Below are positions 1-64,000 of a stretch of 64,000 nucleotides of DNA, one piece after another. The DNA lies in the IMG/VR virus record IMGVR_UViG_3300034073_003340, positions 371,857 through 435,856 of that record; one strand, given 5' to 3'. The translations under genes and the position numbers were made by a program. Positions within the stretch are counted from its first letter, which is position 1, and each line of letters begins with the position of its first letter. The notes below the pieces were generated by a model. The model was not told where the DNA came from. It ran no database searches and was given only the letters and a program-made list of their open reading frames with translations.

Positions 1-2
1 GT

Positions 3-128
3 CCTGGTTATATTGAATTCTATATGCCCAACCGTGGACTAGCAGCGTTATTCATACTAAGTTGGATCGGTGAGGAATCTGTGATGAAGAACAAGCCTGT
101 GCCCCGACCAGGTGGGGATCTCTGCTAA
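3..128 (+). CDS. 3' end of a gene running in from the window edge; possible member of the small FKL-motif family
   Basis: My translation of frame 3 gives PGYIEFYMPNRGLAALFILSWIGEESVMKNKPVPRPGGDLC-stop. IEF...AALFILSW resembles the F...A-x-LFKL-x-W motif seen elsewhere in the window. Confidence 0.4.
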   Translation, partial: PGYIEFYMPNRGLAALFILSWIGEESVMKNKPVPRPGGDLC

Positions 129-189
129 CCTAGATATAGACGTGGCCCTGGTGTAATAAGTAAAATACACATATAAACAGAGGCCACTA

Positions 190-1542
190 ATGAATCAAAA
201 TAGCTCATCAGATTATATCCTAGACACCAGTCGCGAATACTCAATTTACGTTTGCGAAAGCCGAGCAATTCCAAAAGTTGCTGACGGTCTCAAAGACGCC
301 CAACGCAAGGCGTTATGGTTGGTTCGCAATAGATCAGATAAAACAAAAACCGTTTCGCTAGCTGGTGAAATGATTTCCAGCGGCCTTTATCTACATGGTG
401 ACCAAAGTGCGGCCGGGGCTATCAGCATGTTGGCTGCTCCATATGTTAACAATGTTCCACTTTTGGAAGGTATTGGTTCGTTTGGAACCCGAGTGGCACC
501 GGTAGACGGTATCGGCGCTCCGCGTTATACCTATGTCAAACGTGGAAAAGCGGCCCAAGATCTTATGTTTATGGATCTTGATATCGTACCGGTCAAAGAA
601 AATTATGACGGTTCCACTATCGAACCCCAAAACTTCCTTCCCCTCATCCCAACAGTGCTCTTAAATGGAGTCTCAGGCATTGCTGTTGGTTGGTCTACCG
701 AGATCTTACCCAGATCCTTTAAGAGCCTCGTAGACGCCACATTGGCCATTTTAGACGGAAAAAAGATCAAGCGTATTCCACCTTCCTATGATCTCTACGA
801 CGTGGGGGTCAAACACTTGGAGGATAATTCTTGGGAGTTCACTGGTAAGTTGGAGATTGTTGATACCAGCACGATCAAAGTTACCGAACTGCCTCCAGAA
901 CTCACGTTGGAGAAATTCAAAGAACGTCTCAACACCTATGAAGACGAAAATAAGATCTCTTCATATACTGATCGTTCAACTGATACCATTGATATCACGA
1001 TCAAAATGGCTAGAGGGTCTTGTAAGGGTTGGTCTTCTACTAGAGCTATTGAATATTTCAAACTCAAGCAGAAGAAGTCAGAACGTATTGTGGTTATCGA
1101 CTGGAATGGATCCTCTATTCGTCAGTATGAAAGCGCCGAAAAGCTTGTTGAGGATTTTGTTGAATGGCGACTGGGATGGTATAAGACCCGCTATGAAAAC
1201 AAAGTGGCCAAGGACGAATATGAACTAGGATTTTGGAAGGGGGTCAAGCTTTGCTTTGATGATAAACTTCCTGCTCGACTAGGTGCTATCAAGAGTCGAT
1301 CTGAACTAGATCAGGACGTCAACAACGTTACATCAAAGCTTGCCCTTGATAACAAGCGTATTGACCGCATCGTCAATCTCCCAGCTCATCGTTGGACCAA
1401 GGATGCGTATGGTGATGTTTTGGCCAAAATCAAAGAGCTAGAAGCTAACATTAAGGAATACAAGCGTATTCTAAAGGATCCTGAGGAGCGAAAGTCCATC
1501 TACCGATCAGAAGTAGAGGCTCTAAAAAAGACCAAGTTCTAA
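190..1542 (+). CDS. Type II DNA topoisomerase, GyrA/ParC-like (T4 gp52-like) subunit
   Basis: Motifs RAIPKVADGLKDAQRK, YLHGDQS, GAPRYTY (catalytic Tyr), PLIPTVLLNGVSGIAVGWST and ITELP; 450 aa, matching the T4 gp52 size class. Confidence 0.93.
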   Translation: MNQNSSSDYILDTSREYSIYVCESRAIPKVADGLKDAQRKALWLVRNRSDKTKTVSLAGEMISSGLYLHGDQSAAGAISMLAAPYVNNVPLLEGIGSFGTRVAPVDGIGAPRYTYVKRGKAAQDLMFMDLDIVPVKENYDGSTIEPQNFLPLIPTVLLNGVSGIAVGWSTEILPRSFKSLVDATLAILDGKKIKRIPPSYDLYDVGVKHLEDNSWEFTGKLEIVDTSTIKVTELPPELTLEKFKERLNTYEDENKISSYTDRSTDTIDITIKMARGSCKGWSSTRAIEYFKLKQKKSERIVVIDWNGSSIRQYESAEKLVEDFVEWRLGWYKTRYENKVAKDEYELGFWKGVKLCFDDKLPARLGAIKSRSELDQDVNNVTSKLALDNKRIDRIVNLPAHRWTKDAYGDVLAKIKELEANIKEYKRILKDPEERKSIYRSEVEALKKTKF

Positions 1543-1544
1543 GC

Positions 1545-1571
1545 AAATGGGGAGGCTCAGCCTCCCCATTT
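1545..1571. terminator. Bidirectional intrinsic terminator between convergent genes
   Basis: Perfect 12-bp stem AAATGGGGAGGC-tca-GCCTCCCCATTT. Confidence 0.85.
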
Positions 1572-1576
1572 CTTTA

Positions 1577-2830
1577 TCAGTAATCAAAGTTATCATCCAC
1601 CAACACGATATCTCCACTATGGGTGGTCTTGATCTTGATAGTATACTTGGTCACCTCATCAGGCATGTGGGTATGTGGTTGACGTTCAGGCTCGTGTAGA
1701 CTTCGGTTATATCCATAACTAAGGGTTCTTGCCGGTTGGGTGCTGACAAACTCACAATCGTTATCGATTTTGTCCTTGTCCCATGAATAGATCCAAACTT
1801 TATCAAAACCGTTGCGATTTCGAGCACAAGTTTCATGATACTGATTCATCGAGAAAGAGCACCAGCGATCTTTCTGTCCAGGCATGAAGCCAAAGAATGT
1901 CCCCTTTTTATATTTGCTGGCTTCCACAAACGGCAGAGTCTCCGGTATAATGATCAGATCACTTTTTTTTGGCGGCTGGGTTGTTACAGCTGAAATTCGA
2001 CCCCGGTAGCTGGGGCTAGTTTCGCTTACAGCTGAATGATAATGGTTGGTCTTAATAGTCTTGATACAAGCCGCATTGATCTCTTTCTCGGCGGCTTCCT
2101 GCGTCAGAGAGCCGTCTCCGGGAATGATTTCAGCCAACTTGGGCGTTGCGACGCTATCCCAGCTATCACCGTTCTTGAAGAGCCAGCGTTGTTTGTCACC
2201 TAGTATCTGAGCAATACTGGAGTAGCTATAAGAGCTATAAATGAGATAAAACTTTCCGTAGAAGATTCCTTCGTTGCCGTTCTGCATGACAACTTTGTCG
2301 CCAAGCTTGAGGTCTTTGAGGCTGGCCTTCTTGGCTGCTCGCTCCGTATTCTGCTGAGCGGCGCGATAGGCATCACTATCAACAGGAACCAAAACATTCT
2401 CTGATCCGAGCCGACCCCAAATCAACTGTTCCTGAATCTCACCCCTTTCCAGGGTACAGTTCATGATGATCTGAGCAAAGTTGGGGCTGGAAATTTCCAG
2501 CTCAAACCCACGCGGGTCTTCAATCCGCCATTTGACATTTCCTTGCCCAAAGCTACTTGAACGCCGAATTTCCCGTGAAAGCTTGAAACCCACCATGGGC
2601 TTGTTTTCATAGGTAACACTGGGGACTTTTTCCTGTTTGGGCTGACCATGATACTGATATGGAGTTGCCCATTTGTCGACACTTTCCTTGCGCTTCTTAG
2701 CCGCAGCGTCAGTGCCGTCTGGAGTCATAAACCCAAGCGGGCAGTTATCCTGAGAAGGGCGGCTTTGAAACCCCACATAATGATGTGAAGGGAATTTGAT
2801 ATCTTTGTTGTCAGCTGAAATCTTACTCAT
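1577..2830 (-). CDS. Conserved-looking large-phage hypothetical protein (417 aa)
   Basis: Long ORF with GAGG RBS; WRIEDPRGFELEISS block resembles uncharacterised jumbo-phage proteins (recognition only). Confidence 0.8.
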   Translation of the reverse strand: MSKISADNKDIKFPSHHYVGFQSRPSQDNCPLGFMTPDGTDAAAKKRKESVDKWATPYQYHGQPKQEKVPSVTYENKPMVGFKLSREIRRSSSFGQGNVKWRIEDPRGFELEISSPNFAQIIMNCTLERGEIQEQLIWGRLGSENVLVPVDSDAYRAAQQNTERAAKKASLKDLKLGDKVVMQNGNEGIFYGKFYLIYSSYSYSSIAQILGDKQRWLFKNGDSWDSVATPKLAEIIPGDGSLTQEAAEKEINAACIKTIKTNHYHSAVSETSPSYRGRISAVTTQPPKKSDLIIIPETLPFVEASKYKKGTFFGFMPGQKDRWCSFSMNQYHETCARNRNGFDKVWIYSWDKDKIDNDCEFVSTQPARTLSYGYNRSLHEPERQPHTHMPDEVTKYTIKIKTTHSGDIVLVDDNFDY

Positions 2831-2841
2831 AAATCCCTCTT

Positions 2842-3075
2842 TTAGCTTTGAAGTTTCAAAAACATCGCATATCGCTTTTCGATCTTTTCGATCGCTTCAA
2901 GATACGGTTTGGCGGCTTCTTCCGCCGCCAATCGTTTTGCTTGATTCATTTCCAGCTTGAGATCTTGTATTTGATTCCACATATCCGTGATAGCAGAACC
3001 TTCACTAAGGATCTCCTGCTCGGTTGACTCGGATTTACCCATCAACTGTTTACGGATATCAGCAAGAATACTCAT
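2842..3075 (-). CDS. Small coiled-coil hypothetical protein
   Basis: 77 aa, helical; start overlaps the stop of the upstream gene (ATGA-type coupling). Confidence 0.7.
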   Translation of the reverse strand: MSILADIRKQLMGKSESTEQEILSEGSAITDMWNQIQDLKLEMNQAKRLAAEEAAKPYLEAIEKIEKRYAMFLKLQS

Positions 3076-3524
3076 GCGAAGTTGACCTCAAACCCACACT
3101 GGCGCAGCTCTTCTATACTATTCAGTATACTCTTTTCACGATTTAGAGGATCATCGCCTGTCGAACGTTCCAGTTCAGCTGTTTGGACTGATGTCTCTGC
3201 TTTTTCAATAGCTGCCTTTGATTCCACCAAACCCAAATTGGTCATGCTCCGCAGGACCTTTATGGCCCGGATCTTGAATCCAATGCCGGATCCACCGCTT
3301 CGATAAAGATCATCATCAACAAGGCGAAATGAAATTCGGCCAGTAACTTGATATAGATTGGATAGCTTATTGAGGATCACGCGATCCTTCCATGACTTGC
3401 CAAGTGTTCCTTCAAGCGCAGAAATCGCTTGATTAGCAGTCTCCGCCCCAAACGTAAGGTTGACCACCCGCAGAAACTGCTGACTTATTTCGTCCAGCAA
3501 TTGGGTATCCACCTTGTTTTCCAT
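3072..3524 (-). CDS. Protein with C-terminal ribosomal protein bL12 (L7/L12) CTD-like domain
   Basis: KIRAIKVLRSMTNLGLVESKAAIEKA matches the bL12 consensus KI-x-VIK-x-VR-x2-TGLGLKEAK-x2-VE; ends ELRQCGFEV like the LEEAGA-x-V end of bL12; AGGAG RBS. Confidence 0.7.
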   Translation of the reverse strand: MENKVDTQLLDEISQQFLRVVNLTFGAETANQAISALEGTLGKSWKDRVILNKLSNLYQVTGRISFRLVDDDLYRSGGSGIGFKIRAIKVLRSMTNLGLVESKAAIEKAETSVQTAELERSTGDDPLNREKSILNSIEELRQCGFEVNFA

Positions 3525-3624
3525 AAAGTCTCCTATTACAAGACAGGTTGTATACTCTAGATAACATCTGTCAAGCTTCTAGATAAGTATTGTGATAGAA
3601 AGGAGACTTTGCTAGACAGAACGA

Positions 3625-4221
3625 ATGCCTTGGACCTTTGAACAGAGAATCCATAAAGCGTGTAATGCGTTGGTAGATCGTAGCCTGCTAGATGAGTCAC
3701 AGATCGAGACTCTTCGCAGACCACTATACTTTGGGCAGTACGCCTATAGTATTGGCTTATCTTTGAATCTGGCCCATTGGGGCGATTGGCGGGAAATCAA
3801 ACAATTTCTTCATGGAGTTTTTGAACCCATGAATGCCACAATTCAAAGCAATCAGCGGACCTATCAGTTTAATGCTTTTTCCAGCGATCCTAATATGCTT
3901 CGCTGGTTCATCCGTCATCAGTCCATGTTTACATTCAATCATATCCGCATTGTCGACAGATCGTGCTGGCATCTTAGTCTTCCCAAGCCTCGCCCCAAAG
4001 CGAAGTTTTATGGAGAGTTCGGATGGCGGTTCGAGTTTAAAGATTCAAAATGGGGATTGGATGCTGACAATGTTGCTGAACTTGATAAGCTGTCAGGCCC
4101 AGTCAAGCTGGTAACAAAACCACGCACCTTTCTCTATTTGGATAAGCTATCAGATGTTCTCATGTTCAAACTCATCGTAGGTGAGCAACTTCTGAGCTTG
4201 GATGACCGACATACCTTGTAG
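3625..4221 (+). CDS. Hypothetical protein with C-terminal FKL-family motif
   Basis: 198-aa ORF; ends FLYLDKLSDVLMFKLIVG. Confidence 0.7.
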   Translation: MPWTFEQRIHKACNALVDRSLLDESQIETLRRPLYFGQYAYSIGLSLNLAHWGDWREIKQFLHGVFEPMNATIQSNQRTYQFNAFSSDPNMLRWFIRHQSMFTFNHIRIVDRSCWHLSLPKPRPKAKFYGEFGWRFEFKDSKWGLDADNVAELDKLSGPVKLVTKPRTFLYLDKLSDVLMFKLIVGEQLLSLDDRHTL

Positions 4222-4227
4222 GTTTTG

Positions 4228-4257
4228 TTGACATCCAACCTCTCTCCGAGGTATAAA
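4228..4257 (+). promoter_or_regulatory. sigma70-type promoter for the SleB-like gene
   Basis: TTGACA-N18-TATAAA upstream of a GAGGTG RBS. Confidence 0.6.
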
Positions 4258-4290
4258 GGGAGTTCGGATCAACAATTCATGAGGTGATGG

Positions 4291-4833
4291 TTGAGATTTT
4301 TTGGATTAATGATGCTTTTCTTGTTCTGTTTGCTAACGCCAAAACCAGCCGAAGCAGGAACACTTACTAGATACCAGGGGCTGCATACTGCGGTTCGCAA
4401 AGCTGGACCACTGATTCCTCAGATTCAGCAAGCCAATGCGACCGATCAGGACCAGATGTTATGTATGGCACTTAACATCTATCATGAGATTCGAGGGGGG
4501 ACTTCTCGAGATCAGTGGGCGGTGGCGTTTGTGACTATCAATAGAACAAAACGGAGCGCGTTTCGTGCTCGTACGGTTTGTGCTGTTGTTTGGTCGCCAA
4601 GCCAGTTCTCTTGGACTCGTAAGCCAATGAAAGCACAGATACCGCGTGAGAAGTCAGCATGGGCAGAAAGCCAACGCAAAGCTGCCTTGATTCTTACAGG
4701 TGAGAGAATGAATGATCCTACGAACGGAGCGACGCACTTTAGTCGATCGCTCAATCAATCATGGGCTAGAAACCTGATTAACAAAGTTCGTATCGGAGCC
4801 CACTGGTTCGCGAGGTTGCCTGGCAGCAACTAG
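4291..4833 (+). CDS. SleB/Hydrolase_2-family cell wall hydrolase with signal peptide
   Basis: CMALNIYHEIRG (catalytic Glu), AVAFVTINR, TVCAVVW..QFSW and DPTNGATHF; hydrophobic N-terminus ending AEA. Confidence 0.88.
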   Translation: MRFFGLMMLFLFCLLTPKPAEAGTLTRYQGLHTAVRKAGPLIPQIQQANATDQDQMLCMALNIYHEIRGGTSRDQWAVAFVTINRTKRSAFRARTVCAVVWSPSQFSWTRKPMKAQIPREKSAWAESQRKAALILTGERMNDPTNGATHFSRSLNQSWARNLINKVRIGAHWFARLPGSN

Positions 4834-4858
4834 GATTTCCACAAACTCAAAAGAAAGA

Positions 4859-4887
4859 AGAGCCCGCCCCTAATAAGGGCGGGCTCT
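4859..4887. terminator. Bidirectional intrinsic terminator
   Basis: Stem AGAGCCCGCCC / GGGCGGGCTCT between convergent genes. Confidence 0.8.
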
Positions 4888-4911
4888 ATAGTTTTCGGAT
4901 AGTCTGATAAA

Positions 4912-5451
4912 TCAGCCAATATATAAGGCTGAATTTGAACCATGTTCAAAACATTCTACCGAAACAAGACGAACGTCCGGATTGACAGCATAACGACCCA
5001 ATTCGCCAGTCTTCATCTTTTCCAGTAGTTCAGATGCTTTATCATAAACCAACTTTGCTGTTAGTTCACATCCTACACCAGGAACGATCCTGAGGTTACA
5101 TACCCTTCCTTCTTCAAAAGGCTCAGCTTCGGAGTCAGGTTCTAGGCCATCGTAAACAGAATGAATGGAAAAGCTGGCTAGCTCTTTGAACTTTTCAAGG
5201 GCCGGATCATCCTTGGCGACCAAGATAGTGTGATCAAACATATAGTCTAGGTATTCCTTAATTGGCTTCATACCGCCAAAATCAAAACACCAGTTCTTTT
5301 CATCAAGGGTCTCTGATTCAAAGACAAACTTGAAGCCCAGACTATATCCGTGAAGCGTAGAACAGTGCGAGTGATTTGCCTTCCACTGACGGAAGCAACA
5401 GGAGAGACCACGGTCGGTTCCGTAGGTCTTGGTAGATTGAAACTTTGCCAT
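4912..5451 (-). CDS. queD: 6-carboxy-5,6,7,8-tetrahydropterin synthase (QueD/PTPS family)
   Basis: SCCFRQWKANHSHCSTLHGYS (Zn-binding His and Cys), WCFDFGG, FDHT, GCELTA and VECFEH..NSA. Start placed at MAKF (5451) rather than the track start 5466. Confidence 0.88.
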   Translation of the reverse strand: MAKFQSTKTYGTDRGLSCCFRQWKANHSHCSTLHGYSLGFKFVFESETLDEKNWCFDFGGMKPIKEYLDYMFDHTILVAKDDPALEKFKELASFSIHSVYDGLEPDSEAEPFEEGRVCNLRIVPGVGCELTAKLVYDKASELLEKMKTGELGRYAVNPDVRLVSVECFEHGSNSALYIG

Positions 5452-5550
5452 TTTTATGGTTCTCATTTTCGTGACACAGAATCTTTAAAGAGGGATGAGT
5501 CGTCGTCCTCTATCATTCATTTATATAGAACTGGACAAAAATCTGCAATA

Positions 5551-5579
5551 TAGACTTCACCAGAATTGAACCATATAAG
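5551..5579 (+). promoter_or_regulatory. sigma70-type promoter for the Smr gene
   Basis: TAGACT-N17-TATAAG, ending 8 nt upstream of ATG 5587. Confidence 0.45.
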
Positions 5580-5586
5580 GTCCAAT

Positions 5587-5961
5587 ATGTCACAGAATTT
5601 AACACCACAGGACCAAGCTATTTGGGATCAGGTTACCAAGGATGTGATACCTCTGGATAATCGCCCAGAGAAGCCCTGTGAGAACCTCGCTCGACTTAGG
5701 GTAGCCGAGCCCCGTAGCGTTCCTTTTAGCCCTCGTATGGACCTACACGGCGCTACAATACACGACGCTTTTGGTAGAGTACAGGAACATATCTATCAGG
5801 GTTCTCAGAATGGATATAAGAGGTTGATTATCATCACCGGACGTTCCGGACAAATCAACCAAGAACTACCAAGATGGCTAGAGAAAAACGCTCTGGTAAG
5901 ATCGGTCAAACAACTCTCAAACGGTGGATCATGGGAAGTAACAATCAAACCCGCTATATAG
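5587..5961 (+). CDS. Smr-domain (small MutS-related) endonuclease
   Basis: MDLHG...IIITGRSG...LPRWL...GGSW Smr core; N-terminal DQAIWDQVTKDVIPL resembles stand-alone proteobacterial Smr proteins. Confidence 0.85.
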   Translation: MSQNLTPQDQAIWDQVTKDVIPLDNRPEKPCENLARLRVAEPRSVPFSPRMDLHGATIHDAFGRVQEHIYQGSQNGYKRLIIITGRSGQINQELPRWLEKNALVRSVKQLSNGGSWEVTIKPAI

Positions 5962-6206
5962 ATGCTGATAAGCTCAAAGAAGCTTTGGCGTCCATGTACG
6001 CTGACTCTGGTACCAAATACACAAATGGGCAGATTGAGAGCCAAATCAATCAAATGATTTCTGGGGCGATCATGATCTCTCTCGAGGCTTTCAAGCACCA
6101 AATCATCGATGCGATCGATAAAGCATCAGTGCCCTACGACAAGTGTATGCTTTGTGTTCAGCGCGATTCCTGCATACCCCAGCATCCACTAGGTGAGAAA
6201 CCTTAG
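5874..6206 (+). CDS. Hypothetical protein (start uncertain, possibly 5931)
   Basis: ORF fills the gap downstream of Smr; C-terminal CxxC..C. Confidence 0.5.
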   Translation: MAREKRSGKIGQTTLKRWIMGSNNQTRYIDADKLKEALASMYADSGTKYTNGQIESQINQMISGAIMISLEAFKHQIIDAIDKASVPYDKCMLCVQRDSCIPQHPLGEKP

Positions 6207-6559
6207 ATCTCAATCTCTACATCACCACCATTGTCTTTGATATGACGCATGATGTCTAGACCATAAGGGGTGAACGTATAGGTTTCAATACTAGCAGGTT
6301 TGGATGAGTCGTCAGGCCAGTTCCAATCTATGCCACACTTGATCAGTCCAATCTTTTCAAGGCGGCGAAGTTCTGTAACTCTGAACCCTCGACAAATAGG
6401 AGCAACCTCCCTGGCTGTTAGAAAAAGCTCTTGACCTGGATCGCTTGCCAACTTCTTCATTACCAACCTGGAATTCATGACTTTGAGAAATTCATAGGCA
6501 GGTGATCCTTCGCTTATCACCGCGTAGTTGGATCCGTCGATTACCTCAATGTCATACAT
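6203..6559 (-). CDS. Hypothetical protein
   Basis: 118-aa ORF with GAGG RBS, last gene of a minus-strand run. Confidence 0.65.
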   Translation of the reverse strand: MYDIEVIDGSNYAVISEGSPAYEFLKVMNSRLVMKKLASDPGQELFLTAREVAPICRGFRVTELRRLEKIGLIKCGIDWNWPDDSSKPASIETYTFTPYGLDIMRHIKDNGGDVEIEI

Positions 6560-6573
6560 AATTGATCCTCTGA

Positions 6574-6873
6574 CTAATGGGTTTTACAGGCAAGCGTTCC
6601 TAGCCATACTAACTTGAAATAGATAGCATCTTGCTTGTTTTCAAAAGATATATTGTGAGGTGTCGTCGTATTATCAATGGAGTAACAAGCTTTGGTATGT
6701 TTGTTCAACCAAATTGTTTCTTCCATATTGGGTTTGCGAACCAGTCCAATCTGATATTGGTAATATTTGAGGGACTGGCGATGGGGATATCTCCAGACAC
6801 TAAGACGCTGGTGGTCTGCGGGAGTCAGCCGGTGCTTGATATCCCAATATTTCCGGCTCACTGTCCACTCCAT
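6574..6873 (-). CDS. FKL-family small protein
   Basis: IWLNKH...ISFENKQDAIYFKLVW. Confidence 0.7.
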   Translation of the reverse strand: MEWTVSRKYWDIKHRLTPADHQRLSVWRYPHRQSLKYYQYQIGLVRKPNMEETIWLNKHTKACYSIDNTTTPHNISFENKQDAIYFKLVWLGTLACKTH

Positions 6874-7148
6874 GTCAACTTGAACAATACAGCTTCATTG
6901 ACATCAGAAAACCAGATGTCAACCACAAATTGAAAAGCGATGTCGTTGCCATTGATATATATTGGCTCATAGGTTGAAACATAGACATCATTTTCGCAGT
7001 GGTCCCTTATCCATCTGCACATCTCGTCAGATAACGATGGAATAGATGATGACGATTCAATCTCAGGGTGATTTACTGGCAGGGCAACAGAGAAAAACCC
7101 AGCCTTTTTCCTGAATGTTTCGCTGCGGTTGTAGAGAAATATATTCAT
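6858..7148 (-). CDS. FKL-family small protein
   Basis: RWIRDH...IWFSDVNEAVLFKLTW; start overlaps the upstream stop. Confidence 0.75.
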   Translation of the reverse strand: MNIFLYNRSETFRKKAGFFSVALPVNHPEIESSSSIPSLSDEMCRWIRDHCENDVYVSTYEPIYINGNDIAFQFVVDIWFSDVNEAVLFKLTWSGQ

Positions 7149-7375
7149 AGGAAAGTTAGTTTAAACAGCAAAGCATGGTCAAGCTTTTCAAAACACCAAG
7201 TTACCACAAAATGAGGCTCGGGTGTTTTAACTAGTTTCCATCCCGCAGTCGTAACTCTACCTGTATTGTGGTCTTTCATCCATTGTTTGAACACCGGGGT
7301 CGCCACTGGATTATTTCTTATTCCCCTGGTTACCGTTAGACTGTTGGCCGGCACCGTGACATGATACTTTTTCAT
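7145..7375 (-). CDS. FKL-family small protein
   Basis: QWMKDH...WCFEKLDHALLFKLTFL; ATGA-type coupling. Confidence 0.75.
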   Translation of the reverse strand: MKKYHVTVPANSLTVTRGIRNNPVATPVFKQWMKDHNTGRVTTAGWKLVKTPEPHFVVTWCFEKLDHALLFKLTFL

Positions 7376-7635
7376 AGAAATGTCAACTTGAACATCGCCG
7401 CGTGGACCTGGTTGCTGAAGAAGATCTTGGTGGGAAGCTCTTTGATCAGGTTGTGACTAATGTTCATGATGATCCAGTGGTCACGAACTGGCGTGTATTG
7501 GTGTTGGTCAGGGTGGCGGAACTGTCGAGGCCCAACAACCCTTTCCAACCACTCTTCAGCTTCCTGGGTCAACTTTACCGCATAGCCTGGCATCCATACA
7601 CGATCATTGTCGCGATGGACGCTAATTGAAATCAC
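7372..7635 (-). CDS. FKL-family small protein
   Basis: EWLERV...IFFSNQVHAAMFKLTFL; ATGA-type coupling. Confidence 0.75.
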   Translation of the reverse strand: MISISVHRDNDRVWMPGYAVKLTQEAEEWLERVVGPRQFRHPDQHQYTPVRDHWIIMNISHNLIKELPTKIFFSNQVHAAMFKLTFL

Positions 7636-7922
7636 GAGAACTTGGCCTCGAACTCCTGAGCTACCTCGATTCGATCCTTGGGGAAGAACACGGTTGTGAT
7701 GTCGTGCTCGTCCGACGAACGCGAGGTCATGACCTCGATACCATGGCCCTCAATGAAGGCACGAGCCTCATCGCCGATCACCCAATGAAAGGTGTCCGGC
7801 CACTTGTGATCCGTTTCCTTCTTCATATGAGCGAAGCCGACCATGCGTACGGGAATACACAGGGCCTGCTTCGCCCGTATGCGCTCAAAAGCGGACATGA
7901 TCTCGGCGTGACGGTCGGTCAT
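7632..7922 (-). CDS. Small hypothetical protein, possible divergent FKL-family member
   Basis: Coupled ORF; ends VFFPKDRIEVAQEFEAKFS. Confidence 0.65.
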   Translation of the reverse strand: MTDRHAEIMSAFERIRAKQALCIPVRMVGFAHMKKETDHKWPDTFHWVIGDEARAFIEGHGIEVMTSRSSDEHDITTVFFPKDRIEVAQEFEAKFS

Positions 7923-9055
7923 GCTTCGATCGCCAGCAGTTCTTCCTTGGTTCGCGTAAACCGACTGAATACCCAGGCATTCTCCAGCATCCGCAGCCGC
8001 TGACCCATGGCCGGGCCAGGCTTCATACCCAGTGCCAGCAGATCCTTACCCGTTACCGGGAAAGTGGGAACCTTGAACGCCTCGGCATGACGTGCCAGCG
8101 AGGGCTCGCCTGCGATCTCCAGCATGGAAACCACATGATCCAGGGGGAACTTGTCGCGAGTCAGCATAACCTCAACCCGCTCTTCGGTCCAGTTCAGACC
8201 GCGATTGCGAATCAGGTTGCGCACCTTGGCTTCTTCGGCACTGCTCATCTTCCAAAACTTGAAGAAGTTCTCTTCATCGGTGTTGGCGATCAGCGTCGAC
8301 AGAGCAGCAACCGCATCATCCGACCGAGCCAGCTCAACGGGGTTGAACCGGAAAACACCCAGCGCACGATTGACGCCGGTCTTGAACATCGCGTCAACGA
8401 TCCGAACCCGAGCCGGCATCTTGGGATCCAGCAGCTTGCTCATTTCCTGCCAAAAACGCTCCACACTGACAAGGTTCAGTTTGTCCAGAACTTCGGCATC
8501 GCTGAACAGATCCAGATCGTCCTGGCTCATCGTGCTGTCGAAACGAGCAGCAAAGCGGAAGTAGCGCAGAATACGCAGGTAATCTTCCTGGACTCGCAGT
8601 TCCGAAACACCAACAAAGCGCACAACCTTGTTCTTCAGATCCTCGCGACCACCAAAGTAGTCGTAAACCAGACCGTTGAAGTCCATGCTCATTGCGTTGA
8701 TGGTCAGGTCGCGACGCTCAGCATCAATTTCGAAGCTGCGAGTAAACTCAACCTCGGCATGTCGACCGTCAGTCTCGACATCCACGCGCAGGGTGGTGAC
8801 CTCAAATGCTTCGCCGTCCACGACCAGCGTTGCCGTGCCGTGCTGGACACCGGTGGCAATGAAACCAAACTTGTTGGTGTTAGCAATAGCTTTCATTTCG
8901 TCCGGAGTAGCATCGGTGCAGAAGTCCACATCCTTGGGGACCACACCCAGCAGAGCGTCACGGACGCAACCACCAACAAAGCGGATCTCGAAACCGGCAG
9001 AAGAAAATGCTTCTCCCAGCTTGCGCGTTTCCGGTGTCATCAGCTTGTCCAGCAC
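7919..9055 (-). CDS. cca: Class II tRNA nucleotidyltransferase (CCA-adding enzyme)
   Basis: VGGCVRD, DVDFCT (DxD), EVTTLR, GRHAEV flexible loop, DAERRDLTINAM, GGREDL and EDYLRILRYFRF; no HD domain; GAGGAG RBS with GTG start. Confidence 0.92.
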   Translation of the reverse strand: MLDKLMTPETRKLGEAFSSAGFEIRFVGGCVRDALLGVVPKDVDFCTDATPDEMKAIANTNKFGFIATGVQHGTATLVVDGEAFEVTTLRVDVETDGRHAEVEFTRSFEIDAERRDLTINAMSMDFNGLVYDYFGGREDLKNKVVRFVGVSELRVQEDYLRILRYFRFAARFDSTMSQDDLDLFSDAEVLDKLNLVSVERFWQEMSKLLDPKMPARVRIVDAMFKTGVNRALGVFRFNPVELARSDDAVAALSTLIANTDEENFFKFWKMSSAEEAKVRNLIRNRGLNWTEERVEVMLTRDKFPLDHVVSMLEIAGEPSLARHAEAFKVPTFPVTGKDLLALGMKPGPAMGQRLRMLENAWVFSRFTRTKEELLAIEA

Positions 9056-9092
9056 GTCGATCTCCTCTTTGTTACAAGGGTAGTTCTAACAC

Positions 9093-9821
9093 CTATTCGG
9101 GAGACGTCAACCTATTTGATTTTATTGTCAGCATTCTGGCTTTGAATTCTTCAGCAAGATCAGGGCGAAACAAAAATACCATAGCAAGCTGCCAAATACG
9201 CTGCTGTCTCCGCTCCTCAGACTTTTTGTTTCTCTCGGCATCGCGGATTTGCTTTGCTCCGGACAGCTTGCGATTTCGCTTGGTCCAGAGTTCGGGATTC
9301 TGTCGCGCTTTGAGAAAATCCTCAAAGGGTTCAGTTTGGCGATCACTGTTACATAGGGTACAAGCGAGAGCCAGATTACTCAGCTTATCAGTGCCGCCAT
9401 ACATCTGAGGAATCTTATGATCCACCGTGGCCATTTGCTTTACCAGCATACCTTCCGGCGGACGCTGTTTTTTAACACCCTCAACTGGTAGCCAGGTTTG
9501 ACAATTACAAAATACGCAACGTCCATCCTGTTGGTTGAAGAGCTTGATGAGCTTTTTGCGCCTACTCATAGTGAATTTGGTATACCACCACTCCTTTTGA
9601 TCGGGCGTTGGCCACTTTCGATTGACACCAGCTCGTATGACCTGACTATACGTCATATGATCAAGATGGCCAGCATGAATTTTATTTGTCTGGCTTACTG
9701 GGGATGCGATTGTAGATGTCTCGCATAACAAAGATGGGAAACATGATGAGTCGGACTGCTCCAACAACGAGTCGTTCTTGAATTCCTCGATTCTTTCCAT
9801 GTTCCATTTTGTAATCTCCAT
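9093..9821 (-). CDS. HNH endonuclease
   Basis: CVFC...ATVDHKIPQMYGGTDKLSNLALACTLCN HNH/zinc-finger signature. Confidence 0.85.
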   Translation of the reverse strand: MEITKWNMERIEEFKNDSLLEQSDSSCFPSLLCETSTIASPVSQTNKIHAGHLDHMTYSQVIRAGVNRKWPTPDQKEWWYTKFTMSRRKKLIKLFNQQDGRCVFCNCQTWLPVEGVKKQRPPEGMLVKQMATVDHKIPQMYGGTDKLSNLALACTLCNSDRQTEPFEDFLKARQNPELWTKRNRKLSGAKQIRDAERNKKSEERRQQRIWQLAMVFLFRPDLAEEFKARMLTIKSNRLTSPE

Positions 9822-9838
9822 ATCATTACAACCGTAGT

Positions 9839-10084
9839 CTATTCACCACCAAAGGTCAACTTGAAAAGAATAGCAGTCTGTTTGCTTTCAAAGGCAAAGA
9901 CATCCCGAGCTCTCTCACGACCCAGATAGTCATAATCTTGGACGATTTCCAAGTTGGCTTCTCTTAGCCAAAACTCTATTTCTCGCATTCTTCGCCCGAC
10001 CGCCGTTTTGACAACATGACGGGATGATATATTACTCAAATCCATCATCAAACCCCATATCAAAATACTGTGCGTCGTCGTCAA
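9839..10084 (-). CDS. FKL-family small protein (true start probably downstream of the track start)
   Basis: EFWLREA...FAFESKQTAILFKLTFGG. Confidence 0.65.
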   Translation of the reverse strand: MTTTHSILIWGLMMDLSNISSRHVVKTAVGRRMREIEFWLREANLEIVQDYDYLGRERARDVFAFESKQTAILFKLTFGGE

Positions 10085-10745
10085 ACATTCGGTCTAGTTC
10101 ATGTTTCTCAATATCATCTGCCCCCATAGAATCAAAATAATCGTCATCCTCTGAGTCTACTTGATGCCACTCTGCTTCATTGAAGTTCTTAAATTTGAAG
10201 TCCCGCTCAAGCAAAGCAACATAGAAGATATAATGTGGATCTCCCAGATCAGGAACATAGGTTATCTCAAGTGTGTATATACCATAAGCCCCTAGGCTCT
10301 GTTTAAGCCTTTGTGTGAGATTTTTTAAATTTTCTGGAAATCTCACCTTGAGTTGTCCAGACCATCCCTTGCCAAAAACCGCCTCGTCATCATTTAACCC
10401 AATATAGAAAATGGTGTCGATGTCATCGACAGTCATGTTTCTAAATTCCATATTTCGCGGACGGAAAAATATCTTTTCGTCCATGTCAAGGTGATTCAAA
10501 GGCACGTTATTGAGTGGCAATGGATTGGCATTAAGCCAGTTCTCAACCCCTTTTAAAGAATTGATGCTTTGGAGATTGTTTCTATGAATCTTATACTGAT
10601 CAACAATCATTCGCAGACGGCGATAGGTCTCGGGTGATGCGGTTGACCACCGACGATCAGAAACAGCGTTATTGACTGAAAGAGCAAATTGTCTGAATTC
10701 AAACCATGAGCTGAATCTACGGTTATCCAAAACACTCCTGATCAT
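10032..10745 (-). CDS. Hypothetical protein with very acidic C-terminus
   Basis: 237-aa ORF coupled to the upstream gene; tail DSEDDDYFDSMGADD...DDDAQYFDMGFDDGFE. Confidence 0.7.
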   Translation of the reverse strand: MIRSVLDNRRFSSWFEFRQFALSVNNAVSDRRWSTASPETYRRLRMIVDQYKIHRNNLQSINSLKGVENWLNANPLPLNNVPLNHLDMDEKIFFRPRNMEFRNMTVDDIDTIFYIGLNDDEAVFGKGWSGQLKVRFPENLKNLTQRLKQSLGAYGIYTLEITYVPDLGDPHYIFYVALLERDFKFKNFNEAEWHQVDSEDDDYFDSMGADDIEKHELDRMFDDDAQYFDMGFDDGFE

Positions 10746-11869
10746 AGAGCTTTAACCCTTGTCAACACTGTGCTCTTGTTACCCTTGAATTCATTATGGT
10801 CCTTGACCGTTCCGCGGATCTTTATGGTCTTGCCCACGTGGCTTTTGAGAGCCGGCTTGGTGGCAAACCACGTAAAGCGATTACCATGCCCATCGCGCAT
10901 CTTATGGAGATAGCTGAATTCGAGGGTGCGAACTTCGTCCACTGTTACTTCGATCTCCATTTTCTGTCCCTTGACTCCCTGGAAAGTGGAGGAAGCCCCC
11001 TTGGGACGCATCCGGGCATAATAGCTACCAACGATAGAAGCCGCAATGCCAATGCTGCGAGGCTCGATAGCTTCAGCAAGTGCCACTACGCGAATATTGT
11101 GCTCATAGTCCGAGAGATCACCGTCGAGCTCGCTTGCCCAGTCGCGAGCCGCGATAGCAAGGTTACGAGCACCTTCGCTTACAATAGGCAACTGCTGGTG
11201 CATTCTTGCGAATACATCATCGGCAGTGCTTTTGCCGCCGGTTTCCTTGGCCTGCTTCTTACTCGTCCAGCCGCGATCCAAGACACTTTCAGCGCAAAGC
11301 TGAAGGAACATCTCGGTACCAATCCAGCGATGATCGATCAGGCTGCTGCCGTCTTCGCCCTTGTTCCAGGCCATACGCTTGAGTTCACCCAAGCTCGCAA
11401 TAAGCTCAGCCATCTTGGCCCACTTGTCAGCCTCACCGTGCCCCAAGAAATCCTTGAGGCACGAGCTACCAACCTGTCGAAATCCTTCAGCTTCGTTGAA
11501 GACCACAAACGTGTCGCGCCGACGACGCTTGTGACCACAGTGGTCGCAAACGGGTTCGCTGGTTCGGTATTCTTCGGGAAGTTCGCGCACATCAGTGGTG
11601 CGGACGATATTACCGGCTTCGTTGGCGTGGTCGATACGAGCCACGAACTCCCACCCAGCCAGCTTGGGCTCAGGGCAAGAAACAAATACTTCCATGATCT
11701 TCTGATTGAAGAACTTGGAATCCTTGGATTCTTCGAAGTGAAAACCCACAACGGTCATGAAGAGACGCTCTCCGGTGAGTTTTTGGGCCCGCTTACCAAT
11801 ACGGGTCATCTGGTCCTTGAACCATTCAAAACCTGCTGCCGGAATGTCGAACGTCTTGCCTTCTGCCAT
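10742..11869 (-). CDS. Phage protein with zinc-ribbon and C-terminal OB-fold-like domain
   Basis: CDHC...QVGSSCLKDF; C-terminal IRGTVKDHNEFKGNKSTVLTRVK is OB-like. Start set at MAEGK behind a GGAG RBS. Confidence 0.7.
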   Translation of the reverse strand: MAEGKTFDIPAAGFEWFKDQMTRIGKRAQKLTGERLFMTVVGFHFEESKDSKFFNQKIMEVFVSCPEPKLAGWEFVARIDHANEAGNIVRTTDVRELPEEYRTSEPVCDHCGHKRRRRDTFVVFNEAEGFRQVGSSCLKDFLGHGEADKWAKMAELIASLGELKRMAWNKGEDGSSLIDHRWIGTEMFLQLCAESVLDRGWTSKKQAKETGGKSTADDVFARMHQQLPIVSEGARNLAIAARDWASELDGDLSDYEHNIRVVALAEAIEPRSIGIAASIVGSYYARMRPKGASSTFQGVKGQKMEIEVTVDEVRTLEFSYLHKMRDGHGNRFTWFATKPALKSHVGKTIKIRGTVKDHNEFKGNKSTVLTRVKAL

Positions 11870-11895
11870 TGTTGATCTCCTCATCTGTTGCCCTG

Positions 11896-11923
11896 TTTCT
11901 ACAATCAGGTGAGGAGATGTCAA
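11896..11923 (-). promoter_or_regulatory. sigma70-type promoter
   Basis: TTGACA-N16-TAGAAA on the minus strand, just downstream of a terminator. Confidence 0.5.
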
Positions 11924-11938
11924 CCAGAATTTCACTCA

Positions 11939-11972
11939 AGAAAATGGTCCCAGTTTCCCAGGACCATTTTCT
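11939..11972 (-). terminator. Intrinsic terminator with GAAA tetraloop
   Basis: Minus strand AGAAAATGGTCCTGG-GAAA-CTGGGACCATTTTCT. Confidence 0.85.
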
Positions 11973-11981
11973 ATTCTAGAT

Positions 11982-12359
11982 TTATTCTGGTTCTTCGTCA
12001 GAGAAAGTATCAGCTTCCTCTTCGATTTCTACCTTATCTTCAGTGGCATCAGCAAAGTGCCAGCCAACAACGCTGCCATCGCCTAGCGTGGCCTTATGCG
12101 CGGAAATCTTCACAACGCGCAGGATGTTATCATCTAGGTCGCGAACGCTCAGGGTCATTTCACCTGTTAGTAGATCAGCAATGTCTTTATCAACGAGAGC
12201 GCATACACCAGTGTCACCACCAGCATTGACTTCAAAACGCTTGGAGCCGCGCTGACGAACGATATGGCCTTCAGTTGGCCCCGATCCGATATTTGCCTGA
12301 ACACGAAAATCCATACCTGGACCAGTGCCAAAATACTTCTTGTTAAGTGGTCGTCCCAT
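11982..12359 (-). CDS. Late-expressed, probably virion-associated protein
   Basis: MGRPLNKKYFG N-terminus typical of large-phage proteins; AGGAG RBS; TAAATA box upstream. Confidence 0.7.
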   Translation of the reverse strand: MGRPLNKKYFGTGPGMDFRVQANIGSGPTEGHIVRQRGSKRFEVNAGGDTGVCALVDKDIADLLTGEMTLSVRDLDDNILRVVKISAHKATLGDGSVVGWHFADATEDKVEIEEEADTFSDEEPE

Positions 12360-12393
12360 AAAAATCTCTCCTAATAGAGTAGGGTGTTTAGAC

Positions 12394-12399
12394 TATTTA
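12394..12399 (-). promoter_or_regulatory. T4-like late promoter box TAAATA
   Basis: TATTTA on the plus strand, 35 nt upstream of the 12359 start. Confidence 0.55.
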
Positions 12400-12412
12400 G
12401 CGAGATTGGGAC

Positions 12413-12853
12413 TTACACGGAGAGTTTGAGAAGCAATACCCTTCTAGGGACTTCGCTTAGTGGCGAATCTATCATGTTGGCCACATGAGTGATCATATTC
12501 TGAAAATCAGAACATTTGAAGTCGCTGTTGATGATGAAATCTTCGCCACTTTGCCAAAGCTTGTTCCAAGACATAATTCCGCCTTTGCTGAATTGACTGC
12601 CTTGTACACCAATGCCGTCTAGGTAAGTCAAAAAGGCAAAGACTATCTTTTTCTGACTTTCGTCAACAAATAAAGTTTCCAGATGGTAGCCCAAGCGGAT
12701 ACAAGAACGGGTCATTCTCCCCCGCTCATAAGGTGTCATGTTGTCAGGCTCGATTTCCTTGAGGTTGAGCGCTTTTTTATGGGCCAAGGAAACATTCCTG
12801 ACCACCCGTAGATGCTTGACTATATCTTTGTAGAGATCAGTCCTGTCGCACAT
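12413..12853 (-). CDS. Hypothetical protein
   Basis: 146-aa ORF; start overlaps the NADAR stop. Confidence 0.65.
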   Translation of the reverse strand: MCDRTDLYKDIVKHLRVVRNVSLAHKKALNLKEIEPDNMTPYERGRMTRSCIRLGYHLETLFVDESQKKIVFAFLTYLDGIGVQGSQFSKGGIMSWNKLWQSGEDFIINSDFKCSDFQNMITHVANMIDSPLSEVPRRVLLLKLSV

Positions 12854-13386
12854 CAGAGGGCTGCGCTGGGCTTCAACGAGTAGCCCTGTCGGGTCGTAGG
12901 AGCCATCGACTTGCGTAGAGTAATGATATCCCGGCGAACTTGTGTGATGATCTCACCCAGCCAGTTGGTTCCTTGCCAAGTGCTACGATCAAGAGCCCGA
13001 GGATCACTAGCATCCAAACCAATACCCCAAATTTTATCCCAGGGACTGGCTTCTACCAATGTGGTTCCATCAGTAGATAGAAGCCACTCAAGAAATTCAT
13101 CATTCTGTGTGAACTTGGCAAAGTTGGCACGATAGACAAACAGCTTGGCGTTCTTTTCCCAAGTTTCCTGATCGAAGTTCCTGACCGTCCGGCCTGTCGC
13201 CTTCTGTATCTTTGGGTTATCGGTCCCCATGATGATCTGAAGAGCGTCGTCATCGCCAAAGAGGATGGCTTTCTGCGCCATCATATATTGCTCGGCGGTA
13301 TTGTAGACGACCCCGTCTACAGTGAAAAAGCTAGAGGCCCACTGACTGGCATAGCCACCATAGAAGAATGTGAACTTTTCAGTCAT
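12853..13386 (-). CDS. NADAR (YbiA-like) family protein
   Basis: SQW, YNTAEQYMMAQKAILFGD, KFTQN, LVEASPWDKIWGIG and WQGTNWLG. Start set at MTEKF, right after the nuclease stop. Confidence 0.92.
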   Translation of the reverse strand: MTEKFTFFYGGYASQWASSFFTVDGVVYNTAEQYMMAQKAILFGDDDALQIIMGTDNPKIQKATGRTVRNFDQETWEKNAKLFVYRANFAKFTQNDEFLEWLLSTDGTTLVEASPWDKIWGIGLDASDPRALDRSTWQGTNWLGEIITQVRRDIITLRKSMAPTTRQGYSLKPSAAL

Positions 13387-13387
13387 A

Positions 13388-13825
13388 TCAGCACCATCCT
13401 GCGCGTTTGCCACCGGCATATGGGCGAGCATATCCCTGTATGATCATCAGTTGAGCCAGGCTCTCGCCATTAGAAAGATAAACATCGGCGCCGACTCGTC
13501 CGCCGTATTTGTCCCACTTTAGGCCTTGGAGAGTGACCCGATTGCCGCTCAGCTTGAGCATACGAGTAGTAAAGAGCTTGGCTCCTGCCGCCGTCCGGCG
13601 TTCTTCATTACACTTGCCCCGCATCTCCGCGGTATCAATACCGCGAACCCGGACACCGATACGTCGTAGTTCCGGGGGAAGACCTGGCATATCAATGTAA
13701 AAGGTGTCACCGTCATAAACGCCAGTGACATTGTATTCATAGCGGGCTTGGGACAGTTTGGCGTCAGCAGTAGCTGATCCAAAGAACGCGAAGGCCATAG
13801 CAGCCAAGATGGTGAACTTTTTCAT
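13388..13825 (-). CDS. Thermonuclease (SNase-like) with signal peptide
   Basis: VTGVYDGDTF, VRVRGIDTAEM, DKYGGRV and LAQLMIIQGYARPY; N-terminal MKKFTILAAMAFAFFGSATADA. Confidence 0.88.
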   Translation of the reverse strand: MKKFTILAAMAFAFFGSATADAKLSQARYEYNVTGVYDGDTFYIDMPGLPPELRRIGVRVRGIDTAEMRGKCNEERRTAAGAKLFTTRMLKLSGNRVTLQGLKWDKYGGRVGADVYLSNGESLAQLMIIQGYARPYAGGKRAGWC

Positions 13826-13832
13826 ACATGAC

Positions 13833-13861
13833 CTTATATAGGCAAACACCTATAATGTCAA
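13833..13861 (-). promoter_or_regulatory. sigma70-type promoter for the nuclease-NADAR operon
   Basis: TTGACA-N17-TATAAG. Confidence 0.6.
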
Positions 13862-13870
13862 CCAGTCATG

Positions 13871-13900
13871 GAAAAGGCCCCAGTTTCCCAGGGCCTTTCC
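13871..13900 (-). terminator. Intrinsic terminator with GAAA tetraloop after the TelA-like gene
   Basis: Minus strand AAGGCCCTGG-GAAA-CTGGGGCCTTTT. Confidence 0.8.
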
Positions 13901-13905
13901 GGTGA

Positions 13906-15126
13906 TTATGCTCGGAGAGCAGCTTGGCGATTTGCCGCGCTGAGCAGCGTTTCCTTGAGCTTCTGTTCCGCACTCTGCAGGGCAGTTTCAGCGGCAGCGC
14001 GCTTGGCCTTGCCCTGTTCAGCAAGATCAATGCTGTCATTGATCGTCTGCATCAGCAAGTCGTTTGCCTGAACCGCTGCTTCGACATCAAAGATGCCACG
14101 TTCGATTTCAGTTCGAGCAACCTTGTTGCTCTGATTGAGTTGCTTGGCACTTGTCACCAACAGATCGTTGGTAAAATCAGTCGCCGCCTTGGAAGCCTTG
14201 CCAGCTTCTTCAGCCCGCCATGCTGCGATGCTGACTGCCATCGTGCGCTTCCAAAGGGGAACCGACGTCAGCAGCTGAGTCTGGATCTTCTCTGCCAATC
14301 CCTTGTCGTTGGACTGAACGATGCGAATGCTCGGCAGTGCCTGGATCGTCACATTACGAGTGAGCAGCAGGTCCGCCCGCTTACGCTCCAGAGAATCACG
14401 AGCTTCAGTCATGTCTCGCACCGCCTGGGTGTCGTTCATGTCCTGCGTTTCGTTTGCCTTGGCCTGTAGTGCTGGGATTTCCTTGGTGTTGACCTCATTC
14501 AAGAGATAATCGATAGCAGCAATCTGTTCATCGAGCGCATCGAGAAGTCCGAGGGTCGCTTCGTATTGCTTGTCCAATGCCACAATATCCTTGAGCATCT
14601 GAACCCGGTGACCTTCGAGAATGTTGGCGCTAGCAATCAGCTGAGCTTCAACCGTCTTGTATTTGTCCAAGAACTTCTGGAGGACGCTCGCGCCACCGAA
14701 TAGCTTTTTGAGGAAGCCGGGCTTTTTGCCAGTAGCCAGCTCGCCAAAGTCCAGGCCCTTCATTTCCCGGACCATTGCGTTCATCTGTTCACCCACCGGG
14801 CCAGTGTCCTTGGTGCGAACTCCCTGGAGCATCTGTTCCGATACCGCAGTGGTTGCCTTTTGAGCTTCAACGCCGAACGTGATGATGGACTGGCTATCGC
14901 GCAGATTGATCTTGCTGGCCAGTTCACGGGCGCGTTCCACTGAAACCTTGGAGCCGGCTCGACCTACCTGGTCGTTCAGCGAAACGATTTCCTGTGAACC
15001 AATTTCAGGAACGATCAGTGCGTTCTCAGAAGTTGGGGTGGAGAGAAGTTCACCGGTAAGCGACGGGGTTTCCGTAGCCACGCCGATCTTAGTAGGATCA
15101 GATGCCATAATTTCAGATTCCTTCAT
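13906..15126 (-). CDS. telA: TelA/KlaA toxic-anion resistance family protein
   Basis: SIITFGVEAQ, KKPGFLKKLFGG, KFLDKYKTVEAQL, IRIVQSNDKGLAEKIQ...VPLWK and ERGIFDVE, the characteristic TelA blocks. Confidence 0.88.
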   Translation of the reverse strand: MKESEIMASDPTKIGVATETPSLTGELLSTPTSENALIVPEIGSQEIVSLNDQVGRAGSKVSVERARELASKINLRDSQSIITFGVEAQKATTAVSEQMLQGVRTKDTGPVGEQMNAMVREMKGLDFGELATGKKPGFLKKLFGGASVLQKFLDKYKTVEAQLIASANILEGHRVQMLKDIVALDKQYEATLGLLDALDEQIAAIDYLLNEVNTKEIPALQAKANETQDMNDTQAVRDMTEARDSLERKRADLLLTRNVTIQALPSIRIVQSNDKGLAEKIQTQLLTSVPLWKRTMAVSIAAWRAEEAGKASKAATDFTNDLLVTSAKQLNQSNKVARTEIERGIFDVEAAVQANDLLMQTINDSIDLAEQGKAKRAAAETALQSAEQKLKETLLSAANRQAALRA

Positions 15127-15775
15127 TTTGGAGACGGCCCTTCATAACCGTAAGATTGACGTCAAAATCCATGACATCGTTGGCCAAGAGTTTATCAAGC
15201 AACTCCTGGAACTTCTGCTCGATTGTATCGAGAAGCTCGTCGAATTGGGCCATTTGCTTTTGGGCTTCGATGCTGCGAGCACCGGTGCGACTCAGTTGAG
15301 CATACCCCTTGACCAGATTGATCGTCTCATCAAGGTAGCTGTTGAGCCATGACTGTGCGAGTCTGACATCCTTGGGATCCTGTCGGAAGTCCTCAACGAT
15401 CTTAAAGCCCAGGGCAACAATATGTTTGATCCTACGAGTCACGTTTGGCGCTCGGATCTGAAGAGATTCGTGTTGGATCCGCTCAAGCTTTTCAGTGCCA
15501 ACGCGGATAGCTTCCACTACCTCGGCAGTGGTAACACCACTGTTTTGTGTGTTGGCAATGCCGTCAATTTTGGCATAGAGATCTTTGATCTCTTGGCTCG
15601 TCACCGGACGGCGACCTGGCCACCAGTACCAAATACCTAGACCAGTAGCAGCGGCAAGCGGAGTCGCCAGCGCGAGATCTGCTACAAAGCCTAGTGGAAA
15701 AGCTGCCATACCTCCGGCAAATACACATGCGGCTCCACTTAGGGCAGCAACCTTGCTAATCGTGCTATTTTTCAT
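15113..15775 (-). CDS. XpaC-like (5-bromo-4-chloroindolyl phosphate hydrolysis family) membrane protein
   Basis: Two N-terminal TM segments; DPKDVRLAQSWLNSYLDETINLVKGYAQL and DFDVNLTVM; directly upstream of and overlapping telA, the known XpaC-TelA arrangement. Confidence 0.78.
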   Translation of the reverse strand: MKNSTISKVAALSGAACVFAGGMAAFPLGFVADLALATPLAAATGLGIWYWWPGRRPVTSQEIKDLYAKIDGIANTQNSGVTTAEVVEAIRVGTEKLERIQHESLQIRAPNVTRRIKHIVALGFKIVEDFRQDPKDVRLAQSWLNSYLDETINLVKGYAQLSRTGARSIEAQKQMAQFDELLDTIEQKFQELLDKLLANDVMDFDVNLTVMKGRLQNEGI

Positions 15776-15801
15776 CGAAGTCCTCTTTGAATTTAGACTC
15801 A

Positions 15802-15829
15802 GTTATACTCCTAAATAGCAACGTGTCTA
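15802..15829 (-). promoter_or_regulatory. sigma70-type promoter for xpaC-like/telA
   Basis: TAGACA-N16-TATAAC followed by a GAGGA RBS. Confidence 0.5.
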
Positions 15830-15846
15830 CTTTTCTTTGGAAGAAA

Positions 15847-15876
15847 GGAAAGGGTGGCAATTTTGCCACCCTTTCC
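15847..15876. terminator. Intrinsic terminator after the flotillin gene
   Basis: Perfect 14-bp arms GGAAAGGGTGGCAA / TTGCCACCCTTTCC. Confidence 0.85.
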
Positions 15877-15895
15877 CGTAGAAGCCCTGTGAGGC

Positions 15896-17629
15896 TCACT
15901 GGTCGTCAGTGTGAATCCCAGCAAGTCGCTGTAGCTCTTCCTTGTCAGTAGGGGCGAGAGGTTCGTCCTTGACCCGACGAGCATTAGACTTTGCGGGAGC
16001 CTTTGCCGCAACAGCTTCACCGACCGGAATAACCTCGGCCATGCTGCTCAGCATACCGTTCATACCCTGGCTTAGATCAAGCCCCAGTTCCTTGGCTAGC
16101 GTGTCAACTACTGGAACCTGTAGTCGATAATTCAGCAGCGCATCAGTCATCTGAGTAGGGAGATTAGGACTGCCGTTTCCCACGGTTTCTCCCTCAACAG
16201 ATCCAGATGCCTGACCGCCCATACCGCCGTTCATATGAACTACACGGAAGCTATCAATCTTCTCGATGGGCTTGCCCATCTGCTCAAGAATAGCAGGCAG
16301 CTTTTCAATGAGCTTGAGTCGAATCTGCAGGGCGGCCTGTTCGGGCGACATTGTGTTTGCCGCTTCGTTGAGGGCGCGCTGACCTTCCGACTCAACTTCA
16401 TAACGCTTGGCTTCAGCCTCGATGAGGCGTTCCTTGGCCTTGGCCGACGCATCTGCTGCTGCTAGTTCAGCTTCAGCACGAATACGAACTGCTGCCGCAT
16501 CTTCCTGCGCGCGACCCTCGGCCGCAATCACAGCCACTCGCTGGTCTCGTTCTGCCCTGGCCGTTGCCTCAACAGTCTTAACCTCTTCGCTGGCCCGAAC
16601 CGCTTCAGCCCTGGCTGCGTCTGCTGCCGCGCGAGCTTCTGATTCTTCCTGAGACTTGGCAGCGACCTTGATTCGCTGATCCTGACTTGCCAGCTCAAGA
16701 TCTCGGGCAGCTTCGGCCTGCGCAATCTTAATCTTGCGCTCACTTTCAACCCTGGCTTCTTCAGTGGCCTGCTCGGCATGAATTACAGCAAGATCAGTTT
16801 CACGCTGGCGATCAGCACGGGTTCGCGCCAGTTCAGCTTCCTGTGCTGCTCGACGGGTTTCCACTTCACGCTGCTGTTCAAGCGTAGCAAATTCATCCTG
16901 CTGGCGAATTTCCAGAGAACGCTTGTTGGCCTCAAAGTTGCGCTGCTCAATAGCAACACGATTTTCCTGCTCGATATCGTTTCGCTCTTTCTTGCGCGTT
17001 TCCGTGACCGACGTCAGCTTGGCAAGACCTTCAGCGTCGAAAGCGTTGTTGGGATTGAAGTGTTCCACAGAAGTCTGATCAAGACCAGTCAGCGACACCG
17101 ATTCAAGTTCAAGACCATTGGCCTTGAGATCCTCGGCCGCCGTGGTCTTAACCGTCTTCACGAACTCAGCCCGCTGGGTGTGGAGGTCCTGCATGTCCAT
17201 TCCAGCAGCAACCGCGCGAAGGACGTCAACGAACTTACCTTCAATAAGTTCACTGAGCTGCTGGGGGTTCATAGTCCGGCGACCCAGTGTCTGTGCTGCC
17301 GCTGCGATGCTGCCATCGTCAGGTGAAACCCGAACATAGAACTCAGCCTTGACATCAACGCGCAGACGGTCCTTGGTGATAAGCGAGTCCTTGGCCTTTC
17401 GCTCAACAGTCAGACGCAGGGTCTGCATATTGATAGGAATGGTTTCATGAAACACCGGCAGCACAATTGCGCCGCCATCCTTGACGACTTTCTGTCCGCC
17501 CATACCAGTTCGGACGAATGCTTGTTCCTTTGAGGCTCGCTGGTAGAGCCTGGTCATGAAGATGACCATTGTGAGAATAACGACGATTGCCGCTACCACA
17601 ATGCCACCAATGAATGCTAGATTTTCCAA
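15896..17629 (-). CDS. Flotillin/SPFH-domain membrane protein (YqiK-like)
   Basis: N-terminal TM; YQRASKEQAFVRTGMGG, LITKDRLRVDVKAEFYVRV and GLELESVSLT..FNPNNAFDAEGL; long Ala/Glu coiled coil; GGAG RBS with TTG start. Confidence 0.92.
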   Translation of the reverse strand: MENLAFIGGIVVAAIVVILTMVIFMTRLYQRASKEQAFVRTGMGGQKVVKDGGAIVLPVFHETIPINMQTLRLTVERKAKDSLITKDRLRVDVKAEFYVRVSPDDGSIAAAAQTLGRRTMNPQQLSELIEGKFVDVLRAVAAGMDMQDLHTQRAEFVKTVKTTAAEDLKANGLELESVSLTGLDQTSVEHFNPNNAFDAEGLAKLTSVTETRKKERNDIEQENRVAIEQRNFEANKRSLEIRQQDEFATLEQQREVETRRAAQEAELARTRADRQRETDLAVIHAEQATEEARVESERKIKIAQAEAARDLELASQDQRIKVAAKSQEESEARAAADAARAEAVRASEEVKTVEATARAERDQRVAVIAAEGRAQEDAAAVRIRAEAELAAADASAKAKERLIEAEAKRYEVESEGQRALNEAANTMSPEQAALQIRLKLIEKLPAILEQMGKPIEKIDSFRVVHMNGGMGGQASGSVEGETVGNGSPNLPTQMTDALLNYRLQVPVVDTLAKELGLDLSQGMNGMLSSMAEVIPVGEAVAAKAPAKSNARRVKDEPLAPTDKEELQRLAGIHTDDQ

Positions 17630-17642
17630 AAAATTTCTCCTG

Positions 17643-18311
17643 TTAGATCTTACGGACTATAAAGGCAATTTCACGATCCTTGTGTGGCCCTAGTAACACC
17701 ACCTGTGAACCACTAGCAATATGTTCGTTGCTTTCTGAACAGACCACAAGATTATGGTCAGTCCCAAAATTATCAGTGAATCTAGCAATACCAAAATCCA
17801 CTGGACCTATAGGTCCAGCAGTCAGTATTCCGCTTGATCCGATCAAGCTTTCAACCTTGATCGCGCTTGTTTCATCTTTTGGAAGCAACGGAGCAATGGA
17901 GGCAGACAGTGACCTGACGATTGGCAAGGTGCAGGCTAAAACCACTGGGCCTACTAGAAGTGCTGGCATCAAGCCTGAAGCTATGCCATTATAGATCCAT
18001 TGTGCGCTATATCCCAAGATACTGTAGATACCAGAGAAAAGAATAATAAAAACAGTGCTTGGAACATGGCCAGGGTTGACCCATAGAAAAATTGAAGAAT
18101 GACCAGCTTCGAGATAATCCGGGACACCATTCCCGTTAGCGTCCAGGGTAAAATCAATTTCAGCGTCTACCTGGAATAGGTCATGACCTATACCAAAGAT
18201 GATTGAAATCATTCCCAGGATGAGCAAGGCTATAACAATACAGCCGGCGATTAGAAAGGCAGTGTTTTCTGCTGCGGTGATGAAATTCAGCATGTCCATG
18301 CTGGACTTCAT
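17643..18311 (-). CDS. YqiJ-like (NfeD-type OB-fold) membrane protein, flotillin partner
   Basis: Three hydrophobic segments; PKDETSAIKVESLIGSSG and DNFGTDHNLVV; immediately upstream of flotillin as in yqiJ-yqiK. Confidence 0.75.
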   Translation of the reverse strand: MKSSMDMLNFITAAENTAFLIAGCIVIALLILGMISIIFGIGHDLFQVDAEIDFTLDANGNGVPDYLEAGHSSIFLWVNPGHVPSTVFIILFSGIYSILGYSAQWIYNGIASGLMPALLVGPVVLACTLPIVRSLSASIAPLLPKDETSAIKVESLIGSSGILTAGPIGPVDFGIARFTDNFGTDHNLVVCSESNEHIASGSQVVLLGPHKDREIAFIVRKI

Positions 18312-18322
18312 AACAAGAGGAT

Positions 18323-18745
18323 TTACCTCTTGTCAATTGAATCGCTCCTAGTCTTTGGAATAATTTTTGAATCAGCCAATTTTGCTAATATTTGGCCATG
18401 ACAGGCCTGTGGGTGACACCAGCAACCTAGACGTTTGCCCTTTAGCTCGTGAAGGGCATCCATCAAATGCGGCTGCTCAACAATCCAATCGGCATATTGT
18501 TTGATACATTCTTCACGGGTGCCATCTCTACCAACCACAAATGGATTACCCCATTTGGTCTTGCGATCAATACGGACGTCATAATGATCTTCTTTGAGAT
18601 TAACTACCGTGGTGCTGGGCGGTGGCCAAGAGAATAGATCATCTTTCATCGATCTACTTATTATAGAGGTAGGGGACCTGGGAAGAATTTGCGACCCTGA
18701 CCCAGGTCCCCAAACGGTTAGCAAAGAGGGGTTTGCCACCGCCAA
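18323..18745 (-). CDS. DUF4326-like protein
   Basis: RIDRKTKWGNPF and LKGKRLGCWCHPQACHGQIL. Confidence 0.8.
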   Translation of the reverse strand: MAVANPSLLTVWGPGSGSQILPRSPTSIISRSMKDDLFSWPPPSTTVVNLKEDHYDVRIDRKTKWGNPFVVGRDGTREECIKQYADWIVEQPHLMDALHELKGKRLGCWCHPQACHGQILAKLADSKIIPKTRSDSIDKR

Positions 18746-18846
18746 TTAAGGTTTAGCAACTAAAAATGATTGCGCAACTCTTTTTGCGACGAACTGTGTG
18801 ATTATTCACAATCAGTGAATCAAATATTATTAACAATAAAGTAACG

Positions 18847-19200
18847 TTAAAATATTGCGTTGAGATGTTTTTCTATCTCACAGACCCTATAGGGTTTAGT
18901 TAAAATGGGCCATTGCTGAAATACTGTAGGTAGCTCTTGTGAATCCATGCCACTACATACCACAACAGGAATATTGAGCGCCGCTAGCATATTGGCTGCT
19001 CCGATGCTGGACTCGTCCCTGAGACCGACATCAAGAAACACACAAGAGATTTCATCCCCTTGCTCTTTGATGATAGTTTCAGCTTCAGAGTTGGTTGTAG
19101 CAGGTCCTAAAAGAGACAGCTCGTTGTCTTCACAAATGTCTTCCCATAAGAGATGAAGCAAGATTTGATCCTCAACGAGCAGAACACGGCCTTTAGCCAT
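18847..19200 (-). CDS. Single-domain response regulator (receiver only)
   Basis: VLLVED acidic pocket, FLDV phospho-acceptor Asp, PVVVCSG and ILTKPY; AGGAG RBS. Confidence 0.88.
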   Translation of the reverse strand: MAKGRVLLVEDQILLHLLWEDICEDNELSLLGPATTNSEAETIIKEQGDEISCVFLDVGLRDESSIGAANMLAALNIPVVVCSGMDSQELPTVFQQWPILTKPYRVCEIEKHLNAIF

Positions 19201-19216
19201 GGTAGTCTCCTTTGTG

Positions 19217-19741
19217 TTAGGACATCAGCTTTGCCAACATCACCTGATTTACTGTGCCATTGTCGATAATCATTGCGCTACTGGGCTTACCAACACGAAC
19301 CAATGCGCTAAGAACGTCTTCGTTGCCTTGCCCACTTTTAAAGAGCTTGGCATAAATGGTTCCCTTTTCACTGATTTGCTTTACCGTGCCCATTACCATA
19401 TCAACGCGAGCACCTTCTGTGCCGCGAGGAAACAGGATTGTGTGGCCGATTTCAATACGACGACCCATGAGGTCATTATAGAATGGGGTTGCTTTGTCTT
19501 CAGCAAAAAAGGTGCCACCTGCCCAATTGACCAAATGCTCAAGAAACGAGCCCTTTACCCAAAAGGGCCGCTTGCCCTTTACCGAGAGCCTATATTCATG
19601 AGCGCTATAATATTTGCTGGAAACCTGCATCACTCGGCCGATTGTTCCTGCTCGCGGCCCGGCAATCACCTTGGCATACTGCGGCCCATCTTCCATGGCT
19701 TTTAGCAGACCCATCGCAGTTTGGTAATTGTTAAGGCTCAT
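19217..19741 (-). CDS. Hypothetical protein with SH3/KOW-like beta domains
   Basis: KVIAGPRAGTIGRV KOW-like segment; GAGG RBS. Confidence 0.65.
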   Translation of the reverse strand: MSLNNYQTAMGLLKAMEDGPQYAKVIAGPRAGTIGRVMQVSSKYYSAHEYRLSVKGKRPFWVKGSFLEHLVNWAGGTFFAEDKATPFYNDLMGRRIEIGHTILFPRGTEGARVDMVMGTVKQISEKGTIYAKLFKSGQGNEDVLSALVRVGKPSSAMIIDNGTVNQVMLAKLMS

Positions 19742-19979
19742 ATACGACCTCTTTGAAATTTTTCAATTTTCTACGCTAGCAGAGCGCAACTAAAAAAGCA
19801 TGAATGCGTTAATAGCTGTTAAAGCATGATCTATAACCTAACGATCCACGAGTCTAGTGGATAGTCTGGAGCCGTCTAAAAAAAATTTACATATTGCCTG
19901 TTTGTTAGCTCTTGACATTTTGAAACTCACAGAAAAAGTGCAGGTCGAGATGGCCCACACTTTTCTGTGATTTTAGATT

Positions 19980-20165
19980 TCAGACTAGTTCGTTATCAAA
20001 CTGTAGACGAAATTTGAAGGCATCGTCGATGTTTGAAAATCCAACTTCTAAACCGTCAACTGCCGGATTCAAGACATAGCCCTGCACTTGCTCGTCTTCA
20101 AGCCATTTTTCAACTTTGGTTTTGGAATCGGGTCGTGCCCGCATAACCCACGAATTTGCGACCAT
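19980..20165 (-). CDS. FKL-family small protein
   Basis: GAGGT RBS; EKWLED...VGFSNIDDAFKFRLQF. Confidence 0.7.
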   Translation of the reverse strand: MVANSWVMRARPDSKTKVEKWLEDEQVQGYVLNPAVDGLEVGFSNIDDAFKFRLQFDNELV

Positions 20166-20244
20166 TATTACCTCAACTGGTTTCTTGCTAGAAAACGATT
20201 ACTAGCTGGTGTAACCAGGCTGAATCAATATTTTTGAAGGGTTT

Positions 20245-20690
20245 TGCGACGATCCGAAATAGACCTGCGTATCTATCATCAGTAGAGGAAAAACGGCCCG
20301 TTCTGTTGTTACGCCGGGACCATGCGCCACCTAGGGAGTTGATCCCCTAGGGATTGTTGAGGCATAGGAATCTACCGTAGCTTTTTCCTAACCTCGCTAC
20401 CCTTAGGCAGCGAGCGCCTCGACAACATCGTTGTCGTTGACAGTTACGTCGTTGATCTTTTCAGAACAGATGTTCCCAGGGAATCACCCCTCGTCATCGC
20501 TTCACTGGTTTCCCAGATCGTCTCTCAACCGTTCGCTTCCACGTCGATCCTAGTTCAGGCCCATCAGTTACAACGCCCACAGCGTCCGTGGTCTATATCC
20601 TGTCAATTCAGGACCGCGTTGTAAGTGGTGGACCTGCCGGGTACCGCCCCCGGGTCCGCTAGTCACTAATAAGTTTCGGTCATCAATAAC
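20245..20690 (-). ncRNA. ssrA: Circularly permuted (two-piece) tmRNA
   Basis: Minus strand carries first the T-arm CCGGG-GGCGGTA-CCCGG and 3' acceptor CAGGTCC-A-CCA (20636-20626), then a 63-nt intervening segment, then the 5' acceptor GGGCCTG (20562-20556), giving a 7-bp stem with a G3-U70 Ala determinant. Tag ORF 20441-20403 reads VNDNDVVEALAA-stop. Outer ends are approximate. Confidence 0.93.
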
Positions 20691-20696
20691 TTTTTC

Positions 20697-20725
20697 AATA
20701 TAGTAGATAAGGATCCATATGTCAA
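20697..20725 (-). promoter_or_regulatory. Near-consensus sigma70 promoter of the tmRNA
   Basis: TTGACA-N17-TATATT, placing +1 at about 20690. Confidence 0.8.
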
Positions 20726-20728
20726 GCA

Positions 20729-21004
20729 TTAACCTACAAAAACATTAGGTGAACCAGTGGCTACTTTGCTCTTACACATAACCGGATCACCTTTTCGTCC
20801 CTGCTGCCGACCGTTAGTAAAAACAGTGCTAGAGCCCCTGGCTAGCTTGCTGGTGTGATCTTTATGAAAAGCCCACATATCACCTTGTCTATGCGCTGGT
20901 TTGCCATTTATAAAAACATCAGGCGAGCCTTGTAGATTTGGTCGCGGCTTTGCGTCGCCGTGCCCGGTACACTTATCACCCAAGCGAGCCGCTGGCTTAC
21001 CCAC
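20729..21004 (-). CDS. PAAR-domain spike-tip protein (T4 gp5.4-like)
   Basis: KPAARLGDKCTGH, GSPDVFINGKPAHRQGD and ATGSPNVFVG. Confidence 0.92.
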   Translation of the reverse strand: MGKPAARLGDKCTGHGDAKPRPNLQGSPDVFINGKPAHRQGDMWAFHKDHTSKLARGSSTVFTNGRQQGRKGDPVMCKSKVATGSPNVFVG

Positions 21005-21866
21005 CGATCACCGCCGCCGCTGCTCCGGTGGCCACACTTCCTAATAGACTTCTGAGACATGGATCATCAGGAAGATTTGCCATTAGATCCGCAAGTCCTT
21101 GTCGGGCTTGCGCCAACAACGCTTTGGCAAACTTTTCCACCTCTGCTTTTGCCATAGCAATCAACTTTGCGATTTCAGCTTTGGCTACCGCGATAGCCGC
21201 TTTGATTTCGTCAATAAGAGGTCCAATCTGAGCATCAACCCATGCCCTAGCGTCTTCCAACGCTTTATTGATTTCACTCTTTATGTCGTTGAGTATGGCT
21301 TTTCCTTCATCCATAATGGATCCAAGAAATCCACTTAGACCAATACATGGATTACTGAGAAGATTCATAACAGTATCAAGAGCCAATGCCGCTTGGGCAA
21401 TACCAGCAAGACTTGGTAGGTTATTGGTCAGGCGATCAGTATGGTCTTCGAAAGAATCTAGATCACCAATTATTCCACTATCCCCATCCGGTCCATAGAC
21501 GTCTTCCAAGAATTCAATTCTATAGGTAGTCCATGTTCCGTCATCGCTAAAACGACCATCCATATAATTGACGAGGGAAACTAGATCATCTCTTATAGGA
21601 TCCATCAAGCAAGAGGTTGGGTTAGCCAAAACCCCATGATAAGGATTATAGACACCAAGAGAATTGATCTGTTCAACATGCTCACGAAGTTCAAAAGGAA
21701 CATCACTCACGCTCAATAGGGCAGGTTTTCTCGGCTCTTGTAGGCTGGTATTTGACCCCGGAGGTTGGGTCTCCATGATTTCCTGTAATGCTATTGCCCT
21801 AGGATCAATCGGGGGATTGTAGAGCCCGTTTTCCAATGCTTCTCGGTTGAGTAAATTGGATGTCAT
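20997..21866 (-). CDS. Hypothetical, probably baseplate-associated protein with amphipathic helical C-terminus
   Basis: 289-aa ORF overlapping the PAAR start; Ala/Lys/Glu helices. Confidence 0.65.
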   Translation of the reverse strand: MTSNLLNREALENGLYNPPIDPRAIALQEIMETQPPGSNTSLQEPRKPALLSVSDVPFELREHVEQINSLGVYNPYHGVLANPTSCLMDPIRDDLVSLVNYMDGRFSDDGTWTTYRIEFLEDVYGPDGDSGIIGDLDSFEDHTDRLTNNLPSLAGIAQAALALDTVMNLLSNPCIGLSGFLGSIMDEGKAILNDIKSEINKALEDARAWVDAQIGPLIDEIKAAIAVAKAEIAKLIAMAKAEVEKFAKALLAQARQGLADLMANLPDDPCLRSLLGSVATGAAAAVIGG

Positions 21867-22119
21867 TTTCTCTCTCCAAAGGTGGATTCAGATGAACCTG
21901 GTGGGTATAATCTATCCCATCATTTCCACTGTTGATAACCAGATGTTGGTCGGAACTTAAAATCAAGTTACCAGTTGCGTGTATCTGGAAATCTCCAGTA
22001 ATCAGCAGTCTCTGACTTACAGGATCATAAAATATAGGACTTCCTTTTGTGACTTTTTCTAAGTCATTAGGTGCCATCAAAACCTGTAATGCTAGTTTTA
22101 CTCTGCTGATAAGTCCCAT
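21805..22119 (-). CDS. Hypothetical protein
   Basis: 104-aa ORF within the operon. Confidence 0.6.
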   Translation of the reverse strand: MGLISRVKLALQVLMAPNDLEKVTKGSPIFYDPVSQRLLITGDFQIHATGNLILSSDQHLVINSGNDGIDYTHQVHLNPPLERENDIQFTQPRSIGKRALQSPD

Positions 22120-22121
22120 AG

Positions 22122-22418
22122 TCAGCTCATTATAGCTTGTTCATATTGTTCAGCAGCATCTTCCCTAGCAGGCGAAACCGCTACCACATGAGCGTTCTTG
22201 ATAGTGATGACTTCTTTACCAGCCGACACCATCCATGGTGTAAACATAACTCTAGTTTGCTGAGGATTTTCAGGATTCTCAGCCATTACCATTGCTAGAG
22301 GTCGACTAACAATCAGATGATTGTCATCGTCGCTTAGTTTTCTAGCAATAATCTCTTCGCCAGTTATGAGCTTTACAGCAATTACCTGGGTATTGTCCGG
22401 AGTCTTTTCTTTTAACAT
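22122..22418 (-). CDS. Sm/SH3-like barrel hypothetical protein
   Basis: VIAVKLITGEEIIAR...IVSRPLAM...FTPWM, a common large-phage small beta-barrel pattern. Confidence 0.7.
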   Translation of the reverse strand: MLKEKTPDNTQVIAVKLITGEEIIARKLSDDDNHLIVSRPLAMVMAENPENPQQTRVMFTPWMVSAGKEVITIKNAHVVAVSPAREDAAEQYEQAIMS

Positions 22419-22438
22419 TGGTTATTTATCCATGTATT

Positions 22439-22960
22439 TTATAATTTGTGACGCTGATTCAAAAGTGCTTTGTGGAAACCTTTGTAGTTTTCCAAGGTCA
22501 TATACCCTATGAATCTACTATTGAGCATAAGAGGATAACGATTCCATTCATCAACTCTTATGACGGAATCGCCAAATCTGACTAGATCGTCATCCATGAT
22601 CATAAATGTATCACCGTTGTCGACTTGTATTTGCCAACCGTGATGATGAACTTCCATACTTGTGCCCACAAACTCAGATGACCCATCCCATAACCGGACT
22701 TCATATGTCGGAGTTGGTAAAACTCTAGTTTCTGCTGCTAGAGTTTCTGATCTCTCAAGAATCTGATTGATTCTTTCCTTCTGCCCCAATCCATTGGTGG
22801 CCTTGAGTGTAGATAGTGCCTCTTTGACCCAGAGAGGTTCACTGAGGGCCGCTATGTCGTCGGACGACATATTGGCTACATTGTCTACTAGAGCCTGTAA
22901 CCGTGGCTTTTTCTTAGCCACGGCTATCAGCATTTCATCCTTGGAGTAGAGAGATCTCAT
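22439..22960 (-). CDS. Hypothetical protein
   Basis: 173-aa ORF coupled to glutaredoxin. Confidence 0.65.
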   Translation of the reverse strand: MRSLYSKDEMLIAVAKKKPRLQALVDNVANMSSDDIAALSEPLWVKEALSTLKATNGLGQKERINQILERSETLAAETRVLPTPTYEVRLWDGSSEFVGTSMEVHHHGWQIQVDNGDTFMIMDDDLVRFGDSVIRVDEWNRYPLMLNSRFIGYMTLENYKGFHKALLNQRHKL

Positions 22961-23196
22961 GAAGCGTTCTTAAAATGCTCCACTAGTTCGTTGTATCCAC
23001 CGATATAGGTGTCGTTGAGCCAAATCTGAGGCACTGTTCGAGGAGCGGCACCAGTTGCTGCTTTGACTCGCTCGATTAGTTCATCGCGCTTATCAACTGC
23101 GCTTTCCTCAGTATAACCAATACCCTTTTCGTCGAGCAACTTCTTGGCTCGAACGCAGAATGGGCAATTGGGCTTGCTGTAAACGGTAGCTGTCAT
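22957..23196 (-). CDS. Glutaredoxin
   Basis: YSKPNCPFCVRAK, TVPQIW and IGGY; follows nrdB. Confidence 0.93.
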   Translation of the reverse strand: MTATVYSKPNCPFCVRAKKLLDEKGIGYTEESAVDKRDELIERVKAATGAAPRTVPQIWLNDTYIGGYNELVEHFKNAS

Positions 23197-23205
23197 TTTA
23201 TTTCC

Positions 23206-24336
23206 TTAAAGCTTGAAGGTGTTGAAGTCGTCGTTCTGTGCGTCTTGCTTGACACCGCCAACCACATAGCTGGAAATCTCAGTTTCCTGTGGGGCAACCT
23301 GTACCGACTTGGAAGCAATCCAGCTACTGGTCCACGGTAGTGGGTTACGTGCTGGAACGGTAAATGGTGGCTTGAGTCCTACCCCACGCATACGAGTTCC
23401 CGCGATGTAGTCCACATACTCATTCAAGAGAGCTTCATTGAGACCAATGATGCTGCCATCCTTGAACAGATACTTTGCCCATTCCTTTTCCTGACGAATA
23501 GCGGACATGTACATTTCAATTGCCTGCTCCTCACACTCAGAAGCAATCTTGATGAAGTCAGGATCGTCCTGCTTGAGAATGTTGCGGAGCAAATTCTGGG
23601 AACCAGCAAGGTGAAGGTTTTCATCGCGAGCAATGAACTTAATCAGCTTGGCATTACCTTCCATGCGCTTGGTTTCAGCAAATGCCCATGAGCAGGCAAA
23701 CGAAACATAGAAGCGAACTCCCTCGAGGATATTGACACTCATGAGGCAGAGCCAGAGCTTTTTCTTGAGGTCATAGAGATCAACCGTAATCTTCTTGCCG
23801 TTGATGTTGTGAGTTCCCACACCAAGCAGCTCATACCACTTGGACGCTTCAATCAGTTCATCATAGTTCTTGCTGATGTCTTTGGCGCAATCCACAATTT
23901 CCTGAATATCCTTCATTGAATCGAAGATCTCACCAGGGTTTGGATATACATTACGAATAATGTGGGTGTAGGAACGACTATGGATAGTTTCAATAAACGC
24001 CCAAGTCTGTGCCCATGTTTCCATTTCTGGCAGCGATGTAATATTGCCAAAGGCCTGAGTTGGTGAACGACCCTGTACCGAGTCCAAAAGGATCTGACGC
24101 TTGAGGTTGGAGGTAAAGATATGCTTTTCGTGATCGGTTAGTTTACCGAAGTCACCACGATCTGTATTGAGATCAACTTCTTCAGGACGCCAAAAGAAAC
24201 CCAACTGCTGATTGGTTAGATGCTCTAGCTCAGGATATTTGACCTGGTCAAAACGCTGGATATCCACAGGACCGCTTGGGTCAAAGAACATCTTAGCTGT
24301 AAGGTGATCAACTTTATTTAGATTGAATACGGACAT
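23206..24336 (-). CDS. nrdB: Class Ia ribonucleotide reductase beta subunit
   Basis: FFWRPEEV, LLDSVQGR, ETIHSRSYTH, LEGVRFYVSF, IARDENLH and APQETEISSY. Start set at MSVF behind a GAGAGG RBS. Confidence 0.96.
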   Translation of the reverse strand: MSVFNLNKVDHLTAKMFFDPSGPVDIQRFDQVKYPELEHLTNQQLGFFWRPEEVDLNTDRGDFGKLTDHEKHIFTSNLKRQILLDSVQGRSPTQAFGNITSLPEMETWAQTWAFIETIHSRSYTHIIRNVYPNPGEIFDSMKDIQEIVDCAKDISKNYDELIEASKWYELLGVGTHNINGKKITVDLYDLKKKLWLCLMSVNILEGVRFYVSFACSWAFAETKRMEGNAKLIKFIARDENLHLAGSQNLLRNILKQDDPDFIKIASECEEQAIEMYMSAIRQEKEWAKYLFKDGSIIGLNEALLNEYVDYIAGTRMRGVGLKPPFTVPARNPLPWTSSWIASKSVQVAPQETEISSYVVGGVKQDAQNDDFNTFKL

Positions 24337-24438
24337 TTTCTGCCTCTCTGTTATATGTGTCAGAATACTGTATTTCACCAGTTTTGTCTATTTGTGACAG
24401 GTGAGCCCATGACTTTTTCAGCCATGGGCCCACAAATC

Positions 24439-26754
24439 TCAAAGTTTACAACTGTCGCAATCATCTTCCTGTAGAAGCTCAAGATCCTCGTCTTCTACCA
24501 GCTTTTCACTTTCAATAGTCTGGATTGCTGCCGCATCTTCCTGACCATCATATGTGTTAAAGTAGTACAAATTCTTCCCGCCATACTTGTAAAAGGTAAG
24601 AAGATCCATGATCATTTCCTTCATGGAAATCTCACGATCAGGATAATGATCAGGATTGTAGCTGGTGTTTACACTTGCGCTCTGGTCAATATACTTGAGT
24701 AAAACACACGACACCTTCAAGTAACCACGCGGACTCTTCTGATCCCAGAGAAGCTCATACTTGTTCTTCAGCTTACCAATCTCAGGAACAACCTGCTTGA
24801 GAATACCATGCTTGGAAACTTTTTCAGAAACCAAAGCTCTTACTGGTTCAATACCATTCGTGCTGTTTGATAGCTGAGCTGAAGTTTCAGCAGGCATCAA
24901 GGCCATCAGCGTTGTGTTGCGGATGCTTGTTTCCAATAGCTGCTGACGGAGATCATCCCAAGGCATGCGAAGCTTTGGCACAACTAATTCATCAACGTCG
25001 CTTTTGTAGGTATCAATTGGCAAAATACCCTTGCTGTATTTGCTCATGTGAGCACCCGAACAGGCACCCTTTTCCACTGCCAAATCAGCCGAGGCTTTGA
25101 TCAGATAATAAGCCATTCCTTCCATATATTCATCAATAATTGGAAGGGCAGCATCGTCATATTTCAAGCCGTTCTTAGCAAGAAAATAAGCCAGATTGAT
25201 AATACCCACACCAAGTGGTCTTAACTCCTTGGTGGCTAGCTCTGCGGCTTTAACTGGATAGTTCTGATAGCTAAGGATTTCATCCAAGAATCTAACCACC
25301 AACTTGGCCGGCTTTTCAAAATCATGTGGAGACTTAACTCTTCCCCAGTTCAAAGCACTCAACGTACAAAGGCTGATTCGTCCATCTGGATCATCATGAA
25401 ACTGCATGGGACGAGTAGGGAGGGTAATCTCTTGACAAAGATTGCTCTGTGTGATCGGAGCCAACTTGGGTAGATAGCTACCATGAGTGTTGGCGTGATC
25501 AATGTTCATGAGATAGATGCGACCAGTTTCCTTGCGCTCGGTCAAGAACGCAATGAACACATCTAAAGCCTTCATGGAATGCTTGCGAATCGAGGGATCG
25601 TTTTCATACTTGACATATAGACGATCAAACTCGTCCTGGTCCGCATAAAAGGCATCAAGAAGACCAGGAACGTCTCTGGGTGAAAAGAAGGTAATATCTC
25701 CACCTTCGACCAAACGCTGATACATCATGCGGTTGAATAGAAAGCTATAATCCAACTGACGAATACGATTGAATTCAGTTCCCTTATTGTTTTTGAGAAC
25801 CACCAGGCTTGGGAATTCAAAGTGCCATAGTGGGAAGTGAACGGTGGCAGCACCACCGCGAACACCACCCTGTGAGCAGCTCTTGACCGCAGCCTGCATC
25901 CAACGCAGGAATGGCAGAAGACCAGTATGCTCAGCATCACCATTGCGAATCTTAGATCCCAATGCGCGGATACGGCTCATGTCAATACCAAGACCGGCCT
26001 TTTGACTGATATACTTTACCACACTAACGTTGGTGGCAGCCAAGCTATCAAGAGAGTCATCAGTTGAAATGGTCACGCACGAGCTGAATTGCTTTTGTGG
26101 AGTTCGTAGACCGGCCATGATAGGAGTCGGTAGACTGATATCAAACTGACTGATGCTATCGTAGAAATCCTTGATGTATTCCATACGAGTGTCAGCAGGA
26201 TAAGACATAAAGCCCAGAGCGCTAATCAGAACTAGAGCAATCTGTGGAGTTTCAAAAAATTGGCCAGTGACACGATCCTTTACCAGGTATTTTCCTCGCC
26301 ACTGTTCCATTCCAGCATATGCTATTAGATCATCGCGAGAATGCTTGACGATTTTCTCAATCTTTTTCCAATCGTCCTCGCTGAAATTGTCTAGAAGTTC
26401 CTGAGTATAATGACCAAGCGCCACATTATGCTCAACTACCTGCTTGACCGTCCAAGGTTCATATCGACCATAGACTTCTTTTCTCAATTGATAGCTAGCT
26501 AGACGACTGGCCACGAACTGATAGTTGGGAGTTTCTTCACTAATCAGTTCACTTGCGCTCTTTACCAAGAGCTCATGAATATCAGTGCTGCGGACGCCAT
26601 CTTCTAGCTGAAGTTGAGCTCTCAACTCAACCTCAGACGGGGAAACCCCCGTCAGATCTTCGCACGCCCAAAACACAACCTTATGAATTTTTTCGAGGTT
26701 CAAAGCCTCTCTTCGACCGTCACGCTTGACGACCATAATTGGTGTGTTGCCCAT
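24439..26754 (-). CDS. nrdA: Class Ia ribonucleotide reductase alpha subunit with ATP cone
   Basis: VVKRDG ATP cone, PTPIMAG, QFSSC, SQGGVRGG, QSNLCQEI, CTLSALN and C-terminal CDSCKL. Confidence 0.97.
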   Translation of the reverse strand: MGNTPIMVVKRDGRREALNLEKIHKVVFWACEDLTGVSPSEVELRAQLQLEDGVRSTDIHELLVKSASELISEETPNYQFVASRLASYQLRKEVYGRYEPWTVKQVVEHNVALGHYTQELLDNFSEDDWKKIEKIVKHSRDDLIAYAGMEQWRGKYLVKDRVTGQFFETPQIALVLISALGFMSYPADTRMEYIKDFYDSISQFDISLPTPIMAGLRTPQKQFSSCVTISTDDSLDSLAATNVSVVKYISQKAGLGIDMSRIRALGSKIRNGDAEHTGLLPFLRWMQAAVKSCSQGGVRGGAATVHFPLWHFEFPSLVVLKNNKGTEFNRIRQLDYSFLFNRMMYQRLVEGGDITFFSPRDVPGLLDAFYADQDEFDRLYVKYENDPSIRKHSMKALDVFIAFLTERKETGRIYLMNIDHANTHGSYLPKLAPITQSNLCQEITLPTRPMQFHDDPDGRISLCTLSALNWGRVKSPHDFEKPAKLVVRFLDEILSYQNYPVKAAELATKELRPLGVGIINLAYFLAKNGLKYDDAALPIIDEYMEGMAYYLIKASADLAVEKGACSGAHMSKYSKGILPIDTYKSDVDELVVPKLRMPWDDLRQQLLETSIRNTTLMALMPAETSAQLSNSTNGIEPVRALVSEKVSKHGILKQVVPEIGKLKNKYELLWDQKSPRGYLKVSCVLLKYIDQSASVNTSYNPDHYPDREISMKEMIMDLLTFYKYGGKNLYYFNTYDGQEDAAAIQTIESEKLVEDEDLELLQEDDCDSCKL

Positions 26755-26787
26755 GTTTTTCCTTGTTCTTTTTATCTTTAGGGCAGA

Positions 26788-26825
26788 TATTTAGTGGGTC
26801 AAAATAAGCATTTTCCAGGTATTTA
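26788..26825 (-). promoter_or_regulatory. Two tandem late-promoter boxes upstream of nrdA
   Basis: TATTTA at 26788-26793 and 26820-26825; the second lies inside the inverted repeat TTCCAGG/CCTGGAA. Confidence 0.5.
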
Positions 26826-26846
26826 GAACTCCTGGAACCATGCTAA

Positions 26847-27299
26847 TTAGACTTCCGTGTGTCCACCCTCGGGGTTCACGCGGTAACTCACCAAGTATGT
26901 ACAATTTGCCCGCTCTGTGTCAAAATTCAGGACCTCTGAATGGATATAATTCAGAGCCCATTTGTTATCCACCAAAAGAACCATGGTCTCCATGCTCTCT
27001 TTTTGGTTTCTAACATAGTGTAGTCTAAGTCGTTCTGGATTCCACCCTATCATAATCAGGGTTTGCTCCATTAGATATGCTTTGGCGGTATCGTCAAAAT
27101 CACCACCATTGATTAATTCCCAAGGACCTGGCCAAGAAGCAGAGTCATAGATATCTAGCACATATGTAGAAAGTGGTGCCATGGCAACCCATTCAGCAAC
27201 ACGATTAAGTTGCTCATGCTCTTCTAGATTCTCAAGACTTTGGCGAAATGCTCTCCACTCAACAAGACGCTCACTATTGGGTAGAAGAAACGGATTCAT
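26847..27299 (-). CDS. Conserved-looking large-phage hypothetical protein
   Basis: RLVEWRAFRQSL...WPGPWELI; GGGGA RBS. Confidence 0.72.
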   Translation of the reverse strand: MNPFLLPNSERLVEWRAFRQSLENLEEHEQLNRVAEWVAMAPLSTYVLDIYDSASWPGPWELINGGDFDDTAKAYLMEQTLIMIGWNPERLRLHYVRNQKESMETMVLLVDNKWALNYIHSEVLNFDTERANCTYLVSYRVNPEGGHTEV

Positions 27300-27318
27300 G
27301 TTATTCCCCTAGGAGAAG

Positions 27319-27921
27319 TTATACCACAGGTGTTGACCACTCACGACCGTTTATAGTCAAGGTAAAATCAGAAGAAATTCCTGTTTTACAACTCAACCAC
27401 GAAACACCGTTGTCAGTTCCCTCGCTCGATAAACGAGTAAGTCTGAATTCAACTGAACTGGTATCGGGTTGACCCAGTGTTGATTTAAAGACTACTCCGA
27501 TCTGTGATAAATCTGGATCGCTAGGGTGAACACATACTGATAGCTCACCTAAAATTTTCAAATTGCCGTTATTGGCACTGAGCCCAAAGTCATAGATTGC
27601 GAACTCTCTAGAGCCATGGGCAAAAAGAGGAACACAAGAGACAAATACGCTAGAAATATTAGATGGCAGTTCCGCGGCCGCTAGGGCACCATGATGGTAG
27701 ACATCGCCTTTTATGCCTCGTTGAACATCTAATTCAGTAATGATCTTGATATTCTGATATGGATAGGAGCGACGTCCGGACACCGCCGGATGATTAGGCG
27801 CACCATAGAATATCTCTCCGGTATCAGTTGTCATTCCAATTTCACCGTCCGCCAAGGCATCTGGTAACTCACTGGCGGTGCCTCTGCGATGCTGAATACG
27901 ACTGATCTGATAAACCGCCAT
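27319..27921 (-). CDS. Virion structural protein with Mtd-N-like N-terminus
   Basis: IQHRRGTASELPDALADGEIGMTTDTGEIFYG matches tail-fibre/Mtd N-terminal motifs; GGAGG RBS; late box upstream. Confidence 0.75.
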   Translation of the reverse strand: MAVYQISRIQHRRGTASELPDALADGEIGMTTDTGEIFYGAPNHPAVSGRRSYPYQNIKIITELDVQRGIKGDVYHHGALAAAELPSNISSVFVSCVPLFAHGSREFAIYDFGLSANNGNLKILGELSVCVHPSDPDLSQIGVVFKSTLGQPDTSSVEFRLTRLSSEGTDNGVSWLSCKTGISSDFTLTINGREWSTPVV

Positions 27922-27943
27922 TGTCTGACCTCCAATTGTAGTG

Positions 27944-27949
27944 TATTTA
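27944..27949 (-). promoter_or_regulatory. Late promoter box TAAATA
   Basis: TATTTA 23 nt upstream of the 27921 start. Confidence 0.6.
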
Positions 27950-27960
27950 TTGCGTTTGGC

Positions 27961-27988
27961 TTGACAATCTTGCCACTTTTGTTACACT
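27961..27988 (+). promoter_or_regulatory. sigma70-type promoter for the SWIM gene
   Basis: TTGACA-N16-TACACT. Confidence 0.55.
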
Positions 27989-27993
27989 AAGGA

Positions 27994-28407
27994 ATGAACA
28001 TAACAAAGATACCAGCTATTGGGACTAGAGTCTCAGTTGAGACTCTATATTCCATTGAATGGATGAACTTCCCAAAGCCTGCCATTGTTGGCATTGTCGC
28101 TCCCAGTAATCCTTGGGATCAACCAGGGACCTTCAAAATAACCAATCGAGAAGACGCCCTGGCTCGTCATAAGCATGACAGTGTTATTTCCATTGAGCGG
28201 GTCAAAAGTCTAAAAATACTAGACTCAAAGCCCAATCAAGAATCACCTATGGAAAATGCGGTCAATACCTTTGAGATCAAAGGCAGCAAGGGTGATATCT
28301 ACACCGTGGTCCTGGATGGTGAAAAGGCGTCCTGTAACTGCCAAGCTGGCTCTCATGGTCGCCTGTGTAAGCATATCAAGACTGCTCGCCAGATGCAGAT
28401 TGGTTGA
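27994..28407 (+). CDS. Protein with C-terminal SWIM zinc finger
   Basis: GSKGDIYTVVLDGEKASCNCQAGSHGRLCKHIK (CxC...CxH). Confidence 0.8.
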   Translation: MNITKIPAIGTRVSVETLYSIEWMNFPKPAIVGIVAPSNPWDQPGTFKITNREDALARHKHDSVISIERVKSLKILDSKPNQESPMENAVNTFEIKGSKGDIYTVVLDGEKASCNCQAGSHGRLCKHIKTARQMQIG

Positions 28408-29071
28408 AGAATATATCAAGACGTTCTAACCATTCATCAGTGGCTTTGGTAAACTCTTCACCTTCAAAAACAAATTCTTGAAAGCTAAGATCTCTAGCCA
28501 CCATAAAGATCACACCCCGTTTGATTTCAGTTCCAAACAACTCATTGTGAGCAAGCGCATACGCAGATAGCTGACAGGCATAGTTGTTGATTTTGTCTTT
28601 GCTTTTCATCTTATTGGTGGTTTTATAATCCATAATGGCAGGTTCACCGTTGTGAATACCAATTAGGTCAGCAGTTCCCGCATATAGTTTGGGAAAATAA
28701 AGCATTTCCTCCATGGCCCAAACTTCGCTTACGTTAACCAAACCTCTGTGAATAATGACATCGGCCATATTGCTAGCCATTTGCCTCACTAGATTATTTC
28801 CTCTTGGTCTTTCAATCTGCATCATCCAGTTTTCCAAATGGGTATGCATCAGAGATCCTAGACCAGTGGCTTCATCTCTTATTTGATCAGCCTTTTTGTC
28901 ACCTACCCATGCTCTCCACTCCATGAGTCCGGTTTTATCTTCAGTTGCTCCCAGAATGGTAGTAACACTTGATAATTGATTCCCCTCAGGGCAAACATAA
29001 AATCTATTGCCATCAGGGTGTGTCACACGTTCAAGAGTGTGATAATTGAAATGTTTTTTAACGGGGATCAT
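28376..29071 (-). CDS. PD-(D/E)xK exonuclease (RecB/Cas4-like phage exonuclease)
   Basis: LSSVTTIL, GSLMHTHLE, YAGTADL, IMDYKTT and QLSAYALA. Confidence 0.85.
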   Translation of the reverse strand: MIPVKKHFNYHTLERVTHPDGNRFYVCPEGNQLSSVTTILGATEDKTGLMEWRAWVGDKKADQIRDEATGLGSLMHTHLENWMMQIERPRGNNLVRQMASNMADVIIHRGLVNVSEVWAMEEMLYFPKLYAGTADLIGIHNGEPAIMDYKTTNKMKSKDKINNYACQLSAYALAHNELFGTEIKRGVIFMVARDLSFQEFVFEGEEFTKATDEWLERLDIFFNQSASGEQS

Positions 29072-29138
29072 GAGCTCTTTTCTTTCTAGTATATAGGTTC
29101 TGGATAATCTGAGTCTATATCCGATCTACTGCTCATGG

Positions 29139-29171
29139 ATGAAGCGGATGTTTCCATCCGCTTCATATTTA
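29139..29171 (-). promoter_or_regulatory. Late promoter box fused to a perfect 12-bp GAAA-loop hairpin
   Basis: Minus strand TAAAT-ATGAAGCGGATG-GAAA-CATCCGCTTCAT; TAAATA at 29171-29166. Confidence 0.7.
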
Positions 29172-30821
29172 TTAGCGCTCTGAGACCTTCTTTGTGATCA
29201 CCTTTGGTGAGGTTTTCTTATTGGAGCGGGCATCGTTATCAAATTCCTCAAGAGAACCATATTCAAATTCAGCTTGTTTGATTATTTCACCATCAAGTTT
29301 GGGATCTCCAAATAGTTTTGCGCAAACTGCTTTGATGACCTGATTGATGTGGGACTGTGGGTTTCTCTTGATGGTTGCCCTCACGACTCTCAGCGCATGG
29401 GCTATCTGTCCTACCGTAAGCTTATAGCCTTTCATCATGCGTTCATTGACTTCTTCATCTTGGGTCTCGGCATGAATAGCTTCAAAAAAGCCCTTAGACA
29501 GCTCTTCTAGGCGTGCTCTGGTTTCGTGGACTGTAGGTGTAGAGGAAACCGGAGAGGCCCCGTGACGGACTCCTGCGAGTCTCTGAGCTTCCATGATTTG
29601 CTGTTGGAAGAATACTTCCTCGGTAGTCTCATCAACAATTTCTTCAACAGTTTCAGAATTAGCATCTTCATAGAACTGACGATACTCACCGATGGGCAAG
29701 ACGTCGATGCCAAGAACATAGGCACCTTCTGACAATGATACGGGGATGGTTCCTGCGGATACTTGGGCAGCAACAGCGCGGGCCGAGCCATAATCAGCAA
29801 AACCTTCTTGGACTAGAATCGTTTCAGTCCCAGCGGTTGCCCAGCTTGGATTCACAGCCGAACCAATGTTCTCCATGATCTGCGTGTGGACGACGACCAC
29901 AAAATTATTGGCTTCCATTACTGCTTCCTCCTCTGATAGTTCTTCTTCAATGCCGGCCTCACAAACAGGGAGGTCCAAATTATCATCAAACAGATCAACA
30001 TCAGGTCTGTTATTTTCCTGAATAGTATCTTCATAGAACTGGTCCTCCACATCGGTAAGGAGGGCATCAGTCTCCATGATATATTTCAAAGCACGAGCAC
30101 GAAATTCATCTTCAGACAATAGACCGAAATCGTGCATATAGGGTGTTCCCTGATAGTGCTTATAGCCCAGACTCAACACGGTGTTGACATCAGCACCCTC
30201 GCCTAGACCACCCCATTCAAGACATTCCTGTAGGTCTCCACGGTTCAAGCCTTCAGCTATTTCACTTAGACCTTCTGCTAGGCTTTCTGAGACTTTTCGA
30301 GCCACCATGATTGGGCTTTTGATGTTTTTGCCCAATAAGCCGCGCCTTTTGAAATCAGCATATGTTTCTTGGCGAGCCAACATCGCATGACTTTTAGAAG
30401 CACTAAAAGCAATGACCTGAAAATGCTCCATGTCAAATTCAGTACAGCCGCCATACATCGTTGTTGGCTTAAAGGTTACGCTCTTGAAAGCTTTGATGGC
30501 TTCATTTTTGTTAGAGTAACCCAACATGACTTTGTCTTCATCAAACTTGGATCCATCAACAGTCATTTGGTGCATGACGTATACTTTGGCATCCTTCTTT
30601 GGATTCTTCCTGACATAACAATCCAAATGCTCACCATCTGGACTGTGTGTTCCTTTGATATAACCATAGTGGGCCGGTACCTTGACTGCCCATTCCTCAC
30701 CAGTCTTTTTGTTTTTGCCTCTTCTGAATCCGTCGGCAGGAACTTCAATGCTAATATCCAGTCCTTCGAAGTTCATATGGCGGTGAAGCTTGGCTTCATT
30801 AAGGCTTCTAATAAAGTCCAT
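29172..30821 (-). CDS. Probable internal virion protein with N-terminal inorganic-pyrophosphatase-like (InPase) domain
   Basis: HYGYIKGTHSPDGEHLDCYV...FDEDKVMLGY PPase-fold motif, followed by an acidic region. Start set at MDF (TAATG overlap). Confidence 0.75.
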   Translation of the reverse strand: MDFIRSLNEAKLHRHMNFEGLDISIEVPADGFRRGKNKKTGEEWAVKVPAHYGYIKGTHSPDGEHLDCYVRKNPKKDAKVYVMHQMTVDGSKFDEDKVMLGYSNKNEAIKAFKSVTFKPTTMYGGCTEFDMEHFQVIAFSASKSHAMLARQETYADFKRRGLLGKNIKSPIMVARKVSESLAEGLSEIAEGLNRGDLQECLEWGGLGEGADVNTVLSLGYKHYQGTPYMHDFGLLSEDEFRARALKYIMETDALLTDVEDQFYEDTIQENNRPDVDLFDDNLDLPVCEAGIEEELSEEEAVMEANNFVVVVHTQIMENIGSAVNPSWATAGTETILVQEGFADYGSARAVAAQVSAGTIPVSLSEGAYVLGIDVLPIGEYRQFYEDANSETVEEIVDETTEEVFFQQQIMEAQRLAGVRHGASPVSSTPTVHETRARLEELSKGFFEAIHAETQDEEVNERMMKGYKLTVGQIAHALRVVRATIKRNPQSHINQVIKAVCAKLFGDPKLDGEIIKQAEFEYGSLEEFDNDARSNKKTSPKVITKKVSER

Positions 30822-31171
30822 TACCAGAGTATCCTCCATTTAAAGGTGTTACCAGTGTTGGCCTTCAGGGGTGTCACTTGATAACCTAGATCCACAAATG
30901 TCTTGCGGACGATGTTAATCTGTTCGGTCAAAGTTCTGATGTTGACATCGGTGAAAAGAGTTGCGAAATAGTCGCTTGGATCAATCACATCTTCATTTTG
31001 GTAATTCACATCCAATGGATTTGTCATTGGACTATTTGAAATTTCAACCTCATATTCGCCCTGTTCTATCGCTTGATAGATTGCTTGCTCGATGGCTCTG
31101 ATTTCCGCGTGAATGATTAGATTATTGCGGGAACCTGCTCTTGCTTCTGCTGCGGTAGGAAAGGTGCTCAT
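30821..31171 (-). CDS. Late hypothetical (virion) protein
   Basis: Coupled ORF in the late block; ends TFKWRILW. Confidence 0.7.
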   Translation of the reverse strand: MSTFPTAAEARAGSRNNLIIHAEIRAIEQAIYQAIEQGEYEVEISNSPMTNPLDVNYQNEDVIDPSDYFATLFTDVNIRTLTEQINIVRKTFVDLGYQVTPLKANTGNTFKWRILW

Positions 31172-31533
31172 TCGCTATTATTCCTTTCTACGGAACGAAG
31201 GGCCGCTGAACGAATATTCTTTTCATCCTTTTCAGCTTGCTTTTGATCAACCTGACGGCCGGCCGTCGGATTTTCCCAAAATATAGTCATTTGTCCAGTT
31301 TCTGGGTCTGTTTCAATCTTGATACCCTTGGTATTAGCAAGAGCTTGATTCACCAAATCAGATTCCAAACGAAAGCCTTCAAAGTCTGGTGATTTGTTTA
31401 GCTGATCGATTACCTGCTGAACGGTAATACTGTCCATGCCTTGTGCCTTTAACGGCGCGATGATATCCATGATATAGCTCTTGGCCATAGTCACGACACT
31501 CATCTCTTCTGTAACTATCTCGTTCCAGCGCAT
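31168..31533 (-). CDS. Late hypothetical (virion) protein
   Basis: AGGAG RBS; late box at 31555-31560; MRWNEIVTE start. Confidence 0.75.
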   Translation of the reverse strand: MRWNEIVTEEMSVVTMAKSYIMDIIAPLKAQGMDSITVQQVIDQLNKSPDFEGFRLESDLVNQALANTKGIKIETDPETGQMTIFWENPTAGRQVDQKQAEKDEKNIRSAALRSVERNNSE

Positions 31534-31554
31534 AAACGTCTCCTAATTTCATAC

Positions 31555-31560
31555 TATTTA
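31555..31560 (-). promoter_or_regulatory. Late promoter box TAAATA
   Basis: TATTTA 22 nt upstream of the 31533 start. Confidence 0.6.
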
Positions 31561-31582
31561 CCGTATATCGTTCAGAGACAGC

Positions 31583-31608
31583 GAAGCCCTGGATTTCTCC
31601 AGGGCTTC
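31583..31608 (-). terminator. Hairpin/terminator with GAAA tetraloop
   Basis: Minus strand GAAGCCCTGGA-GAAA-TCCAGGGCTTC, a perfect 11-bp stem. Confidence 0.75.
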
Positions 31609-31614
31609 ACTATT

Positions 31615-33756
31615 TTACTTTTCAGAAGCTTCGCTATCCGATTCGTTGTTCTTTACAAATGGATTGCCCTTTGACTTCTTGGCCTTTGGCTTTTCAGTTT
31701 TTGGCTCTTCTTTTGGGGCTTCTTCAGCCGTTGGGGCTTCTTCAACCTTTGGTTCAGGAGCACCACCTTCAGTCTTAGCGGGGCCACTTGGATTTGCCTT
31801 GAGCTTTCCGTAATCGGTAGAAAACGGTTCTCCCTTGTACTGACCCATGGTATCAACTGGCCAATGCGCGGCGTTGATGTTTTCATCCAGTTCTTGGCTA
31901 CTTTCGTCAGTTACGCCTTGAATGTCAACATTGCCTTCATGCTTGTCGGCCCACGCCATGTATGCGGCACCATTCTTAAACGTCTTATCAAAACGCTTAT
32001 TATTCATGCCCATTAGACCATAAGCACGAACCTTGCCTACCCAACCACCGTTTGGATCTTCAGATTCATTCATACCGGTCTGTTTGTCGTCAGATACAAG
32101 GCTTGCTGCCTTCTGCGCAAAGTCACCAGCATTCTTAGGAGCGTTGCCATCCTTTTTCAACTGATTAAGAATCTTAGTAGCAGCGGTGCGTTCTTGACCA
32201 GTTAGACCAGTCATAGCACTTGAAACACTCTTTGTGGCTGCGGTTTTATCGTTCCCCATGGCGCTTCCCAGCTTGGCTAGGGCAGAGTTTCCATTTTTCT
32301 TGTCCATTGGATTCAGAGTGGAAAACTCACGAAGCTTTGAAACACTATAGGCAGCTGGTTTCATTCCAAATTCGGAAACAAATGCTTCTACCACAATAGC
32401 TTCTAGGTCTTCGCTTCCTTCAACTAGATTCTTACCAGCTAGATAAGAAACGGCTTCTTTTACAGCCTTGGCAGCATTGCCTTTGTTTTCGCGCTTGATT
32501 GAAGCCTCAATCAATCTAGCAATAGCATGGGCCGCAATAACGGTCTCATCTAGTTTGTCATCACCCTTGCGCTTGCGAGCACTTTTGCGTTCAACATCTT
32601 TGGACTTCTTTTCCCAAGAATCTTCGTCATCGTTGGCCTTGTAGGTTTTTCCTTCGTCAACCTTGTCGTCGCCCTTGCGTCTACGAGCAGCCTTGCGTTC
32701 AACATCTCTGGATCTAACATCGTCCATATCAGCATCTTCGCCACGCTTGTAGGTCTTTCCCTCATTGACAGATTCTGACCAATACCAACCATCTTCTTTC
32801 TTCATGATCGAGAAGTTGGTTCCTTCGGACCCGCCGCCAATTTCACTCTTGGCGTCAGCTCTGGCGGCCATTTTACTACTGAATGGACCATAGCAATCAG
32901 ACTTGCCGGCTCTTGATTCAACAAGGCCGAGATCAGGCGTACGGTCTTGAGTAAAGGTTGGTTCAGCAAGTTGAACCATTGCTGCCATACCGTGCTTCTT
33001 TTTGCCAATCCAACCTGCTAGTTTCGCAGGATCGCTTGCTGCTTTTTGAGCAATGCTGGTAGCAAATGATCTAAAATGTTCTTCTGGCATGCCTGCCGCT
33101 GCCTCATTTAGAACCCAACTAATAAGAGAGCTCAAACCCTCTTCCTTAATTAGTCTACGACCGGCAGATTCAAGGATAAGAGACTCATTGAGGGCTTTTC
33201 CGCCTTCAACTGATTCTTTACGCGCACGACCCAGTGGTTCGTCTTCTGGACCCGCAGCCGCATCAGCTGCTCCAAAATCATCCATTGCTGCGTCAACGGC
33301 ATCAGCGTCATCTGCCGGTGCCATTTCATCCGACGAAGCCATTTCATCAGATGCCATATCATTTGCTGGAATTTTACCTTCCAGCTTTAGAACAGCATTA
33401 CCCAGTTCATCTTTTGCGTGACGGACCGTATTCATAGCGTCTGAAATTGCTTCCTGAGAAGTGACTTCAAAGGTATGAGCGGCTTCTGGTCCAAAGGCGC
33501 CCTTCATCTTATCAACAAGAGGAAATAGATCCTGGGCATTCATCTTTGCTAGATCTTCAGCCATGTTCTGAAGCTTGTGCATCAGATCCTGGGCCGCTAG
33601 GATAAGTTCAGCCTGGTCCAGGTCGTTCTCTAGTAGAGTTGACAAGCTAACTGGCTTAGCAGCTTCTTCAAGCTGACGAGCCTTCATGAGAGCAGCCTGC
33701 GTTCGAGCAAACTCCTCCTTGATCGCCAGCAGCCTTTTCATTTTGGTGTCTGTCAT
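31615..33756 (-). CDS. Large acidic head-internal/scaffold-like protein with internal repeat
   Basis: 713 aa; coiled-coil N-terminus (LLENDLDQAELILAAQD), many x-x-E-S/G motifs and a 36-aa tandem duplication; AGGAG RBS. Confidence 0.75.
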   Translation of the reverse strand: MTDTKMKRLLAIKEEFARTQAALMKARQLEEAAKPVSLSTLLENDLDQAELILAAQDLMHKLQNMAEDLAKMNAQDLFPLVDKMKGAFGPEAAHTFEVTSQEAISDAMNTVRHAKDELGNAVLKLEGKIPANDMASDEMASSDEMAPADDADAVDAAMDDFGAADAAAGPEDEPLGRARKESVEGGKALNESLILESAGRRLIKEEGLSSLISWVLNEAAAGMPEEHFRSFATSIAQKAASDPAKLAGWIGKKKHGMAAMVQLAEPTFTQDRTPDLGLVESRAGKSDCYGPFSSKMAARADAKSEIGGGSEGTNFSIMKKEDGWYWSESVNEGKTYKRGEDADMDDVRSRDVERKAARRRKGDDKVDEGKTYKANDDEDSWEKKSKDVERKSARKRKGDDKLDETVIAAHAIARLIEASIKRENKGNAAKAVKEAVSYLAGKNLVEGSEDLEAIVVEAFVSEFGMKPAAYSVSKLREFSTLNPMDKKNGNSALAKLGSAMGNDKTAATKSVSSAMTGLTGQERTAATKILNQLKKDGNAPKNAGDFAQKAASLVSDDKQTGMNESEDPNGGWVGKVRAYGLMGMNNKRFDKTFKNGAAYMAWADKHEGNVDIQGVTDESSQELDENINAAHWPVDTMGQYKGEPFSTDYGKLKANPSGPAKTEGGAPEPKVEEAPTAEEAPKEEPKTEKPKAKKSKGNPFVKNNESDSEASEK
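32555..32770 (-). repeat. Two-copy 108-bp (36-codon) intragenic tandem duplication
   Basis: EGKTYKRGEDADMDDVRSRDVERKAARRRKGDDKVD / EGKTYKANDDEDSWEKKSKDVERKSARKRKGDDKLD; units start at 32555 and 32663. Confidence 0.85.
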
Positions 33757-33768
33757 ATGGTTTGCTCC

Positions 33769-34125
33769 TTACGCGGAAGTCTTCTTGGATCGCTTGATAC
33801 GCTTTGGGGCAACTTCGCTAAGAAAGATGCCAATTGCTTCCTGGATTAAAACAGCTTTGGTGTAAGATGGATCATTGTTGTAGGAGTTAAAAGCAGACTC
33901 CTTGACAATTCTGCTGCGTTCAAGACCATACATCTCATAGATGCTTTGGAGTTGAGCCAAGCTTTCGGCAGCATCAAAATCTATCGTCAATCCGTAGAGC
34001 GACTCAAGGACGGTTAAAACCCTTGAGAGACGATAACTTGCGCTGGTGTTGAGTTCATCAATAACCATGGCATCCTTCCAGGTAGGTAAGCTGCGATATT
34101 CTGTATATTTAGTCAGGTAAGTCAT
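33769..34125 (-). CDS. Late hypothetical protein
   Basis: 118-aa ORF in the late block. Confidence 0.7.
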   Translation of the reverse strand: MTYLTKYTEYRSLPTWKDAMVIDELNTSASYRLSRVLTVLESLYGLTIDFDAAESLAQLQSIYEMYGLERSRIVKESAFNSYNNDPSYTKAVLIQEAIGIFLSEVAPKRIKRSKKTSA

Positions 34126-34172
34126 TCAGTCAGCAAGATGTTACTGGCTACCTACCAGTAACAATCTATTGC

Positions 34173-34880
34173 TCAACGGAGAGATTCTAATATGCTCTTG
34201 ATTTGATCCTGGGCTACCAGAGCATTGGCTTTTGCCACATTGAATCTATTTTTGAAAACTTCGGCCGCCGCCGTTTCGTTCAATTCCATAGAACGAGTAT
34301 AGCGAGCTTTATGCTTTGCCGTTTCAAGACGATTTCGATTAAAATCTTCTTCCAAATCAATAACTTCTTGAACTCTAGAAGAATCAAAGCTCAAACCTTT
34401 GTTCATAAGCTTCATAATAGCTTGAGCTGACTCCTGAAGTCTCAGATTGCTCACAACATCGCGACGATTACTATCCACTACATTGTAGGTTCTAATCTCT
34501 TTGCCATTGCTCTCTTTTAGAGAGATCAGAACTTCAAAAGAACCAGGGCTAGTTTTCTGTGCCAAACTAGTTTCAGTTAGGGTAGTTCGACCAACAGTAG
34601 GGGAAGCCTGTTCTGAAATCTGATCCTCGCCGCTTATGTTGTTGAGTTTGGCAAGGATATTTTTCATAGCATCTATGTCTTCTCGACTAGTGCCAATTGA
34701 AGGAGAGTAATGAGCAGTATTATGACTTTCTCTCAGAGGCTGGTTTCCACCAGTGTAAAAGGCTTGCTGGGGCTGCTGAACGGCCGGAACATTCGTGCCC
34801 TCCATAATGGCTCTCAGTCTGGCCATTTCCTGGATATCTCGAGCACTAGGCATGTTTGAGGGAATTAGATCGTTTGACAT
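34173..34880 (-). CDS. Late hypothetical (probable head) protein
   Basis: 235 aa; MKNILAKL, LRES and LTET motifs. Confidence 0.72.
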   Translation of the reverse strand: MSNDLIPSNMPSARDIQEMARLRAIMEGTNVPAVQQPQQAFYTGGNQPLRESHNTAHYSPSIGTSREDIDAMKNILAKLNNISGEDQISEQASPTVGRTTLTETSLAQKTSPGSFEVLISLKESNGKEIRTYNVVDSNRRDVVSNLRLQESAQAIMKLMNKGLSFDSSRVQEVIDLEEDFNRNRLETAKHKARYTRSMELNETAAAEVFKNRFNVAKANALVAQDQIKSILESLR

Positions 34881-34881
34881 T

Positions 34882-35112
34882 TTATCTCCAAAGGTCCTCT
34901 AGACCACTTACAACATAAAAGAGGGATCCTTCACGTTGGGATCTTTCTAGAATACCCCTACTTACCATCTTTCTAGCAAGCTCTTTCTGTCGCTCATTGA
35001 GATCTTGTCTCTTAATGATTTGGCCTTCTTGTGATTCGATCATATCAAGTAATTCCTGTTCCTCACTGGAAACAGGAATCTGAATTCCGCCTCGAATCTC
35101 TAGAAAACGCAT
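34882..35112 (-). CDS. Small late protein, winged-helix-like
   Basis: MRFLEIRGGIQIPVSSEEQELL...LARKMVSRGILER. Start set at MRFLE, just after the upstream stop. Confidence 0.7.
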   Translation of the reverse strand: MRFLEIRGGIQIPVSSEEQELLDMIESQEGQIIKRQDLNERQKELARKMVSRGILERSQREGSLFYVVSGLEDLWR

Positions 35113-35113
35113 C

Positions 35114-36493
35114 TTACTTCTTGCGACGTTCGCCGAGATAATCACGACCCATCATCTGAGCCTGATTTGTTAGATCCTGAAGCTTCTGGATAAGGGACTT
35201 ATATTCAGAAAGACGAATATCAGCAAGCCCGGCCTGAATACTATTCAGGGCATCTTCAATTTGTGCCATTGCTTCGCTCTGTGAAGGAACGTTACCAACC
35301 GTCATGACCGGATCACTACCAACAGCACCGGGGATACCTGCGTCTGCGGGTAGATCCAAAGTTCCGGTAGTTTCTACATCATCAACTGGAACATCAAAAG
35401 AGAGATCTTCTGGCTCTTCCATCCCACCGTCCATATCGGCCATTGGTTCCTCTACTGGGTCAGCACCAATACCATCTAGTTCCATATCTACAATTTTGTC
35501 ACCTACTGGACCAGCCGCGAGAACGCCTTCGGGATCAATTTCAGGTGCTTCTACGACTTCAATACCGGCAAAGTCGTCGTTTTCTAGTGGTAGACCTGCG
35601 AGTTCGCGCAGGCGGAATAGTGGATTCACTGGCTTCATCATGCCTATCACTCCCTCGTCTAAACGGCTTACTTCTGATTCAGCAACCATTTCTAGTTGAC
35701 CGTTCATGATAACACCGATGGTTCCATTAGGTCCGTGAGGAATTTTGATTTGGCCAACAGCTTCGCCGACCATAACGTCCTCACCAATTTCAAATTCGAT
35801 CTCCTCATCAAAGCGAGGCTTGTGCTTGGCACCGCGTCCAAACTTGTCTACCTTGCGAGGGTCCTTACCGCCATCATGCGCACCAGCACCACTACGGGTC
35901 TTTACCGCTGCGATTACAGGATTACGTGGCTTCATGAGTTCAATCTTTTTCTTGGCGTCTTTGGCGCGCTTTTCTGGCTTCTTGCTCATCTTTTCCTCTA
36001 TTTCAACAGAATCGCGAACTGTCTGCTTTCTAAGGATTTCTGAGAGAGCTCGTCCAGTGCGATATGCCACGTTACGATCACCACATTCAATACGGTAAGC
36101 AACAGGGCTGGTAGCCTGGTATTCTACCTGGTTTTCATCCAACCAGTCAAGAACTCTATCCCTGGTTTGTTCAGAAACCTCAACGGAGTATGAAAATCCT
36201 TCATCAAGTTTTGTCATACATCCGAATGTCTCATCCAGGGTCTCGCCTGAACGTAGACTTTCAAACTTTGCGTTCAGATAATCATCGCTCATTGTGGTTC
36301 TCCCCAGCTTGATACCATATTTACCAAGTAATTTTTCGGCTTCGACCTGGCCCTGATAGGGTCGGCTTGTGTTTTTGAAAGCTTGAACCAAATTCATAAG
36401 GTCATTGCCGTTTACTTCACCTTTGAAGCGCTCAGCAGCTTTTTCGTCTACTCCTCGACGAATCAGTTCATCGGCAATATCCATCTTATCCAT
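35114..36493 (-). CDS. Large acidic late (probable head-internal) protein
   Basis: 459 aa; LDET, LDEG and RLRELAGL motifs. Confidence 0.75.
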   Translation of the reverse strand: MDKMDIADELIRRGVDEKAAERFKGEVNGNDLMNLVQAFKNTSRPYQGQVEAEKLLGKYGIKLGRTTMSDDYLNAKFESLRSGETLDETFGCMTKLDEGFSYSVEVSEQTRDRVLDWLDENQVEYQATSPVAYRIECGDRNVAYRTGRALSEILRKQTVRDSVEIEEKMSKKPEKRAKDAKKKIELMKPRNPVIAAVKTRSGAGAHDGGKDPRKVDKFGRGAKHKPRFDEEIEFEIGEDVMVGEAVGQIKIPHGPNGTIGVIMNGQLEMVAESEVSRLDEGVIGMMKPVNPLFRLRELAGLPLENDDFAGIEVVEAPEIDPEGVLAAGPVGDKIVDMELDGIGADPVEEPMADMDGGMEEPEDLSFDVPVDDVETTGTLDLPADAGIPGAVGSDPVMTVGNVPSQSEAMAQIEDALNSIQAGLADIRLSEYKSLIQKLQDLTNQAQMMGRDYLGERRKK

Positions 36494-36662
36494 GTTTCTT
36501 CGCCTTTTTGACTACAATGCGAGTCTTGATCTTCGGTCCACGAGATTCACGAATTATGCCGTCAAACTGACGAGCCCATAACACTGATGCCTGTTCTAGG
36601 AACTTTCGTTCCTCAACAGATATAGAAAGAGGGTCGTCCCCAAAGAGCTCAGAAAGAGTCAT
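36486..36662 (-). CDS. Small late protein (58 aa; true start inside the track ORF 36486..36923)
   Basis: MTLSELFGDD... begins 30 nt after the late box at 36692-36697. Confidence 0.55.
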   Translation of the reverse strand: MTLSELFGDDPLSISVEERKFLEQASVLWARQFDGIIRESRGPKIKTRIVVKKAKKHG

Positions 36663-36691
36663 TGATTTCTCACAATTAGGATATCCTTTGG

Positions 36692-36772
36692 TATTTAGCG
36701 TATCACTATCAAGTTGAACAGAATGTGGGTAGTTAAAGCAAGTGAGTGTATTCATTGGACTTTGAATAAATA
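36692..36772. promoter_or_regulatory. Back-to-back divergent late promoters
   Basis: TATTTA at 36692-36697 (leftward) and TAAATA at 36767-36772 (rightward, 32 nt before ATG 36805). Confidence 0.6.
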
Positions 36773-36804
36773 TCACGCAAGTCGCGTATCGGGAGACTAC
36801 CTTC

Positions 36805-37050
36805 ATGGGTGATATAATCAAGAGTGTAGTCGAGATGATCGCTAAAGGAGACGGAGGGGCTTTAACGGCTCTTCTCCTTGGTATCATTGGAGTCTTGGGT
36901 TGGTATTGTTTTCGCTTGACCAAGCAATTGGAAAAGAAAGACGAAAAGATTTACAAGATTATCGATGACTATTCAAAAAACAACATTACCATAACTGAAG
37001 CCATGAATGGCCTCAAACTGGTTCTAATTGAGATCAAGGCAAAACTCTAA
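36805..37050 (+). CDS. Small single-TM membrane protein, BhlA-like holin candidate
   Basis: 81 aa; GGGAG RBS; TM ALTALLLGIIGVLGWYCF followed by basic RLTKQLEKKDEKIYKIID and a helical tail, the layout of BhlA-type holins. Confidence 0.55.
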   Translation: MGDIIKSVVEMIAKGDGGALTALLLGIIGVLGWYCFRLTKQLEKKDEKIYKIIDDYSKNNITITEAMNGLKLVLIEIKAKL

Positions 37051-38720
37051 TGATGAAATGGCTGTTTGAAAGCAAAGAAGCTGCTGCCAAACGGACGTTG
37101 CGTGCTGAGACCTTGAAAGCGGCTCTGGAATCCAGTGAAGCTCTTGAAAAAGCCGCCAAAGGAACTTTGGATCTTGCGGCTGATGTAACAGAAACTCTGC
37201 AGGCCAGAATTGATGACTACACGACTCAAATTGATCAGACAGCAAGACTGCTGAATGACGCCCTGATGTTGGTAAGTCCAGAAGGCGAAATACAGAGTTA
37301 TAATCCAGCAGCTGAATCCATGTTTGGCTGGAAAAAGAGGGAAGTAATTGGCAAGAAGATTAGTCTCCTTTTTCAATTCCCAAAAGAAACCGAACTAGAC
37401 GTTAGCTTCATGGAATCTCTGGTAACTCAGGTGAATACCAATGACGAGTTTACCAGTGTAAATTATGAAGATTTCATGGGTATACGAAAAGACGGTAGTA
37501 TCATCTACATAGACGTCTCCGCTAGTAAAGTGGTTCGCAGCGACAAAAAAGTTTACTATATCATGTTGGTCAGAGATGTCACACATCAGGTCAACAATAG
37601 CAAAATGATTCGAGAATTAGCTGAGCATAATCAAGAACTACTCACTACGATTGATGCGTCTAGCACCGGATTTATGATTCTCAATCCAGATGGTTCTGAC
37701 TTCAGTATAAGCTTTGTAAATGAAGGATTTGCCAAGCTTATTGGTTTCAAACGATCCGCTATAAAAAAGATGAATCTCAGGGATCTGTTTGGAACAGATT
37801 CTACCTTCTGGACCATTCGCAGAACTTTGCTTGAAGGTGTTGAAGGACGTCACGAAATACAGTTTGATATCGGGGTCAGCCAGACGGTTGTTTTCGAGGT
37901 CCATTTGACACCAGTGAAGAAGGGACCCAATCCGGTTCAATGGATATTGGTTTTCTATGAAACAACTGAGCTAAAGAAAGCCTATCAAGAACTTGGAAAA
38001 AGCCAAGCTACATTCAAAGCATTCAGTGACGCTAGCTCTGAAAGTTTGATCATCCATGACCATACACGCCTAATGGAATGGAACGACAGGGTCATACTCT
38101 TGACAGGATATTCAGACTCGGAACTTGAAACTATGAATCCTTCTGATTTACTTCATCCTCTTGAAAGAGAGAGAATGTTGTTCAAGAAGAATGAAGTCGA
38201 AGATTCCTCATACGAGACCCTGTTCCTCACCAAGAGCGGTGAAGTAAAGGATGTGGCAATCAACAGTAAGCCAATTGAATGGGACAATACCGAGGCCCGA
38301 ATTGCTATCGTCAGAGACGTCACAGCATTCAAGGATGTAGAAACTCAACTCAAAACATCAAGAGAGCGATATAAGACAGTAGTGGACAACACCATTGATC
38401 TCATTGTTTGCTTTAATAAAGACTTTGAAATTACTTTTTCAAATCAAACATTTCGTGATTACTTTGATGTAGAGGTTGAAGATATAAACGGGTTCAGTCT
38501 CTTGGAGATCATACCTGAGTCAGACCACCAGAAATTCATCAAATATATGTTGGAAGTTCTACCGGGCCAAGAGATTCGCCGCGGAGTTCATAGGGTCAAG
38601 AGACATGACGAGATACGCTGGCAGGACTGGATCGATCGAGGAATTTTTGATGAAGAAGGTATCTTGATAGAAGTTCAAAGCGTCATACGTGACATCACAC
38701 ATCTGATTCCCAGTCAATAA
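37050..38720 (+). CDS. Multi-PAS sensor protein (coiled coil plus four PAS/PAC domains, no output domain)
   Basis: Four units starting YNPAAESMFGW, FVNEGFAKLIGF, WNDRVILLTGY and FSNQTFRDYF and ending VRDVT, FYETT, VRDVT and IRDIT; stops 6 aa after the last PAS; TAATG overlap with the upstream gene. Confidence 0.9.
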   Translation: MMKWLFESKEAAAKRTLRAETLKAALESSEALEKAAKGTLDLAADVTETLQARIDDYTTQIDQTARLLNDALMLVSPEGEIQSYNPAAESMFGWKKREVIGKKISLLFQFPKETELDVSFMESLVTQVNTNDEFTSVNYEDFMGIRKDGSIIYIDVSASKVVRSDKKVYYIMLVRDVTHQVNNSKMIRELAEHNQELLTTIDASSTGFMILNPDGSDFSISFVNEGFAKLIGFKRSAIKKMNLRDLFGTDSTFWTIRRTLLEGVEGRHEIQFDIGVSQTVVFEVHLTPVKKGPNPVQWILVFYETTELKKAYQELGKSQATFKAFSDASSESLIIHDHTRLMEWNDRVILLTGYSDSELETMNPSDLLHPLERERMLFKKNEVEDSSYETLFLTKSGEVKDVAINSKPIEWDNTEARIAIVRDVTAFKDVETQLKTSRERYKTVVDNTIDLIVCFNKDFEITFSNQTFRDYFDVEVEDINGFSLLEIIPESDHQKFIKYMLEVLPGQEIRRGVHRVKRHDEIRWQDWIDRGIFDEEGILIEVQSVIRDITHLIPSQ

Positions 38721-38723
38721 CAC

Positions 38724-38751
38724 TTGACCCCAGAGTTCTAGATGCTATCTC
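38724..38751 (+). promoter_or_regulatory. Possible sigma70 promoter of the 31-aa ORF
   Basis: TTGACC-N16-TATCTC. Confidence 0.4.
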
Positions 38752-38771
38752 TTTGATTAGAGGAGACGCAC

Positions 38772-38867
38772 ATGGAAATTATCAAACGCGGAATCTATAC
38801 TATCATCATTGATCGGGAACATGAACGACGGGCAATCGAGGCAATTCGAGCTCGCAAGTCTTCCTGA
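38772..38867 (+). CDS. 31-aa small protein not in the ORF track
   Basis: AGAGGAG RBS, then ATG: MEIIKRGIYTIIIDREHERRAIEAIRARKSS-TGA, followed directly by a terminator. Confidence 0.6.
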   Translation: MEIIKRGIYTIIIDREHERRAIEAIRARKSS

Positions 38868-38870
38868 CGC

Positions 38871-38906
38871 AAAAGAGCCCCGGAGTTTCCCCCGGGGCTC
38901 TTTTTT
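38871..38906. terminator. Bidirectional terminator with GAAA loop (minus strand)
   Basis: AAAAGAGCCCCGGAG-TTTC-CCCCGGGGCTCTTTTTT. Confidence 0.88.
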
Positions 38907-38922
38907 AGATCCTAATCAAGGA

Positions 38923-39267
38923 TTAGAAATCAGCAGCAGCTACCACGAAAGTGGCAGTTGAGGCACCAGTTGCGCGAAGCGCAGCCTGGCCAGCAGCATT
39001 GAAGTCTGCCAGAGTGTTTGGAGCAACCGAAGTTCCGAAAACATCAGCGTGCTCAACAGCAAACGCAAAACCAGTTGCGGTTACTGCGCCCAGGATAACT
39101 GGCTGTGCGCGAGTAGAGATGATTTCGATAACCTTGTCCAGGTTAGAAGTGCCGTTAGCAGGATCAGCGGTCAGGTCAAAGTTAGAAACAGTGACAGTGT
39201 AACGCTTAACTGCGCCGGACAGGAACTGGTCATTGCCAGAAGCGAAGCCGTTTACTTTCTCAGTCAT
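38923..39267 (-). CDS. Small virion structural protein (decoration-like)
   Basis: Ala/Thr-rich 114 aa; AGGAG RBS; late box at 39302-39307. Confidence 0.75.
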   Translation of the reverse strand: MTEKVNGFASGNDQFLSGAVKRYTVTVSNFDLTADPANGTSNLDKVIEIISTRAQPVILGAVTATGFAFAVEHADVFGTSVAPNTLADFNAAGQAALRATGASTATFVVAAADF

Positions 39268-39301
39268 AGTGAATTCTCCTATAGAGAGTTTCTGTTAGAA
39301 G

Positions 39302-39307
39302 TATTTA
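39302..39307 (-). promoter_or_regulatory. Late promoter box TAAATA
   Basis: TATTTA 35 nt upstream of the 39267 start. Confidence 0.6.
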
Positions 39308-39321
39308 TCTAAGAGCATCTT

Positions 39322-39513
39322 TTAGCGACGTAAAACTGTTGGTTTGGTATGAGGCTTACGCTTCTTCTCAGCAGCGTCATAGATACCCTTATGCCCATTT
39401 GAATCGAATCCTGCACCAATGGCACCCACCGAGGTTGCCACTGCGCCTGCGGCTGTAGCACCGCTGCTAGCAGTTTCTAAAATTGGTTTACCTACAATCT
39501 CACTCCATCGCAT
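39322..39513 (-). CDS. Small late head-internal-type protein
   Basis: MRWSEIVGKPILETASSGATAAGAVAT, a leader/protease-site pattern. Confidence 0.7.
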   Translation of the reverse strand: MRWSEIVGKPILETASSGATAAGAVATSVGAIGAGFDSNGHKGIYDAAEKKRKPHTKPTVLRR

Positions 39514-39514
39514 A

Positions 39515-40435
39515 TTACAACCTCACACCAAACCGTTTGAGTTCCGCCTTGGGAACTTCTACTTTCAAGTTATTTAAGCGCTCAACATAGATTTTGTAGA
39601 TTTTCAAACGTTCAGGAATCGTATATGTTGATGTCATGGTAACTGATATAGTTTCAAACGACGTCATATAATCCAAAATTTTTGAGGGTAGATGTTGATC
39701 AAAAACCATCTCTACCACTTGTTTTGGATCATCTATAATATCAGTTCTAGCCGGGGTGGCACTTGGGTAAATTTTCAAGAACTCTTCTTTGGTAAGTTCC
39801 TTGAATTCCTTTACTCTCCCGTTGCCGTCCTTGCGCATAGGACGATGTCTATATCTCCAGACACACCCCTTATCATGGAAAAAGGTAGGACCTACTCTGG
39901 CCACCATCTCTCCATTTTCTTCCAACACCCAATCACTATTGAATGCCACTAACGCTTTGATAAGCTCAGTTCTATATAGACCTTTGAGGCAGCTTTTCTT
40001 TGATGTTTGTCCCCAATAATAGAAACCATCGGTATACTCAGGATCGTATTCAGGTGAAAAATAGCTGAACTTCTGCCACTCATAATTGCCAAACATGAAG
40101 TCAACCTGAACATACCCGTTTTTAGGGTCTCCGTTGATCGGAACCGCGGTGAAGATCTGGTTGTTACCAGGGCGAGCCTTGACATACTGTGATCCCAAGA
40201 GAGCAGATAGCTGTTGTGCTACCTTCTCCTGATCATATAGCTCAATTCGCATATTCAGATCAATGTCGCCACTCGTTGGATTCTTACCGGCACTACCAAG
40301 TAGGTGGTTCATGTATTTCCCACCCTGGATGCTTGAATCCTTCCAGTTTCTAGTTAGCCAGTCTAATGTCTTGGGTATGTCCTCTTTGGCGATCCTCTGT
40401 GTAATACCCTCAAACGCCTTACCGCCCATCTTCAA
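39515..40435 (-). CDS. Pol-beta superfamily nucleotidyltransferase
   Basis: LLGSAGKNPTSGDIDL (GS-x(n)-DxD) plus a third Asp in VQVDFM. Confidence 0.78.
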   Translation of the reverse strand: MKMGGKAFEGITQRIAKEDIPKTLDWLTRNWKDSSIQGGKYMNHLLGSAGKNPTSGDIDLNMRIELYDQEKVAQQLSALLGSQYVKARPGNNQIFTAVPINGDPKNGYVQVDFMFGNYEWQKFSYFSPEYDPEYTDGFYYWGQTSKKSCLKGLYRTELIKALVAFNSDWVLEENGEMVARVGPTFFHDKGCVWRYRHRPMRKDGNGRVKEFKELTKEEFLKIYPSATPARTDIIDDPKQVVEMVFDQHLPSKILDYMTSFETISVTMTSTYTIPERLKIYKIYVERLNNLKVEVPKAELKRFGVRL

Positions 40436-41588
40436 TCCTTTTTCTTGTATCGCTGAACATATTCAATGTTCGTTGATGTAATTGTCCCGAATATACTAGT
40501 AATTCTTGCCTGGCTCCGACCCTGTAAACGTGATGTAGAATATGTCGATTGTCTAGATATCGTTTGAGAAGCGTATCTAGTCTTTTCAGACGTTTTTCCT
40601 TGGGCCAGTCTTTGGTTCTAGATAGGAAGCTGGGACGAGCCGGTCTACTGCCTCCTACCAACCAGTATTTGATAAAATGAGTAAAGCGATTGGCCGCCTG
40701 GAATGATTCTCGATCAACTATTTTGAATTTACCCTGATTGCTTTCAACTACGACACCTTCCACAAACGAGCCGGCTCCAATAACACTTGGTTGTTCAAGC
40801 ACTAGAACTCGATAGGCAATATCTTTAAACATCAGAATCATAGATCGGAATACCTGCTTGAGGTCATCGCGTTCCTTTGAAATCTCTTTCTTGAGATCAT
40901 TCCAATTCCGATCACCACATTTGTGATGCTTCTTGGATAGGTTGATATCTAGGATGTCAAAAACGTTGAAGCCTTCAATCCTAGTGTCTTGCTGAAACCA
41001 ATGATCCAATACCGTTCTGAGTTGCTTGGCGTGGGTTGACAGTCTAGCTTGGACCAATTGCCTCGACGTTTGCGGGTTTATAAACGCCAACCACCGTTGC
41101 TTTTCTTTAAAAAGCTCTCTGGAAAATCCATCTGGACTTTGATGGTATTCAACATCAAGCTTACACTTGAAATCGTCAAGGAGCCTTATATGCCCTTCAC
41201 CAAATTCAAAATCAGCAGAAGTGATAATGAGAAGACCGCTGATTGAACTAGATAACAGGTATCGAATAGTATTGGGCATATTACCGTGGATGATTTCAGC
41301 ACCCAATTTCTGCCCAGGCTTGATAAGATTTTCCTTGACTAGGGCTTCAACTATCATAGCACCAACGTTATGGGCAATGCGATAACTCGAAGCCCAGCAT
41401 TCATTTGGCCAATCTTCTACACAATAGCAGAATTGACCTCCCTTGCGGTAACTATAATATCTTCCAGCGTCGTCTAAACCAAATCCCAAGAAGCTACCGT
41501 CAAGCTTTTCGCTCGGCCACCACATTAAGTCAAGGCTATCATATATGGCCCTGGCACTTAGTTCTTCATAATGGGGAATACTAACCAT
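40419..41588 (-). CDS. ATP-dependent ligase-fold (covalent nucleotidyltransferase) protein
   Basis: SEKLDGS (motif I KxDG), GAEIIHG (III), VEGVV (IV) and KFKIVD (V). Confidence 0.72.
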   Translation of the reverse strand: MVSIPHYEELSARAIYDSLDLMWWPSEKLDGSFLGFGLDDAGRYYSYRKGGQFCYCVEDWPNECWASSYRIAHNVGAMIVEALVKENLIKPGQKLGAEIIHGNMPNTIRYLLSSSISGLLIITSADFEFGEGHIRLLDDFKCKLDVEYHQSPDGFSRELFKEKQRWLAFINPQTSRQLVQARLSTHAKQLRTVLDHWFQQDTRIEGFNVFDILDINLSKKHHKCGDRNWNDLKKEISKERDDLKQVFRSMILMFKDIAYRVLVLEQPSVIGAGSFVEGVVVESNQGKFKIVDRESFQAANRFTHFIKYWLVGGSRPARPSFLSRTKDWPKEKRLKRLDTLLKRYLDNRHILHHVYRVGARQELLVYSGQLHQRTLNMFSDTRKRIEDGR

Positions 41589-41630
41589 CCTCTGGCTCTA
41601 GCATACCAGAGGATCGGTTCGCATTATTTA
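41587..41630 (-). promoter_or_regulatory. Late promoter box plus leader hairpin covering the start codon
   Basis: TAAATA at 41630-41625 overlaps the upstream stop; stem ATCCTCTGG/CCAGAGGAT includes the AT of ATG 41588. Confidence 0.55.
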
Positions 41631-42686
41631 GGTTCTAGAACGTAGAAGCGCATATCCAATTCTCGCCAATACATCAATGTCGCTATCCTGCATACGACCA
41701 TATCCTTTGTCAGCAGTATCTTTGACATATTGGGTAATCTGCTTGAGCTTGGAATCGCCGATCTCTAGCTCTCGCTTGAGAATACTAGACATCTCAGTTA
41801 TATCATATGGGCCCACCGAGGTGGATTTATCAGAACTCTTTTTAGACGATGAACCCTGTGACATTTTTTGGCTTGCTAAATCTGCCATAGCATCAGCAGT
41901 GTCGTTGACAGGACCATTCAATAGATATTCATCATTGATATGACCTGCGCTGGCATCCATGAGTTCATCAACGACCTCATCATCCAACACCTCTGAATCA
42001 GATTCCATGATAGATTCAACGTTGGTTTGTGGGTTTTGAGGCTTACCAACTGAACGGGAAAACGACGCTTTGCCGAGAATCAGTTTGTCTCCCACTGGCA
42101 TATTGGCCAATTTTGCTGAAATTTTCTCACGATCCCATTCGCCATTTGATAAGCGATAGTCTTTGGGATCCGCTTTGATTTCACCATGATCCTTTTTGCC
42201 ATCGTCTTTTTCAACATCAATACCGACCTTGCCAAAATCACTAAGCTTGGTATTCAAGTCTTTGGGAATAGGGACACCGTCTTCTTTTTCAGCAGCAGAT
42301 TTCTGGTCCTTGTCTACTTCACCACCTCGAGCTATTTTGCGCTCAGGAGGAGATTGGTCTGGCGAGTCAGAAGAGTCAGCTACCTCAGGAGACTTAGATT
42401 TATCAAAAACTTTGTCTTTGACAATGGCAACATCTTTGTCAGAAAATCCAATGCGTGCTCGCATAAAGCGATCCATGTCATCGTCAGTTCCTTGACGTCC
42501 CGTCTGACCAAGCCATTTCAGCCATTCCTGCTTGAGACGATGTGCCATTTCGGCTCGCTCTTTACTACCAAGACGACGGATTCGCTTATTCTTGAGATTG
42601 GTGAGCCATCCTTCAAGGAGAACTGGCTCCTGCGTGCTTTCTACAAGGCTCATAAGGCGGCGGATGTCAGAACTATTATTTGCCAC
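41628..42686 (-). CDS. Late head-internal-type protein
   Basis: MANNSSDIRRLMSLVESTQEPVLLEG leader; charged low-complexity middle. Confidence 0.75.
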   Translation of the reverse strand: MANNSSDIRRLMSLVESTQEPVLLEGWLTNLKNKRIRRLGSKERAEMAHRLKQEWLKWLGQTGRQGTDDDMDRFMRARIGFSDKDVAIVKDKVFDKSKSPEVADSSDSPDQSPPERKIARGGEVDKDQKSAAEKEDGVPIPKDLNTKLSDFGKVGIDVEKDDGKKDHGEIKADPKDYRLSNGEWDREKISAKLANMPVGDKLILGKASFSRSVGKPQNPQTNVESIMESDSEVLDDEVVDELMDASAGHINDEYLLNGPVNDTADAMADLASQKMSQGSSSKKSSDKSTSVGPYDITEMSSILKRELEIGDSKLKQITQYVKDTADKGYGRMQDSDIDVLARIGYALLRSRT

Positions 42687-42945
42687 GCTTGCTCTCCTCG
42701 ACCTTGCGATATTCTCTAATCTTGCGATTGAACTTATCGGGATCCTTATTCTTTATAGCATTGATGAATCGACGTTGTAGTTCGTCGGCTTCCTCATCAC
42801 TAAAGCTTTCAGATATAAGATTCAAAAGATTGACGGCCCCAGCAATCACATTAGATGCGCGAGCTTCTACAATCTGGTGTTTGTCTCTTTGAGGAACAAA
42901 TAAATCGAGTTCCTCTATTAGACTTTTGACGCGACCGTCTTTCAT
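42676..42945 (-). CDS. Conserved-looking small late protein
   Basis: MKDGRVKSLIEEL...ASNVIAGAVNLL...LQRRFINAIKNKDPDKF. Start set at the AAGGGA RBS. Confidence 0.72.
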   Translation of the reverse strand: MKDGRVKSLIEELDLFVPQRDKHQIVEARASNVIAGAVNLLNLISESFSDEEADELQRRFINAIKNKDPDKFNRKIREYRKVEESKRGK

Positions 42946-42955
42946 CGTGGTTCCC

Positions 42956-43240
42956 TTACTTGCTGGAGTAACCAGAATGGCGTTCCAACAGTCTTTCGAG
43001 CATGTTGGCGGCAAGTGCCAATCCTTCTTCAACGCCGCGAGCATAGTCAAGATTACCGTCAGGTTCTCCATAACTGCGAAGCTTGAAAACTATATCATTT
43101 AGATCTTCAAGCAAAAGGGCAGAGGTATCCACATCTTCAACGTGGATACCCCCATAAGTCATATCTTCGGTAACATCCGACACTGAAGAGGATTCAGTAA
43201 GTCTGATATACCTCCTAATGTCATCTGGATGACTGAACAT
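42956..43240 (-). CDS. Small late protein
   Basis: AGGAG RBS; DDIRRYIRLTES leader; late box at 43271-43276. Confidence 0.7.
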   Translation of the reverse strand: MFSHPDDIRRYIRLTESSSVSDVTEDMTYGGIHVEDVDTSALLLEDLNDIVFKLRSYGEPDGNLDYARGVEEGLALAANMLERLLERHSGYSSK

Positions 43241-43270
43241 TCATGACTCTCCTAAATGGCGCGCTTTGTA

Positions 43271-43276
43271 TATTTA
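43271..43276 (-). promoter_or_regulatory. Late promoter box TAAATA
   Basis: TATTTA 31 nt upstream of the 43240 start. Confidence 0.6.
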
Positions 43277-43289
43277 GCCTAATGCCAAT

Positions 43290-44792
43290 TTAGTCGCTCA
43301 GCTTCCTAGCTAGGTTACGTAGTTGAGCCCCGTTGGCTTGTACCTTAGACGGAGGAGTAGCCTCAGGGCGTGCTAGTATAGGATTCTGTGCGGCTGGCCC
43401 TGTAGGCCCCTTATCAGGGCTGTAAGACGTGCCTATGTTCTTGGGAACAACCGTAGTGACTTTGTTAGCCAAACCTGCCTGTAAGCCGCCCACCCCTGAT
43501 CCACGACCTTCTAGCATTTCCTGAGGAGCATCCTCAATCCTCAATGTATTGGGATCAATCTTCAAGAAGATCTTCTGACCAACTCCTGACGACGAACGTG
43601 TCTTAAGGAACTGGATCTGATATTCACCACGATCCTTCATTGCTGCGGTTGTAAGAATCGCGAGCACATTGTCAGCCGTATTAATCTTTGAGATACCACC
43701 AGCAATGTGGCTGGCGTCAAAGTCCTGCTCTTGGATAGAAGCACGGTTGAGCTGTGACGCGGTAGCGCACAAGATGTTCCATTCCACTGCCAGCGCGCGA
43801 AGCTCTTCCGACGTGAACTTGTCCTTGATGAACTGGTCACTGACGTTGATCTTACCACTGTTTGGATGCATCAAATCCAGATAGTCTACCACGATGGCAT
43901 CAGGACGAGTTCCAGTTTGGATTTCAAACTCTTGTAGATAGGCCCTAATATCATTGGCGGTGGTTCCCGCCATTGGCAGTTTCTTGATTTGTAGCTTGCC
44001 CCATTTATGGGTCTTGCCACCAGCTTTTCTCATCATACCCAGTCGCATTGCGACATCGTTGATGTCTTTGAAGATCATCTTCGTTGGGGTCTCGGTGATC
44101 ATCGCATCATACCGGAGTCCAACTAGCTCTTCGCTTAGTTCCATAGTAATATAGATGACACTCAGACCCATCTGAACCCAATTCAGGGCTAGATTCTGTA
44201 GAAACAAACTCTTACCCGTGCCTGGGCCTCCGCAGAAAAAGGTTATCTCTCCGCGATTCATACCACCATACAACTTGCTGTCGATATCTCTCCAGCCCGT
44301 AGAGGTAGTATCAGTTTTATCTCTCATTCGCTCAAGGCGTTCTAGTGGATTTTCAAAATAGTCCGTGCCCAGTTCAGTCTGTAGACTGATGAGCATGTTT
44401 TCTTTTGAACGCCTCTCTAGTTCCGCATAGTCACCCTGAGCAATTAGCTGAGGGCCATCATACACCAAAGCTTCCATGGCTTTATGACGACAGAACCCAC
44501 TTATCTCATCCAGGAACCAGTCAACATGGTTGCTCTGGATATTAGGAATAATGGGTAAATCGAGATTTGTTTCAGCCTTGACCTGTTCTGGTGTTGGCAA
44601 TGCTCGATATTGCTCGGTGAACTTTTTGATAAAGCGAACGGCTGGACGAAGACGCTCATTCCAATATTCTGGCTTAACGATATTCTGACAACGAACGTAG
44701 GCGCTGTTGTCGGTAAGCATGAACTGAATGAGGACCTTCTGGACCTCTTCGCTATATTCCTTGAGCTCTTGTTGTTCTTTTCTTTGGCTCAC
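43290..44792 (-). CDS. Replicative DnaB-like helicase (T4 gp41-like)
   Basis: STGWRDID, GGPGTGKS Walker A, ITMELSE, IVVDYLDL, TASQLNR and KINTADNV. Confidence 0.93.
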   Translation of the reverse strand: MSQRKEQQELKEYSEEVQKVLIQFMLTDNSAYVRCQNIVKPEYWNERLRPAVRFIKKFTEQYRALPTPEQVKAETNLDLPIIPNIQSNHVDWFLDEISGFCRHKAMEALVYDGPQLIAQGDYAELERRSKENMLISLQTELGTDYFENPLERLERMRDKTDTTSTGWRDIDSKLYGGMNRGEITFFCGGPGTGKSLFLQNLALNWVQMGLSVIYITMELSEELVGLRYDAMITETPTKMIFKDINDVAMRLGMMRKAGGKTHKWGKLQIKKLPMAGTTANDIRAYLQEFEIQTGTRPDAIVVDYLDLMHPNSGKINVSDQFIKDKFTSEELRALAVEWNILCATASQLNRASIQEQDFDASHIAGGISKINTADNVLAILTTAAMKDRGEYQIQFLKTRSSSGVGQKIFLKIDPNTLRIEDAPQEMLEGRGSGVGGLQAGLANKVTTVVPKNIGTSYSPDKGPTGPAAQNPILARPEATPPSKVQANGAQLRNLARKLSD

Positions 44793-44811
44793 AGGACCTC
44801 CTGGTCTCTTA

Positions 44812-45837
44812 TTATTTTAAGCGTTGTCGTTGTATACCTATTGATAACCTATCTTTGGTTCTGGCGTCAATAATCGACCATATCGTATAGAGCTTACCAT
44901 AGGCTTTTACGGCGTCTGCTGCGTCTTTTATTCCTTCATCCCAACGAGGGAAGGACACATACCAGCCTTGTGCTAGAGCAGTATCAACTAACCGTCCTCC
45001 CTGATTGGTGCGATCAGGTACGACAATTTTGGTTTTACCGGTTTGATTCAACCACTGAATCTGTTCAGGTGTTATTTTATCACCTAGCATCGCGACACCA
45101 TTTACCGCGATTCCGTCAAATGGGCCTTCATTTATAAAAAGATATTCCCAATCCTCTTTGACGATATCGGTGTTGAAAATATAATGCGGTTGAACGTCAC
45201 TATAATAGCGGCGACTGCTAGATCCGTTTACAATTCTAGCTGTCCAACCCACTATTTCATTTTCCCAGTAAAACGGGATGATAACCCTCTGATTCATATG
45301 ATCAGTAGTATCTGGGGTCCAATAATAGTCATAGGAAAGTAAAATATCCTCTCCTCTGTTGGCAACGTAAGTGAGAACTTCTAGGAAATGAGGATCTTCA
45401 CAGTTCTCTTCGAGCCAGAAGCTTATGGGCTTTGCCGACTTTGGTAGATTCCTGGATTCAAAGGTAATAGAAGCAGAGGCTTGCCGGGTAAATGATTGTT
45501 CAATACCACCGCCTTCGAGCATATTCTTACGGAGAAGAGATACATCAAAGTCAAGACGTCTGATCTTCTCACTAGGCATGCCTAGCCATTCAAAATACTT
45601 TTTCCACTTTGGAGAAAATCGAGCACCGGGTGACCAGCCGGCTCGGAACCCACAGTTAAAGCAGGAAACCGAAGTCCGGCCGTCAGAGTCAAACAAGATA
45701 CCAGATCTCTTTTTGGTGTCTGCCCTCATCTGTCCGTTATGAATACAGCATGGACCATTGAATGTGGTCCAGCGACTGGGGGTCTGCTTGCCCCCAGGTA
45801 TACAGCTCATTAGAGCACTATAGATGAGGGTAGACAT
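44812..45837 (-). CDS. DNA primase (zinc finger plus TOPRIM, T4 gp61-like)
   Basis: CCIH...CFNCG zinc-binding domain, RVIIPF..VGWTARI, INEGPFD and VVPDRT..G. Confidence 0.88.
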   Translation of the reverse strand: MSTLIYSALMSCIPGGKQTPSRWTTFNGPCCIHNGQMRADTKKRSGILFDSDGRTSVSCFNCGFRAGWSPGARFSPKWKKYFEWLGMPSEKIRRLDFDVSLLRKNMLEGGGIEQSFTRQASASITFESRNLPKSAKPISFWLEENCEDPHFLEVLTYVANRGEDILLSYDYYWTPDTTDHMNQRVIIPFYWENEIVGWTARIVNGSSSRRYYSDVQPHYIFNTDIVKEDWEYLFINEGPFDGIAVNGVAMLGDKITPEQIQWLNQTGKTKIVVPDRTNQGGRLVDTALAQGWYVSFPRWDEGIKDAADAVKAYGKLYTIWSIIDARTKDRLSIGIQRQRLK

Positions 45838-47543
45838 CAGGCAAAGAGACCGTTGTTTACTATCTGCATTTTGGGCTTGTTTTCAGCAAGATGTGGTGCT
45901 TCTGCTTCTTTCTTAGCCTTTAACACATTAACGTGATCCTTTTGGTTGGCAACCTCGAACAACTGAAGATCCAAGACTCCCCTTTCCGCATTGTCACTAG
46001 CTAGATAGTTGAGAACCTTGCGATTTCTCTCAATAACAGACATTGGAGTTTCGCTGTTGAATACATCTTCAACAACCGATTTGATTTCAAGAAGTTGCTG
46101 AGGAACAGCCGCTGGGTCGCCCTTGTCATATAGATCCTGCGATTCGTAAACCCCCTCGAGGTGAACCTGGACATTATGGTTCATCAACATCGCATAGGTG
46201 ACTACGTCCCACGTTGAAGTAAACTTTGGATCCACGTTAACACAGATGTCGCCCATCTTGAGCTGCTCACCAATCTGAGTTCTAACAAACCTAGAGCCAT
46301 CAACTCCGTCTAGACGTTCATGAAACATCTCTTCCAGCACATCGAGGAATGGACGATCAGCGTCTTTTCCCTTCTTGGGTAGAGGAATCTTATTACCAGA
46401 ATCATCAAGAAGATATTTGATGCGGTCCTTTCCGGTTGAGATCATCTCATAACCAAGTTGTTCAACTCCTTCATCGTCAAGATAGGTGTTGGTTGGTAGA
46501 TAATTTCGACCGTCTAGTTTCTCACCCTGAATACTCCAGCTGTCTTTGTTCAAGTTGTAGCCAAGGAAAACTTTACCATAAGCAGCTAGAGTAAAGGGTG
46601 AGCTCACGTCATACGAGATAGTGAAATTGGGGTTAATCTGTTCACGAACTTGTCTCTGAATGGTCGTGTAGACACAACCATGTTGGAACTTACCAACACC
46701 CAAGAAGTGCATCCAGTCACGATCCTGTAGGACTCCGTCATCTCTCATATTAATGATTCGACCCAGAGACATCTCAAAGTTCTCTTTGTGATGAGACGCA
46801 AGAGACCAACCCTCAAAGGGATAGTGCTTGACATTCTCATACCATATTTTTGACTCGCTGGCGTTTCGTCCCTGAACCACATTTAAAAACTTAGTAGCAC
46901 CAGGGACCCTGTTCTTCACAAAGTAATCGTTATTGATTAGAGTCTGAAGCATACAGGCATAGAACAGACGATCGTTCTTATTGTTGATGTTTCCGCCATT
47001 TTTGATAATCAGGTCATCCAGAGCATCCTTGTTTCCTGAATCCACAATATTGGGATCTAAAGGACTTTCAAGTCGCTGTAGATGTTGGTCAATATTACCA
47101 ATCTGAATACCGCCAGTTGGGAAGTCGAGAATCATCGACCAATCGCAATTGGCTTCCATCCAGCGCATCATCCTCTCGCGAGTTTTGTCACCCTCAAACT
47201 TGATAGCACCGGTCTGAATCTGGAATCCACCCGAGTCACCTAGAACTGTTGTAGAGCCACGATCACGACCGGTGACCATATCTTTACGTTCAGTAATACC
47301 ACTGCTCTTTGCGGCCTGCCCAGCTGAATACAGAGCACTGGGCAGATAGAACAAGCTGCTATTAGGGTTGAAGAAGTTCAGTTCCTCGCGTGGAATAGGT
47401 GGCTCACGCTTGGGGTTTTCCGCATTGACATAGCGGACATACATTTCTGAAATGGCAGGAGTAAACCGCGCATAATCGCGGTATCTCTTGGAATAATCAA
47501 TTCCGGGCATTGACGGCCTCTTGTTTTGTTCGTGTTTAACCAC
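45837..47543 (-). CDS. tRNA-guanine transglycosylase-fold protein (DpdA-like base-exchange enzyme candidate)
   Basis: GDSGGFQI (catalytic Asp), MILDFP, NVVQG, MHFLGVG, SYDVSSP and MNHN; lacks the CxCxxC Zn cluster of tRNA TGTs. Confidence 0.82.
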   Translation of the reverse strand: MVKHEQNKRPSMPGIDYSKRYRDYARFTPAISEMYVRYVNAENPKREPPIPREELNFFNPNSSLFYLPSALYSAGQAAKSSGITERKDMVTGRDRGSTTVLGDSGGFQIQTGAIKFEGDKTRERMMRWMEANCDWSMILDFPTGGIQIGNIDQHLQRLESPLDPNIVDSGNKDALDDLIIKNGGNINNKNDRLFYACMLQTLINNDYFVKNRVPGATKFLNVVQGRNASESKIWYENVKHYPFEGWSLASHHKENFEMSLGRIINMRDDGVLQDRDWMHFLGVGKFQHGCVYTTIQRQVREQINPNFTISYDVSSPFTLAAYGKVFLGYNLNKDSWSIQGEKLDGRNYLPTNTYLDDEGVEQLGYEMISTGKDRIKYLLDDSGNKIPLPKKGKDADRPFLDVLEEMFHERLDGVDGSRFVRTQIGEQLKMGDICVNVDPKFTSTWDVVTYAMLMNHNVQVHLEGVYESQDLYDKGDPAAVPQQLLEIKSVVEDVFNSETPMSVIERNRKVLNYLASDNAERGVLDLQLFEVANQKDHVNVLKAKKEAEAPHLAENKPKMQIVNNGLFA

Positions 47544-47567
47544 TTTAGGCTAAACACGGGCCATCAG

Positions 47568-48401
47568 TCAATTTCTAAACACCAGTTTTGTGACTTTACC
47601 TAGATCCTCTTCTAGTGGAGGTTCACCGTATGGGTTCTGATCGTTTTGATTGAAGATCTTTACTCTCCACCACATCAAATTGGCCTCAAAAGAGTATCCT
47701 TGAGTTGAGGTCTCGTGGTCAAACTCATGAGTCTGTATGGTAAACCATTCCTCTTCCGTTGGTGTTCCCTCTTCAACTGACCCTTCAATGATAAGTTCGC
47801 CAGTGAAATTATCCAGATAAGCAGCTAGCGTATGAACACCAGTATAGTCGTCAACTTGAAGAGATCCTGGAATCGCAGAAGTTGCTCTATAGGCTATACG
47901 GCCATCCACTGGCATCTGGGTGGATAAAAGAAGCTCTTCGTATGTGACTGTTTCACTTATCCTAGGTAAGAACCTAGGACCTTGGAGAAGTTCAAAGAAC
48001 CCTCTTTGGGTCTCATTGGCATCCACATACAAGAGATGAACCGCACCGTCAGGATTGGTTACCGCAACTTGATAGCTATAGGTTTGAAGAAACCAATCCG
48101 CCATGATATCTGGTTCAATTGTGAGCTTACAGATGCCTCTGGCTTCGTTTATAACCCTTAGCTCTTTTCGCCATAGTTCGCGATCTATTCTGTGGTCGTA
48201 AAAGATGATCTCAGCTGAGCGACCCATCATGTTTATGGGTTTTCGATCGGTATCTCTTACCACGAACTCGATTGTATTCTGCACGTCTCTGAAAACGCGG
48301 AAGTCATTTGTGTTCATGGGAAGATTCCAATTCACTGTGCCGCCAGTTTCTCTGAGGGTCATTTCAATCTTTCGCTTTTTATCTATTAGAAAGACTGTCA
48401 T
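47568..48401 (-). CDS. Late structural protein (BppU/baseplate-like N-terminal domain)
   Basis: VQNTIEFVVRDTDRKPINM...GICKLTI; late box upstream. Confidence 0.68.
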   Translation of the reverse strand: MTVFLIDKKRKIEMTLRETGGTVNWNLPMNTNDFRVFRDVQNTIEFVVRDTDRKPINMMGRSAEIIFYDHRIDRELWRKELRVINEARGICKLTIEPDIMADWFLQTYSYQVAVTNPDGAVHLLYVDANETQRGFFELLQGPRFLPRISETVTYEELLLSTQMPVDGRIAYRATSAIPGSLQVDDYTGVHTLAAYLDNFTGELIIEGSVEEGTPTEEEWFTIQTHEFDHETSTQGYSFEANLMWWRVKIFNQNDQNPYGEPPLEEDLGKVTKLVFRN

Positions 48402-48429
48402 GACACATCCTCAGATTGTCCAAAAACGG

Positions 48430-48452
48430 CTGGACTAAATATCCAGTATTTA
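48430..48452. promoter_or_regulatory. Overlapping face-to-face late promoters
   Basis: CTGGAC-TAAATA-TCCAG-TATTTA; plus box at 48436-48441, minus box at 48447-48452; genes diverge on both sides. Confidence 0.6.
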
Positions 48453-48476
48453 TTAGAGAGTATAGGTTGTTTTAAA

Positions 48477-48839
48477 GTGTTGCCCCAGCTAGAGAATTTT
48501 CCATTTTTGACTTTGGGTCGATACTTAGATCAAGAGTATCTTGGCATCGTGGGAAACTCTGACAACCAGATAACATCGATGTATGTTTACAACTCCTTAC
48601 CAGACGAAGAACATAAAAAATTGTTTCTCCAACTGGGCGATGAATGGTGGTGGGAAACAAATCGACAGATGCCAATCAACGTTACTCTAAAGGAAAGATG
48701 GGCAGTTTTTCGTCCATACCTTAAAACGTTCATCAGTAGCGATTTTGAAATTCTACAGGGACCTTGTGTTAGTCTTGATTCCGTCATGGTCAAACGAGTT
48801 AAGCGTCGACAGATTCAGCTAGTTCGCAAGCAGGACTAA
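48477..48839 (+). CDS. Conserved-looking large-phage hypothetical protein
   Basis: FPFLTLGRYLDQEYLGIVGNSD...WWWETNRQMPIN...VKRVKRRQIQLVR. Confidence 0.75.
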   Translation: MLPQLENFPFLTLGRYLDQEYLGIVGNSDNQITSMYVYNSLPDEEHKKLFLQLGDEWWWETNRQMPINVTLKERWAVFRPYLKTFISSDFEILQGPCVSLDSVMVKRVKRRQIQLVRKQD

Positions 48840-49234
48840 AAAGACAGCTTGAACCTTAGAGCATCAGTTAGATTCTTAAAGCTAAAGCTCAATGTATTTT
48901 CTGAACCTATACCAAGATGTGGCACATTGATATCAAATCCCCAGTTATCAGTGACGTTCTGAGAAATCCAATCCAGCCTCTCAGTGAATAAGGTTTCATA
49001 GGAATTCCATTCATTTTTGAAACTTATATCCACGGTATAATCATATATCTCATCTGAGAATAATGAGAATCTACCAGAATTTAAAGATTCCTCACCAGTT
49101 ACCAGACGAGCCATTCTAATTGAGAACATAAAATACTCAGAAGCTTCTAGATCAATCCATGCTTCTACATCAAGCCACGGCTGATCGGCATAATGGTAAG
49201 ATATCTTTCGATACGTCCTATTCTCCGGTGGCAT
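48836..49234 (-). CDS. FKL-family protein
   Basis: LDWISQN...FSFKNLTDALRFKLSF. Confidence 0.7.
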   Translation of the reverse strand: MPPENRTYRKISYHYADQPWLDVEAWIDLEASEYFMFSIRMARLVTGEESLNSGRFSLFSDEIYDYTVDISFKNEWNSYETLFTERLDWISQNVTDNWGFDINVPHLGIGSENTLSFSFKNLTDALRFKLSF

Positions 49235-49826
49235 TAGCTTGTTCCAAGAGTAGGTTGAGCTGAACTACTATCACGTGGGCGTAGCTAACGCTATGAGCCT
49301 TTTTGAAGCCATAAAGTGATTCATCACCGGGTGACCAGATATCCTTTTTTATGTCATCCCATTCAAGCCCTATCAGGTGTTTCTTTCTTGGACGGATCAA
49401 AGCTAAGAAAATGGCCAAGTCCATGATAGATCGAGGCTTATAGGCACTCAGGAGGTCACTTGTGGGAATACCATCAATAACACCACCTAGTTGGAAGAGC
49501 TGTTCAACAATCAACGGATCATCCAACAGTTCCCACATGGGTTCTCTGGACAAAAGATCATTTAGATGATCCTCGTCTCGGACCTGTTTGTAGATGTTGA
49601 GATTCAAAAAGTCGATTTTGAAGTAGCCACGCTCCTCGGCATCTTCATAAGGTATGCTAGAATAGCCCGTAAGAGGGTCTTGTGGGATCGCCTGCATATA
49701 GACACCCACAACATGCTTTCTCAGATCATCACGCTCTATGCGACTCGCAGGTATGTGGACAAGCCCCTCTAACGCATGATCTCGGTTAGCAAAATCTATA
49801 TCGACGTCTGGTACGAATTTTCCCAT
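49218..49826 (-). CDS. Miniature DNA polymerase III alpha (DnaE)-like catalytic core
   Basis: PDVDIDF (two catalytic Asp), KHVVGVY, GYFKIDFL (third Asp), LFQL, LALIRP and YGFKKAHSVSYA in only 202 aa. Confidence 0.85.
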   Translation of the reverse strand: MGKFVPDVDIDFANRDHALEGLVHIPASRIERDDLRKHVVGVYMQAIPQDPLTGYSSIPYEDAEERGYFKIDFLNLNIYKQVRDEDHLNDLLSREPMWELLDDPLIVEQLFQLGGVIDGIPTSDLLSAYKPRSIMDLAIFLALIRPRKKHLIGLEWDDIKKDIWSPGDESLYGFKKAHSVSYAHVIVVQLNLLLEQANATGE

Positions 49827-49848
49827 GTCACCAGTTTATGATGACTGA

Positions 49849-50196
49849 TTATCGTACGTCAATTTTGTTAGCTAGGTCGTTTTCAATCTGACGGAGTTTG
49901 TCCATGATACGGTTGTTGGCTTTGATCAAACGCTGTTGCTTGGTTTCAAGATCACGGATTTTATTGCGGGCTTCTCGTAGCTGAGTTTCCATTTGAGCTA
50001 CATACTCCGCTTTTGGAAAAGTGTGAAGCTCACCATCGATTTCAACAGTTTTCGTATGGCTGTTTTGAGCCTTCATACCGCCAATCACTCGGCTAGCCAA
50101 TTTAGTGGCTGACACGGGCGACACCGGCTTTTGCGGTTTGTCGTCGCGGTAAATGCTACCGCCATACATAGAACTAAAATACGAATCGTCTGACAT
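49849..50196 (-). CDS. Coiled-coil hypothetical protein
   Basis: Start set at MSDDSYF; C-terminal coiled coil. Confidence 0.62.
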   Translation of the reverse strand: MSDDSYFSSMYGGSIYRDDKPQKPVSPVSATKLASRVIGGMKAQNSHTKTVEIDGELHTFPKAEYVAQMETQLREARNKIRDLETKQQRLIKANNRIMDKLRQIENDLANKIDVR

Positions 50197-50203
50197 CAGA
50201 TAT

Positions 50204-50560
50204 TTAGTAGTTTGGGCTATCGCCCACCTTACAAATATTGGTGTGTCCAAGACGAAACTTACCCTTGCTAATCAAGTAGGCAATCTTTTGACCAGGATCC
50301 ATTTTGTTCATTTCATCCCAGTTCAAACCAATCCTGATATACTCTTCGCTGTCAGCTAGTTTGATCTGCATAGCGAGCTTGTGAAAAGCTGCGTCTCGTT
50401 CAGCCTTGGCAAGTTCGTAGACTTCTTGGGCGGTGTCGTATTCTGACAATGCTTTACGATAGAAAACATTGCCAGAATTACGAGCAAAATCCACCATGTC
50501 ATCACGATTCAATTCCATTGAATCTTTGGTTAGCTTCATAGGATGAGGCCCTTTAGCCAA
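50204..50560 (-). CDS. Hypothetical protein, paralog of the upstream gene
   Basis: Shares the KLA-x-x-(I/V)KL-x-DSEE motif with 50536..51162. Confidence 0.62.
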   Translation of the reverse strand: MAKGPHPMKLTKDSMELNRDDMVDFARNSGNVFYRKALSEYDTAQEVYELAKAERDAAFHKLAMQIKLADSEEYIRIGLNWDEMNKMDPGQKIAYLISKGKFRLGHTNICKVGDSPNY

Positions 50561-51162
50561 TTCATAATACCAAATTTTGTTTGAATTGGCTTAGTTTGGT
50601 TTTTCTCGTCATCACTCGAATTTTTTGAAATAGACGATTTTGGCGAGTTAGACAAATTAGGCATACCGTTGATAAGACCAGTTGTCTGAATAGAATTGAA
50701 ATTAGAAGAAGGCAGCCAACCATAAGAATTATTCAGACTCATCTTTTTAAAAATAGAATCAAGATCAGTGGATTTGGCCCGACGTTCTATCTCTTCGCTA
50801 TCAGTTAGCTTTACCGCACTGGCTAACTTGTTCGCAGAACGGTGGAGAGCACTCTGTGCCTTTTCAAACTCCTCCAGGACTTGTTCATAAAGGGGGTTTA
50901 GCTGATTCTCTCTGGCAATATCAATGATGATATCAAAATTAGGAATTACAGCATGTCCACGTGGAAAGAATGTCTTCAGAGCTTCCATCTTTTCACGATA
51001 TTCAGCTTCCCTGAGTTCTCTATCACGACGATACTGATCCATTCGCTCCAGTTCTTCAATGCTCGGCTGGTAACCAGACATAGCCTCTCTACTGATCACC
51101 GTGTTATTGAGATAATCATCTAATGAAAGGGAAACGCTTTTACCTGAATTATTGGAAATCAT
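50536..51162 (-). CDS. Hypothetical protein
   Basis: 208 aa; KLASAVKLTDSEE. Confidence 0.65.
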   Translation of the reverse strand: MISNNSGKSVSLSLDDYLNNTVISREAMSGYQPSIEELERMDQYRRDRELREAEYREKMEALKTFFPRGHAVIPNFDIIIDIARENQLNPLYEQVLEEFEKAQSALHRSANKLASAVKLTDSEEIERRAKSTDLDSIFKKMSLNNSYGWLPSSNFNSIQTTGLINGMPNLSNSPKSSISKNSSDDEKNQTKPIQTKFGIMNWLKGLIL

Positions 51163-51911
51163 TATACACCTGCCTCTTGAAGGATCAGTCGAATGTTTTC
51201 AACTTCTGCTTTGTTGTCCCTAATCTTAGGTAACCAAAACATAGGATTGATCCATTCCTTTACTAACCCTAGCTGCTCATCAGTCAGTCTGTCAAATAAT
51301 GGCTGACCGACGCCTGAGTAGAGCAACCAGGGAGAGATACGTCCTTTTCTTATCCAGATAGTTGCTTGACTGGGAGAAACCTTTCTAAAGAAATCTACCC
51401 AGTTCTCATCATATTCTCTGCCCCATTGCTCCATGAGGAGAATATTCCGTTCTACCGCTTTCATTGGATCTTCTTTCTTGGCCAATTCTCTTGTCCAAGA
51501 TTCATACCAGACTTCATTTGTCCAATCATCTAATCGGACGTTTCCTTTGATCAAGAACTCAGTAAATCCCATTGGTTCAATGGCCACTATATTCTCAATA
51601 TGTCTTCCAAATTTGGTGAAGGCAGTAAAATACTTGCTATCCATGAATTCTTCATAGGTTTTGGCCTTCTTGGATTTGAGACTGAGCTCATAAAACTTTT
51701 GAAACGCCATAAAACCAATACGAATATACTTTTCATCTCTCCACAACCATCTGCGTTTCTTTTCACACATATGGTTGATAAGACTCTTTTCTCGAGAGAA
51801 TTCTTTCTTACAAAACTCACAACGAAAGGTTGGCTCAACGGGTTCAACCGCAATCTTTTTGGATCTTTTGGTTTTTGTTGAAATCTCAGCCATTGATCTT
51901 TTTGAACTCAT
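51162..51911 (-). CDS. C2H2 zinc-finger-containing conserved phage protein
   Basis: FRCEFCKKEFSREKSLINHMC. Confidence 0.78.
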   Translation of the reverse strand: MSSKRSMAEISTKTKRSKKIAVEPVEPTFRCEFCKKEFSREKSLINHMCEKKRRWLWRDEKYIRIGFMAFQKFYELSLKSKKAKTYEEFMDSKYFTAFTKFGRHIENIVAIEPMGFTEFLIKGNVRLDDWTNEVWYESWTRELAKKEDPMKAVERNILLMEQWGREYDENWVDFFRKVSPSQATIWIRKGRISPWLLYSGVGQPLFDRLTDEQLGLVKEWINPMFWLPKIRDNKAEVENIRLILQEAGV

Positions 51912-52452
51912 CCATCAAAGGTTTGATGTCACTATCTGGTTTGCCCATATCTAGCAAAAGCTGCTTGAAGGATTCTCTGGTGAACTTACTTCGAAGAATG
52001 GATAGTTCTTCGTTGTTGAGCTGTGGATAAAGTTCCAGCAGGACCGCATCAATCTTACCGACCTTTTTCCTTGATGTGGCGAGAGGAATCCAGCCATGCT
52101 TGAATGGCTTACCTAATCCAACGGCACACATAAGCCGCCACTGGAGATCCGGATAGCGACTCAAATCCCAGAACCCTTGGTTTACCACCTCATTCACGGT
52201 GATGATAAAATCAGCAGTTTCTTCAGGTGTTGCTCGAACCAGACTGGGATCATCATACCCGGTTGGAGATTGTAAGACGCTTTGCCATTTCATAGCCACA
52301 ATAGGACTGAATGTTTTTGCCATCTCCGGTGTTTGGTTATCTAGCCAATCAAAGACCTTGTAATCACTATACAGCATTTCGTCCTTGATATCCAGGCTGG
52401 GCTTTTTTTCTGCCGGTGATTTCTTTGCTGCGGCCGGCTTCTTTGCTGCCAT
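51886..52452 (-). CDS. Possible clamp-loader small subunit (T4 gp62-like)
   Basis: FSPIVAMKWQS...LQWRLMCAVG..HGWIP pattern and replication context. Start set at MAAKK (TAATG overlap). Confidence 0.45.
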   Translation of the reverse strand: MAAKKPAAAKKSPAEKKPSLDIKDEMLYSDYKVFDWLDNQTPEMAKTFSPIVAMKWQSVLQSPTGYDDPSLVRATPEETADFIITVNEVVNQGFWDLSRYPDLQWRLMCAVGLGKPFKHGWIPLATSRKKVGKIDAVLLELYPQLNNEELSILRSKFTRESFKQLLLDMGKPDSDIKPLMDEFKKING

Positions 52453-52736
52453 TATCTTCCACCCCAAGTTAGTTTGAACAAGAGCGCATCGCGCGGACTC
52501 TTGAATAAAAATAGACAATCCTCTGGCTTGAATGAGCTAGTGTTGGCGATGTTCGATCCAATGACAACTTTGAGAGCATTTGAGCCCAGTATGATTACCT
52601 CATATTCGTCAACAATATTAGCCCTTAGCCAGGCTAAAATGGCTTCGTCTTCTTCCCTATCAGGATGATTCCATATGACCGGATAGGGTTGAGCAATGGT
52701 AATTTTGGCTTCCATACTCAACCCTAGCGCGGTCAT
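52452..52736 (-). CDS. FKL-family small protein
   Basis: LAWLRAN...FLFKSPRDALLFKLTWGG. Confidence 0.72.
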   Translation of the reverse strand: MTALGLSMEAKITIAQPYPVIWNHPDREEDEAILAWLRANIVDEYEVIILGSNALKVVIGSNIANTSSFKPEDCLFLFKSPRDALLFKLTWGGR

Positions 52737-52751
52737 CTATGTTTCGTCAAT

Positions 52752-53105
52752 TTATAGCATTCGCTTGCCTCGAATATACTCCAAAGCAGTGTTTTTCCAA
52801 ACGGCCTTCCATCGTCTCACATCTTCCTCTTTGAAACGTCGGTTTGACAGCTTGAACTCTTGTTTCCAAAAATAATCTCTAACGTCCCGGTGCCATACAT
52901 CTAGATTGTTGGTAGTAAACTTTTGCTCAGCAAAAGTTGACAACACTTCTTTCATGACTATCTCGGTTGCCCTATCCACCAAGGTATTCTTGCTTGGTGG
53001 GAACAAATCTACACCCGGAAAAATCAGTAGTTTCCCCATCATACCAATTGTGTGATATCCAGGGCTTCTGGAATCTTGTTTGTGTCCTTGACGAAGAAAC
53101 AACAT
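52752..53105 (-). CDS. Hypothetical protein (start uncertain)
   Basis: ORF in the operon; a likely start is MGKLLIFP. Confidence 0.55.
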   Translation of the reverse strand: MLFLRQGHKQDSRSPGYHTIGMMGKLLIFPGVDLFPPSKNTLVDRATEIVMKEVLSTFAEQKFTTNNLDVWHRDVRDYFWKQEFKLSNRRFKEEDVRRWKAVWKNTALEYIRGKRML

Positions 53106-53539
53106 TGTGGTGATGGTTCGTCACTCAAAGGAGCAGCAAGAATATGCCCATATTTGAGTTTGGGAAAATACCATTTTACATCTGGGAAGACATTCATGAT
53201 TTCAATATCATGAAAGTGTGGCATATAGCCATTGATGGGATTGATAGAAAACGCATCGAATGGTCGGTCGTTCAGTTGCTTGAGAGAAATGATCTCAAGA
53301 TCACCTGAATTCTTGTCACCGATTACGATACTCCAATCCATTGGCATTTGAATACGATATTCTCCTAGTCGAAGATCAACGGCTGGGCTGTTGAAGCTTT
53401 CTAGAAAAAGTAATGGGATAAAAAGGTAGTCAACATTCTGCTGGTCACTGTAATCTAGAACGCAATAGCGAATGTCTTCTACTTCATCCGGAATATTATT
53501 CATCTCAAAGGTAGAATTGTTAGTCGTAAGAATTCGCAT
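53039..53539 (-). CDS. Conserved-looking large-phage hypothetical protein
   Basis: MRILT...FIPLLFLESFNSPA...WYFPKLK; coupled to uvsW. Confidence 0.75.
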   Translation of the reverse strand: MRILTTNNSTFEMNNIPDEVEDIRYCVLDYSDQQNVDYLFIPLLFLESFNSPAVDLRLGEYRIQMPMDWSIVIGDKNSGDLEIISLKQLNDRPFDAFSINPINGYMPHFHDIEIMNVFPDVKWYFPKLKYGHILAAPLSDEPSPQCCFFVKDTNKIPEALDITQLV

Positions 53540-55032
53540 CAGGATAGATCCTTGATATAGTCCACTTTGTGAACTTTGTATGGGTAGTTGGCGGCCTTGT
53601 AGGTCTTTTTCCGTTCAGTCACATGCTTGGCACTAAACTTACAGGTAGAAGCAATATCGTAGACTTGAACAAAATCTTTGTCCTTGGCCTTACGAATTCC
53701 TCGTCCAATTGATTGTATTACCCGGACAAAGCTTTTACCCGGTTCAACCAAAATGAGATTGAAGATGCGTGGAATATTGATACCCACGGCGGCAACCCCA
53801 TAGGAGGCAATAACGATTTGATTGGTTCCCTGACCAATCTCTTCATAAGCTTCCTGTCTATCCTTGGCTTTGCTATTTCCATAAACAAAGGTAGCCTCTG
53901 GCAGGCGTTCTGCCAGTTGCTTACCAGTTTCGATGCGATTAATCAGCACCAACGTATTACCAGTCAGTGCTGTATTCTTAGTGAACTCACTAATCCAATC
54001 AAGATGATTGGGATCAGTTACTAGGAAATTATTCTCTTCATGAAAAGATTCAAACTCCATGCTGTCCATTAACTGCAGAATGTCAATCTGCAGGTTTGAT
54101 AAAACACCCATGTCCATGAGATCGCTAGCAGCTAGACGATTGACCACTGGGCCAAGACTGGCTAGGATGCTAGTATATTCATGTTCCTCCTTGGGGACTG
54201 TACCTGTTAGTCCCCAGCGGATTGGAACATTGGCAAACGGACCACATAACAGGGATTTCAACTTATCTGCTTTGGCCATATGAGTCTCATCGACCATGAT
54301 AGCCACAACATCCTTAGTGAAAGTATCAATGTCCTGTTGTGTTGGTTTCAGCTTGTTTTTCTTGGAATTCTTATCCAAGATATCAAGACTTTGCCAAGTA
54401 CAAATGGTGTGTGTTTTTCCATAGTCTTTTCGGTCTCCATAATAGACACCTACATCTAGACCAAGATTCTTGTAGTCAGCTTCAGTCTGATCGACCAAGC
54501 TCTTATTGGGAACGATAACAATGGTTCTTCCGTGCGCTTCGCACAAATGACTCAAAGTCGCAGTGAGTAGAGTTTTTCCTGCACCAGTAGCAATCTCTTG
54601 AATACTTTGTGGATTTTCAAGAAATGCCCTGATGATTTCTACCTGATATCCTCTCAAACCAATTGCTTCACCAGCTGCCGGATGACCAGCAGGCCAAACT
54701 GGATTAGGAGCGTTGAGTGCGATATAATCTTCGTCAACATATGGAAATTCAAAAACCCTAGGGGTCCTGTTATCCACTAGCTCAATTTCGTAACCATTGC
54801 CAACGACAATGTCCAAAACCTTTTCTAGAAGGTTGACGTGAGTGTTCCCGTTAAGAGCAAAGAAGCTGACGCACCCGTCCCATCTGCCAAGCTTGAAAGC
54901 TGGCATATGACGCGCGGCGTGGATAAAAAACTTGAGTGCGGCATTACAGTCGCGACGAGTTTTTGGATCCAAATCTTCAAATGTTGCGTTGACCTCATCT
55001 TTGATGATGAGTCTGCATTTCTTGATTGTCAT
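53539..55032 (-). CDS. uvsW: UvsW-like superfamily 2 DNA helicase
   Basis: LRGYQ, ATGAGKT, VDETH, GLTGT, VAAVGINIP and QSIGRGIR. Confidence 0.9.
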   Translation of the reverse strand: MTIKKCRLIIKDEVNATFEDLDPKTRRDCNAALKFFIHAARHMPAFKLGRWDGCVSFFALNGNTHVNLLEKVLDIVVGNGYEIELVDNRTPRVFEFPYVDEDYIALNAPNPVWPAGHPAAGEAIGLRGYQVEIIRAFLENPQSIQEIATGAGKTLLTATLSHLCEAHGRTIVIVPNKSLVDQTEADYKNLGLDVGVYYGDRKDYGKTHTICTWQSLDILDKNSKKNKLKPTQQDIDTFTKDVVAIMVDETHMAKADKLKSLLCGPFANVPIRWGLTGTVPKEEHEYTSILASLGPVVNRLAASDLMDMGVLSNLQIDILQLMDSMEFESFHEENNFLVTDPNHLDWISEFTKNTALTGNTLVLINRIETGKQLAERLPEATFVYGNSKAKDRQEAYEEIGQGTNQIVIASYGVAAVGINIPRIFNLILVEPGKSFVRVIQSIGRGIRKAKDKDFVQVYDIASTCKFSAKHVTERKKTYKAANYPYKVHKVDYIKDLS

Positions 55033-55125
55033 TGCGACCCTCTTTGTTCTTTTTTGTTTTGTGGGTCATAGGAAAGCCCTACTAGTCCCCTGAGTATACG
55101 GAGTCCGGTAGGGCTATGTCTATAA

Positions 55126-55154
55126 ACTGGAGGTAGTTCCCACTCCAGTATTTA
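55126..55154 (-). promoter_or_regulatory. Late promoter box fused to an inverted repeat upstream of uvsW
   Basis: Minus strand TAAAT-ACTGGAG...CTCCAGT. Confidence 0.55.
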
Positions 55155-55171
55155 TCGAGAAATCCAGCGTT

Positions 55172-56713
55172 TTAGCGAAGATTCTTGTAAATTTCTTCTT
55201 CGAAAGTGCTCAGAATGATTCCATTTACAATACGAGTGCCCGTTACTGAAGTAGCCTCTTTGATACTATCCCAATATTCTTGACTCATAGGAGGGTCTAC
55301 CATGAAGAGAAAGTTACTGGCTTTCAACAGATCTGGTTCATTTATCAAATCTTCTACGGTAACAACTAGATTGCTAATAGGGGTCCTGATCTTGTCCCAC
55401 CAATCAACTGGCAAACTCCTGAAGATAATTGGATCAAGGTATCGTGTCAGAATGCGCTCCCTATCATCTGATGATAGTATCTCTAGCTGATTGCCCATGG
55501 ACAACATCAAAGACCGCCGAACATCCTGGCTTTCTGTCAGGAACAAACATTTTGTCAAACGATTGGCCAACTGAGTATGAACGCTCTTAAGATGTTGGAC
55601 TTTAAGACTAGCCCACTGTGGGGTCTTTAAGCCCCCTATAAGGGTCATAGAGGGTCTATCTCCATTCAGCGCACGCTGTACAATATTTGATACTGTCAGC
55701 CCTGTCTCCTCTTCTATGAGTCGCTCTCGCTTGAATATGCGATATAGACCACTAGCACTGTTATCTTTTTTCTTTACTGAAACCAATGATTTGATGGTTG
55801 CGTCGTAGAACGTTATTGGAGTCCTAGCGCCACTTGTGCTTTCCAGGAGATGACTTGATATGCCAAACAAACTCAAGATCTTCAGTCTATCAACCCCGGC
55901 ATATCCTATAGATGCCAGATAATCCTCACACTCCTTTATATCATAGTTGTTTGCTATGGCATCAAGATGTTTTACACCTGGCCACATATAGGTTGTAATA
56001 GTCTCTCCAATGAATTGGAGAGCTTTGCTCTTATTTGTCTGAATGCTAGCAAGGATATCTTTGCCTGGATCAGTCGGCAGATCGTTGATGTCTTGAATGA
56101 AGATAGGCTTTGGCACCTCATAGAATAAGCCATTGACCCCGCTACCCCATTTATAATTTACGGCACCAGGATAACTGAGCTCCTCAACGATAGTCTGTTC
56201 AATATCTACAGTATTGAACAAATCATGCCAGATCAATCCACCATAACTGGTTACAAAGAAGTCTGCTTCAAGATCAGGTCTTTCTGAGAACTCCACTCCT
56301 TGTGGAAAATTCGCAGACTTTTCCATATACCTAGGATTGCCAAACACGCTGATTTTGGAATCAGGAAAGGCATCACGAATCATTTGAGCCCACACGTGAT
56401 AAAATTTGGGCTGAGCCATGATTACAGTTCGACCCCCGGAAAGCCAGGCATTGGCAAGGGAAATATGTCGCCCTTGCTCAGGTCGGTCACATAAGATCAT
56501 CCCACGGCCTTGCCAATCTCGAATGAACTGTAAACTTTCTAGTTGGCGACTGTTCAACTGAAACGCAAAGTCTTGAAGATCCTTTGGACTCAATAGATCT
56601 CTAAACGCCAAGTCTGCCAACTTCTGGTCAAAATCAAGTCCGTGAATTTGACTAAAGGCCAATAGACGACGAGCTAGCCCGGGAGTAGCCGTAAACTTTT
56701 TTACATCATACAT
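55172..56713 (-). CDS. SNF2-like helicase-fold protein with degenerate catalytic motifs
   Basis: LNSRQ (Q motif), ILCDRPEQGRH (Walker A position), VIMAQP..W, VTSY, IVEEL (Walker B position), KCLFLT and TFEEEIY. Confidence 0.6.
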   Translation of the reverse strand: MYDVKKFTATPGLARRLLAFSQIHGLDFDQKLADLAFRDLLSPKDLQDFAFQLNSRQLESLQFIRDWQGRGMILCDRPEQGRHISLANAWLSGGRTVIMAQPKFYHVWAQMIRDAFPDSKISVFGNPRYMEKSANFPQGVEFSERPDLEADFFVTSYGGLIWHDLFNTVDIEQTIVEELSYPGAVNYKWGSGVNGLFYEVPKPIFIQDINDLPTDPGKDILASIQTNKSKALQFIGETITTYMWPGVKHLDAIANNYDIKECEDYLASIGYAGVDRLKILSLFGISSHLLESTSGARTPITFYDATIKSLVSVKKKDNSASGLYRIFKRERLIEEETGLTVSNIVQRALNGDRPSMTLIGGLKTPQWASLKVQHLKSVHTQLANRLTKCLFLTESQDVRRSLMLSMGNQLEILSSDDRERILTRYLDPIIFRSLPVDWWDKIRTPISNLVVTVEDLINEPDLLKASNFLFMVDPPMSQEYWDSIKEATSVTGTRIVNGIILSTFEEEIYKNLR

Positions 56714-56714
56714 A

Positions 56715-57389
56715 TCAGGATTCCAGATTATGAATAGAGTTCAACCAAGCATTCAGAAGACTATCATTCTTGACGACAACCGTAATGGTGTCATCGTCAA
56801 CTATGACCTCACTTCTTTGGCCGCTGCTGTTTTCAATATTCATAAAGAATTCGGCAACATTGTCATCAAATGAAAAGCGATGACGTTTGATAACATCCAT
56901 TACCTTTTGGTAATTGCCACTGTTGACATCAACTAGCCAAAGTTTCTCTTTGGTGAAAGTTGGAAAATAGTTTGGTAAGAAAATGTTATTGCCGTTGAGC
57001 TTTTTGATATCTTCAATGATACCAGCATTATACTTACATCTGAAAACCAGCTTGTTGTCACCGGCCCAGCGAACCTCCCTTGGGAGTAGAGTGGATTGAT
57101 ATGGGGGTATGGCAAATCTTGGAAACTCTAGTAGCTGATCCAACTCTGAAGTTGTGAGCCCGCAGCAAACTAGATGATCTTTGTAACGGTCGATCAATTT
57201 CAGAACGACTGCGCTTTGTGCGGTGCTGATAGCTTTTTGGTTGCGTGAATGCTCAGCTACGTCGCTCAAAAAGCGCCTGTCCCAAACGTTAGATATCTCA
57301 AAGATCTGGCCAGTAGCATCGGTTACCGGTCGACGACAGATATCTTCTAGTTTCTTAAGACAGGTCTCCACTGTTATCATTTCGCACAA
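56715..57389 (-). CDS. Hypothetical protein with HARP-like segment
   Basis: KLVFRCKYNAGIIEDIKKL...KLWLV; abuts the SNF2-like gene. Confidence 0.6.
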   Translation of the reverse strand: MCEMITVETCLKKLEDICRRPVTDATGQIFEISNVWDRRFLSDVAEHSRNQKAISTAQSAVVLKLIDRYKDHLVCCGLTTSELDQLLEFPRFAIPPYQSTLLPREVRWAGDNKLVFRCKYNAGIIEDIKKLNGNNIFLPNYFPTFTKEKLWLVDVNSGNYQKVMDVIKRHRFSFDDNVAEFFMNIENSSGQRSEVIVDDDTITVVVKNDSLLNAWLNSIHNLES

Positions 57390-57888
57390 CCTTCAAATCT
57401 TCAATAGTCATGCGAACTAACATAGCATCGTCCCGAGAAGCAAAATTGAATATTAGAAATTTGCGTTGATCAACAGGGACATCAATGAGAGAGTCAGCAT
57501 TGGGAACTCCCTCGCTGCCAATAACCTGACTGGTTTTTATTTGGTCTTTGATAGTCCGTTCATCGGAATGCCAAACCCAATCATCCTTACAGATGTTTCC
57601 CACATCGTTCAATGTAGAGCGGATACGATCCGCCATATCAGCTTCCCAATGTCTATTGAAACCCATCACTGATCCCATATCCAACTCCAGTCGGGTCCAA
57701 TCCTGATTGGGCTGTTTGAGTTGGACCCAGCGGTCAGCGTATGGCATCGTAAGACGTTCAGCGCGTTCATCCTCGAAGAGGATTTCGCGAGACAGGGCGG
57801 TCATTACAACACGCCCCATGATGTTTGATTTGTGGCTTGTCATGAGGACCTCTGCCTCAACAGGGTCACTTCTGCTATCCGTTCCCAA
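57355..57888 (-). CDS. Divergent FKL-family protein (start uncertain)
   Basis: Ends IFNFASRDDAMLVRMTI. Confidence 0.6.
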   Translation of the reverse strand: MGTDSRSDPVEAEVLMTSHKSNIMGRVVMTALSREILFEDERAERLTMPYADRWVQLKQPNQDWTRLELDMGSVMGFNRHWEADMADRIRSTLNDVGNICKDDWVWHSDERTIKDQIKTSQVIGSEGVPNADSLIDVPVDQRKFLIFNFASRDDAMLVRMTIEDLKVVRNDNSGDLS

Positions 57889-59000
57889 TTGCTATTACCC
57901 TGCCTCAAACTCGCAAGCTGACCCACCTTACGCAGAGACAGTTCGCGAAACCGTCTAGCGTTCTTATGCGTCCAATCAAGGACTTCGTCAACCTCTTTGG
58001 GGTCCAGTTTGAATTGAGTCTCCAGCATTCTGAGATCACGGGCGACATGATCTATGCGAATCAGCTTTTCCCGAATGGTGTCGATGGTCAGATCCAGATA
58101 TAAGCAACGGCTCATGATAGCCTCTAGGTGAGGGGCGAGCTTAGCTGTTCCCTTTTCCACAATCTTTTCAAAGTTAATGTTGGTAATGAAGATAACACTT
58201 CCCTTGAACTCAAATTGACTGGGAGCATCTGTTCCATTGCGAGAATTTGATCTCCAGCTGATAAGTCGACGCCCGCTGGTATCAAGAGCAGCTTTGAGAA
58301 GATTCAGTGAAGTCTCGTCGCCAAGGACTGCGTCACAGTCATCAAATACAAGGGTTTCCTTGCTCTCGCTATATTCATACAGCGTTGAATATAACGCAGG
58401 AGCACTGCTGTAGCCTTTGATGATGTTATAACGAGCTTTGAAACTCCCATCCCGGCCTACTCGCCTGTGATTTTGATCACCGGCGTCTGCGTTGAAGCTT
58501 AGCTTGTCCATGAGCGAGTCACGATTAAGAGCAGCTTCGACTTCATGGGATTTACCTACCCCTGAGGCGCCACTAACCACCAATCCCTTGATATGACCTC
58601 TGGCAATATCAGCCGTTAGGTTTCCAAGGATAGTAAAACGCTCAATTATGCGTTCACGAATCTCATCGTCGGTTTCTGATTGGGGACGACTTGATCCTGG
58701 GACCAGCTGATCGAGAATATCCCCAGTTCCCAAGAACTTCTGGATTCTTGGATCAGGGGAACCAGTAAACTGACGACGAGCTCTTGGCGCAAATATGTCA
58801 GCATTCTTGTCTTCCAGAACCATGTCAGAAGGATCAGAAATGCCAATGCGAAAATTTCGCTGCGGATATCCCGCGACCCCTGAACCGTCAACCGTAATAA
58901 AGGGCCCCTTCTGCCCAATTGACAAGCCTCGATTCAGCTCAAAGGTCTTATTCAAAATTACCTGATTGTTCCAGTCGCCACGCTTGACCAATACCTTCAC
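57840..59000 (-). CDS. AAA+ ATPase
   Basis: SGASGVGKS Walker A, LVFDDCD Walker B, LLKAALD and VIFITN; GGAG RBS with GTG start. Confidence 0.85.
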   Translation of the reverse strand: MKVLVKRGDWNNQVILNKTFELNRGLSIGQKGPFITVDGSGVAGYPQRNFRIGISDPSDMVLEDKNADIFAPRARRQFTGSPDPRIQKFLGTGDILDQLVPGSSRPQSETDDEIRERIIERFTILGNLTADIARGHIKGLVVSGASGVGKSHEVEAALNRDSLMDKLSFNADAGDQNHRRVGRDGSFKARYNIIKGYSSAPALYSTLYEYSESKETLVFDDCDAVLGDETSLNLLKAALDTSGRRLISWRSNSRNGTDAPSQFEFKGSVIFITNINFEKIVEKGTAKLAPHLEAIMSRCLYLDLTIDTIREKLIRIDHVARDLRMLETQFKLDPKEVDEVLDWTHKNARRFRELSLRKVGQLASLRQGNSNWERIAEVTLLRQRSS

Positions 59001-59038
59001 TTATTTCTCCGATCGCTAACGGCATCGTTATTCGCCAC

Positions 59039-59066
59039 AGCATACGGCGACATATGGCGACGTCAA
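59039..59066 (-). promoter_or_regulatory. sigma70-type promoter for the AAA operon
   Basis: TTGACG-N16-TATGCT. Confidence 0.6.
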
Positions 59067-59081
59067 CTCCTATCTAGAACT

Positions 59082-59125
59082 GAAATAGAAAAAGGCCAAT
59101 GTTTCCACTGACCTTTTTCTATTTC
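59082..59125 (-). terminator. Intrinsic terminator with GAAA tetraloop
   Basis: Minus strand GAAATAGAAAAAGGTCAGTG-GAAA-CATTGGCCTTTTTCTATTTC. Confidence 0.82.
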
Positions 59126-59155
59126 AATGAAGATTACCCGATGTTGTTATCTGGG

Positions 59156-59641
59156 TCAACCAGCGTTTCCATTATCAACTGAGTAGTCTTCAAAACCGGC
59201 CGCCTTGAGTCGGGTTAGATTACTGATCTGCCAATTCTTGGCATCCAATCCCTTCATAATGGCCAGATACTGATTTCGAACCAGAGCAATCTGATTGATC
59301 AGAAGAGCAATCTCAATCACCTTGTCATCAGCGTCAGCATACTTTTCAGCGTCACGTGAGCTCAGGCTTCTCTGATATCCCTCAAGATACTTTTTAAAAG
59401 CAGCCCCTTTTACCTGATCAAAACGGATATTCAGATATTTGAGAATAGCTTCAACCTCTTGAAGCTGACCAAAGCGTAGGGTCGTGATACCTGGTAGGCG
59501 ACTTGATGCCTTTTCCAAGCTGCCCTTGAGGTGAGTCTCAGAACGGGCAACTTCTAGTTCACCTTCAAAATATACAATGGCGTCAATCAGAGGACTGAAA
59601 TCAGATGGGTCTGCGGTGACCCTTGAATACCATTTGCTCAT
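59156..59641 (-). CDS. uvsY: UvsY-like recombination mediator
   Basis: LKGSLEKASSRLPG..RFGQLQEVEAILKYL...YADAD...KGLDAKNWQISNLTRLKAAG; downstream of uvsX. Confidence 0.72.
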   Translation of the reverse strand: MSKWYSRVTADPSDFSPLIDAIVYFEGELEVARSETHLKGSLEKASSRLPGITTLRFGQLQEVEAILKYLNIRFDQVKGAAFKKYLEGYQRSLSSRDAEKYADADDKVIEIALLINQIALVRNQYLAIMKGLDAKNWQISNLTRLKAAGFEDYSVDNGNAG

Positions 59642-59656
59642 ATGCTTTCCCTTTAA

Positions 59657-59692
59657 AGTGGTTACACCGATTGGATTACCAGTGTAACCACT
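59657..59692. terminator. Stem-loop between genes
   Basis: 11-bp arms AGTGGTTACAC / GTGTAACCACT. Confidence 0.6.
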
Positions 59693-59695
59693 CCT

Positions 59696-59926
59696 TTATT
59701 CGTCTTCGCTATCGTAGTCGTCTTCATGTGGCTCATCGTCAATGACAGCAATAATTGCTTCATCTAGATACTCACATTCGCCTTCAATCTCGGCTTGTTC
59801 TACTTCGATACCGTATTCTTGAAACAATCTCAGGAGATGCGTTGCCGCATCCTGACGCTTACTGGAAGCAATCATATCCCTGAAATAGTCCCAAAGTTCA
59901 ACTACCAACTTACTTTCGCTGCTCAT
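59696..59926 (-). CDS. Small acidic hypothetical protein
   Basis: 76 aa, directly after uvsX. Confidence 0.7.
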   Translation of the reverse strand: MSSESKLVVELWDYFRDMIASSKRQDAATHLLRLFQEYGIEVEQAEIEGECEYLDEAIIAVIDDEPHEDDYDSEDE

Positions 59927-59927
59927 T

Positions 59928-61034
59928 TTACTCTTCGTTTTCTGCGGCTTCGGCAGCAGCCATTTCAGCCAACTCAGCTGCCTTTTCAGCCGCCTTTGCT
60001 TCTTCTCTGCGGTCCATGTGAACCTGGAACTCAGACATTACAAGATCAAGTAGGTCATGATCAATTTGTTTGCGGAACTTTTTGATTTCCTCGCCAGCCA
60101 AAGTGGTATACTTGAGTTTGTTACCATCCTTGACAAATAGTCCCTTGGCTTCAAACATATCCAGCAGACCAGAGTAAGGGTCCAGGCCGCTGTCCCAAGG
60201 AATTCTGAGTTCAACCGTCTCGAACGGCTTGTTATATCTAGTCTTCATGATTTTGATCTGAGACCGGATACCGTTGACCGTTGTGGTCTTATTACCGTCT
60301 TCGTCTTCCTTGAGCTTGAGCTTGCGCATCGCAAGCACAATCGAAGAAGCGTAGATAAAGCCCTGACCGCCAGTGATCTTGTCATCGGGGTCAAACATAT
60401 CCTGGCTGGCGTAGCTGTGGTTGGTACATACGAGACCTACGTCCCACTCACCAAACATATTCACACAGTTGCGAACCAAAGCATTTAGTGCCTTGGGCTT
60501 GCGACCCATGTCACCCTTCATTTCACCAGCTTCAAACTGGTTTACATCAGTTGGAGTCAGCAACATTCCAAGAGAGTCAACAACGAAGAGAACCTTGGGG
60601 CGGTCTTCGCGAGGGGTGCTGGCATAGGCACCCTTGAAGTTCTTCATGAAATCGCTGATGATTTTCGCAACATCGTCAATCATCGCAGCGTTGATCTTCA
60701 ACAGCTTGTCTTCACTGACGTCTACATCTAGCGCAGTTAGCCAATCAGAATCAAGAGCGTTCTCGCTGTCGATTAGAACAACAAAATATCCCTGATCCTG
60801 TGCGTTCTTAACGAGGTTGCCAGAAGCAAGATACGACTTCCCTGAACCCGACTGGCCGGCAAACATCGTTACCTTACCAAGAGGGATGCCTTTAGTGAAG
60901 TCGCCACTGACGGCATAATTGAGGGCAAAGTTGCCCGTGCTGACCCAATACTTTGGGTCATTAAAGCCGACGGAAATGCCGTCGAGGCCCTTGGTGATAT
61001 CTTTTCTAAACTTGGATAAATCAACAGGCTTCAT
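59928..61034 (-). CDS. uvsX: RecA/UvsX recombinase
   Basis: STGNFALN, GQSGSGKS Walker A, IDSENALD, FVVDSLG, GDMGRK, TNH and GGQGFIYASS. Confidence 0.93.
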   Translation of the reverse strand: MKPVDLSKFRKDITKGLDGISVGFNDPKYWVSTGNFALNYAVSGDFTKGIPLGKVTMFAGQSGSGKSYLASGNLVKNAQDQGYFVVLIDSENALDSDWLTALDVDVSEDKLLKINAAMIDDVAKIISDFMKNFKGAYASTPREDRPKVLFVVDSLGMLLTPTDVNQFEAGEMKGDMGRKPKALNALVRNCVNMFGEWDVGLVCTNHSYASQDMFDPDDKITGGQGFIYASSIVLAMRKLKLKEDEDGNKTTTVNGIRSQIKIMKTRYNKPFETVELRIPWDSGLDPYSGLLDMFEAKGLFVKDGNKLKYTTLAGEEIKKFRKQIDHDLLDLVMSEFQVHMDRREEAKAAEKAAELAEMAAAEAAENEE

Positions 61035-61162
61035 GGTTATGTTCTCTTTCTATTTGAGCCAAAGTGTCAAAGCCTTCTATTTCAAAGGCATCCTCCGAAC
61101 CACGCGGCATGACACGCCCGCATTAATGTGGTCACCAGGACGATCTAAACTGAAAGAAAAGA

Positions 61163-61192
61163 GGTGGGGAGACCAGGAGTAGCCTCCCCACC
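61163..61192 (-). terminator. Intrinsic terminator after the SSB gene
   Basis: Arms GGTGGGGAG / CTCCCCACC followed on the minus strand by TCTTTTCTTT. Confidence 0.75.
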
Positions 61193-61198
61193 AGTAGA

Positions 61199-62203
61199 TT
61201 AGCCGTTGAGGCCAGCCTGCTTTTCCTTGATGCGACGGAGGATTTCCGAAGCGTCAGGAGTTCCAGCAGGGCGAGCAACCGGGGCAGCGGTTTCTTCAAC
61301 CGGTGCTGCCGGAGCAGGGGCTGCCGCAGCGCGCTGAAGAGCTGCGAAAGGATCGGCAGCAGGCGCCGCTGACGTCTGAGGCTCTGCCGCCGGAGTAGCA
61401 GTCTGGTTCGACCAGTTACCGCCACCAGCTGGCTTGTAGAACTGACTCCAACGAGCAGGATCGTAGGCTTCATCGTTGACCGATGCCTGGAACATCTCCT
61501 TGATAGCTTCAAGCTGCTCAGCGGTTGGCTTAGCAGGCAGGAACTCAGAAAGGTTCTTCAGACCATGGGTTTCAATAGCCTGCGCTTCGTCTTCACTCAG
61601 AGGACGAGGCTTCATGCTCCACTTGCTGGTGCTGTAGTTGGCAAAACCACCCTTAGTGGTTTTGATCAGGCGGAAATCGCGACCAGCAACATAATCGGTT
61701 GGAAGGTCTTCCATTTCAGGATCCATCAGCGATCCCTTGATGATATCAAAGATGCTAGGGTTGATCATGAAACGACGGATTGGGTTCTCAGGAGTTTCCT
61801 TTTCCTCAAATCCGCTCTGAACAACAAAGCCCTGGAATAGATAGGACTTCTTCTTCCAATACTTGCGGGCAAGTGCCTGAAGAGAATCATCCTTCCACCA
61901 AGGGCGGGTTTCAGCTAGGATAGGGCAGGTTTCGCCATACATTTCCATGCAGGGAACCTGAACTAGGACTTCGCGGTCGTGTTCACCCTTAATACCCTGG
62001 AACGGAAGCTTGATAACAAGACGTTCTTTCCAGAAAAAGGTGTTGTTGGGATCACCGTCAGGGAGGAAGCGGATCATTGAAGATCCACCCTCTGGGACAT
62101 TCCAAAACGGATACATGGAGTTGTCACCGCCGGTGCGGTTGCCGCTTTCAGACTTTGTCTGCTGGGCTAGAAGCTTTGCTCTGATTTCATCTAGAGTTGC
62201 CAT
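61199..62203 (-). CDS. Single-stranded DNA-binding protein (T4 gp32-like)
   Basis: MATLDEIRAKL, IRFLPDGD, VPCMEMYGETCPI, KKKSYLFQGFV, GRDFRLIK..GGFANYSTSKW and C-terminal EILRRIK. Confidence 0.92.
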   Translation of the reverse strand: MATLDEIRAKLLAQQTKSESGNRTGGDNSMYPFWNVPEGGSSMIRFLPDGDPNNTFFWKERLVIKLPFQGIKGEHDREVLVQVPCMEMYGETCPILAETRPWWKDDSLQALARKYWKKKSYLFQGFVVQSGFEEKETPENPIRRFMINPSIFDIIKGSLMDPEMEDLPTDYVAGRDFRLIKTTKGGFANYSTSKWSMKPRPLSEDEAQAIETHGLKNLSEFLPAKPTAEQLEAIKEMFQASVNDEAYDPARWSQFYKPAGGGNWSNQTATPAAEPQTSAAPAADPFAALQRAAAAPAPAAPVEETAAPVARPAGTPDASEILRRIKEKQAGLNG

Positions 62204-62261
62204 GGTAGGTACCTTCTTTCTTATATTTTTGGGCTATATATGGAGCCATGTTTTGAGCTAT

Positions 62262-62302
62262 TATACAGAAGAGCATTCGCGCTTTCTGTATACTCTTATT
62301 TA
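62262..62302 (-). promoter_or_regulatory. Late promoter box followed by a leader hairpin upstream of SSB
   Basis: TAAATA at 62302-62297, then TATACAGAA...TTCTGTATA arms (62262-62292). Confidence 0.55.
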
Positions 62303-62430
62303 GCATTCTGATCACCAGAAAAGCAAAATAGAAATGGTGAAAAACCTATTTTCATACCATCTTTTGTGAGTTTTTTGCTCACTTTTTATCATACAAAATC
62401 AGGACACCTGGTGTCACTAATCAAAAAGGT

Positions 62431-62458
62431 GACGGGGACCAGTTTCCTAGTCCCCGTC
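62431..62458 (-). terminator. Intrinsic terminator with GAAA tetraloop
   Basis: Minus strand GACGGGGACTAG-GAAA-CTGGTCCCCGTC, then ACCTTTTT. Confidence 0.82.
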
Positions 62459-62469
62459 TGTTTTATCCT

Positions 62470-64000
62470 TTATTTACGGAAGTTTGCGTTCTTCAACAGT
62501 TCAGCTAGCTGTTCTTTGAACACATCGCTTTCTGTCATTGAAACACCACGACGTGCCAGTTCAGAACGTAGCTGCTCGCAGTATCCTGCGTAGTTGGGAT
62601 CGTTAGATGCCAACTTGAGCTTGTTCTTCAGCATATCATCGCTATAACCCGCAAATACATCAGAGGCTGCTTCGTCAACTCCGAACTTATCAGCGTATTC
62701 TCTATCTGAGCGGTTCTTTTCCATCTTATCAGCCCATTCAGCATCCAGGTCAGGCTTCTTGGTGTCGTTGATCAGATCTTCACCTTGATCGCCACCTAGG
62801 ACCTCTTCGCCCTCAGATTCAAAGGTCATACCACCTTCAAAGCTCATGTCGCTGATCTTGTCCTTGATGAAGCCGCTGAGAACCTGAGAGAGGCCGTTCA
62901 AGAAATTCATTTCTTGCTCTTGTCGGTCATCAACGCCAACTGGTAGCTCAATACCAAACTTCTCAGGATCAGCCATTACCTTATCTGCGAACACCTTGAG
63001 CTCGTCAATGATGGCTTCAAACCTGCCTGGTTTAAATGCTGCTTCATTCATATCCTGACCACGGATCTGACCCAATGCCTTGCTAATACCTTCATTGCGC
63101 ATTTTATCAAAATTGATCCTTAGAAGCTTTCTCTTTTCTGGTTCAACACGATATCCACCAGCCTTAGAGAGAACGCCCTTGGTCATCGTAACAGTCTTTG
63201 AATCTGGAAGACGAGCATGTGGTGTATCAAAAACAACCTTAGCCATTTTCTCATCAACCGCTAGGACTTCTCCGGCACCATAAACCTTATGAGTTACTCT
63301 GTCACCAACGTTGATAGTCGAGTCGAATTCAGGATTTACCGGGGCAGCTTTTTCCTTTGGTGGAAGAGCAAAGTTAACTTCTAGAACAGTCTTTGGGTCA
63401 AATTCTTCAAACCATTCTGCTAGTTCTGCTTCTTCACCAAAAGATGCCAGGCCGGAAACCTTATCCATATCATCAACATGGATTTTACGGGCTCCACCAT
63501 TCATGAACTCGATAGAAGCAATGTCTCCCTCGATACCCATGATGGTCGCTGGTCCCATGTCAGTCGCCACATGGTCACCAACTTCAAATCCATGATCCGA
63601 GAACTCTTCATCATTCTCAGCAAATTCCTTGATGGATTCATCAAGAGAATAGCCGCGCTGTTCAACATAGTCCTTGACCTGTGGGAATAGTTCTTCAGCC
63701 CAAGTCTTGAATTGACCCTTGGTAGCATCCCAACCAAGATTATCCATACCAACAGCAAAATATCCGTCGAGATTGGACATGATATATTCTTTTTCAAGAG
63801 GATCTTGCTTTTCCTCATCGTGCTTTACGATAGGATAGATATCCTCAACGAATTCCTGGACGTTGAACTGGCCAATAAGCGACTCGATATCACTATCATA
63901 CTCAGCATCATTATCGCCGCTATATGGATTTGGGTTGTAATATGACTCGTCAACTTCTCCGGCATTCAAATCATCTTCAAGCGTCTGAATCAATTTGCTC
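62470..64000 (-). CDS. 3' part of a large acidic protein with two SH3/Tudor-like modules (5' end outside the window)
   Basis: Frame is open to the window edge; FEVGDHVATDMGPATI and INVGDRVTHKVYGAGEV modules; LDES, MNEA, VDEA and MTES motifs as in the head-internal block. Confidence 0.75.
   Translation of the reverse strand, partial: SKLIQTLEDDLNAGEVDESYYNPNPYSGDNDAEYDSDIESLIGQFNVQEFVEDIYPIVKHDEEKQDPLEKEYIMSNLDGYFAVGMDNLGWDATKGQFKTWAEELFPQVKDYVEQRGYSLDESIKEFAENDEEFSDHGFEVGDHVATDMGPATIMGIEGDIASIEFMNGGARKIHVDDMDKVSGLASFGEEAELAEWFEEFDPKTVLEVNFALPPKEKAAPVNPEFDSTINVGDRVTHKVYGAGEVLAVDEKMAKVVFDTPHARLPDSKTVTMTKGVLSKAGGYRVEPEKRKLLRINFDKMRNEGISKALGQIRGQDMNEAAFKPGRFEAIIDELKVFADKVMADPEKFGIELPVGVDDRQEQEMNFLNGLSQVLSGFIKDKISDMSFEGGMTFESEGEEVLGGDQGEDLINDTKKPDLDAEWADKMEKNRSDREYADKFGVDEAASDVFAGYSDDMLKNKLKLASNDPNYAGYCEQLRSELARRGVSMTESDVFKEQLAELLKNANFRK

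What the first reader, a model, noticed from the sequence alone, without database searches (positions are those of the whole stretch)
36767..38720. Holin-like membrane protein translationally coupled to an output-less four-PAS sensor, under a late promoter
The sequence shows a plus-strand two-gene operon inserted divergently in the minus-strand virion block, with a TAAATA late box, a GGGAG RBS, an 81-aa single-TM protein, a TAATG overlap, and a 556-aa protein made of a coiled coil and four complete PAS/PAC domains. It ends cleanly with no kinase, GGDEF, EAL or DNA-binding domain. PAS domains are established small-ligand, redox and oxygen sensors, and the small protein has a BhlA-holin-like layout. 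I infer a sensor-gated lysis timer in which the PAS protein binds the holin's cytoplasmic helix through its coiled coil and ties lysis to host physiology. An alternative is a membrane-tethered dominant-negative decoy of host PAS kinases or cyclases. I know of no described system of this form.
Basis: partly seen in the sequence, partly recalled or inferred. Interest (0 to 1): 0.82.

Follow-up and report, generated by a model that had tools for sequence, protein, structure and literature searches.

The report
Small membrane protein plus PAS partner
A huge phage carries a widely conserved two-gene unit of unknown function, a tiny membrane-spanning protein made together with a sensor-type (PAS) protein that has no output part; it may time host lysis, and it could be tested in two cultured relatives.

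Summary

The window comes from a 436-kb uncultured phage related to Agrobacterium phage Atu_ph07 and Sinorhizobium phage Phosso.

- **The pair is a family.** A PAS gene follows the small gene in 22 of 22 loci examined. Partners range from 188 aa (one PAS) to about 560 aa (four PAS). None has a kinase, GGDEF, EAL or DNA-binding domain, so this copy is not a truncation.
- **The small protein is real.** dN/dS is about 0.06, and its Atu_ph07 homologue gp48 was detected by mass spectrometry. It is N-out/C-in, and its membrane helix continues into a highly conserved cytoplasmic helix with heptad periodicity.
- **Holin status is unproven.** The BhlA layout matches, but the homology signal is weak (hhalign 36%, no Pfam hit), and no endolysin lies next to it.
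- **Sensing is uncertain.** PAS1 resembles haem PAS domains but lacks the haem-binding His. PAS2 resembles LOV domains but lacks the Cys.
- **The promoter box is real.** [A/C]TAAATA resembles a T4 late promoter, but it also precedes nrdA.

Best reading, at about 0.35: a membrane-tethered PAS regulator of a holin-like protein. The function is untested.

The parts
36692..36697 (-). TAAATA box of the divergent minus-strand operon (58-aa gene 36486-36662 and onward). It mirrors the box of the pair.
   Evidence: It lies 29 nt before the minus-strand ATG. It is conserved as TATTTA in 6 relatives.
36767..36772 (+). TAAATA promoter-like box (aaTAAATAt), a variant of the T4 late promoter.
   Evidence: It lies 32 nt before the ATG. 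A TAAATA lies 28-54 nt upstream of the small gene in 20 of 22 loci. 16 of the 23 TAAATA sites in the window fall in the 9% of it that is intergenic. In Aeh1 the late promoter is CTAAATA (PMC1524935).
36791..36795 (+). GGGAG ribosome-binding site.
   Evidence: It lies 9 nt before the ATG. It is conserved as GGGAG in L006, L007 and L009.
36805..37050 (+). Gene for the 81-aa single-pass membrane protein (N-out/C-in): short amphipathic helix 2-13, Gly break at 14-16, then one continuous helix 17-80.
   Evidence: dN/dS is about 0.06. The Atu_ph07 homologue gp48 was seen by MS. The family has 165 representatives.
36856..36912 (+). Transmembrane segment, residues 18-36.
   Evidence: Kyte-Doolittle 19-residue mean is 1.93. 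78 of 80 family members have more K+R after the segment than before it.
36913..37047 (+). Cytoplasmic tail, residues 37-81. It is the most conserved part (..KKDEKIYKIIDDYSKNNITITEAMNGLKxVLIEIKAKL) and has a heptad pattern.
   Evidence: In the close family its entropy is 0.52, against 1.24 for the TM segment. Its 3.5-residue periodicity beats shuffles, p about 0.004.
37047..37052 (+). TAATG stop/start overlap (translational coupling).
   Evidence: Across 22 loci: TAATG in 13, a 4-nt overlap in 2, a 1-nt gap in 4, and a 22-91 nt gap in 3.
37050..38720 (+). Gene for the 556-aa cytoplasmic PAS-only protein.
37059..37253 (+). N-terminal long amphipathic helix, residues 4-68.
   Evidence: The AF2 helix has low confidence. 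Its 3.5-3.6 periodicity beats shuffles, p about 0.001. It is present in all partners, including distant ones.
37245..37604 (+). PAS1, residues 66-185. It is closest to the haem PAS domains of DosP and FixL, but Phe120 sits at the position of the proximal His.
37620..37991 (+). PAS2, residues 191-314. It is LOV-like, with NLRDLF in place of NCRFLQ (Leu243 at the Cys position). Phosso lacks this domain.
38004..38345 (+). PAS3, residues 319-432.
   Evidence: No PDB sequence match.
38358..38717 (+). PAS4, residues 437-556. It is the most conserved domain.
   Evidence: Entropy 0.88. No PDB sequence match.
38772..38867 (+). 31-aa ORF with its own GAGGAG site. It is probably the remnant of a third plus-strand gene that is 75-92 aa in some relatives.
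38864..38908 (.). Bidirectional intrinsic terminator between the operon and the convergent minus-strand gene.
   Evidence: 13-bp stem with an A-run before and a T-run after; dG -26 kcal/mol, z -5.0.

Best explanation
**What it is.** This is a conserved two-protein module of T4-related huge phages.

**The membrane protein.** The 81-aa protein inserts in the inner membrane with its N-terminus out and its C-terminus in. Its membrane helix continues as a cytoplasmic helix of about 45 residues with a heptad pattern.

**The PAS protein.** It is made from the same mRNA, mostly by stop/start coupling. It begins with an amphipathic helix of about 65 residues and carries one to four PAS domains, with no enzymatic or DNA-binding output.

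**The mechanism I think most likely.**
- The two long helices pair, which holds the PAS array at the inner face of the membrane.
- The small protein is the effector, and it acts like a BhlA/UviB-type holin.
- The PAS protein is its cytoplasmic regulator, an antiholin-type brake or trigger. The module would then set when the membrane is permeabilised late in infection.

**Shown here:** gene structure, coupling, conservation, topology signals, helices, absence of an output domain, and protein-level existence of the small protein.

**Inferred:** pairing of the two proteins, hole formation, and any signal sensed.
For: **The module is conserved**
- A PAS partner follows the small gene in 22 of 22 loci, with a stop/start overlap or a 1-nt gap in 19 of them.
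- This holds even in very distant relatives, where only the N-helix and one or two PAS domains remain: L027 at 188 aa and L012 at 288 aa.
- The two proteins are never fused. The only long protein among the top 150 hits, 3,151 aa and repetitive, is an apparent chance match.

**The PAS protein has no output**
- About 55 close PAS clusters are all 550-567 aa and carry only PAS domains. Scores then drop sharply, from 489 to 136 bits, to bacterial PAS kinases and cyclases.

**The small protein fits a membrane effector**
- It is N-out/C-in in 78 of 80 family members.
- The AF2 model shows one continuous helix at residues 17-80 with pLDDT about 95.
- Both the tail and the PAS N-helix show heptad periodicity.

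**Signals of a link to BhlA/UviB holin-like peptides**
- The layouts are collinear, and hhalign against a BhlA family alignment gives 36% probability (E=3.7e-4, 44 columns).
- 4 of 80 members hit the BhlA-type PHROG 2429, with best E=1.3e-4.
- 16 of 100 ESM-Atlas feature hits carry the Holin_BhlA family.

**Signals of late expression**
- The [A/C]TAAATA box is conserved upstream of the small gene.
- The neighbouring genes are homologues of proteins found in the Atu_ph07 virion preparation.
- In L027 the module follows a tail-collar gene after an 18-nt gap.

**Other support**
- Atu_ph07 gp48 was found in a PEG-precipitated lysate fraction with 3 peptides and 37% coverage, while the soluble PAS protein gp49 was not.
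- No holin is known for Atu_ph07, and its lysis mechanism is described as unknown.
Against: - No Pfam holin family matches any of 24 members, even at E<=10. The BhlA signal is below what would establish homology.
- No endolysin or spanin lies next to the pair in any locus examined.
- The transmembrane segment, the working part of a holin, is less conserved than the tail.
- The tail is far more conserved than the N-helix of its supposed partner (entropy 0.52 against 1.34). This hints at another, more constrained partner.
- Insertions of 7-15 residues in the tail are not matched by changes in partner N-helix length.
- The same promoter-like box precedes nrdA and lies upstream of the helicase and SSB genes, so late-only expression is not shown.
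- PAS1 and PAS2 lack the canonical haem and flavin-adduct residues, so what would be sensed is unknown.
- The detection of gp48 in a virion preparation could instead point to a structural role.
Confidence: 0.35

Rival explanations
1. **Membrane-anchored scaffold or decoy.** The small protein is only an anchor. It tethers the PAS array under the membrane, where the PAS domains bind host or phage proteins. These could be host PAS-containing kinases, cyclases or cell-cycle regulators, which the array would titrate or relocate. Lysis is not involved.
For: - PAS domains commonly work through homo- and heterodimerisation. The closest folds are tandem-PAS regulators such as PpsR, NifL, FixL and DosP.
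- The cofactor-ligating residues are missing in PAS1 and PAS2, which fits binding modules rather than ligand sensors.
- The number of PAS domains varies from 1 to 4.
- The transmembrane segment is poorly conserved, as expected of a plain anchor.
- Output-less PAS proteins do exist: PAS2's best PDB hits are short LOV proteins.
Against: - The extreme conservation of the small protein's tail across 165 clusters is more than a simple anchor needs.
- The family occurs in phages from very different environments, and so probably different hosts. A specific host kinase target is therefore less likely.
- Late-type regulation and placement among virion genes are odd for host takeover.
Confidence: 0.27
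2. **Virion or assembly role.** The small hydrophobic protein is a genuine virion component, for example one delivered into the host membrane at infection. The PAS protein is its non-structural chaperone or assembly partner.
For: - Atu_ph07 gp48 is in the virion MS list and gp49 is not.
- The pair sits among genes whose homologues are virion-associated.
- In L027 it directly follows a large SLT-domain protein and a tail-collar protein.
- The two proteins are always separate polypeptides.
Against: - The Atu_ph07 virions were only partially purified, by PEG precipitation and differential centrifugation without a density gradient.
- The same list contains RNR, SSB, a RecA-like protein and terminase. 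A late membrane protein could therefore co-purify with membrane debris.
- I know of no case of a multi-PAS protein acting as a chaperone.
Confidence: 0.12
3. **Another membrane function.** The pair acts in superinfection exclusion, sensing of membrane stress or energy state, or lysis inhibition, without the small protein being the holin itself.
For: - T4-type phages carry small membrane proteins for immunity and lysis inhibition (established knowledge of T4 Imm, Sp, RI and RIII).
- The topology leaves about 15 residues in the periplasm and a conserved cytoplasmic tail.
Against: - No similarity to any such protein was found.
- No defence-system family matches.
- No evidence specific to this reading was found.
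Confidence: 0.15

Closest known systems
BhlA/UviB holin-like peptides (Pfam PF10960; SPbeta BhlA = yomB)
   Same: - Both are about 70-80 aa, with a short N-terminus, a G/P turn, one transmembrane helix, a basic stretch and a conserved helical charged tail that ends ...E(L/I)(R/K)xIKxK.
- The weak profile alignment is collinear.
   Different: - There is no Pfam hit, and homology is not established.
- In SPbeta, BhlA sits beside a second holin and an endolysin. Here there is no endolysin, and a PAS gene is always attached.
T4 holin T with its antiholins RI and RIII (lysis inhibition)
   Same: The concept is shared: a holin whose firing is controlled by a dedicated partner that binds a soluble domain. 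As in T4-type phages, the lysis genes are scattered rather than grouped in a cassette (established knowledge).
   Different: - There is no sequence similarity.
- T has a large periplasmic domain, and RIII is a small protein without sensor domains.
- Here the partner is a PAS array, and hole formation is untested.
Output-less PAS proteins (short LOV proteins such as PpSB1-LOV) and tandem-PAS regulators (PpsR, NifL)
   Same: - Both act without an enzymatic output, through helices that flank the PAS core.
- PAS2's best PDB hits are short LOV proteins. PpsR and NifL are among the best fold matches.
   Different: - The phage protein has up to four PAS domains and lacks the LOV Cys.
- It is genetically coupled to a membrane protein.
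- PpsR and NifL carry, or act on, DNA-binding or AAA+ partners.
Haem PAS oxygen sensors FixL and DosP
   Same: PAS1's best sequence matches in the PDB are DosP (E=1e-9) and FixL (E about 3e-8). The FixL tandem PAS fold matches with target-normalised TM-score about 0.7.
   Different: - Phe120 replaces the proximal His.
- There is no kinase or phosphodiesterase output.
Membrane-anchored PAS sensors such as Aer and ArcB
   Same: A PAS domain is held at the inner face of the membrane next to a long helix.
   Different: Here the anchor is a separate, coupled polypeptide, and no signalling domain follows.

Membership tests
PAS domain superfamily | Significant match to PAS profiles, and a PAS fold. 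| tested here: met
   Four stretches match, with PAS_9 at 144.7 bits against a cut-off of 27. The AF2 model has four PAS folds with pLDDT 80-90, and Foldseek gives E down to 5e-17 against PAS proteins.
Sensor histidine kinase (the GenBank name of Atu_ph07 gp49) | HisKA/DHp and HATPase_c domains. | tested here: not met
   Pfam finds only PAS families in the window protein and in about 55 homologous clusters. The protein ends 8 residues after PAS4.
Haem-binding PAS (FixL/DosP type) | A proximal histidine in the F-alpha helix. | tested here: not met
   In the alignment to DosP, Phe120 lies opposite the His of PAHPEY. Phe is the family consensus at that position (FME).
LOV domain | The adduct-forming Cys in the NCRFLQ motif. 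| tested here: not met
   PAS2 has NLRDLF, aligned to the DCRFLQ of the short LOV proteins.
BhlA/UviB holin family (PF10960) | Match to the family profile. | tested here: not met
   None of 24 members matches at E<=10, whereas SPbeta BhlA scores 88 bits as a control.
BhlA/UviB holin family (PF10960) | Remote homology by profile-profile comparison. | tested here: inconclusive
   hhalign gives 36% (E=3.7e-4) and 18% against the BhlA alignment, and 0.6% against the single sequence. 4 of 80 members hit PHROG 2429. The ESM Atlas shows 16 of 100 hits.
Holin (functional class) | A small protein with at least one transmembrane helix and a charged hydrophilic C-terminus. | tested here: met
Holin (functional class) | Genetic linkage to an endolysin or spanin. 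| tested here: not met
   No lysin domain lies next to the pair in the window, Phosso, Atu_ph07, L006, L007, L009, L012 or L027. This is a weak criterion for T4-type phages.
Holin (functional class) | Lethal hole formation that can be triggered by energy poisons and releases endolysin. | not testable with these tools
   This needs expression experiments.
T4-type late promoter | TATAAATA, or an accepted variant, at about -10, upstream of late genes. | tested here: inconclusive
   The exact TATAAATA is absent from the window. The variant [A/C]TAAATA is strongly enriched in intergenic DNA, oriented toward genes, and conserved upstream of the module. CTAAATA is the late motif in Aeh1. However, it also precedes nrdA, and there are no transcript data.
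i-spanin (Rz-like) | N-in/C-out topology with a periplasmic coiled coil. | tested here: not met
   Positive charges lie after the transmembrane segment in 78 of 80 members, which gives a cytoplasmic tail. Only 1 of 80 members hit a spanin PHROG.

The most novel reading that the evidence does not exclude
The PAS array is a signal-responsive cytoplasmic antiholin that gates a BhlA-like single-pass holin. That would be a lysis clock coupled to host physiology through sensor domains. It would be widespread in huge T4-related phages, with lineage-specific gain of PAS domains tuning what is sensed.
Probability: 0.22. Interest if true: 0.85.

Novelty: new variant of a known kind. Interest (0 to 1): 0.6.

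Why it matters
**Why it matters**
- How huge phages of the Atu_ph07 and Rak2 type lyse their hosts is unknown. The Atu_ph07 paper says so explicitly.
- How any phage couples late events to host physiology is largely an open question.

**What makes it testable**
- This module is conserved across at least 165 clusters of the small protein at 50% identity.
- It is under strong purifying selection.
- It is present in two cultured phages, Atu_ph07 and Phosso, so the question can be addressed directly at the bench.

**What each outcome would mean**
- If the PAS protein controls a holin-like partner, it would be the first sensor-domain regulator of phage lysis.
- If it does not, it is still a widespread viral use of output-less PAS arrays tethered to the membrane by a separate polypeptide.

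**Annotation fix**
- The analysis also corrects a database name: Atu_ph07 gp49 is not a histidine kinase.

Tried and rejected
**Promoter and RNA searches**
- The exact T4 late consensus TATAAATA has 0 hits in the window.
- The sigma-70 promoter scan found no more sites than shuffled sequence (12 against 11.5).
- Rfam gave no match in 34000-41000.

**Searches with the small protein**
- tblastn of two small-protein family members (the window's and P0175) against phage records found nothing, although Phosso and Atu_ph07 do carry it.
- A profile of the family against PDB sequences gave only chance coiled-coil hits.
- PADLOC gave no defence-family match.

**Tests of pairing between the two proteins**
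- BLASTP and hhalign between the small protein's tail and the PAS N-helix found no homology, despite a shared IDDY motif.
- I looked for correlated insertions between tail length and partner N-helix length and found none.

**Searches that could not run or gave nothing**
- Only one 'RNA' run holds any of this DNA, and it is flagged as probably DNA. It gave a single 179-nt contig across the gene junction, so there is no transcript information.
- An ESM-Atlas search with the PAS N-helix was uninformative.
- The literature searches found no paper on this pair.

**Readings rejected**
- The protein is not a truncated kinase or cyclase.
- The pair was not recently acquired by horizontal transfer: its GC content of 0.40-0.43 is like its neighbours'.
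- The small protein is not a spanin.
Full report
**1.

- The window has ORFs at 36805..37050 (+, 81 aa) and 37050..38720 (+, 556 aa). They share one base in CTCTAATGATG.
- TAAATA lies at 36767-36772. GGGAG lies at 36791-36795, 9 nt before the ATG.
- Pfam finds four PAS stretches in the large protein (PAS_9 E=1.3e-42) and no other domain.
- The AlphaFold2 model has mean pLDDT 76.7, with 80-90 in the domains, and pTM 0.34. It shows a long helix at residues 4-68 and four PAS folds joined by helices. The chain ends 8 residues after PAS4.
- The small protein has one hydrophobic segment, residues 18-36.
- The ORF list also shows a minus-strand ORF at 36486..36923 that overlaps the small gene. This is an over-extension. 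The real gene is 58 aa (36486..36662), as in the relatives.
- The operon ends at a strong bidirectional terminator at 38864-38908. Before it lies a 31-aa ORF that looks like the remnant of a third gene, which is 75-92 aa in some relatives.

**2. Where the window comes from**

- It is part of IMG/VR contig UViG_3300034073_003340, 435,856 bp.
- No phage record is similar at the DNA level.
- At the protein level the nearest cultured relatives are Sinorhizobium phage Phosso (469 kb) and Agrobacterium phage Atu_ph07 (490 kb). The DnaB-type helicase is 67.5% and 56.4% identical to theirs.
- The 64 kb mostly encode DNA and nucleotide metabolism: topoisomerase II, CCA-adding enzyme, RNR alpha and beta, DnaB, DNA helicase, SSB and UvsX.
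- The genes immediately around the pair are homologues of Atu_ph07 gp42, 43, 44, 45, 46 and gp50. All of these except gp45 were detected in that phage's virion preparation (PMC6102473, Table S5).

**3.

- Phosso and Atu_ph07 carry the same pair in the same setting, a plus-strand island among minus-strand genes. Both have an 81-aa gene, followed by a 434-aa PAS protein in Phosso and a 536-aa one in Atu_ph07.
- The small protein has 46 close homologues. A profile search found 165 cluster representatives at E<=1e-3, nearly all 78-105 aa with the same layout.
- The PAS protein has about 55 homologous clusters at 43-100% identity. All full-length ones are 550-567 aa and carry only PAS domains, on contigs of up to 470 kb. 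Scores then fall sharply from 489 to 136 bits, to bacterial PAS kinases and cyclases.
- In all 22 loci examined, a PAS-protein gene follows the small gene. The junction is a TAATG overlap in 13, a 4-nt overlap in 2, a 1-nt gap in 4, and a 22-91 nt gap in 3.
- In distant relatives the partner is shorter but keeps the N-helix and first PAS domain: 188 aa in L027 (one PAS) and 288 aa in L012.
- The core of the module is therefore the small membrane protein plus an N-helix and PAS1. Further PAS domains were added in some lineages; Phosso lacks PAS2.
- No complete partner has an output domain, and the two proteins are never fused.

**4. The small protein**

- It is under strong purifying selection: dN/dS is about 0.06 and synonymous sites are saturated.
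- Its homologue exists as a protein. Atu_ph07 gp48 (9.11 kDa) was detected with 3 peptides and 37% coverage, while gp49, the PAS protein, was not.
- That preparation was only PEG-precipitated and differentially centrifuged. It also contained RNR, SSB and terminase. I therefore read the detection as 'made late and particulate', not as proof of a structural role.
- Positive charges lie after the hydrophobic segment in 78 of 80 family members, which gives an N-out/C-in topology.
- AlphaFold2 predicts a short helix at 2-13, a Gly break, and one continuous helix at 17-80 (mean pLDDT 89.6).
- The cytoplasmic tail has a clear 3.5-residue hydrophobic period (p about 0.004).
- The tail is the most conserved part of the protein, with entropy 0.52 against 1.24 for the membrane segment. 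N60 is nearly invariant.

**5. Is it a holin?**

- The layout matches BhlA/UviB peptides. My alignment of BhlA relatives shows the same order of elements, and both families end in ...E(L/I)(R/K)xIKxK.
- The statistics are weak:
  - No Pfam hit for any of 24 members.
  - hhalign gives 0.6% against SPbeta BhlA alone, and 36% and 18% against the BhlA family.
  - 4 of 80 members hit the BhlA-type PHROG.
  - 16 of 100 ESM-Atlas feature hits carry Holin_BhlA.
- I rate family membership as inconclusive.
- No endolysin or spanin is adjacent in any locus. This is a weak argument, because T4-type phages scatter their lysis genes.
- The Atu_ph07 authors found no holin and call the lysis mechanism unknown.

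**6. The PAS protein**

- Its N-terminal helix also has a 3.5-3.6-residue period (p about 0.001), and it is present in every partner.
- The best fold matches are tandem-PAS sensors and regulators: DosP, PpsR, Brucella LOV-PAS-HK, FixL, NifL and MmoS.
- By sequence, PAS1 is closest to the haem PAS domains of DosP and FixL. However, Phe120 lies where DosP has its haem-binding His.
- PAS2 is closest to short LOV proteins and phototropin LOV, but has NLRDLF where they have NCRFLQ.
- PAS3 and PAS4 have no PDB sequence match. PAS4 is the most conserved domain.
- Oxygen sensing through haem, or light sensing through a flavin adduct, is therefore unlikely. Other ligands, or pure protein binding, remain possible.

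**7. The promoter box**

- The exact T4 consensus TATAAATA is absent from the window.
- TAAATA is not over-represented overall: 23 sites against about 28 expected.
- However, 16 of the 23 sites lie in the 9% of the window that is intergenic. By my own binomial estimate the probability of that is about 2e-12.
- Nearly all of these point at a gene start, mostly 20-35 nt downstream, and are usually preceded by C or A.
- A TAAATA lies 28-54 nt upstream of the small gene in 20 of 22 loci. A mirrored copy serves the divergent gene.
- In T4-type phages the first base of the late motif varies, and Aeh1 uses CTAAATA (PMC1524935).
- So the box is real and resembles a T4 late promoter.
- It also precedes nrdA and lies upstream of the helicase and SSB genes, so its temporal class is open.
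- In L027 the module follows a tail-collar gene after an 18-nt gap, which fits late expression.

**8. Interpretation**

- The most economical reading is a two-protein complex at the inner face of the membrane, formed by the two long amphipathic helices. The small protein is the effector and the PAS protein its regulator.
- I put the holin/antiholin-type version at about 0.35.
- A membrane-anchored scaffold or decoy that acts on other proteins is at about 0.27.
- A virion or assembly role is at about 0.12.
- Other membrane functions are at about 0.15.
- Three points weigh against simple tail-to-N-helix pairing:
  - The tail is much more conserved than the N-helix.
  - Insertions in the tail are not mirrored in the partner.
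  - The two segments are not homologous.

**9. Novelty**

- I found no paper describing this pair.
- The parts are of known kinds. The conserved pairing is new.

Noticed in passing
window, e.g. 12394, 26788, 27944, 31555, 36692, 39302, 43271, 48436/48447: [A/C]TAAATA boxes sit mostly 20-35 nt before start codons on the coding strand. 16 of the 23 sites lie in the 9% of the window that is intergenic, and two of them form divergent pairs. This is probably this phage's main promoter element. It precedes nrdA as well as the virion-type genes.
   Followed up: partly
window 38772-38867 (+): A 31-aa ORF with its own GAGGAG site weakly resembles the start of a third plus-strand gene. That gene is 88-92 aa in L006 and L007, 75 aa in Phosso, and absent in L009. 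The ORF is probably a decaying accessory gene of the operon.
   Followed up: partly
window 38864-38908: A strong bidirectional intrinsic terminator (13-bp GC-rich stem, A-run before and T-run after, dG -26 kcal/mol, z -5.0) lies between the operon and the convergent 114-aa gene.
   Followed up: yes
window 38923-39267 (-): This 114-aa protein has its own TAAATA box. It is a homologue of Atu_ph07 gp50, which was detected in every gel band of the virion preparation (7 peptides, 57% coverage). It shares the motif ..IEIISTRAQP.. with the L026 homologue. It is probably an abundant virion protein of unknown role.
   Followed up: partly
window 37407-37409 (Phe120) and 37776-37778 (Leu243): PAS1 is closest to the haem PAS domains of DosP and FixL but has Phe at the position of the proximal His. 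PAS2 is closest to LOV domains but has Leu at the position of the adduct Cys. Both look like cofactor sites that have degenerated.
   Followed up: yes
L002 5659-7269 (Atu_ph07 gp49, AUZ94861): [quoted passage not shown] The protein and all its relatives contain only PAS domains.
   Followed up: yes
window 36486-36923 (-): The mechanical ORF list gives a 145-aa ORF that overlaps the small gene's start. The real gene is the 58-aa ORF at 36486-36662, which matches the 57-58-aa genes in L007 and L009.
   Followed up: yes
window 29172-30839 (-): This protein's N-terminal 140 residues or so match a domain found in very large phage virion proteins (DarB-like, 'mega protein'). Its positional counterparts in related loci carry Pfam InPase. 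Its homologue Atu_ph07 gp42 is virion-associated.
   Followed up: no
whole window: DNA that is near-identical, or shares over half of the sampled words, with window 36500-39300 occurs in subsurface, soil and wastewater metagenomes from different studies. This suggests the phage is widespread.
   Followed up: no
L027 1-5591: In a 62.5-kb contig that is not from a huge phage, the module has a single-PAS partner of 188 aa. It directly follows a protein of over 1000 aa with an SLT domain and a tail-collar protein, and it precedes a weak metallophosphoesterase-like gene.
   Followed up: partly

What the first reader, a model, noticed from the sequence alone, without database searches (positions are those of the whole stretch)
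39515..41588. Overlapping ligase-fold and Pol-beta nucleotidyltransferase genes inside the virion block
Both keep full catalytic sets (KxDG plus motifs III, IV and V; GS..DxD..D), overlap by 17 nt, follow a late box and are flanked by head-internal-type genes. Two different NMP-transfer folds expressed late suggest a packaged two-enzyme module. Options are RNA end healing and sealing after anticodon-nuclease attack, protein NMPylation of host targets, or synthesis of decoy nucleotide signals.
Basis: partly seen in the sequence, partly recalled or inferred. Interest (0 to 1): 0.66.

Follow-up and report, generated by a model that had tools for sequence, protein, structure and literature searches.

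The report
Coupled PolX-like transferase and ligase
Two overlapping genes of a 436-kb phage encode a small DNA-polymerase-X-like nucleotide-adding enzyme and an RNA-ligase-type sealing enzyme; the two are fused or adjacent in many other phages, so they most likely patch and reseal broken nucleic acid, and the first enzyme travels inside the virus particle in two cultured relatives.

Summary
Gene A (40419-41588, minus strand) is a ligase-fold enzyme with invariant motifs I, III, IV and V. Its closest solved structures are RNA ligases, and it has no OB domain. Gene B (39515-40429, minus strand) is a Pol-beta nucleotidyltransferase whose palm plus thumb best match family X DNA polymerases. The overlap is probably 11 nt, from a conserved ATG, rather than 17 nt.

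Neither protein passes any Pfam or PHROG threshold. A is a distant relative of the uncharacterised DUF6267. B belongs to a family of at least 1,400 clusters at 50% identity.

The two are functionally coupled. Of 80 viral loci carrying B, 37 have it fused to a ligase-like domain, in either order, and 27 have such a gene adjacent or within 4 kb.

Published virion proteomics found the B homologue in Agrobacterium phage Atu_ph07 and Pseudomonas phage PA5oct. The A homologue was found in neither. "Packaged two-enzyme module" is therefore only half supported.

My best reading is an extend-and-seal repair pair acting on nicked or gapped duplex nucleic acid. I lean towards the injected phage genome as substrate, by analogy with virus PolX-ligase systems. 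RNA (tRNA) repair of the RlaP-plus-ligase type is a close rival. The substrate is unresolved without biochemistry.

The parts
40419..41588 (-). Gene A, 389 aa. A ligase-fold covalent nucleotidyltransferase of RNA-ligase type, with a roughly 150-residue insertion (about residues 125-270) and a basic helical C-terminal domain (292-389). It has no OB domain.
41496..41510 (-). Motif I of A, E27-K28-L-D30-G31. K28 is the predicted AMP-accepting lysine.
   Evidence: Invariant in alignments A1 and A3. Codons read directly from the sequence.
40722..40760 (-). Motifs IV and V of A, from E277-G278 to F288-K289.
   Evidence: Invariant. This same stretch gives the weak DUF6267 match.
39515..40429 (-). Gene B, 304 aa from the conserved ATG (306 aa from the TTG at 40435). 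A minimal family-X-polymerase-like Pol-beta nucleotidyltransferase with palm and thumb, plus extra C-terminal helices.
40259..40297 (-). Catalytic G47-S48 ... G56-D57-I-D59 of B. Residue numbers follow the 306-aa ORF.
   Evidence: Invariant in 47 homologues. Codons checked against the sequence.
40100..40102 (-). Third catalytic carboxylate of B, D112, in the stretch V-Q-V-D-F-M-F.
   Evidence: Q110, D112, M114 and F115 are invariant.
40419..40429 (-). The 11-nt overlap between the start of B and the stop of A, with an AAGGA ribosome-binding site at 40436-40440. This is a translational-coupling arrangement.
   Evidence: Sequence. The same overlapping arrangement occurs in Phosso, Atu_ph07 and 14 metagenomic relatives.
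41625..41630 (-). TAAATA promoter-like box, preceded by C, 42 nt upstream of A's ATG. It overlaps the stop codon of the upstream gene.
   Evidence: A CTAAAT-type box sits at the same relative place in relatives.
41587..41614 (-). Stable stem-loop of 10 bp plus extensions that encloses A's Shine-Dalgarno sequence and the first bases of its AUG.
   Evidence: MFE -25.3 kcal/mol, z -6.3. Scored as terminator-like. Hairpins with different stem sequences at the same place in at least 10 relatives, with a conserved UGCUA in the loop. It is among the 7 most stable 5' regions of 639 genes.
39322..39513 (-). A 63-aa ORF that starts 1 nt after B's stop codon (TAAtATG). It is probably the third cistron of the same transcription unit.
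   Evidence: It matches the C-terminal end of phrog_12810.

Best explanation
A and B form an extend-and-seal nucleic-acid repair pair.

Proposed mechanism:
- B is a minimal polymerase-X-like enzyme with two-metal chemistry on D57, D59 and D112. It adds one or a few nucleotides to a 3'-OH at a gap or damaged end in a duplex.
- A is self-adenylylated on K28 from ATP. It transfers AMP to the 5'-phosphate and seals the resulting nick.
- I lean towards the phage's own 436-kb DNA as substrate, at nicks and short gaps present on or just after injection. The patch may end in ribonucleotides, because A is of the RNA-ligase type that in known enzymes needs an RNA 3'-OH strand.
- B is carried in the virion and can act at once. 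A is made in the cell, or is present at levels below detection.

Shown here: the folds, the conserved catalytic residues, the gene coupling and fusions, and virion presence of B homologues.

Inferred: the chemistry, the substrate, the order of the two steps and the timing.
For: 1. Folds and residues.
- In the BFVD viral structure library, the first named matches outside B's own family are giant-virus family X polymerases.
- A has a ligase nucleotidyltransferase fold with all catalytic positions invariant.

2. Coupling.
- Of 80 viral loci with B, 37 have B fused to a ligase-like domain (35 to DUF6267, 2 to A), 19 have such a gene directly adjacent and 8 have one within 4 kb.
- Ten further A-B fusion proteins appear among cluster representatives. 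One protein, P0260, joins B to a canonical ATP-dependent DNA ligase domain, PF01068.
- A structural cluster joins the B fold to a PD-(D/E)XK nuclease.

3. DNA context.
- The order primase, helicase, three small genes, A, B is conserved in Phosso and Atu_ph07.
- In four Kyanoviridae genomes the homologous DUF6267 gene sits just after the gp41 helicase. It is the only ligase-fold gene found there, with no PF01068, PF01653 or PF09414 hit.

4. B homologues are virion proteins in two different jumbo phages.

5. Precedent.
- A giant-virus PolX fused to a DNA ligase performs gap filling and sealing (PMC5537341).
- ASFV uses a PolX plus a ligase for base excision repair (PMC8450572).

6. Both proteins carry conserved basic segments. 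In B this is W193-R194-x-R196-x-R198...R207. In A it is a G-G-R-R-P...S-R-T-K stretch and the basic C-terminal helix.

7. The genome already encodes a standard RNA-repair kit elsewhere: a PF09414 RNA ligase, a kinase plus metallophosphatase, and a CCA-adding enzyme.
Against: - A resembles RNA ligases more than DNA ligases at every level: structure, weak Pfam hits and language-model neighbours. It also lacks the OB domain that all known DNA ligases have.
- The genome already has an NAD-dependent DNA ligase, so redundancy counts against the DNA reading just as it does against the RNA reading.
- No AP endonuclease of either family was found, so a complete ASFV-like excision pathway is absent.
- B has no 8-kDa lyase or helix-hairpin-helix domain and no Pfam PolX match.
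- A homologues were not detected in either virion proteome, so the two steps may be separated in time or place.
- In Kyanoviridae the ligase-like domain pairs with a cytidylyltransferase-like domain instead of B. That domain acts on small molecules in characterised enzymes.
- The complex prediction gave no support, which is not evidence either way.
Confidence: 0.4

Rival explanations
1. RNA repair of the RlaP-plus-RNA-ligase type. After a host ribonuclease cuts and trims a tRNA or other RNA, B restores one or two nucleotides at the RNA 3'-OH and A joins the halves. This is the closest of the reader's options. End healing would be done by other phage enzymes.
For: - A's best matches are all RNA ligases, and it has no OB domain.
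- Pol-beta transferases that travel with RNA ligases are a described class, RlaP (PMC7824862).
- RlaP has been shown to add 1-2 NMPs to damaged RNA 3' ends before ligation (bioRxiv 10.64898/2025.12.29.696909).
- The phage invests heavily in tRNAs: 59 genes, plus a kinase-phosphatase and a CCA-adding enzyme.
- Jumbo phages often carry several non-redundant RNA ligases (PMC7824862).
Against: - B is not an RlaP. Neither B, its family nor the genome gives a PF10127 match.
- B's second domain follows the PolX thumb rather than RlaP's all-helical domain.
- A canonical RNA ligase is already present.
- The conserved position next to the helicase and primase, the fusion to a DNA-ligase domain and to a PD-(D/E)XK nuclease, and packaging of B with the DNA all fit DNA better.
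Confidence: 0.28
2. B is an injected effector that acts on a host target. Candidates are nucleotidylation of a host protein, blocking tRNA 3' ends as MenT toxins do, or making or mimicking a nucleotide signal. A would have an accessory or separate role.
For: - B homologues are in virions while A homologues are not.
- B domains occur in large multi-domain proteins with GNAT, ParB/Srx-like and Tad3 (anti-Thoeris) domains. These resemble injected polyvalent proteins (PMC5512222).
Against: - Those structural matches cover only about 100 residues, while PolX matches cover 160-190.
- This reading does not explain the systematic fusion or adjacency with a ligase-fold domain in 64 of 80 loci.
- The conserved basic hairpin and the thumb-like domain suggest a polynucleotide substrate.
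Confidence: 0.1
3. The A/DUF6267 superfamily is not a polynucleotide ligase. It would work with nucleotidyltransferases on a nucleotide cofactor or a nucleotide-linked small molecule, for example NAD-related chemistry or a DNA or sugar modification pathway.
For: - In Kyanoviridae, DUF6267 is fused to a cytidylyltransferase-like (PF01467) domain in S-PM2, or is followed by one in Syn1, P-HM1 and Melnitz-3.
- An Atlas cluster joins the B fold to PF01467.
Against: - To my knowledge, every characterised member of the lysine-NMP ligase/capping fold acts on polynucleotide ends.
- A has a strongly basic conserved C-terminal domain.
- B's fold is polymerase-like.
Confidence: 0.07

Closest known systems
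Virus PolX plus DNA ligase repair systems: the Phaeocystis globosa virus PolX-ligase fusion (PMC5537341) and ASFV pO174L PolX with pNP419L ligase (PMC8450572)
   Same: A minimal or compact Pol-beta/X polymerase is functionally coupled, by fusion or co-encoding, to a nick-sealing ligase in a large DNA virus. B aligns with ASFV PolX over 161 of its 176 residues. From my own recollection, ASFV repair enzymes are also virion components; I did not check this here.
   Different: The partner ligase here is RNA-ligase-like, without an OB domain, and is neither NAD-dependent nor DNA-ligase-like. No AP endonuclease or lyase domain was found. B shows no sequence-level PolX signal. The host is a bacterium.
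RlaP (PF10127) with RNA ligases in RNA repair, including T4 NrdC.11 (PMC7824862; bioRxiv 10.64898/2025.12.29.696909)
   Same: A Pol-beta-superfamily transferase is genomically tied to a 5'-phosphate RNA-ligase-type enzyme in phages. The proposed logic is to add missing nucleotides and then ligate.
   Different: There is no PF10127 match. B's second domain is thumb-like with a beta-rich basic segment, where RlaP has a helical domain. Virion packaging and fusion to the ligase are not described for RlaP in the papers I read.
Bacterial LigD, the polymerase-phosphoesterase-ligase enzyme of end joining (from my own knowledge, not tested here)
   Same: A polymerase and an ATP-dependent ligase are joined in one repair unit. 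LigD patches with ribonucleotides and its ligase prefers a 3'-ribonucleotide nick, which would reconcile a DNA substrate with an RNA-ligase-type sealer.
   Different: The LigD polymerase is an archaeo-eukaryotic primase fold, not Pol-beta. Its ligase has an OB domain. No Ku-like partner was looked for here.
Nick-sealing RNA ligases Rnl2 (T4 Rnl2, TbREL1) and Rnl5 (Naegleria NgrRnl)
   Different: A does not reach the Pfam threshold. It has a roughly 150-residue insertion and a different, basic helical C-terminal domain. Motif V has one Lys instead of K-x-K.
DUF6267 (PF19782), an uncharacterised phage family
   Same: The conserved motifs fall in the same order: K-W-D-G, an acidic residue, P-N-T-x-x-Y, E-G, then K-x-V-D-R..F...N. 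Both pair with B-like transferases.
   Different: The match is below threshold (11.6 bits against a cut-off of 27). DUF6267 lacks A's C-terminal domain.

Membership tests
Covalent nucleotidyltransferase (ATP-dependent ligase / capping enzyme) superfamily, for gene A | Motif I K-x-D-G with the nucleophilic lysine | tested here: met
   E27-K28-L-D30-G31 is invariant in 40 homologues and in a divergent set of 13.
Covalent nucleotidyltransferase superfamily, for gene A | Motifs III, IV and V in order, on the ligase nucleotidyltransferase fold | tested here: met
Covalent nucleotidyltransferase superfamily, for gene A | Formation of a lysyl-AMP intermediate | not testable with these tools
   Needs an [alpha-32P]ATP labelling assay with a K28A control.
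ATP-dependent DNA ligases (PF01068 plus OB domain), for gene A | OB-fold domain after the nucleotidyltransferase domain, and a Pfam profile match | tested here: not met
   The C-terminal 292-389 is helical. No PF01068 match in the protein or the genome.
RNA_ligase PF09414 (Rnl2/Rnl5-type), for gene A | Profile match at or above the gathering score | tested here: not met
   The window protein has no hit at E <= 0.1. 22 of 40 family members give sub-threshold hits, the best at 4.8e-5. Structural and language-model neighbours are of RNA-ligase type. A resembles the family, but membership is not shown.
DUF6267 PF19782, for gene A | Profile match at or above the gathering score (27 bits) | tested here: not met
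   11.6 bits, E 0.18. A local hhalign match at motif I has probability 77%. The A profile hits the motif IV-V region of DUF6267 at about 1e-4 to 1e-5. This indicates distant homology.
Family X DNA polymerases, for gene B | Pol-beta palm with G-S, D-x-D and a third Asp | tested here: met
   G47, S48, D57, D59 and D112 are invariant.
Family X DNA polymerases, for gene B | Palm plus thumb two-subdomain core superposable on solved PolX enzymes | tested here: met
Family X DNA polymerases, for gene B | Sequence-profile membership (PF14792 palm, PF14791 thumb) | tested here: not met
   No Pfam hit for B or any of the 47 family members at E <= 10. Only weak language-model proximity, 0.83 and 0.75.
Family X DNA polymerases, for gene B | 8-kDa dRP-lyase and helix-hairpin-helix fingers subdomains | tested here: not met
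   The palm starts at about residue 16 of a 304-aa protein, leaving no room for an N-terminal domain. ASFV PolX lacks these subdomains too.
Family X DNA polymerases, for gene B | Template-directed gap-filling DNA synthesis | not testable with these tools
   Needs primer-extension assays.
RlaP PF10127, for gene B | Profile match, and a nucleotidyltransferase domain followed by an all-helical C-terminal domain | tested here: not met
   No PF10127 hit in B, its family or the genome. B has a beta-rich segment at 169-214, whereas PfRlaP has a helical domain.
CD-NTase / cGAS-OAS signalling synthases, for gene B | Structural match over the whole catalytic core, including the helical C-terminal lobe | tested here: not met

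The most novel reading that the evidence does not exclude
B and A would be a virion-delivered 'first-aid kit' for the injected genome. A packaged minimal PolX-like polymerase fills gaps in the incoming 436-kb DNA, and a dedicated ligase of a previously unrecognised lineage (A/DUF6267) seals them. That lineage is OB-less and RNA-ligase-like. The same lineage would be the long-missing DNA ligase of T4-like cyanophages, where it is the only ligase-fold gene and sits beside the replicative helicase.
Probability: 0.22. Interest if true: 0.8.

Novelty: new variant of a known kind. Interest (0 to 1): 0.62.

Why it matters
If this reading is right, a very large and unannotated phage protein family gains a testable function: B has at least 1,400 clusters at 50% identity and no Pfam model, and DUF6267 is its partner. 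It would also show that bacteriophages, like giant eukaryotic viruses, couple a minimal polymerase X to a ligase, and that they carry the polymerase inside the particle. Phage genome repair at the moment of entry is almost unexplored. It bears on how very large phage genomes survive outside the cell and survive host nucleases. The link to DUF6267 would also address why T4-like cyanophages appear to lack a ligase. If the substrate turns out to be RNA instead, this is a second, structurally distinct solution to the 'add nucleotides, then ligate' logic of RlaP. Three cultured relatives (Atu_ph07, Phosso, PA5oct) make genetic tests feasible.

Tried and rejected
- Nucleotide search of the phage collection: no match.
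- Single-sequence and profile searches of PDB sequences: nothing meaningful for A or B.
- Pfam and PHROG on both proteins: no hits.
- Complex prediction for A plus B scored 0.00, 'no answer'. It is not evidence for or against binding.
- RlaP membership for B: rejected.
- A complete ASFV-like excision pathway: not found. There is no ExoIII-type or EndoIV-type AP endonuclease.
- The idea that A is the phage's only ligase: rejected. A LigA-like gene and a PF09414 RNA ligase exist elsewhere.
- RNAalifold on a MAFFT alignment of the 5' regions did not recover the hairpin, because the stems are in different registers. The evidence for the hairpin is therefore per-sequence folding, not a formal covariation count.
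- Reads: only assembled contigs were available. One 252-nt contig from a wastewater RNA library covers 39475-39726, which does not prove transcription.
- A sigma-70 promoter reading of the conserved TTGA..N..TGCTA pattern seen in relatives was considered but not supported for the window by the scan.
- Burroughs and Aravind 2016, the original RlaP paper, is not held. It is cited only through PMC7824862.
- No alternative genetic code was used.
Full report
**What is there**

The window is the last 64 kb of a 435,856-bp virus record with direct terminal repeats. On the minus strand, ORF A (40419-41588, 389 aa) and ORF B (39515-40435, 306 aa) overlap as described.

- All homologues of B start MGGxAF, and the database holds the identical 304-aa form. 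An AAGGA also lies 6 nt before the ATG at 40429. B therefore most likely starts there, and the overlap is 11 nt rather than 17.
- A 63-aa ORF starts one base after B's stop codon.

Neither protein matches Pfam, PHROGs or PDB sequences, singly or as profiles.

**The catalytic sets are real**

- In 40 homologues of A, down to 33% identity, K28, D30, G31, R48, K49, E98, N106, E277, G278 and K289 are invariant. They stay invariant when cultured-phage homologues and fusion proteins are added.
- In 47 homologues of B, G47, S48, G56, D57, D59, Q110 and D112 are invariant.
- Both proteins have strongly conserved basic segments.

**Folds**

AlphaFold models built on these alignments are confident, with pLDDT 94.5 and 94.3.

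Gene A:
- A has no OB domain. Its last 100 residues form a helical, basic domain.
- 22 of 40 family members give sub-threshold PF09414 hits, and 20 of 40 give sub-threshold DUF6267 hits.
- Language-model neighbours are RNA-ligase clusters.

Gene B:
- In the viral structure library, the first named matches outside B's own family are giant-virus PolX proteins.
- B has no Pfam PolX signal and no 8-kDa or helix-hairpin-helix domain. It is PolX-like in fold, but it is not a demonstrated member of the family.

**Linkage**

The A-then-B arrangement, with overlap, recurs in three places:
- Sinorhizobium phage Phosso (469 kb);
- Agrobacterium phage Atu_ph07 (490 kb);
- 14 metagenomic viral contigs.

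Each time it lies downstream of primase, a DnaB-like helicase and three small genes.

More distantly:
- Two contigs encode a 901-aa A-B fusion.
- About 35 contigs encode proteins of roughly 600 aa with a B-like N-terminus and a DUF6267 C-terminus.
- DUF6267 carries the same motif series as A: K-W-D-G, an acidic residue, P-N-T..Y, E-G, then K-x-V-D-R.

Of the 80 loci, 37 are fusions, 19 have a ligase-like gene adjacent, 8 have one within 4 kb, and 16 show none. Some contigs are truncated and many are redundant.

An exhaustive profile search finds 1,418 cluster representatives for B. These include:
- ten more A-B fusions;
- fusions with DUF6267 in both orders;
- one fusion to a canonical DNA-ligase domain (PF01068);
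- fusions to GNAT and Tad3 domains.

All eight viral loci found with A also carry B.

**Packaging**

The Atu_ph07 virion proteome is in Supplementary Table S5 of PMC6102473.
- It lists gp65, which by size and coordinates is the B homologue, with 10 unique peptides and 36.8% coverage.
- It also lists gp67-69 and gp53-64.
- It does not list gp66 (the A homologue), the helicase or the primase.

In PA5oct, a different jumbo-phage family, the B-like EST35_0231 is annotated 'structural protein, ESI-MS/MS'. The A homologue EST35_0228 (E 3e-33 to the A profile) is not.

**Regulatory context**

- A TAAATA box lies 42 nt before A's ATG. The motif is under-represented genome-wide, yet 45% of its copies lie just upstream of genes. 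Its timing is unknown.
- Between the box and the ORF is a stable hairpin (-25.3 kcal/mol, z -6.3) that buries A's ribosome-binding site and start codon.
- Relatives keep a hairpin at the same place with different stem sequences and a conserved UGCUA loop.
- This hairpin may act as a terminator or as a translational throttle, and could explain low A levels. That is inference.

**Genome context**

Elsewhere the phage encodes:
- a LigA-like ligase;
- a PF09414 RNA ligase, a kinase-metallophosphatase and a CCA-adding enzyme;
- 59 tRNAs.

No RlaP and no AP endonuclease were found.

**Interpretation**

The recurrent fusion of a polymerase-like transferase to a ligase-fold domain argues that the two act in sequence on one substrate: extend a 3'-OH, then seal. 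There are two precedents.
- Virus PolX-ligase systems for DNA gap repair (PMC5537341; ASFV, PMC8450572).
- RlaP plus RNA ligase for RNA repair (PMC7824862; bioRxiv 10.64898/2025.12.29.696909).

I lean to DNA at 0.40. The grounds are:
- the PolX-like thumb;
- the fusions to a DNA-ligase domain and to a PD-(D/E)XK nuclease;
- the conserved position next to the replicative helicase;
- the position of DUF6267 beside gp41 in four Kyanoviridae genomes that have no other ligase-fold gene;
- packaging of B with the DNA.

The RNA-ligase character of A keeps RNA repair close behind, at 0.28. A ribonucleotide-patch mechanism like that of LigD would reconcile the two readings. The effector and small-molecule readings are less likely.

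**Novelty**

'Transferase plus ligase' repair units are a known kind of system. What is not described in any paper I could find is:
- these two families themselves;
- the PolX-like nature of B;
- the scale of the coupling;
- the virion location.

Noticed in passing
window 41587-41614 (-), with pairing extending to about 41577-41625: A stable hairpin (-25.3 kcal/mol, z -6.3) encloses gene A's Shine-Dalgarno sequence and AUG. At least 10 relatives keep a hairpin there with different stem sequences and a conserved UGCUA loop. It may be a terminator for the upstream virion-protein gene, a translational operator, or both.
   Followed up: partly
whole genome G000; in the window for example 41625-41630, 39302-39307 and upstream of 24439-26754: TAAATA, usually preceded by C, occurs 137 times on both strands, about a third of the number I estimate from base composition. 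61 copies lie within 60 nt upstream of a gene start, so it is a likely phage promoter core. It also precedes the ribonucleotide reductase gene, so 'late' is unproven.
   Followed up: partly
L085 (P-HM1), L102 (S-PM2), L103 (Syn1), L104 (Melnitz-3): In Kyanoviridae the DUF6267 gene always lies just downstream of the gp41 primase-helicase. It is fused to, or followed by, a cytidylyltransferase-like PF01467 domain. It is the only ligase-fold gene found in these four genomes, which have no PF01068, PF01653 or PF09414 hit. It may be their missing ligase.
   Followed up: partly
P0300, P0186, P0249, P0183, P0260 (proteins): B-like domains occur in large multi-domain proteins: with Tad3 (an anti-Thoeris sponge) plus DUF5661, with GNAT acetyltransferases, three times in one 1,802-aa protein, and with a canonical ATP-dependent DNA ligase domain.
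   Followed up: partly
window 29172-30839 (-): A 555-aa protein has an N-terminal InPase domain (PF18823). This pyrophosphatase module is described in injected 'polyvalent proteins' and proposed to clear pyrophosphate for early nucleotidyl-transfer reactions. It could assist a packaged transferase such as B.
   Followed up: no
window 37050-38720 (+): A 556-aa protein made of four PAS domains is encoded on the opposite strand. A PAS-domain gene sits at the same relative position in Phosso, and Atu_ph07 has a 'multi-sensor histidine kinase' (gp49) in the same block. A conserved sensor-like protein is unexpected inside a virion-gene region.
   Followed up: no
G000:C1:99130-99204 and 293258-293333; tRNA cluster about 292-325 kb: The genome carries 59 tRNA genes, two of them with a CUA anticodon (amber-suppressor-like; ARAGORN labels them Pyl).
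   Followed up: no
G000:C1:93170-94495 (-), 34700-35359 (+); window 7919-9055 (-): A standard RNA-repair toolkit is encoded away from the finding: a P-loop kinase fused to a calcineurin-like phosphoesterase (a Pnkp-like healing enzyme), a PF09414 RNA ligase and a class II CCA-adding enzyme.
   Followed up: partly
window 39322-39513 (-): The 63-aa ORF coupled to B's stop codon matches only the last 50 or so positions of the 788-position profile phrog_12810. It may be a detached C-terminal module of a larger protein found in other phages.
   Followed up: no
window 39300-41700 in public runs: Near-identical sequence occurs in subsurface (the probable source), soil and wastewater metagenomes from several studies. 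The soil run holds at least two variants at 90-99% identity.
   Followed up: partly

What the first reader, a model, noticed from the sequence alone, without database searches (positions are those of the whole stretch)
45837..47543. Large TGT-fold enzyme coupled to primase and helicase: candidate 7-deazaguanine DNA modification
The TGT catalytic motifs are present, the tRNA-TGT zinc cluster is absent, the protein is enlarged to 568 aa by insertions, and its stop overlaps the primase start. It is established that phage DpdA-type TGT paralogs insert preQ0, G+ or ADG into DNA against restriction. With QueD in the same window, DNA is the more likely substrate, possibly modified at the replication fork.
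Basis: partly seen in the sequence, partly recalled or inferred. Interest (0 to 1): 0.62.

Follow-up and report, generated by a model that had tools for sequence, protein, structure and literature searches.

The report
Unnamed jumbo-phage DNA deazaguanine transglycosylase family
This gene of a 436-kb jumbo phage encodes a large, very divergent relative of the enzymes that swap guanine for 7-deazaguanine bases. Its relatives in hundreds of phages sit inside a 7-deazaguanine synthesis operon, so it is very probably the so far unnamed enzyme that puts this protective base into the DNA of PA5oct-like jumbo phages.

Summary
The gene lies on the minus strand. It most likely starts at ATG 47510 (557 aa, not 568), and its TGA overlaps the primase ATG as TGATG.

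No Pfam, PHROG, NCBIfam or PADLOC model recognises the protein. A confident AlphaFold model nevertheless matches only TGT-superfamily structures above the generic TIM-barrel background (ArcTGT Z 20, QTRT2 18, Tgt 17, DpdA 16). The three Asp residues I map by motif to the TGT/DpdA catalytic triad are 98-100% conserved in 241 relatives. The CxCxxC zinc motif is absent.

Context gives the function. At least 595 IMG/VR loci encode relatives. In 41 of 44 loci with enough flank, the gene heads a co-oriented module: TGT-like, DpdL, GT4 glycosyltransferase, FolE, phosphoribosyltransferase, QueE. The three exceptions are this phage's own clade, where the gene has moved next to primase and DnaB and the module stays 300 kb away.

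The genome has FolE, QueD, QueE and DpdL but no QueC. The predicted base is therefore 7-deazaguanine (or CDG), not preQ0, G+ or ADG.

PA5oct carries a homologue annotated as hypothetical, and its DNA is reported to be restriction-resistant at G.

Comparative data do not support coupling to the replication fork. I file it as a new variant (subfamily) of the DpdA kind.

The parts
45837..47510 (-). Gene for the TGT-fold, DpdA-like transglycosylase, 557 aa (P0002). Putative triad (P0002 numbering): D92 in GDSGGFQ (general acid/base), D129 in LDFP (base recognition), D301 in SYDVSSP (nucleophile).
   Evidence: ORF. Start ATG 47510 with AAGAGG RBS. AF2 pLDDT 88.6. TGT-superfamily fold: Z 20.1, 17.9, 17.2, 15.9, 14.0 against <=11.9 for other TIM barrels; Foldseek top 50 all Tgt. 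Motif conservation 98-100%. hhalign to Tgt.
47511..47543 (-). Probably untranslated leader that holds the RBS.
   Evidence: Homologues and the database entry start at the ATG. RBS AAGAGG at 47517-47522.
44812..45837 (-). DnaG/TOPRIM-type primase, 341 aa. Its start overlaps the transglycosylase stop (TGATG).
   Evidence: phrog_47 E 1.9e-22; TIGR01391 weak; overlap read; same order in phage Phosso.
43290..44792 (-). DnaB-like replicative helicase, 500 aa.
   Evidence: PF03796 E 3.7e-16; phrog_19 E 5e-70.
47568..48401 (-). Conserved upstream gene, 277 aa (PHROG label 'virion structural protein'). Syntenic with Phosso gene 439.
   Evidence: phrog_14467 E 8e-23; 32% identical to Phosso 439 and unrelated to the clamp-like protein found upstream in PA5oct-type phages.
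4912..5466 (-). QueD (6-carboxytetrahydropterin synthase, phage type with CxxxHGY), 184 aa. It is the only deazaguanine-pathway gene inside the window besides the transglycosylase.
   Evidence: PF01242 48 bits. 53-56% identical to QueD of immuto and Motura. Neighbours are unrelated: topoisomerase IV-A, Smr, CCA-adding enzyme, HNH.

Best explanation
The gene encodes a DNA guanine transglycosylase of the TGT/DpdA superfamily. It belongs to a large subfamily, so far unnamed, that is typical of PA5oct-like and related jumbo phages.

Proposed pathway:
- The phage makes a 7-deazaguanine base from GTP: FolE gives H2NTP, QueD gives CPH4, QueE gives CDG, and DpdL gives 7-deazaguanine.
- There is no QueC, so the route cannot reach preQ0.
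- The transglycosylase flips a guanine out of double-stranded phage DNA.
- D301 attacks C1' and displaces guanine, forming a covalent enzyme-DNA intermediate. D92 acts as general acid/base.
- The deazaguanine base (DG, or CDG) then resolves the intermediate. G is thereby replaced after replication, and the DNA is protected from restriction enzymes that read G.
- The neighbouring phosphoribosyltransferase most simply recycles the released guanine into GMP/GTP.

Status of each step:
- Shown here: the fold, motif conservation, presence of the pathway genes, and operon linkage across phages.
- Inferred: DNA as substrate, DG or CDG as the base, the double-displacement chemistry (by analogy with Tgt and bacterial DpdA), and the salvage role of the phosphoribosyltransferase.
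- Open: the role of the conserved GT4 glycosyltransferase.

In this phage and in Phosso the gene has been moved out of the operon to sit just ahead of primase and helicase. This most simply means co-expression with replication genes.
For: Fold:
- VIA-align over 48,161 PDB representatives ranks ArcTGT 1iq8 (Z 20.1), QTRT2 (17.9), Tgt (17.2), the DNA preQ0 insertase DpdA 7ui4 (15.9) and Cap10 (14.0) first. Generic TIM barrels follow at Z<=11.9.
- The Foldseek PDB top 50 are all Tgt.
- BFVD hits after the family's own members are phage TGT/DpdA proteins: Motura, nt-1, mycobacteriophage DpdAs and a 259-aa phiST protein.

Active site:
- D92, D129 and D301 are 98%, 100% and 100% conserved in 241 relatives.
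- D92 and D301 align to Tgt's DSGGfQ and FDC motifs. D129 is assigned by eye to the DEC motif.
- The three Asp are invariant and essential in Tgt and bDpdA (PMC10164549).

Pathway genes in the own genome:
- FolE, 156 bits.
- QueD.
- QueE, 42-50% identical to the QueE of phages with proven dPreQ1 DNA.
- DpdL with the exact signature LxxxHRHxF, 59% identical to ACP17 and 34% to the phiST, phi13:1 and phi19:2 proteins. The Cellulophaga phages carry dDG (PMC10516641).
- No QueC.

Linkage:
- Of 44 IMG/VR loci with >=9 kb downstream, 41 have DpdL, FolE or QueE within 10 kb on the same strand (DpdL 40, FolE 35, QueE 31).
- 25 of 36 fragments carry FolE.
- In Vibrio phage 2.275.O the homologue heads a QueF-YhhQ-QueC-GATase-FolE-QueE cluster.
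- In PA5oct it lies 4 kb from QueE.

No other TGT/DpdA homologue was detected in the genome.

[quoted passage not shown] The authors named QueE and PTPS but no transglycosylase (PMC12191111).
Against: - No biochemical or mass-spectrometry data exist for this phage or, in the text I could read, for PA5oct.
- Sequence similarity to any characterised TGT or DpdA is only at the profile-profile margin: hhalign E 1e-3 to Tgt (probability 21%), 6.9e-5 to Motura TGT (63%), 1.2e-3 to DpdA3 (19%).
- The placement of the three Asp in the pocket could not be checked in 3D because no coordinates were available. The hhalign alignment does not pair D129 with Tgt's DEC motif.
- The Zn site that bDpdA retains is missing.
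- The phage encodes 59 tRNAs, including all four GUN families (Asp, Asn, His, Tyr) that Tgt modifies. A tRNA substrate therefore exists.
- A conserved phosphoribosyltransferase between FolE and QueE (26 of those 44 loci; also present in phage immuto) could instead feed a nucleotide-level, pre-replicative route.
- DpdL activity itself has never been shown (PMC10516641).
Confidence: 0.74

Rival explanations
1. The enzyme modifies tRNA, not DNA. It would insert the phage-made deazaguanine at G34 (or another position) of the phage's own Asp, Asn, His and Tyr tRNAs to tune translation late in infection.
For: - The genome encodes 59 tRNAs, including two each of Asp-GUC, His-GUG and Asn-GUU and one Tyr-GUA.
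- The best structural matches are tRNA enzymes: ArcTGT, QTRT2 and Tgt.
- The window also holds a CCA-adding enzyme.
Against: - The pathway lacks QueC and QueF. It therefore cannot make preQ1 or preQ0, the tRNA substrates; it ends at CDG or DG via DpdL.
- The Zn subdomain motif of tRNA TGTs is missing.
- PA5oct, which carries a homologue, has restriction-resistant DNA (PMC12191111).
- Every phage studied so far with these synthesis genes modifies DNA (PMC10516641).
- All 5 bacterial genomes tested that hold a family member also have a canonical Tgt.
Confidence: 0.07
2. The deazaguanine enters DNA before replication. The conserved phosphoribosyltransferase would turn DG or CDG into a nucleotide (like ToyH in toyocamycin synthesis), and the phage polymerase would incorporate the dNTP. 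The TGT-like enzyme would then only mop up residual G or repair the DNA, or would act on the free nucleotide pool.
For: - The phosphoribosyltransferase (PF00156, 69 bits; XGPRT/HGPRT-like) sits between FolE and QueE in this genome and in 26 of 44 loci with enough flank.
- The same placement occurs in phage immuto, whose G is 100% replaced (PMC10516641).
- The module sits next to PolB, a clamp-like protein, TMP kinase and FEN.
- ADG nucleoside was seen in the cytoplasm of cells infected with CP220 (cited in PMC10516641).
Against: - A transglycosylase with an intact triad heads the module in 41 of 44 loci. That is hard to explain if it were dispensable.
- The field's current view is that all known cases are post-replicative (PMC10516641).
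- Guanine salvage explains the phosphoribosyltransferase equally well.
- No dedicated kinase or reductase for a deaza-nucleotide was identified.
Confidence: 0.1
3. One reading: the enzyme is physically coupled to primase and helicase and modifies DNA at the replication fork.
For: - The stop-start overlap TGATG with primase, followed by DnaB, suggests translational coupling.
- The same order occurs in Phosso and in 3 IMG/VR loci.
- In the other clade the gene follows PolB and a clamp-like protein, so it always sits among replication genes.
Against: - Primase adjacency is limited to one clade: 3 of 80 loci plus Phosso.
- The downstream gene is an unrelated GT-like protein in PA5oct and another unrelated gene in Vibrio phage 2.275.O.
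- Gene overlap shows co-expression, not binding. No interaction was tested.
Confidence: 0.08
4. The protein is a TGT-fold DNA glycosylase or a non-exchanging binder, for example an anti-defence factor that shields or excises bases, rather than a base-exchange enzyme.
For: - Distant relatives sit in bacterial islands next to Mrr, CBASS and small recombinases, without deazaguanine genes nearby.
- Cap10, a TGT-fold protein of CBASS, is among the structural matches.
Against: - The full Asp triad and the Q/G pocket motifs of exchanging TGTs are conserved.
- In phages the gene is embedded in a base-synthesis operon.
Confidence: 0.04

Closest known systems
Phage DpdA subfamilies DpdA1-DpdA4, especially DpdA3 of Cellulophaga phage phiST, Flavobacterium phage immuto and Campylobacter phage CP220 (Cui et al. 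2023, PMC10516641)
   Same: - TGT-superfamily fold.
- Encoded with FolE, QueD and QueE. As in phiST and ACP17, DpdL is present and QueC is absent.
- A phosphoribosyltransferase sits beside FolE, as in immuto.
- The motifs VVQG, HxLGxG and SxDxSxP align with DpdA3.
- Invisible to Pfam PF01702, as this family is.
   Different: - No BLAST-level similarity to the two relatives tested, immuto DpdA3 and Motura TGT; hhalign probability to DpdA3 is only 19%.
- About twice the size of DpdA3 (557 vs 264 aa), with two large insertions and a helical C-terminal domain.
- Usually partnered with a GT4 glycosyltransferase.
- Typical of jumbo phages and placed within the replication module.
Bacterial DpdA of the Dpd system (Salmonella Montevideo, PDB 7UI4; PMC10164549)
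   Same: - TIM-barrel transglycosylase acting on dsDNA; structural match Z 15.9 over 324 residues.
- The three Asp have near-identical numbering: D95, D130, D256 against D92, D129, D301.
- A Phe lies four residues after the first Asp (F99 against F96).
   Different: - bDpdA keeps the structural Zn site and needs the ATPase DpdB.
- Here the CxCxxC motif is absent and no PADLOC defence model, Dpd or other, matched the protein; DpdB/DpdC were not searched for.
- bDpdA inserts preQ0, which this phage cannot make.
tRNA-guanine transglycosylases (bacterial Tgt, archaeal ArcTGT, eukaryotic QTRT1/2)
   Same: - Best structural matches: Z 17-20, Foldseek E about 1e-7.
- Shared motifs DSGGfQ, ivQG, lMGVG, FDC and HN.
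   Different: - About 10-12% identity and no HMM hit.
- No Zn cluster.
- The pocket loop GGLAVGE appears to be replaced by LAxHKENF (read by eye).
- Phage-encoded, inside a DNA-modification module.
'tRNA guanine transglycosylase' of Achromobacter phage Motura and relatives (jumbo phages of about 200-260 kb)
   Same: - Another Pfam-invisible, enlarged (473 aa) TGT-like protein of jumbo phages, inside a QueD-QueC-QueE-FolE cluster.
- Nearly identical first motif, DSGGFQIrqG.
- Foldseek E 1.7e-10.
   Different: - A separate family at BLAST level.
- Motura has QueC (preQ0 route), no DpdL hit and no annotated GT4 in the module.

Membership tests
TGT/DpdA superfamily (TIM-barrel base-exchange transglycosylases) | (beta/alpha)8 TGT fold | tested here: met
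   AF2 pLDDT 88.6, pTM 0.85. The top five PDB representatives are all TGT-superfamily (Z 20.1-14.0), against <=11.9 for other barrels. Foldseek top 50 are all Tgt.
TGT/DpdA superfamily (TIM-barrel base-exchange transglycosylases) | Three invariant Asp: general acid/base in DSGGxQ, base-recognition Asp, nucleophile Asp | tested here: met
   D92 98%, D129 100% and D301 100% conserved over 241 relatives. D92 and D301 align to the Tgt motifs in hhalign; D129 is assigned by eye. Placement in 3D was not verified.
TGT/DpdA superfamily (TIM-barrel base-exchange transglycosylases) | Match to the curated family model (Pfam PF01702) | tested here: not met
   No hit even at E<=10. Control: the annotated DpdA of phage immuto (a DpdA3-carrying phage per PMC10516641) and Motura TGT also give no hit, so the model is blind to divergent phage members.
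tRNA-guanine transglycosylase (Tgt/ArcTGT) | Structural Zn site CxCxxC...H | tested here: not met
   No CxCxxC. Only C423 (72%) and H445 (93%) remain at the aligned places.
tRNA-guanine transglycosylase (Tgt/ArcTGT) | Substrate base preQ1 or preQ0 available (needs QueC, with or without QueF) | tested here: not met
   The only QueC-model hit in the genome is NadE. No QueF or QueC by tblastn.
Phage DpdA (DNA 7-deazaguanine transglycosylase) | Encoded together with 7-deazaguanine base synthesis genes | tested here: met
   The own genome has FolE, QueD, QueE and DpdL. 41 of 44 related loci have them within 10 kb. Vibrio phage 2.275.O has the full cluster.
Phage DpdA (DNA 7-deazaguanine transglycosylase) | Sequence membership in a named subfamily (DpdA1-4) | tested here: not met
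   Only DpdA3 and the Motura TGT were compared by sequence. No BLAST hit to immuto DpdA3 or Motura TGT; hhalign probabilities 19% and 63%. Other phage DpdA-type proteins were compared only through structure.
Phage DpdA (DNA 7-deazaguanine transglycosylase) | Deazaguanine nucleoside in virion DNA that depends on the gene; guanine exchange on dsDNA | not testable with these tools
   Indirect only: the DNA of PA5oct, which carries a homologue, resists G-reading restriction enzymes (PMC12191111).
Bacterial Dpd system DpdA | Partner ATPase DpdB (and DpdC) and a retained Zn site | tested here: not met
   The protein matches no PADLOC model and the Zn motif is absent. DpdB and DpdC were not searched for in the genome.

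The most novel reading that the evidence does not exclude
The family does more than copy DpdA. It is almost always partnered with a GT4 glycosyltransferase: adjacent in 40 of 44 phage loci, and fused to a GT4 domain in some bacterial proteins. The end product in PA5oct-like jumbo phages could therefore be a 7-deazaguanine that is further glycosylated or otherwise elaborated. That DNA hypermodification has not been described.

A bacterial branch of the family comes with an unknown partner of about 530 aa and a small tyrosine recombinase. It could be a new Dpd-like self-marking or defence system.
Probability: 0.2. Interest if true: 0.82.

Novelty: new variant of a known kind. Interest (0 to 1): 0.62.

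Why it matters
Cui et al. 2023 state that every virus with 7-deazaguanine DNA encodes a DpdA. For PA5oct-like jumbo phages, a 2025 preprint inferred modified G but named only QueE and PTPS. This family is the missing candidate.

It is large: at least 595 IMG/VR loci, and 1106 clusters at 50% identity. All four protein-family HMM libraries searched here (Pfam, PHROGs, NCBIfam, PADLOC) miss it, so surveys that rely on such models will undercount deazaguanine-modified phages.

The gene set FolE-QueD-QueE-DpdL without QueC gives a concrete, testable prediction (dDG or dCDG) in cultured phages: Phosso on Sinorhizobium and PA5oct on Pseudomonas. PA5oct is of therapeutic interest, so knowing its DNA chemistry bears on which host defences (restriction enzymes, END and Dag nucleases) it escapes or triggers.

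The recurrent GT4 and phosphoribosyltransferase partners raise open questions. Is there further elaboration of the base? Is replacement post- or pre-replicative?

Tried and rejected
Searches that found nothing:
- Pfam (to E 10), PHROGs, NCBIfam and PADLOC on the protein.
- PDB sequence search with the single protein and with the family profile: only chance hits.
- PF01702 over the whole genome: nothing.

Other steps that led nowhere:
- My first hhalign against Tgt failed because I had picked wrong-frame ORFs from GC-rich loci. It was redone correctly.
- The HMMER profile search of 1.84 billion representatives lists only its best 150 hits, all clear family members (E<=3e-61). Whether the weak tail bridges to canonical TGT could not be seen.
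- Complex prediction of the GT4 protein with the transglycosylase gave no verdict: runs 0.00, 0.63, 0.00. It counts neither for nor against binding.
- The supplements of Iyer 2021 and Cui 2023 are not held. I could not check whether either lists the PA5oct homologue.

Ideas considered and rejected:
- QueC is present. The hit is NadE.
- The gene downstream of the homologue is a primase in all phages. It is not.
- The upstream 277-aa protein is the clamp-like protein of the PA5oct-type module. It is not.
- FolE + PTPS + GT4 make a pterin glycoside (a BH4 glucosyltransferase is among the GT4 matches, Z 23.7). This is unlikely, given QueE and DpdL in the same module.

Not used: the look-up of sequencing runs and read laying, because assembled reads cannot show base modification. 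No alternative genetic code was applied.
Full report
**1. What is there**

The window is the last 64 kb of a 435,856-bp IMG/VR virus record with direct terminal repeats, that is, a jumbo phage.

The ORF at 45837..47543 lies on the minus strand. The 568-aa reading starts at a GTG. Eleven codons further in lies an ATG (47510) preceded by AAGAGG at the usual distance. The database copy of the protein (P0002, 557 aa) and all aligned homologues start there.

The stop TGA shares one base with the ATG of the next gene (TGATG). That gene is a DnaG-type primase (phrog_47) and is followed by a DnaB-like helicase.

The ORF is a real gene. There are more than 3353 homologues in the 90% collection and 1106 clusters at 50% identity with E<=1e-3. 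At least 595 loci occur in IMG/VR and 106 in representative prokaryote genomes.

**2. Is it a TGT-fold enzyme?**

No profile library recognises it: Pfam even at E 10, PHROGs, NCBIfam and PADLOC. HMMER against PDB sequences also fails. This is uninformative. The annotated DpdA of phage immuto (a DpdA3-carrying phage) and the annotated TGT of phage Motura are just as invisible to Pfam.

An AlphaFold2 model built on 44 homologues is confident (pLDDT 88.6, pTM 0.85).
- Against 48,161 PDB representatives the five best matches are archaeosine TGT (Z 20.1), QTRT2 (17.9), bacterial Tgt (17.2), the DNA preQ0 insertase DpdA (15.9) and CBASS Cap10 (14.0). Unrelated TIM barrels start at Z 11.9.
- The Foldseek PDB top 50 are all Z. 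mobilis Tgt.
- In BFVD the best matches after the family's own members are phage TGT/DpdA proteins.

Over 241 diverse relatives, conservation is as follows:
- D92-S-G-G-x-Q97: 97-98%
- D129 and P131: 100%
- Q213 and G214: 95-97%
- G234: 92%
- H268: 100%; G271: 99%
- D301: 100%
- H445 and N446: 93-95%

A 315-column hhalign against five bacterial Tgt proteins pairs these with DSGGfQ, ivQG, GyAvGG, lMGVG, FDCVlP and HN. The score is weak (E 1e-3, probability 21%). That alignment does not pair D129 with Tgt's DEC motif. I assign D129 to it by eye, from the motif DWSMILDF against sDIqMqLDE and its position at the end of a strand.

In Tgt and in bacterial DpdA the three Asp are the general acid/base, the base-recognition residue and the nucleophile. 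The first and third were shown to be essential (PMC10164549).

The Tgt zinc motif CxCxxC is absent. One Cys (72%) and the His remain. Bacterial DpdA keeps the Zn site (PMC10164549), so its loss does not by itself point to DNA.

The extra length comes from helices at about 130-200, a beta-rich insert at about 313-385 and a helical C-terminal domain.

**3. What it does: evidence from context**

*Own genome.* The pathway genes found are:
- FolE at C1:118.7-119.4 kb.
- A QueE of the KVP40/phi-Grn1 type directly beside it.
- An XGPRT-like phosphoribosyltransferase between the two.
- QueD inside the window at 4912..5466.
- A 123-aa protein at C1:121,869-122,240. It carries the exact DpdL signature LxxxHRHxF (FLGHPHRHIF). 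It is 59% identical to the ACP17 protein and 34% to those of Cellulophaga phages phiST, phi13:1 and phi19:2. Cui et al. defined DpdL, the proposed CDG decarboxylase, in phiST and ACP17, and found dDG in the three Cellulophaga phages (PMC10516641).

The only hit to the QueC model is an NAD synthase. The pathway therefore ends at CDG or 7-deazaguanine.

*Related phages.* Eighty IMG/VR loci were fetched with 10-kb flanks. Clustering of their ORFs gives a conserved, co-oriented order:
- PolB
- a clamp-like 245-aa protein
- the TGT-like gene
- a 177-aa protein
- DpdL
- a GT4 glycosyltransferase (fold confirmed, Z up to 27)
- FolE
- the phosphoribosyltransferase
- QueE

Of the 44 loci with at least 9 kb downstream, 41 carry DpdL, FolE or QueE within 10 kb. 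The counts are DpdL 40, GT4 40, FolE 35, QueE 31 and phosphoribosyltransferase 26. FolE is present on 25 of 36 fragments of 30 kb or more.

In Vibrio phage 2.275.O a distant homologue heads a cluster of QueF, a YhhQ-type transporter, QueC, a GATase, FolE and QueE. In PA5oct the homologue (EST35_0316, annotated 'hypothetical') is followed by the GT-like gene, DpdL (EST35_0318) and QueE.

*The three exceptions.* These are exactly the loci of this phage's own clade, where primase and DnaB follow instead. In this genome and in Phosso the rest of the module is intact elsewhere, in the order PolB, clamp-like protein, an Ogg-like HhH glycosylase, DpdL, GT4, FolE and QueE. The transglycosylase gene has therefore been relocated. 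The primase link is derived and clade-specific. The genes downstream of the homologues in PA5oct and Vibrio phage 2.275.O are unrelated to primase.

**4. DNA or tRNA?**

For DNA:
[quoted passage not shown] The phage is targeted by nucleases specific for modified G. The authors inferred a modified G and named QueE and PTPS, but no transglycosylase (PMC12191111).
- No other TGT/DpdA homologue was detected in this genome.
- The bases that tRNA enzymes use cannot be made here.
- Cui et al. 2023 report that every virus known to carry 7-deazaguanine-modified DNA encodes a DpdA (PMC10516641).

For tRNA:
- The phage encodes 59 tRNAs, including all four GUN families.

I put DNA at roughly ten to one.

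**5. Mechanism proposed**

By analogy with Tgt and bDpdA, the enzyme would work by double displacement. D301 would be the nucleophile and D92 the acid/base. D129 and Q213 would read the Watson-Crick edge.

The incoming base would be 7-deazaguanine, or CDG if DpdL acts later. Where Tgt has the GGLAVGE loop that reads the 7-substituent, this family appears to have LAxHKENF (read by eye). That would fit a different base, but it is inference only.

The phosphoribosyltransferase most simply recycles the released guanine. The alternative, a ToyH-like nucleotide route, is kept as a rival.

The role of the GT4 enzyme is unexplained. 7-Deazaguanine offers no obvious acceptor, yet the partnership is very conserved. 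It recurs as N-terminal GT4 fusions in bacterial relatives (P0148 and P0153). A complex prediction gave no verdict.

**6. Comparison and novelty**

The protein works like a DpdA. It does not belong by sequence to the two relatives tested directly, DpdA3 and the Motura TGT, nor to the Motura-type group as a family.

Iyer et al. 2021 wrote that PA5oct has a 'deazaguanine synthesis/incorporation system' (PMC7824862). They may have seen the homologue, but their supplement is not held. No paper in the library names the family. There were no hits for DpdA5 or DpdA6, and the PA5oct gene remains 'hypothetical'.

I rate it a new variant (subfamily) of a known kind.

**7. Limits**

- There is no biochemistry.
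- The 3D position of the triad was not inspected.
- Similarity to characterised enzymes is structural plus marginal profile signal.
- DpdL's activity is itself only proposed.

Noticed in passing
Own genome C1:120,720-121,862 (-) (L096:10720-11862:-); 63 of 80 related loci, e.g. L054:9955-11055: A GT-B/GT4 glycosyltransferase (AF2 pLDDT 88.7). Matches include sucrose-phosphate synthase (Z 27), BH4 glucosyltransferase (Z 23.7) and T4 alpha-glucosyltransferase (Z 20.4). It is the most constant partner of the TGT-like gene, lying between DpdL and FolE. Its substrate is unknown.
   Followed up: partly
Proteins P0148 (865 aa) and P0153 (844 aa); locus L012:3175-5772: In some bacterial contigs an N-terminal GT4 domain is fused to the TGT-like domain. 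In L012 the gene lies next to an Mrr-type nuclease, a small integrase and a CBASS operon (Cap8, HORMA, SMODS).
   Followed up: partly
L013:7761-11407, L015:8232-11881, and 39-41 of the 80 loci L097-L176: A bacterial branch of the family, mostly in Alphaproteobacteria (Sphingomonadales, Rhizobiales, Rhodobacterales). The proteins are 416-470 aa. Each sits beside an unannotated protein of about 530 aa (two partners are homologous, E 2e-12) and a 189-aa tyrosine recombinase. Deazaguanine genes are mostly absent within 6 kb (FolE in 6 of the 80 loci). No Pfam or PADLOC hit was found. It may be an undescribed Dpd-like or phase-variable system.
   Followed up: partly
Own genome C1:123,334-123,906 (-) (L096:13334-13906:-); Phosso L182:6816-7349: An Ogg-type HhH DNA glycosylase homologue (PF22175) sits in this phage and in Phosso exactly where the TGT-like gene sits in PA5oct-type phages, between the clamp-like protein and DpdL. 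It may be a glycosylase acting on G, or a decoy for the Ogg/EndoIII-like sensors of END nucleases.
   Followed up: no
Own genome C1:118,119-118,667 (-) (L004:912-1460:-); immuto L010:10921-11316: An XGPRT/HGPRT-like phosphoribosyltransferase lies between FolE and QueE here and in 30 of 80 related loci. Phage immuto, whose G is fully replaced, has one in the same place. It may salvage guanine or provide a ToyH-like nucleotide route.
   Followed up: partly
Own genome C1:99,130-99,204 and 293,258-293,333: ARAGORN calls two tRNAs with anticodon CUA (amber suppressors, labelled 'Pyl') among 59 tRNAs, most of them in one array at 304-326 kb. This may hint at TAG read-through in part of the genome. 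The genes studied here read cleanly in code 11, and no other code was applied.
   Followed up: no
Own genome C1:124,127-125,518 (-) (L096:14127-15518:-): A 463-aa class-I aminoacyl-tRNA synthetase homologue (PF00133, E 1.5e-94, plus an anticodon-binding domain) is inserted between the clamp-like gene and the Ogg-like gene of the module.
   Followed up: no
Own genome C1:28,740-29,735 (L002:1309-2304:+) and C1:57,298-58,176 (L005:1141-2019:-): A NadE-type NAD synthase, which explains the spurious QueC hit, and an RlmN/Cfr-like radical-SAM RNA methyltransferase homologue.
   Followed up: no
PA5oct record MK797984.1, 168,575-171,944: PA5oct carries FolE and two PTPS-family genes side by side, about 55 kb from its TGT-like/DpdL/QueE cluster. 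Together with DpdL (EST35_0318) that makes three T-fold genes.
   Followed up: no
Window 190-1542 (+), 7919-9055 (-), 3072-3524 (-): The window also encodes a topoisomerase IV/gyrase A-like subunit, a CCA-adding enzyme/poly(A) polymerase-family protein and a protein with a ribosomal L7/L12 C-terminal domain.
   Followed up: no
L009:12953-13582 (Vibrio phage 2.275.O): This phage's deazaguanine cluster includes a YhhQ-type (PF02592) queuosine-precursor transporter and QueF. Its version of the family probably handles preQ1 or preQ0 rather than DG, so substrate shifts occur within the family.
   Followed up: no
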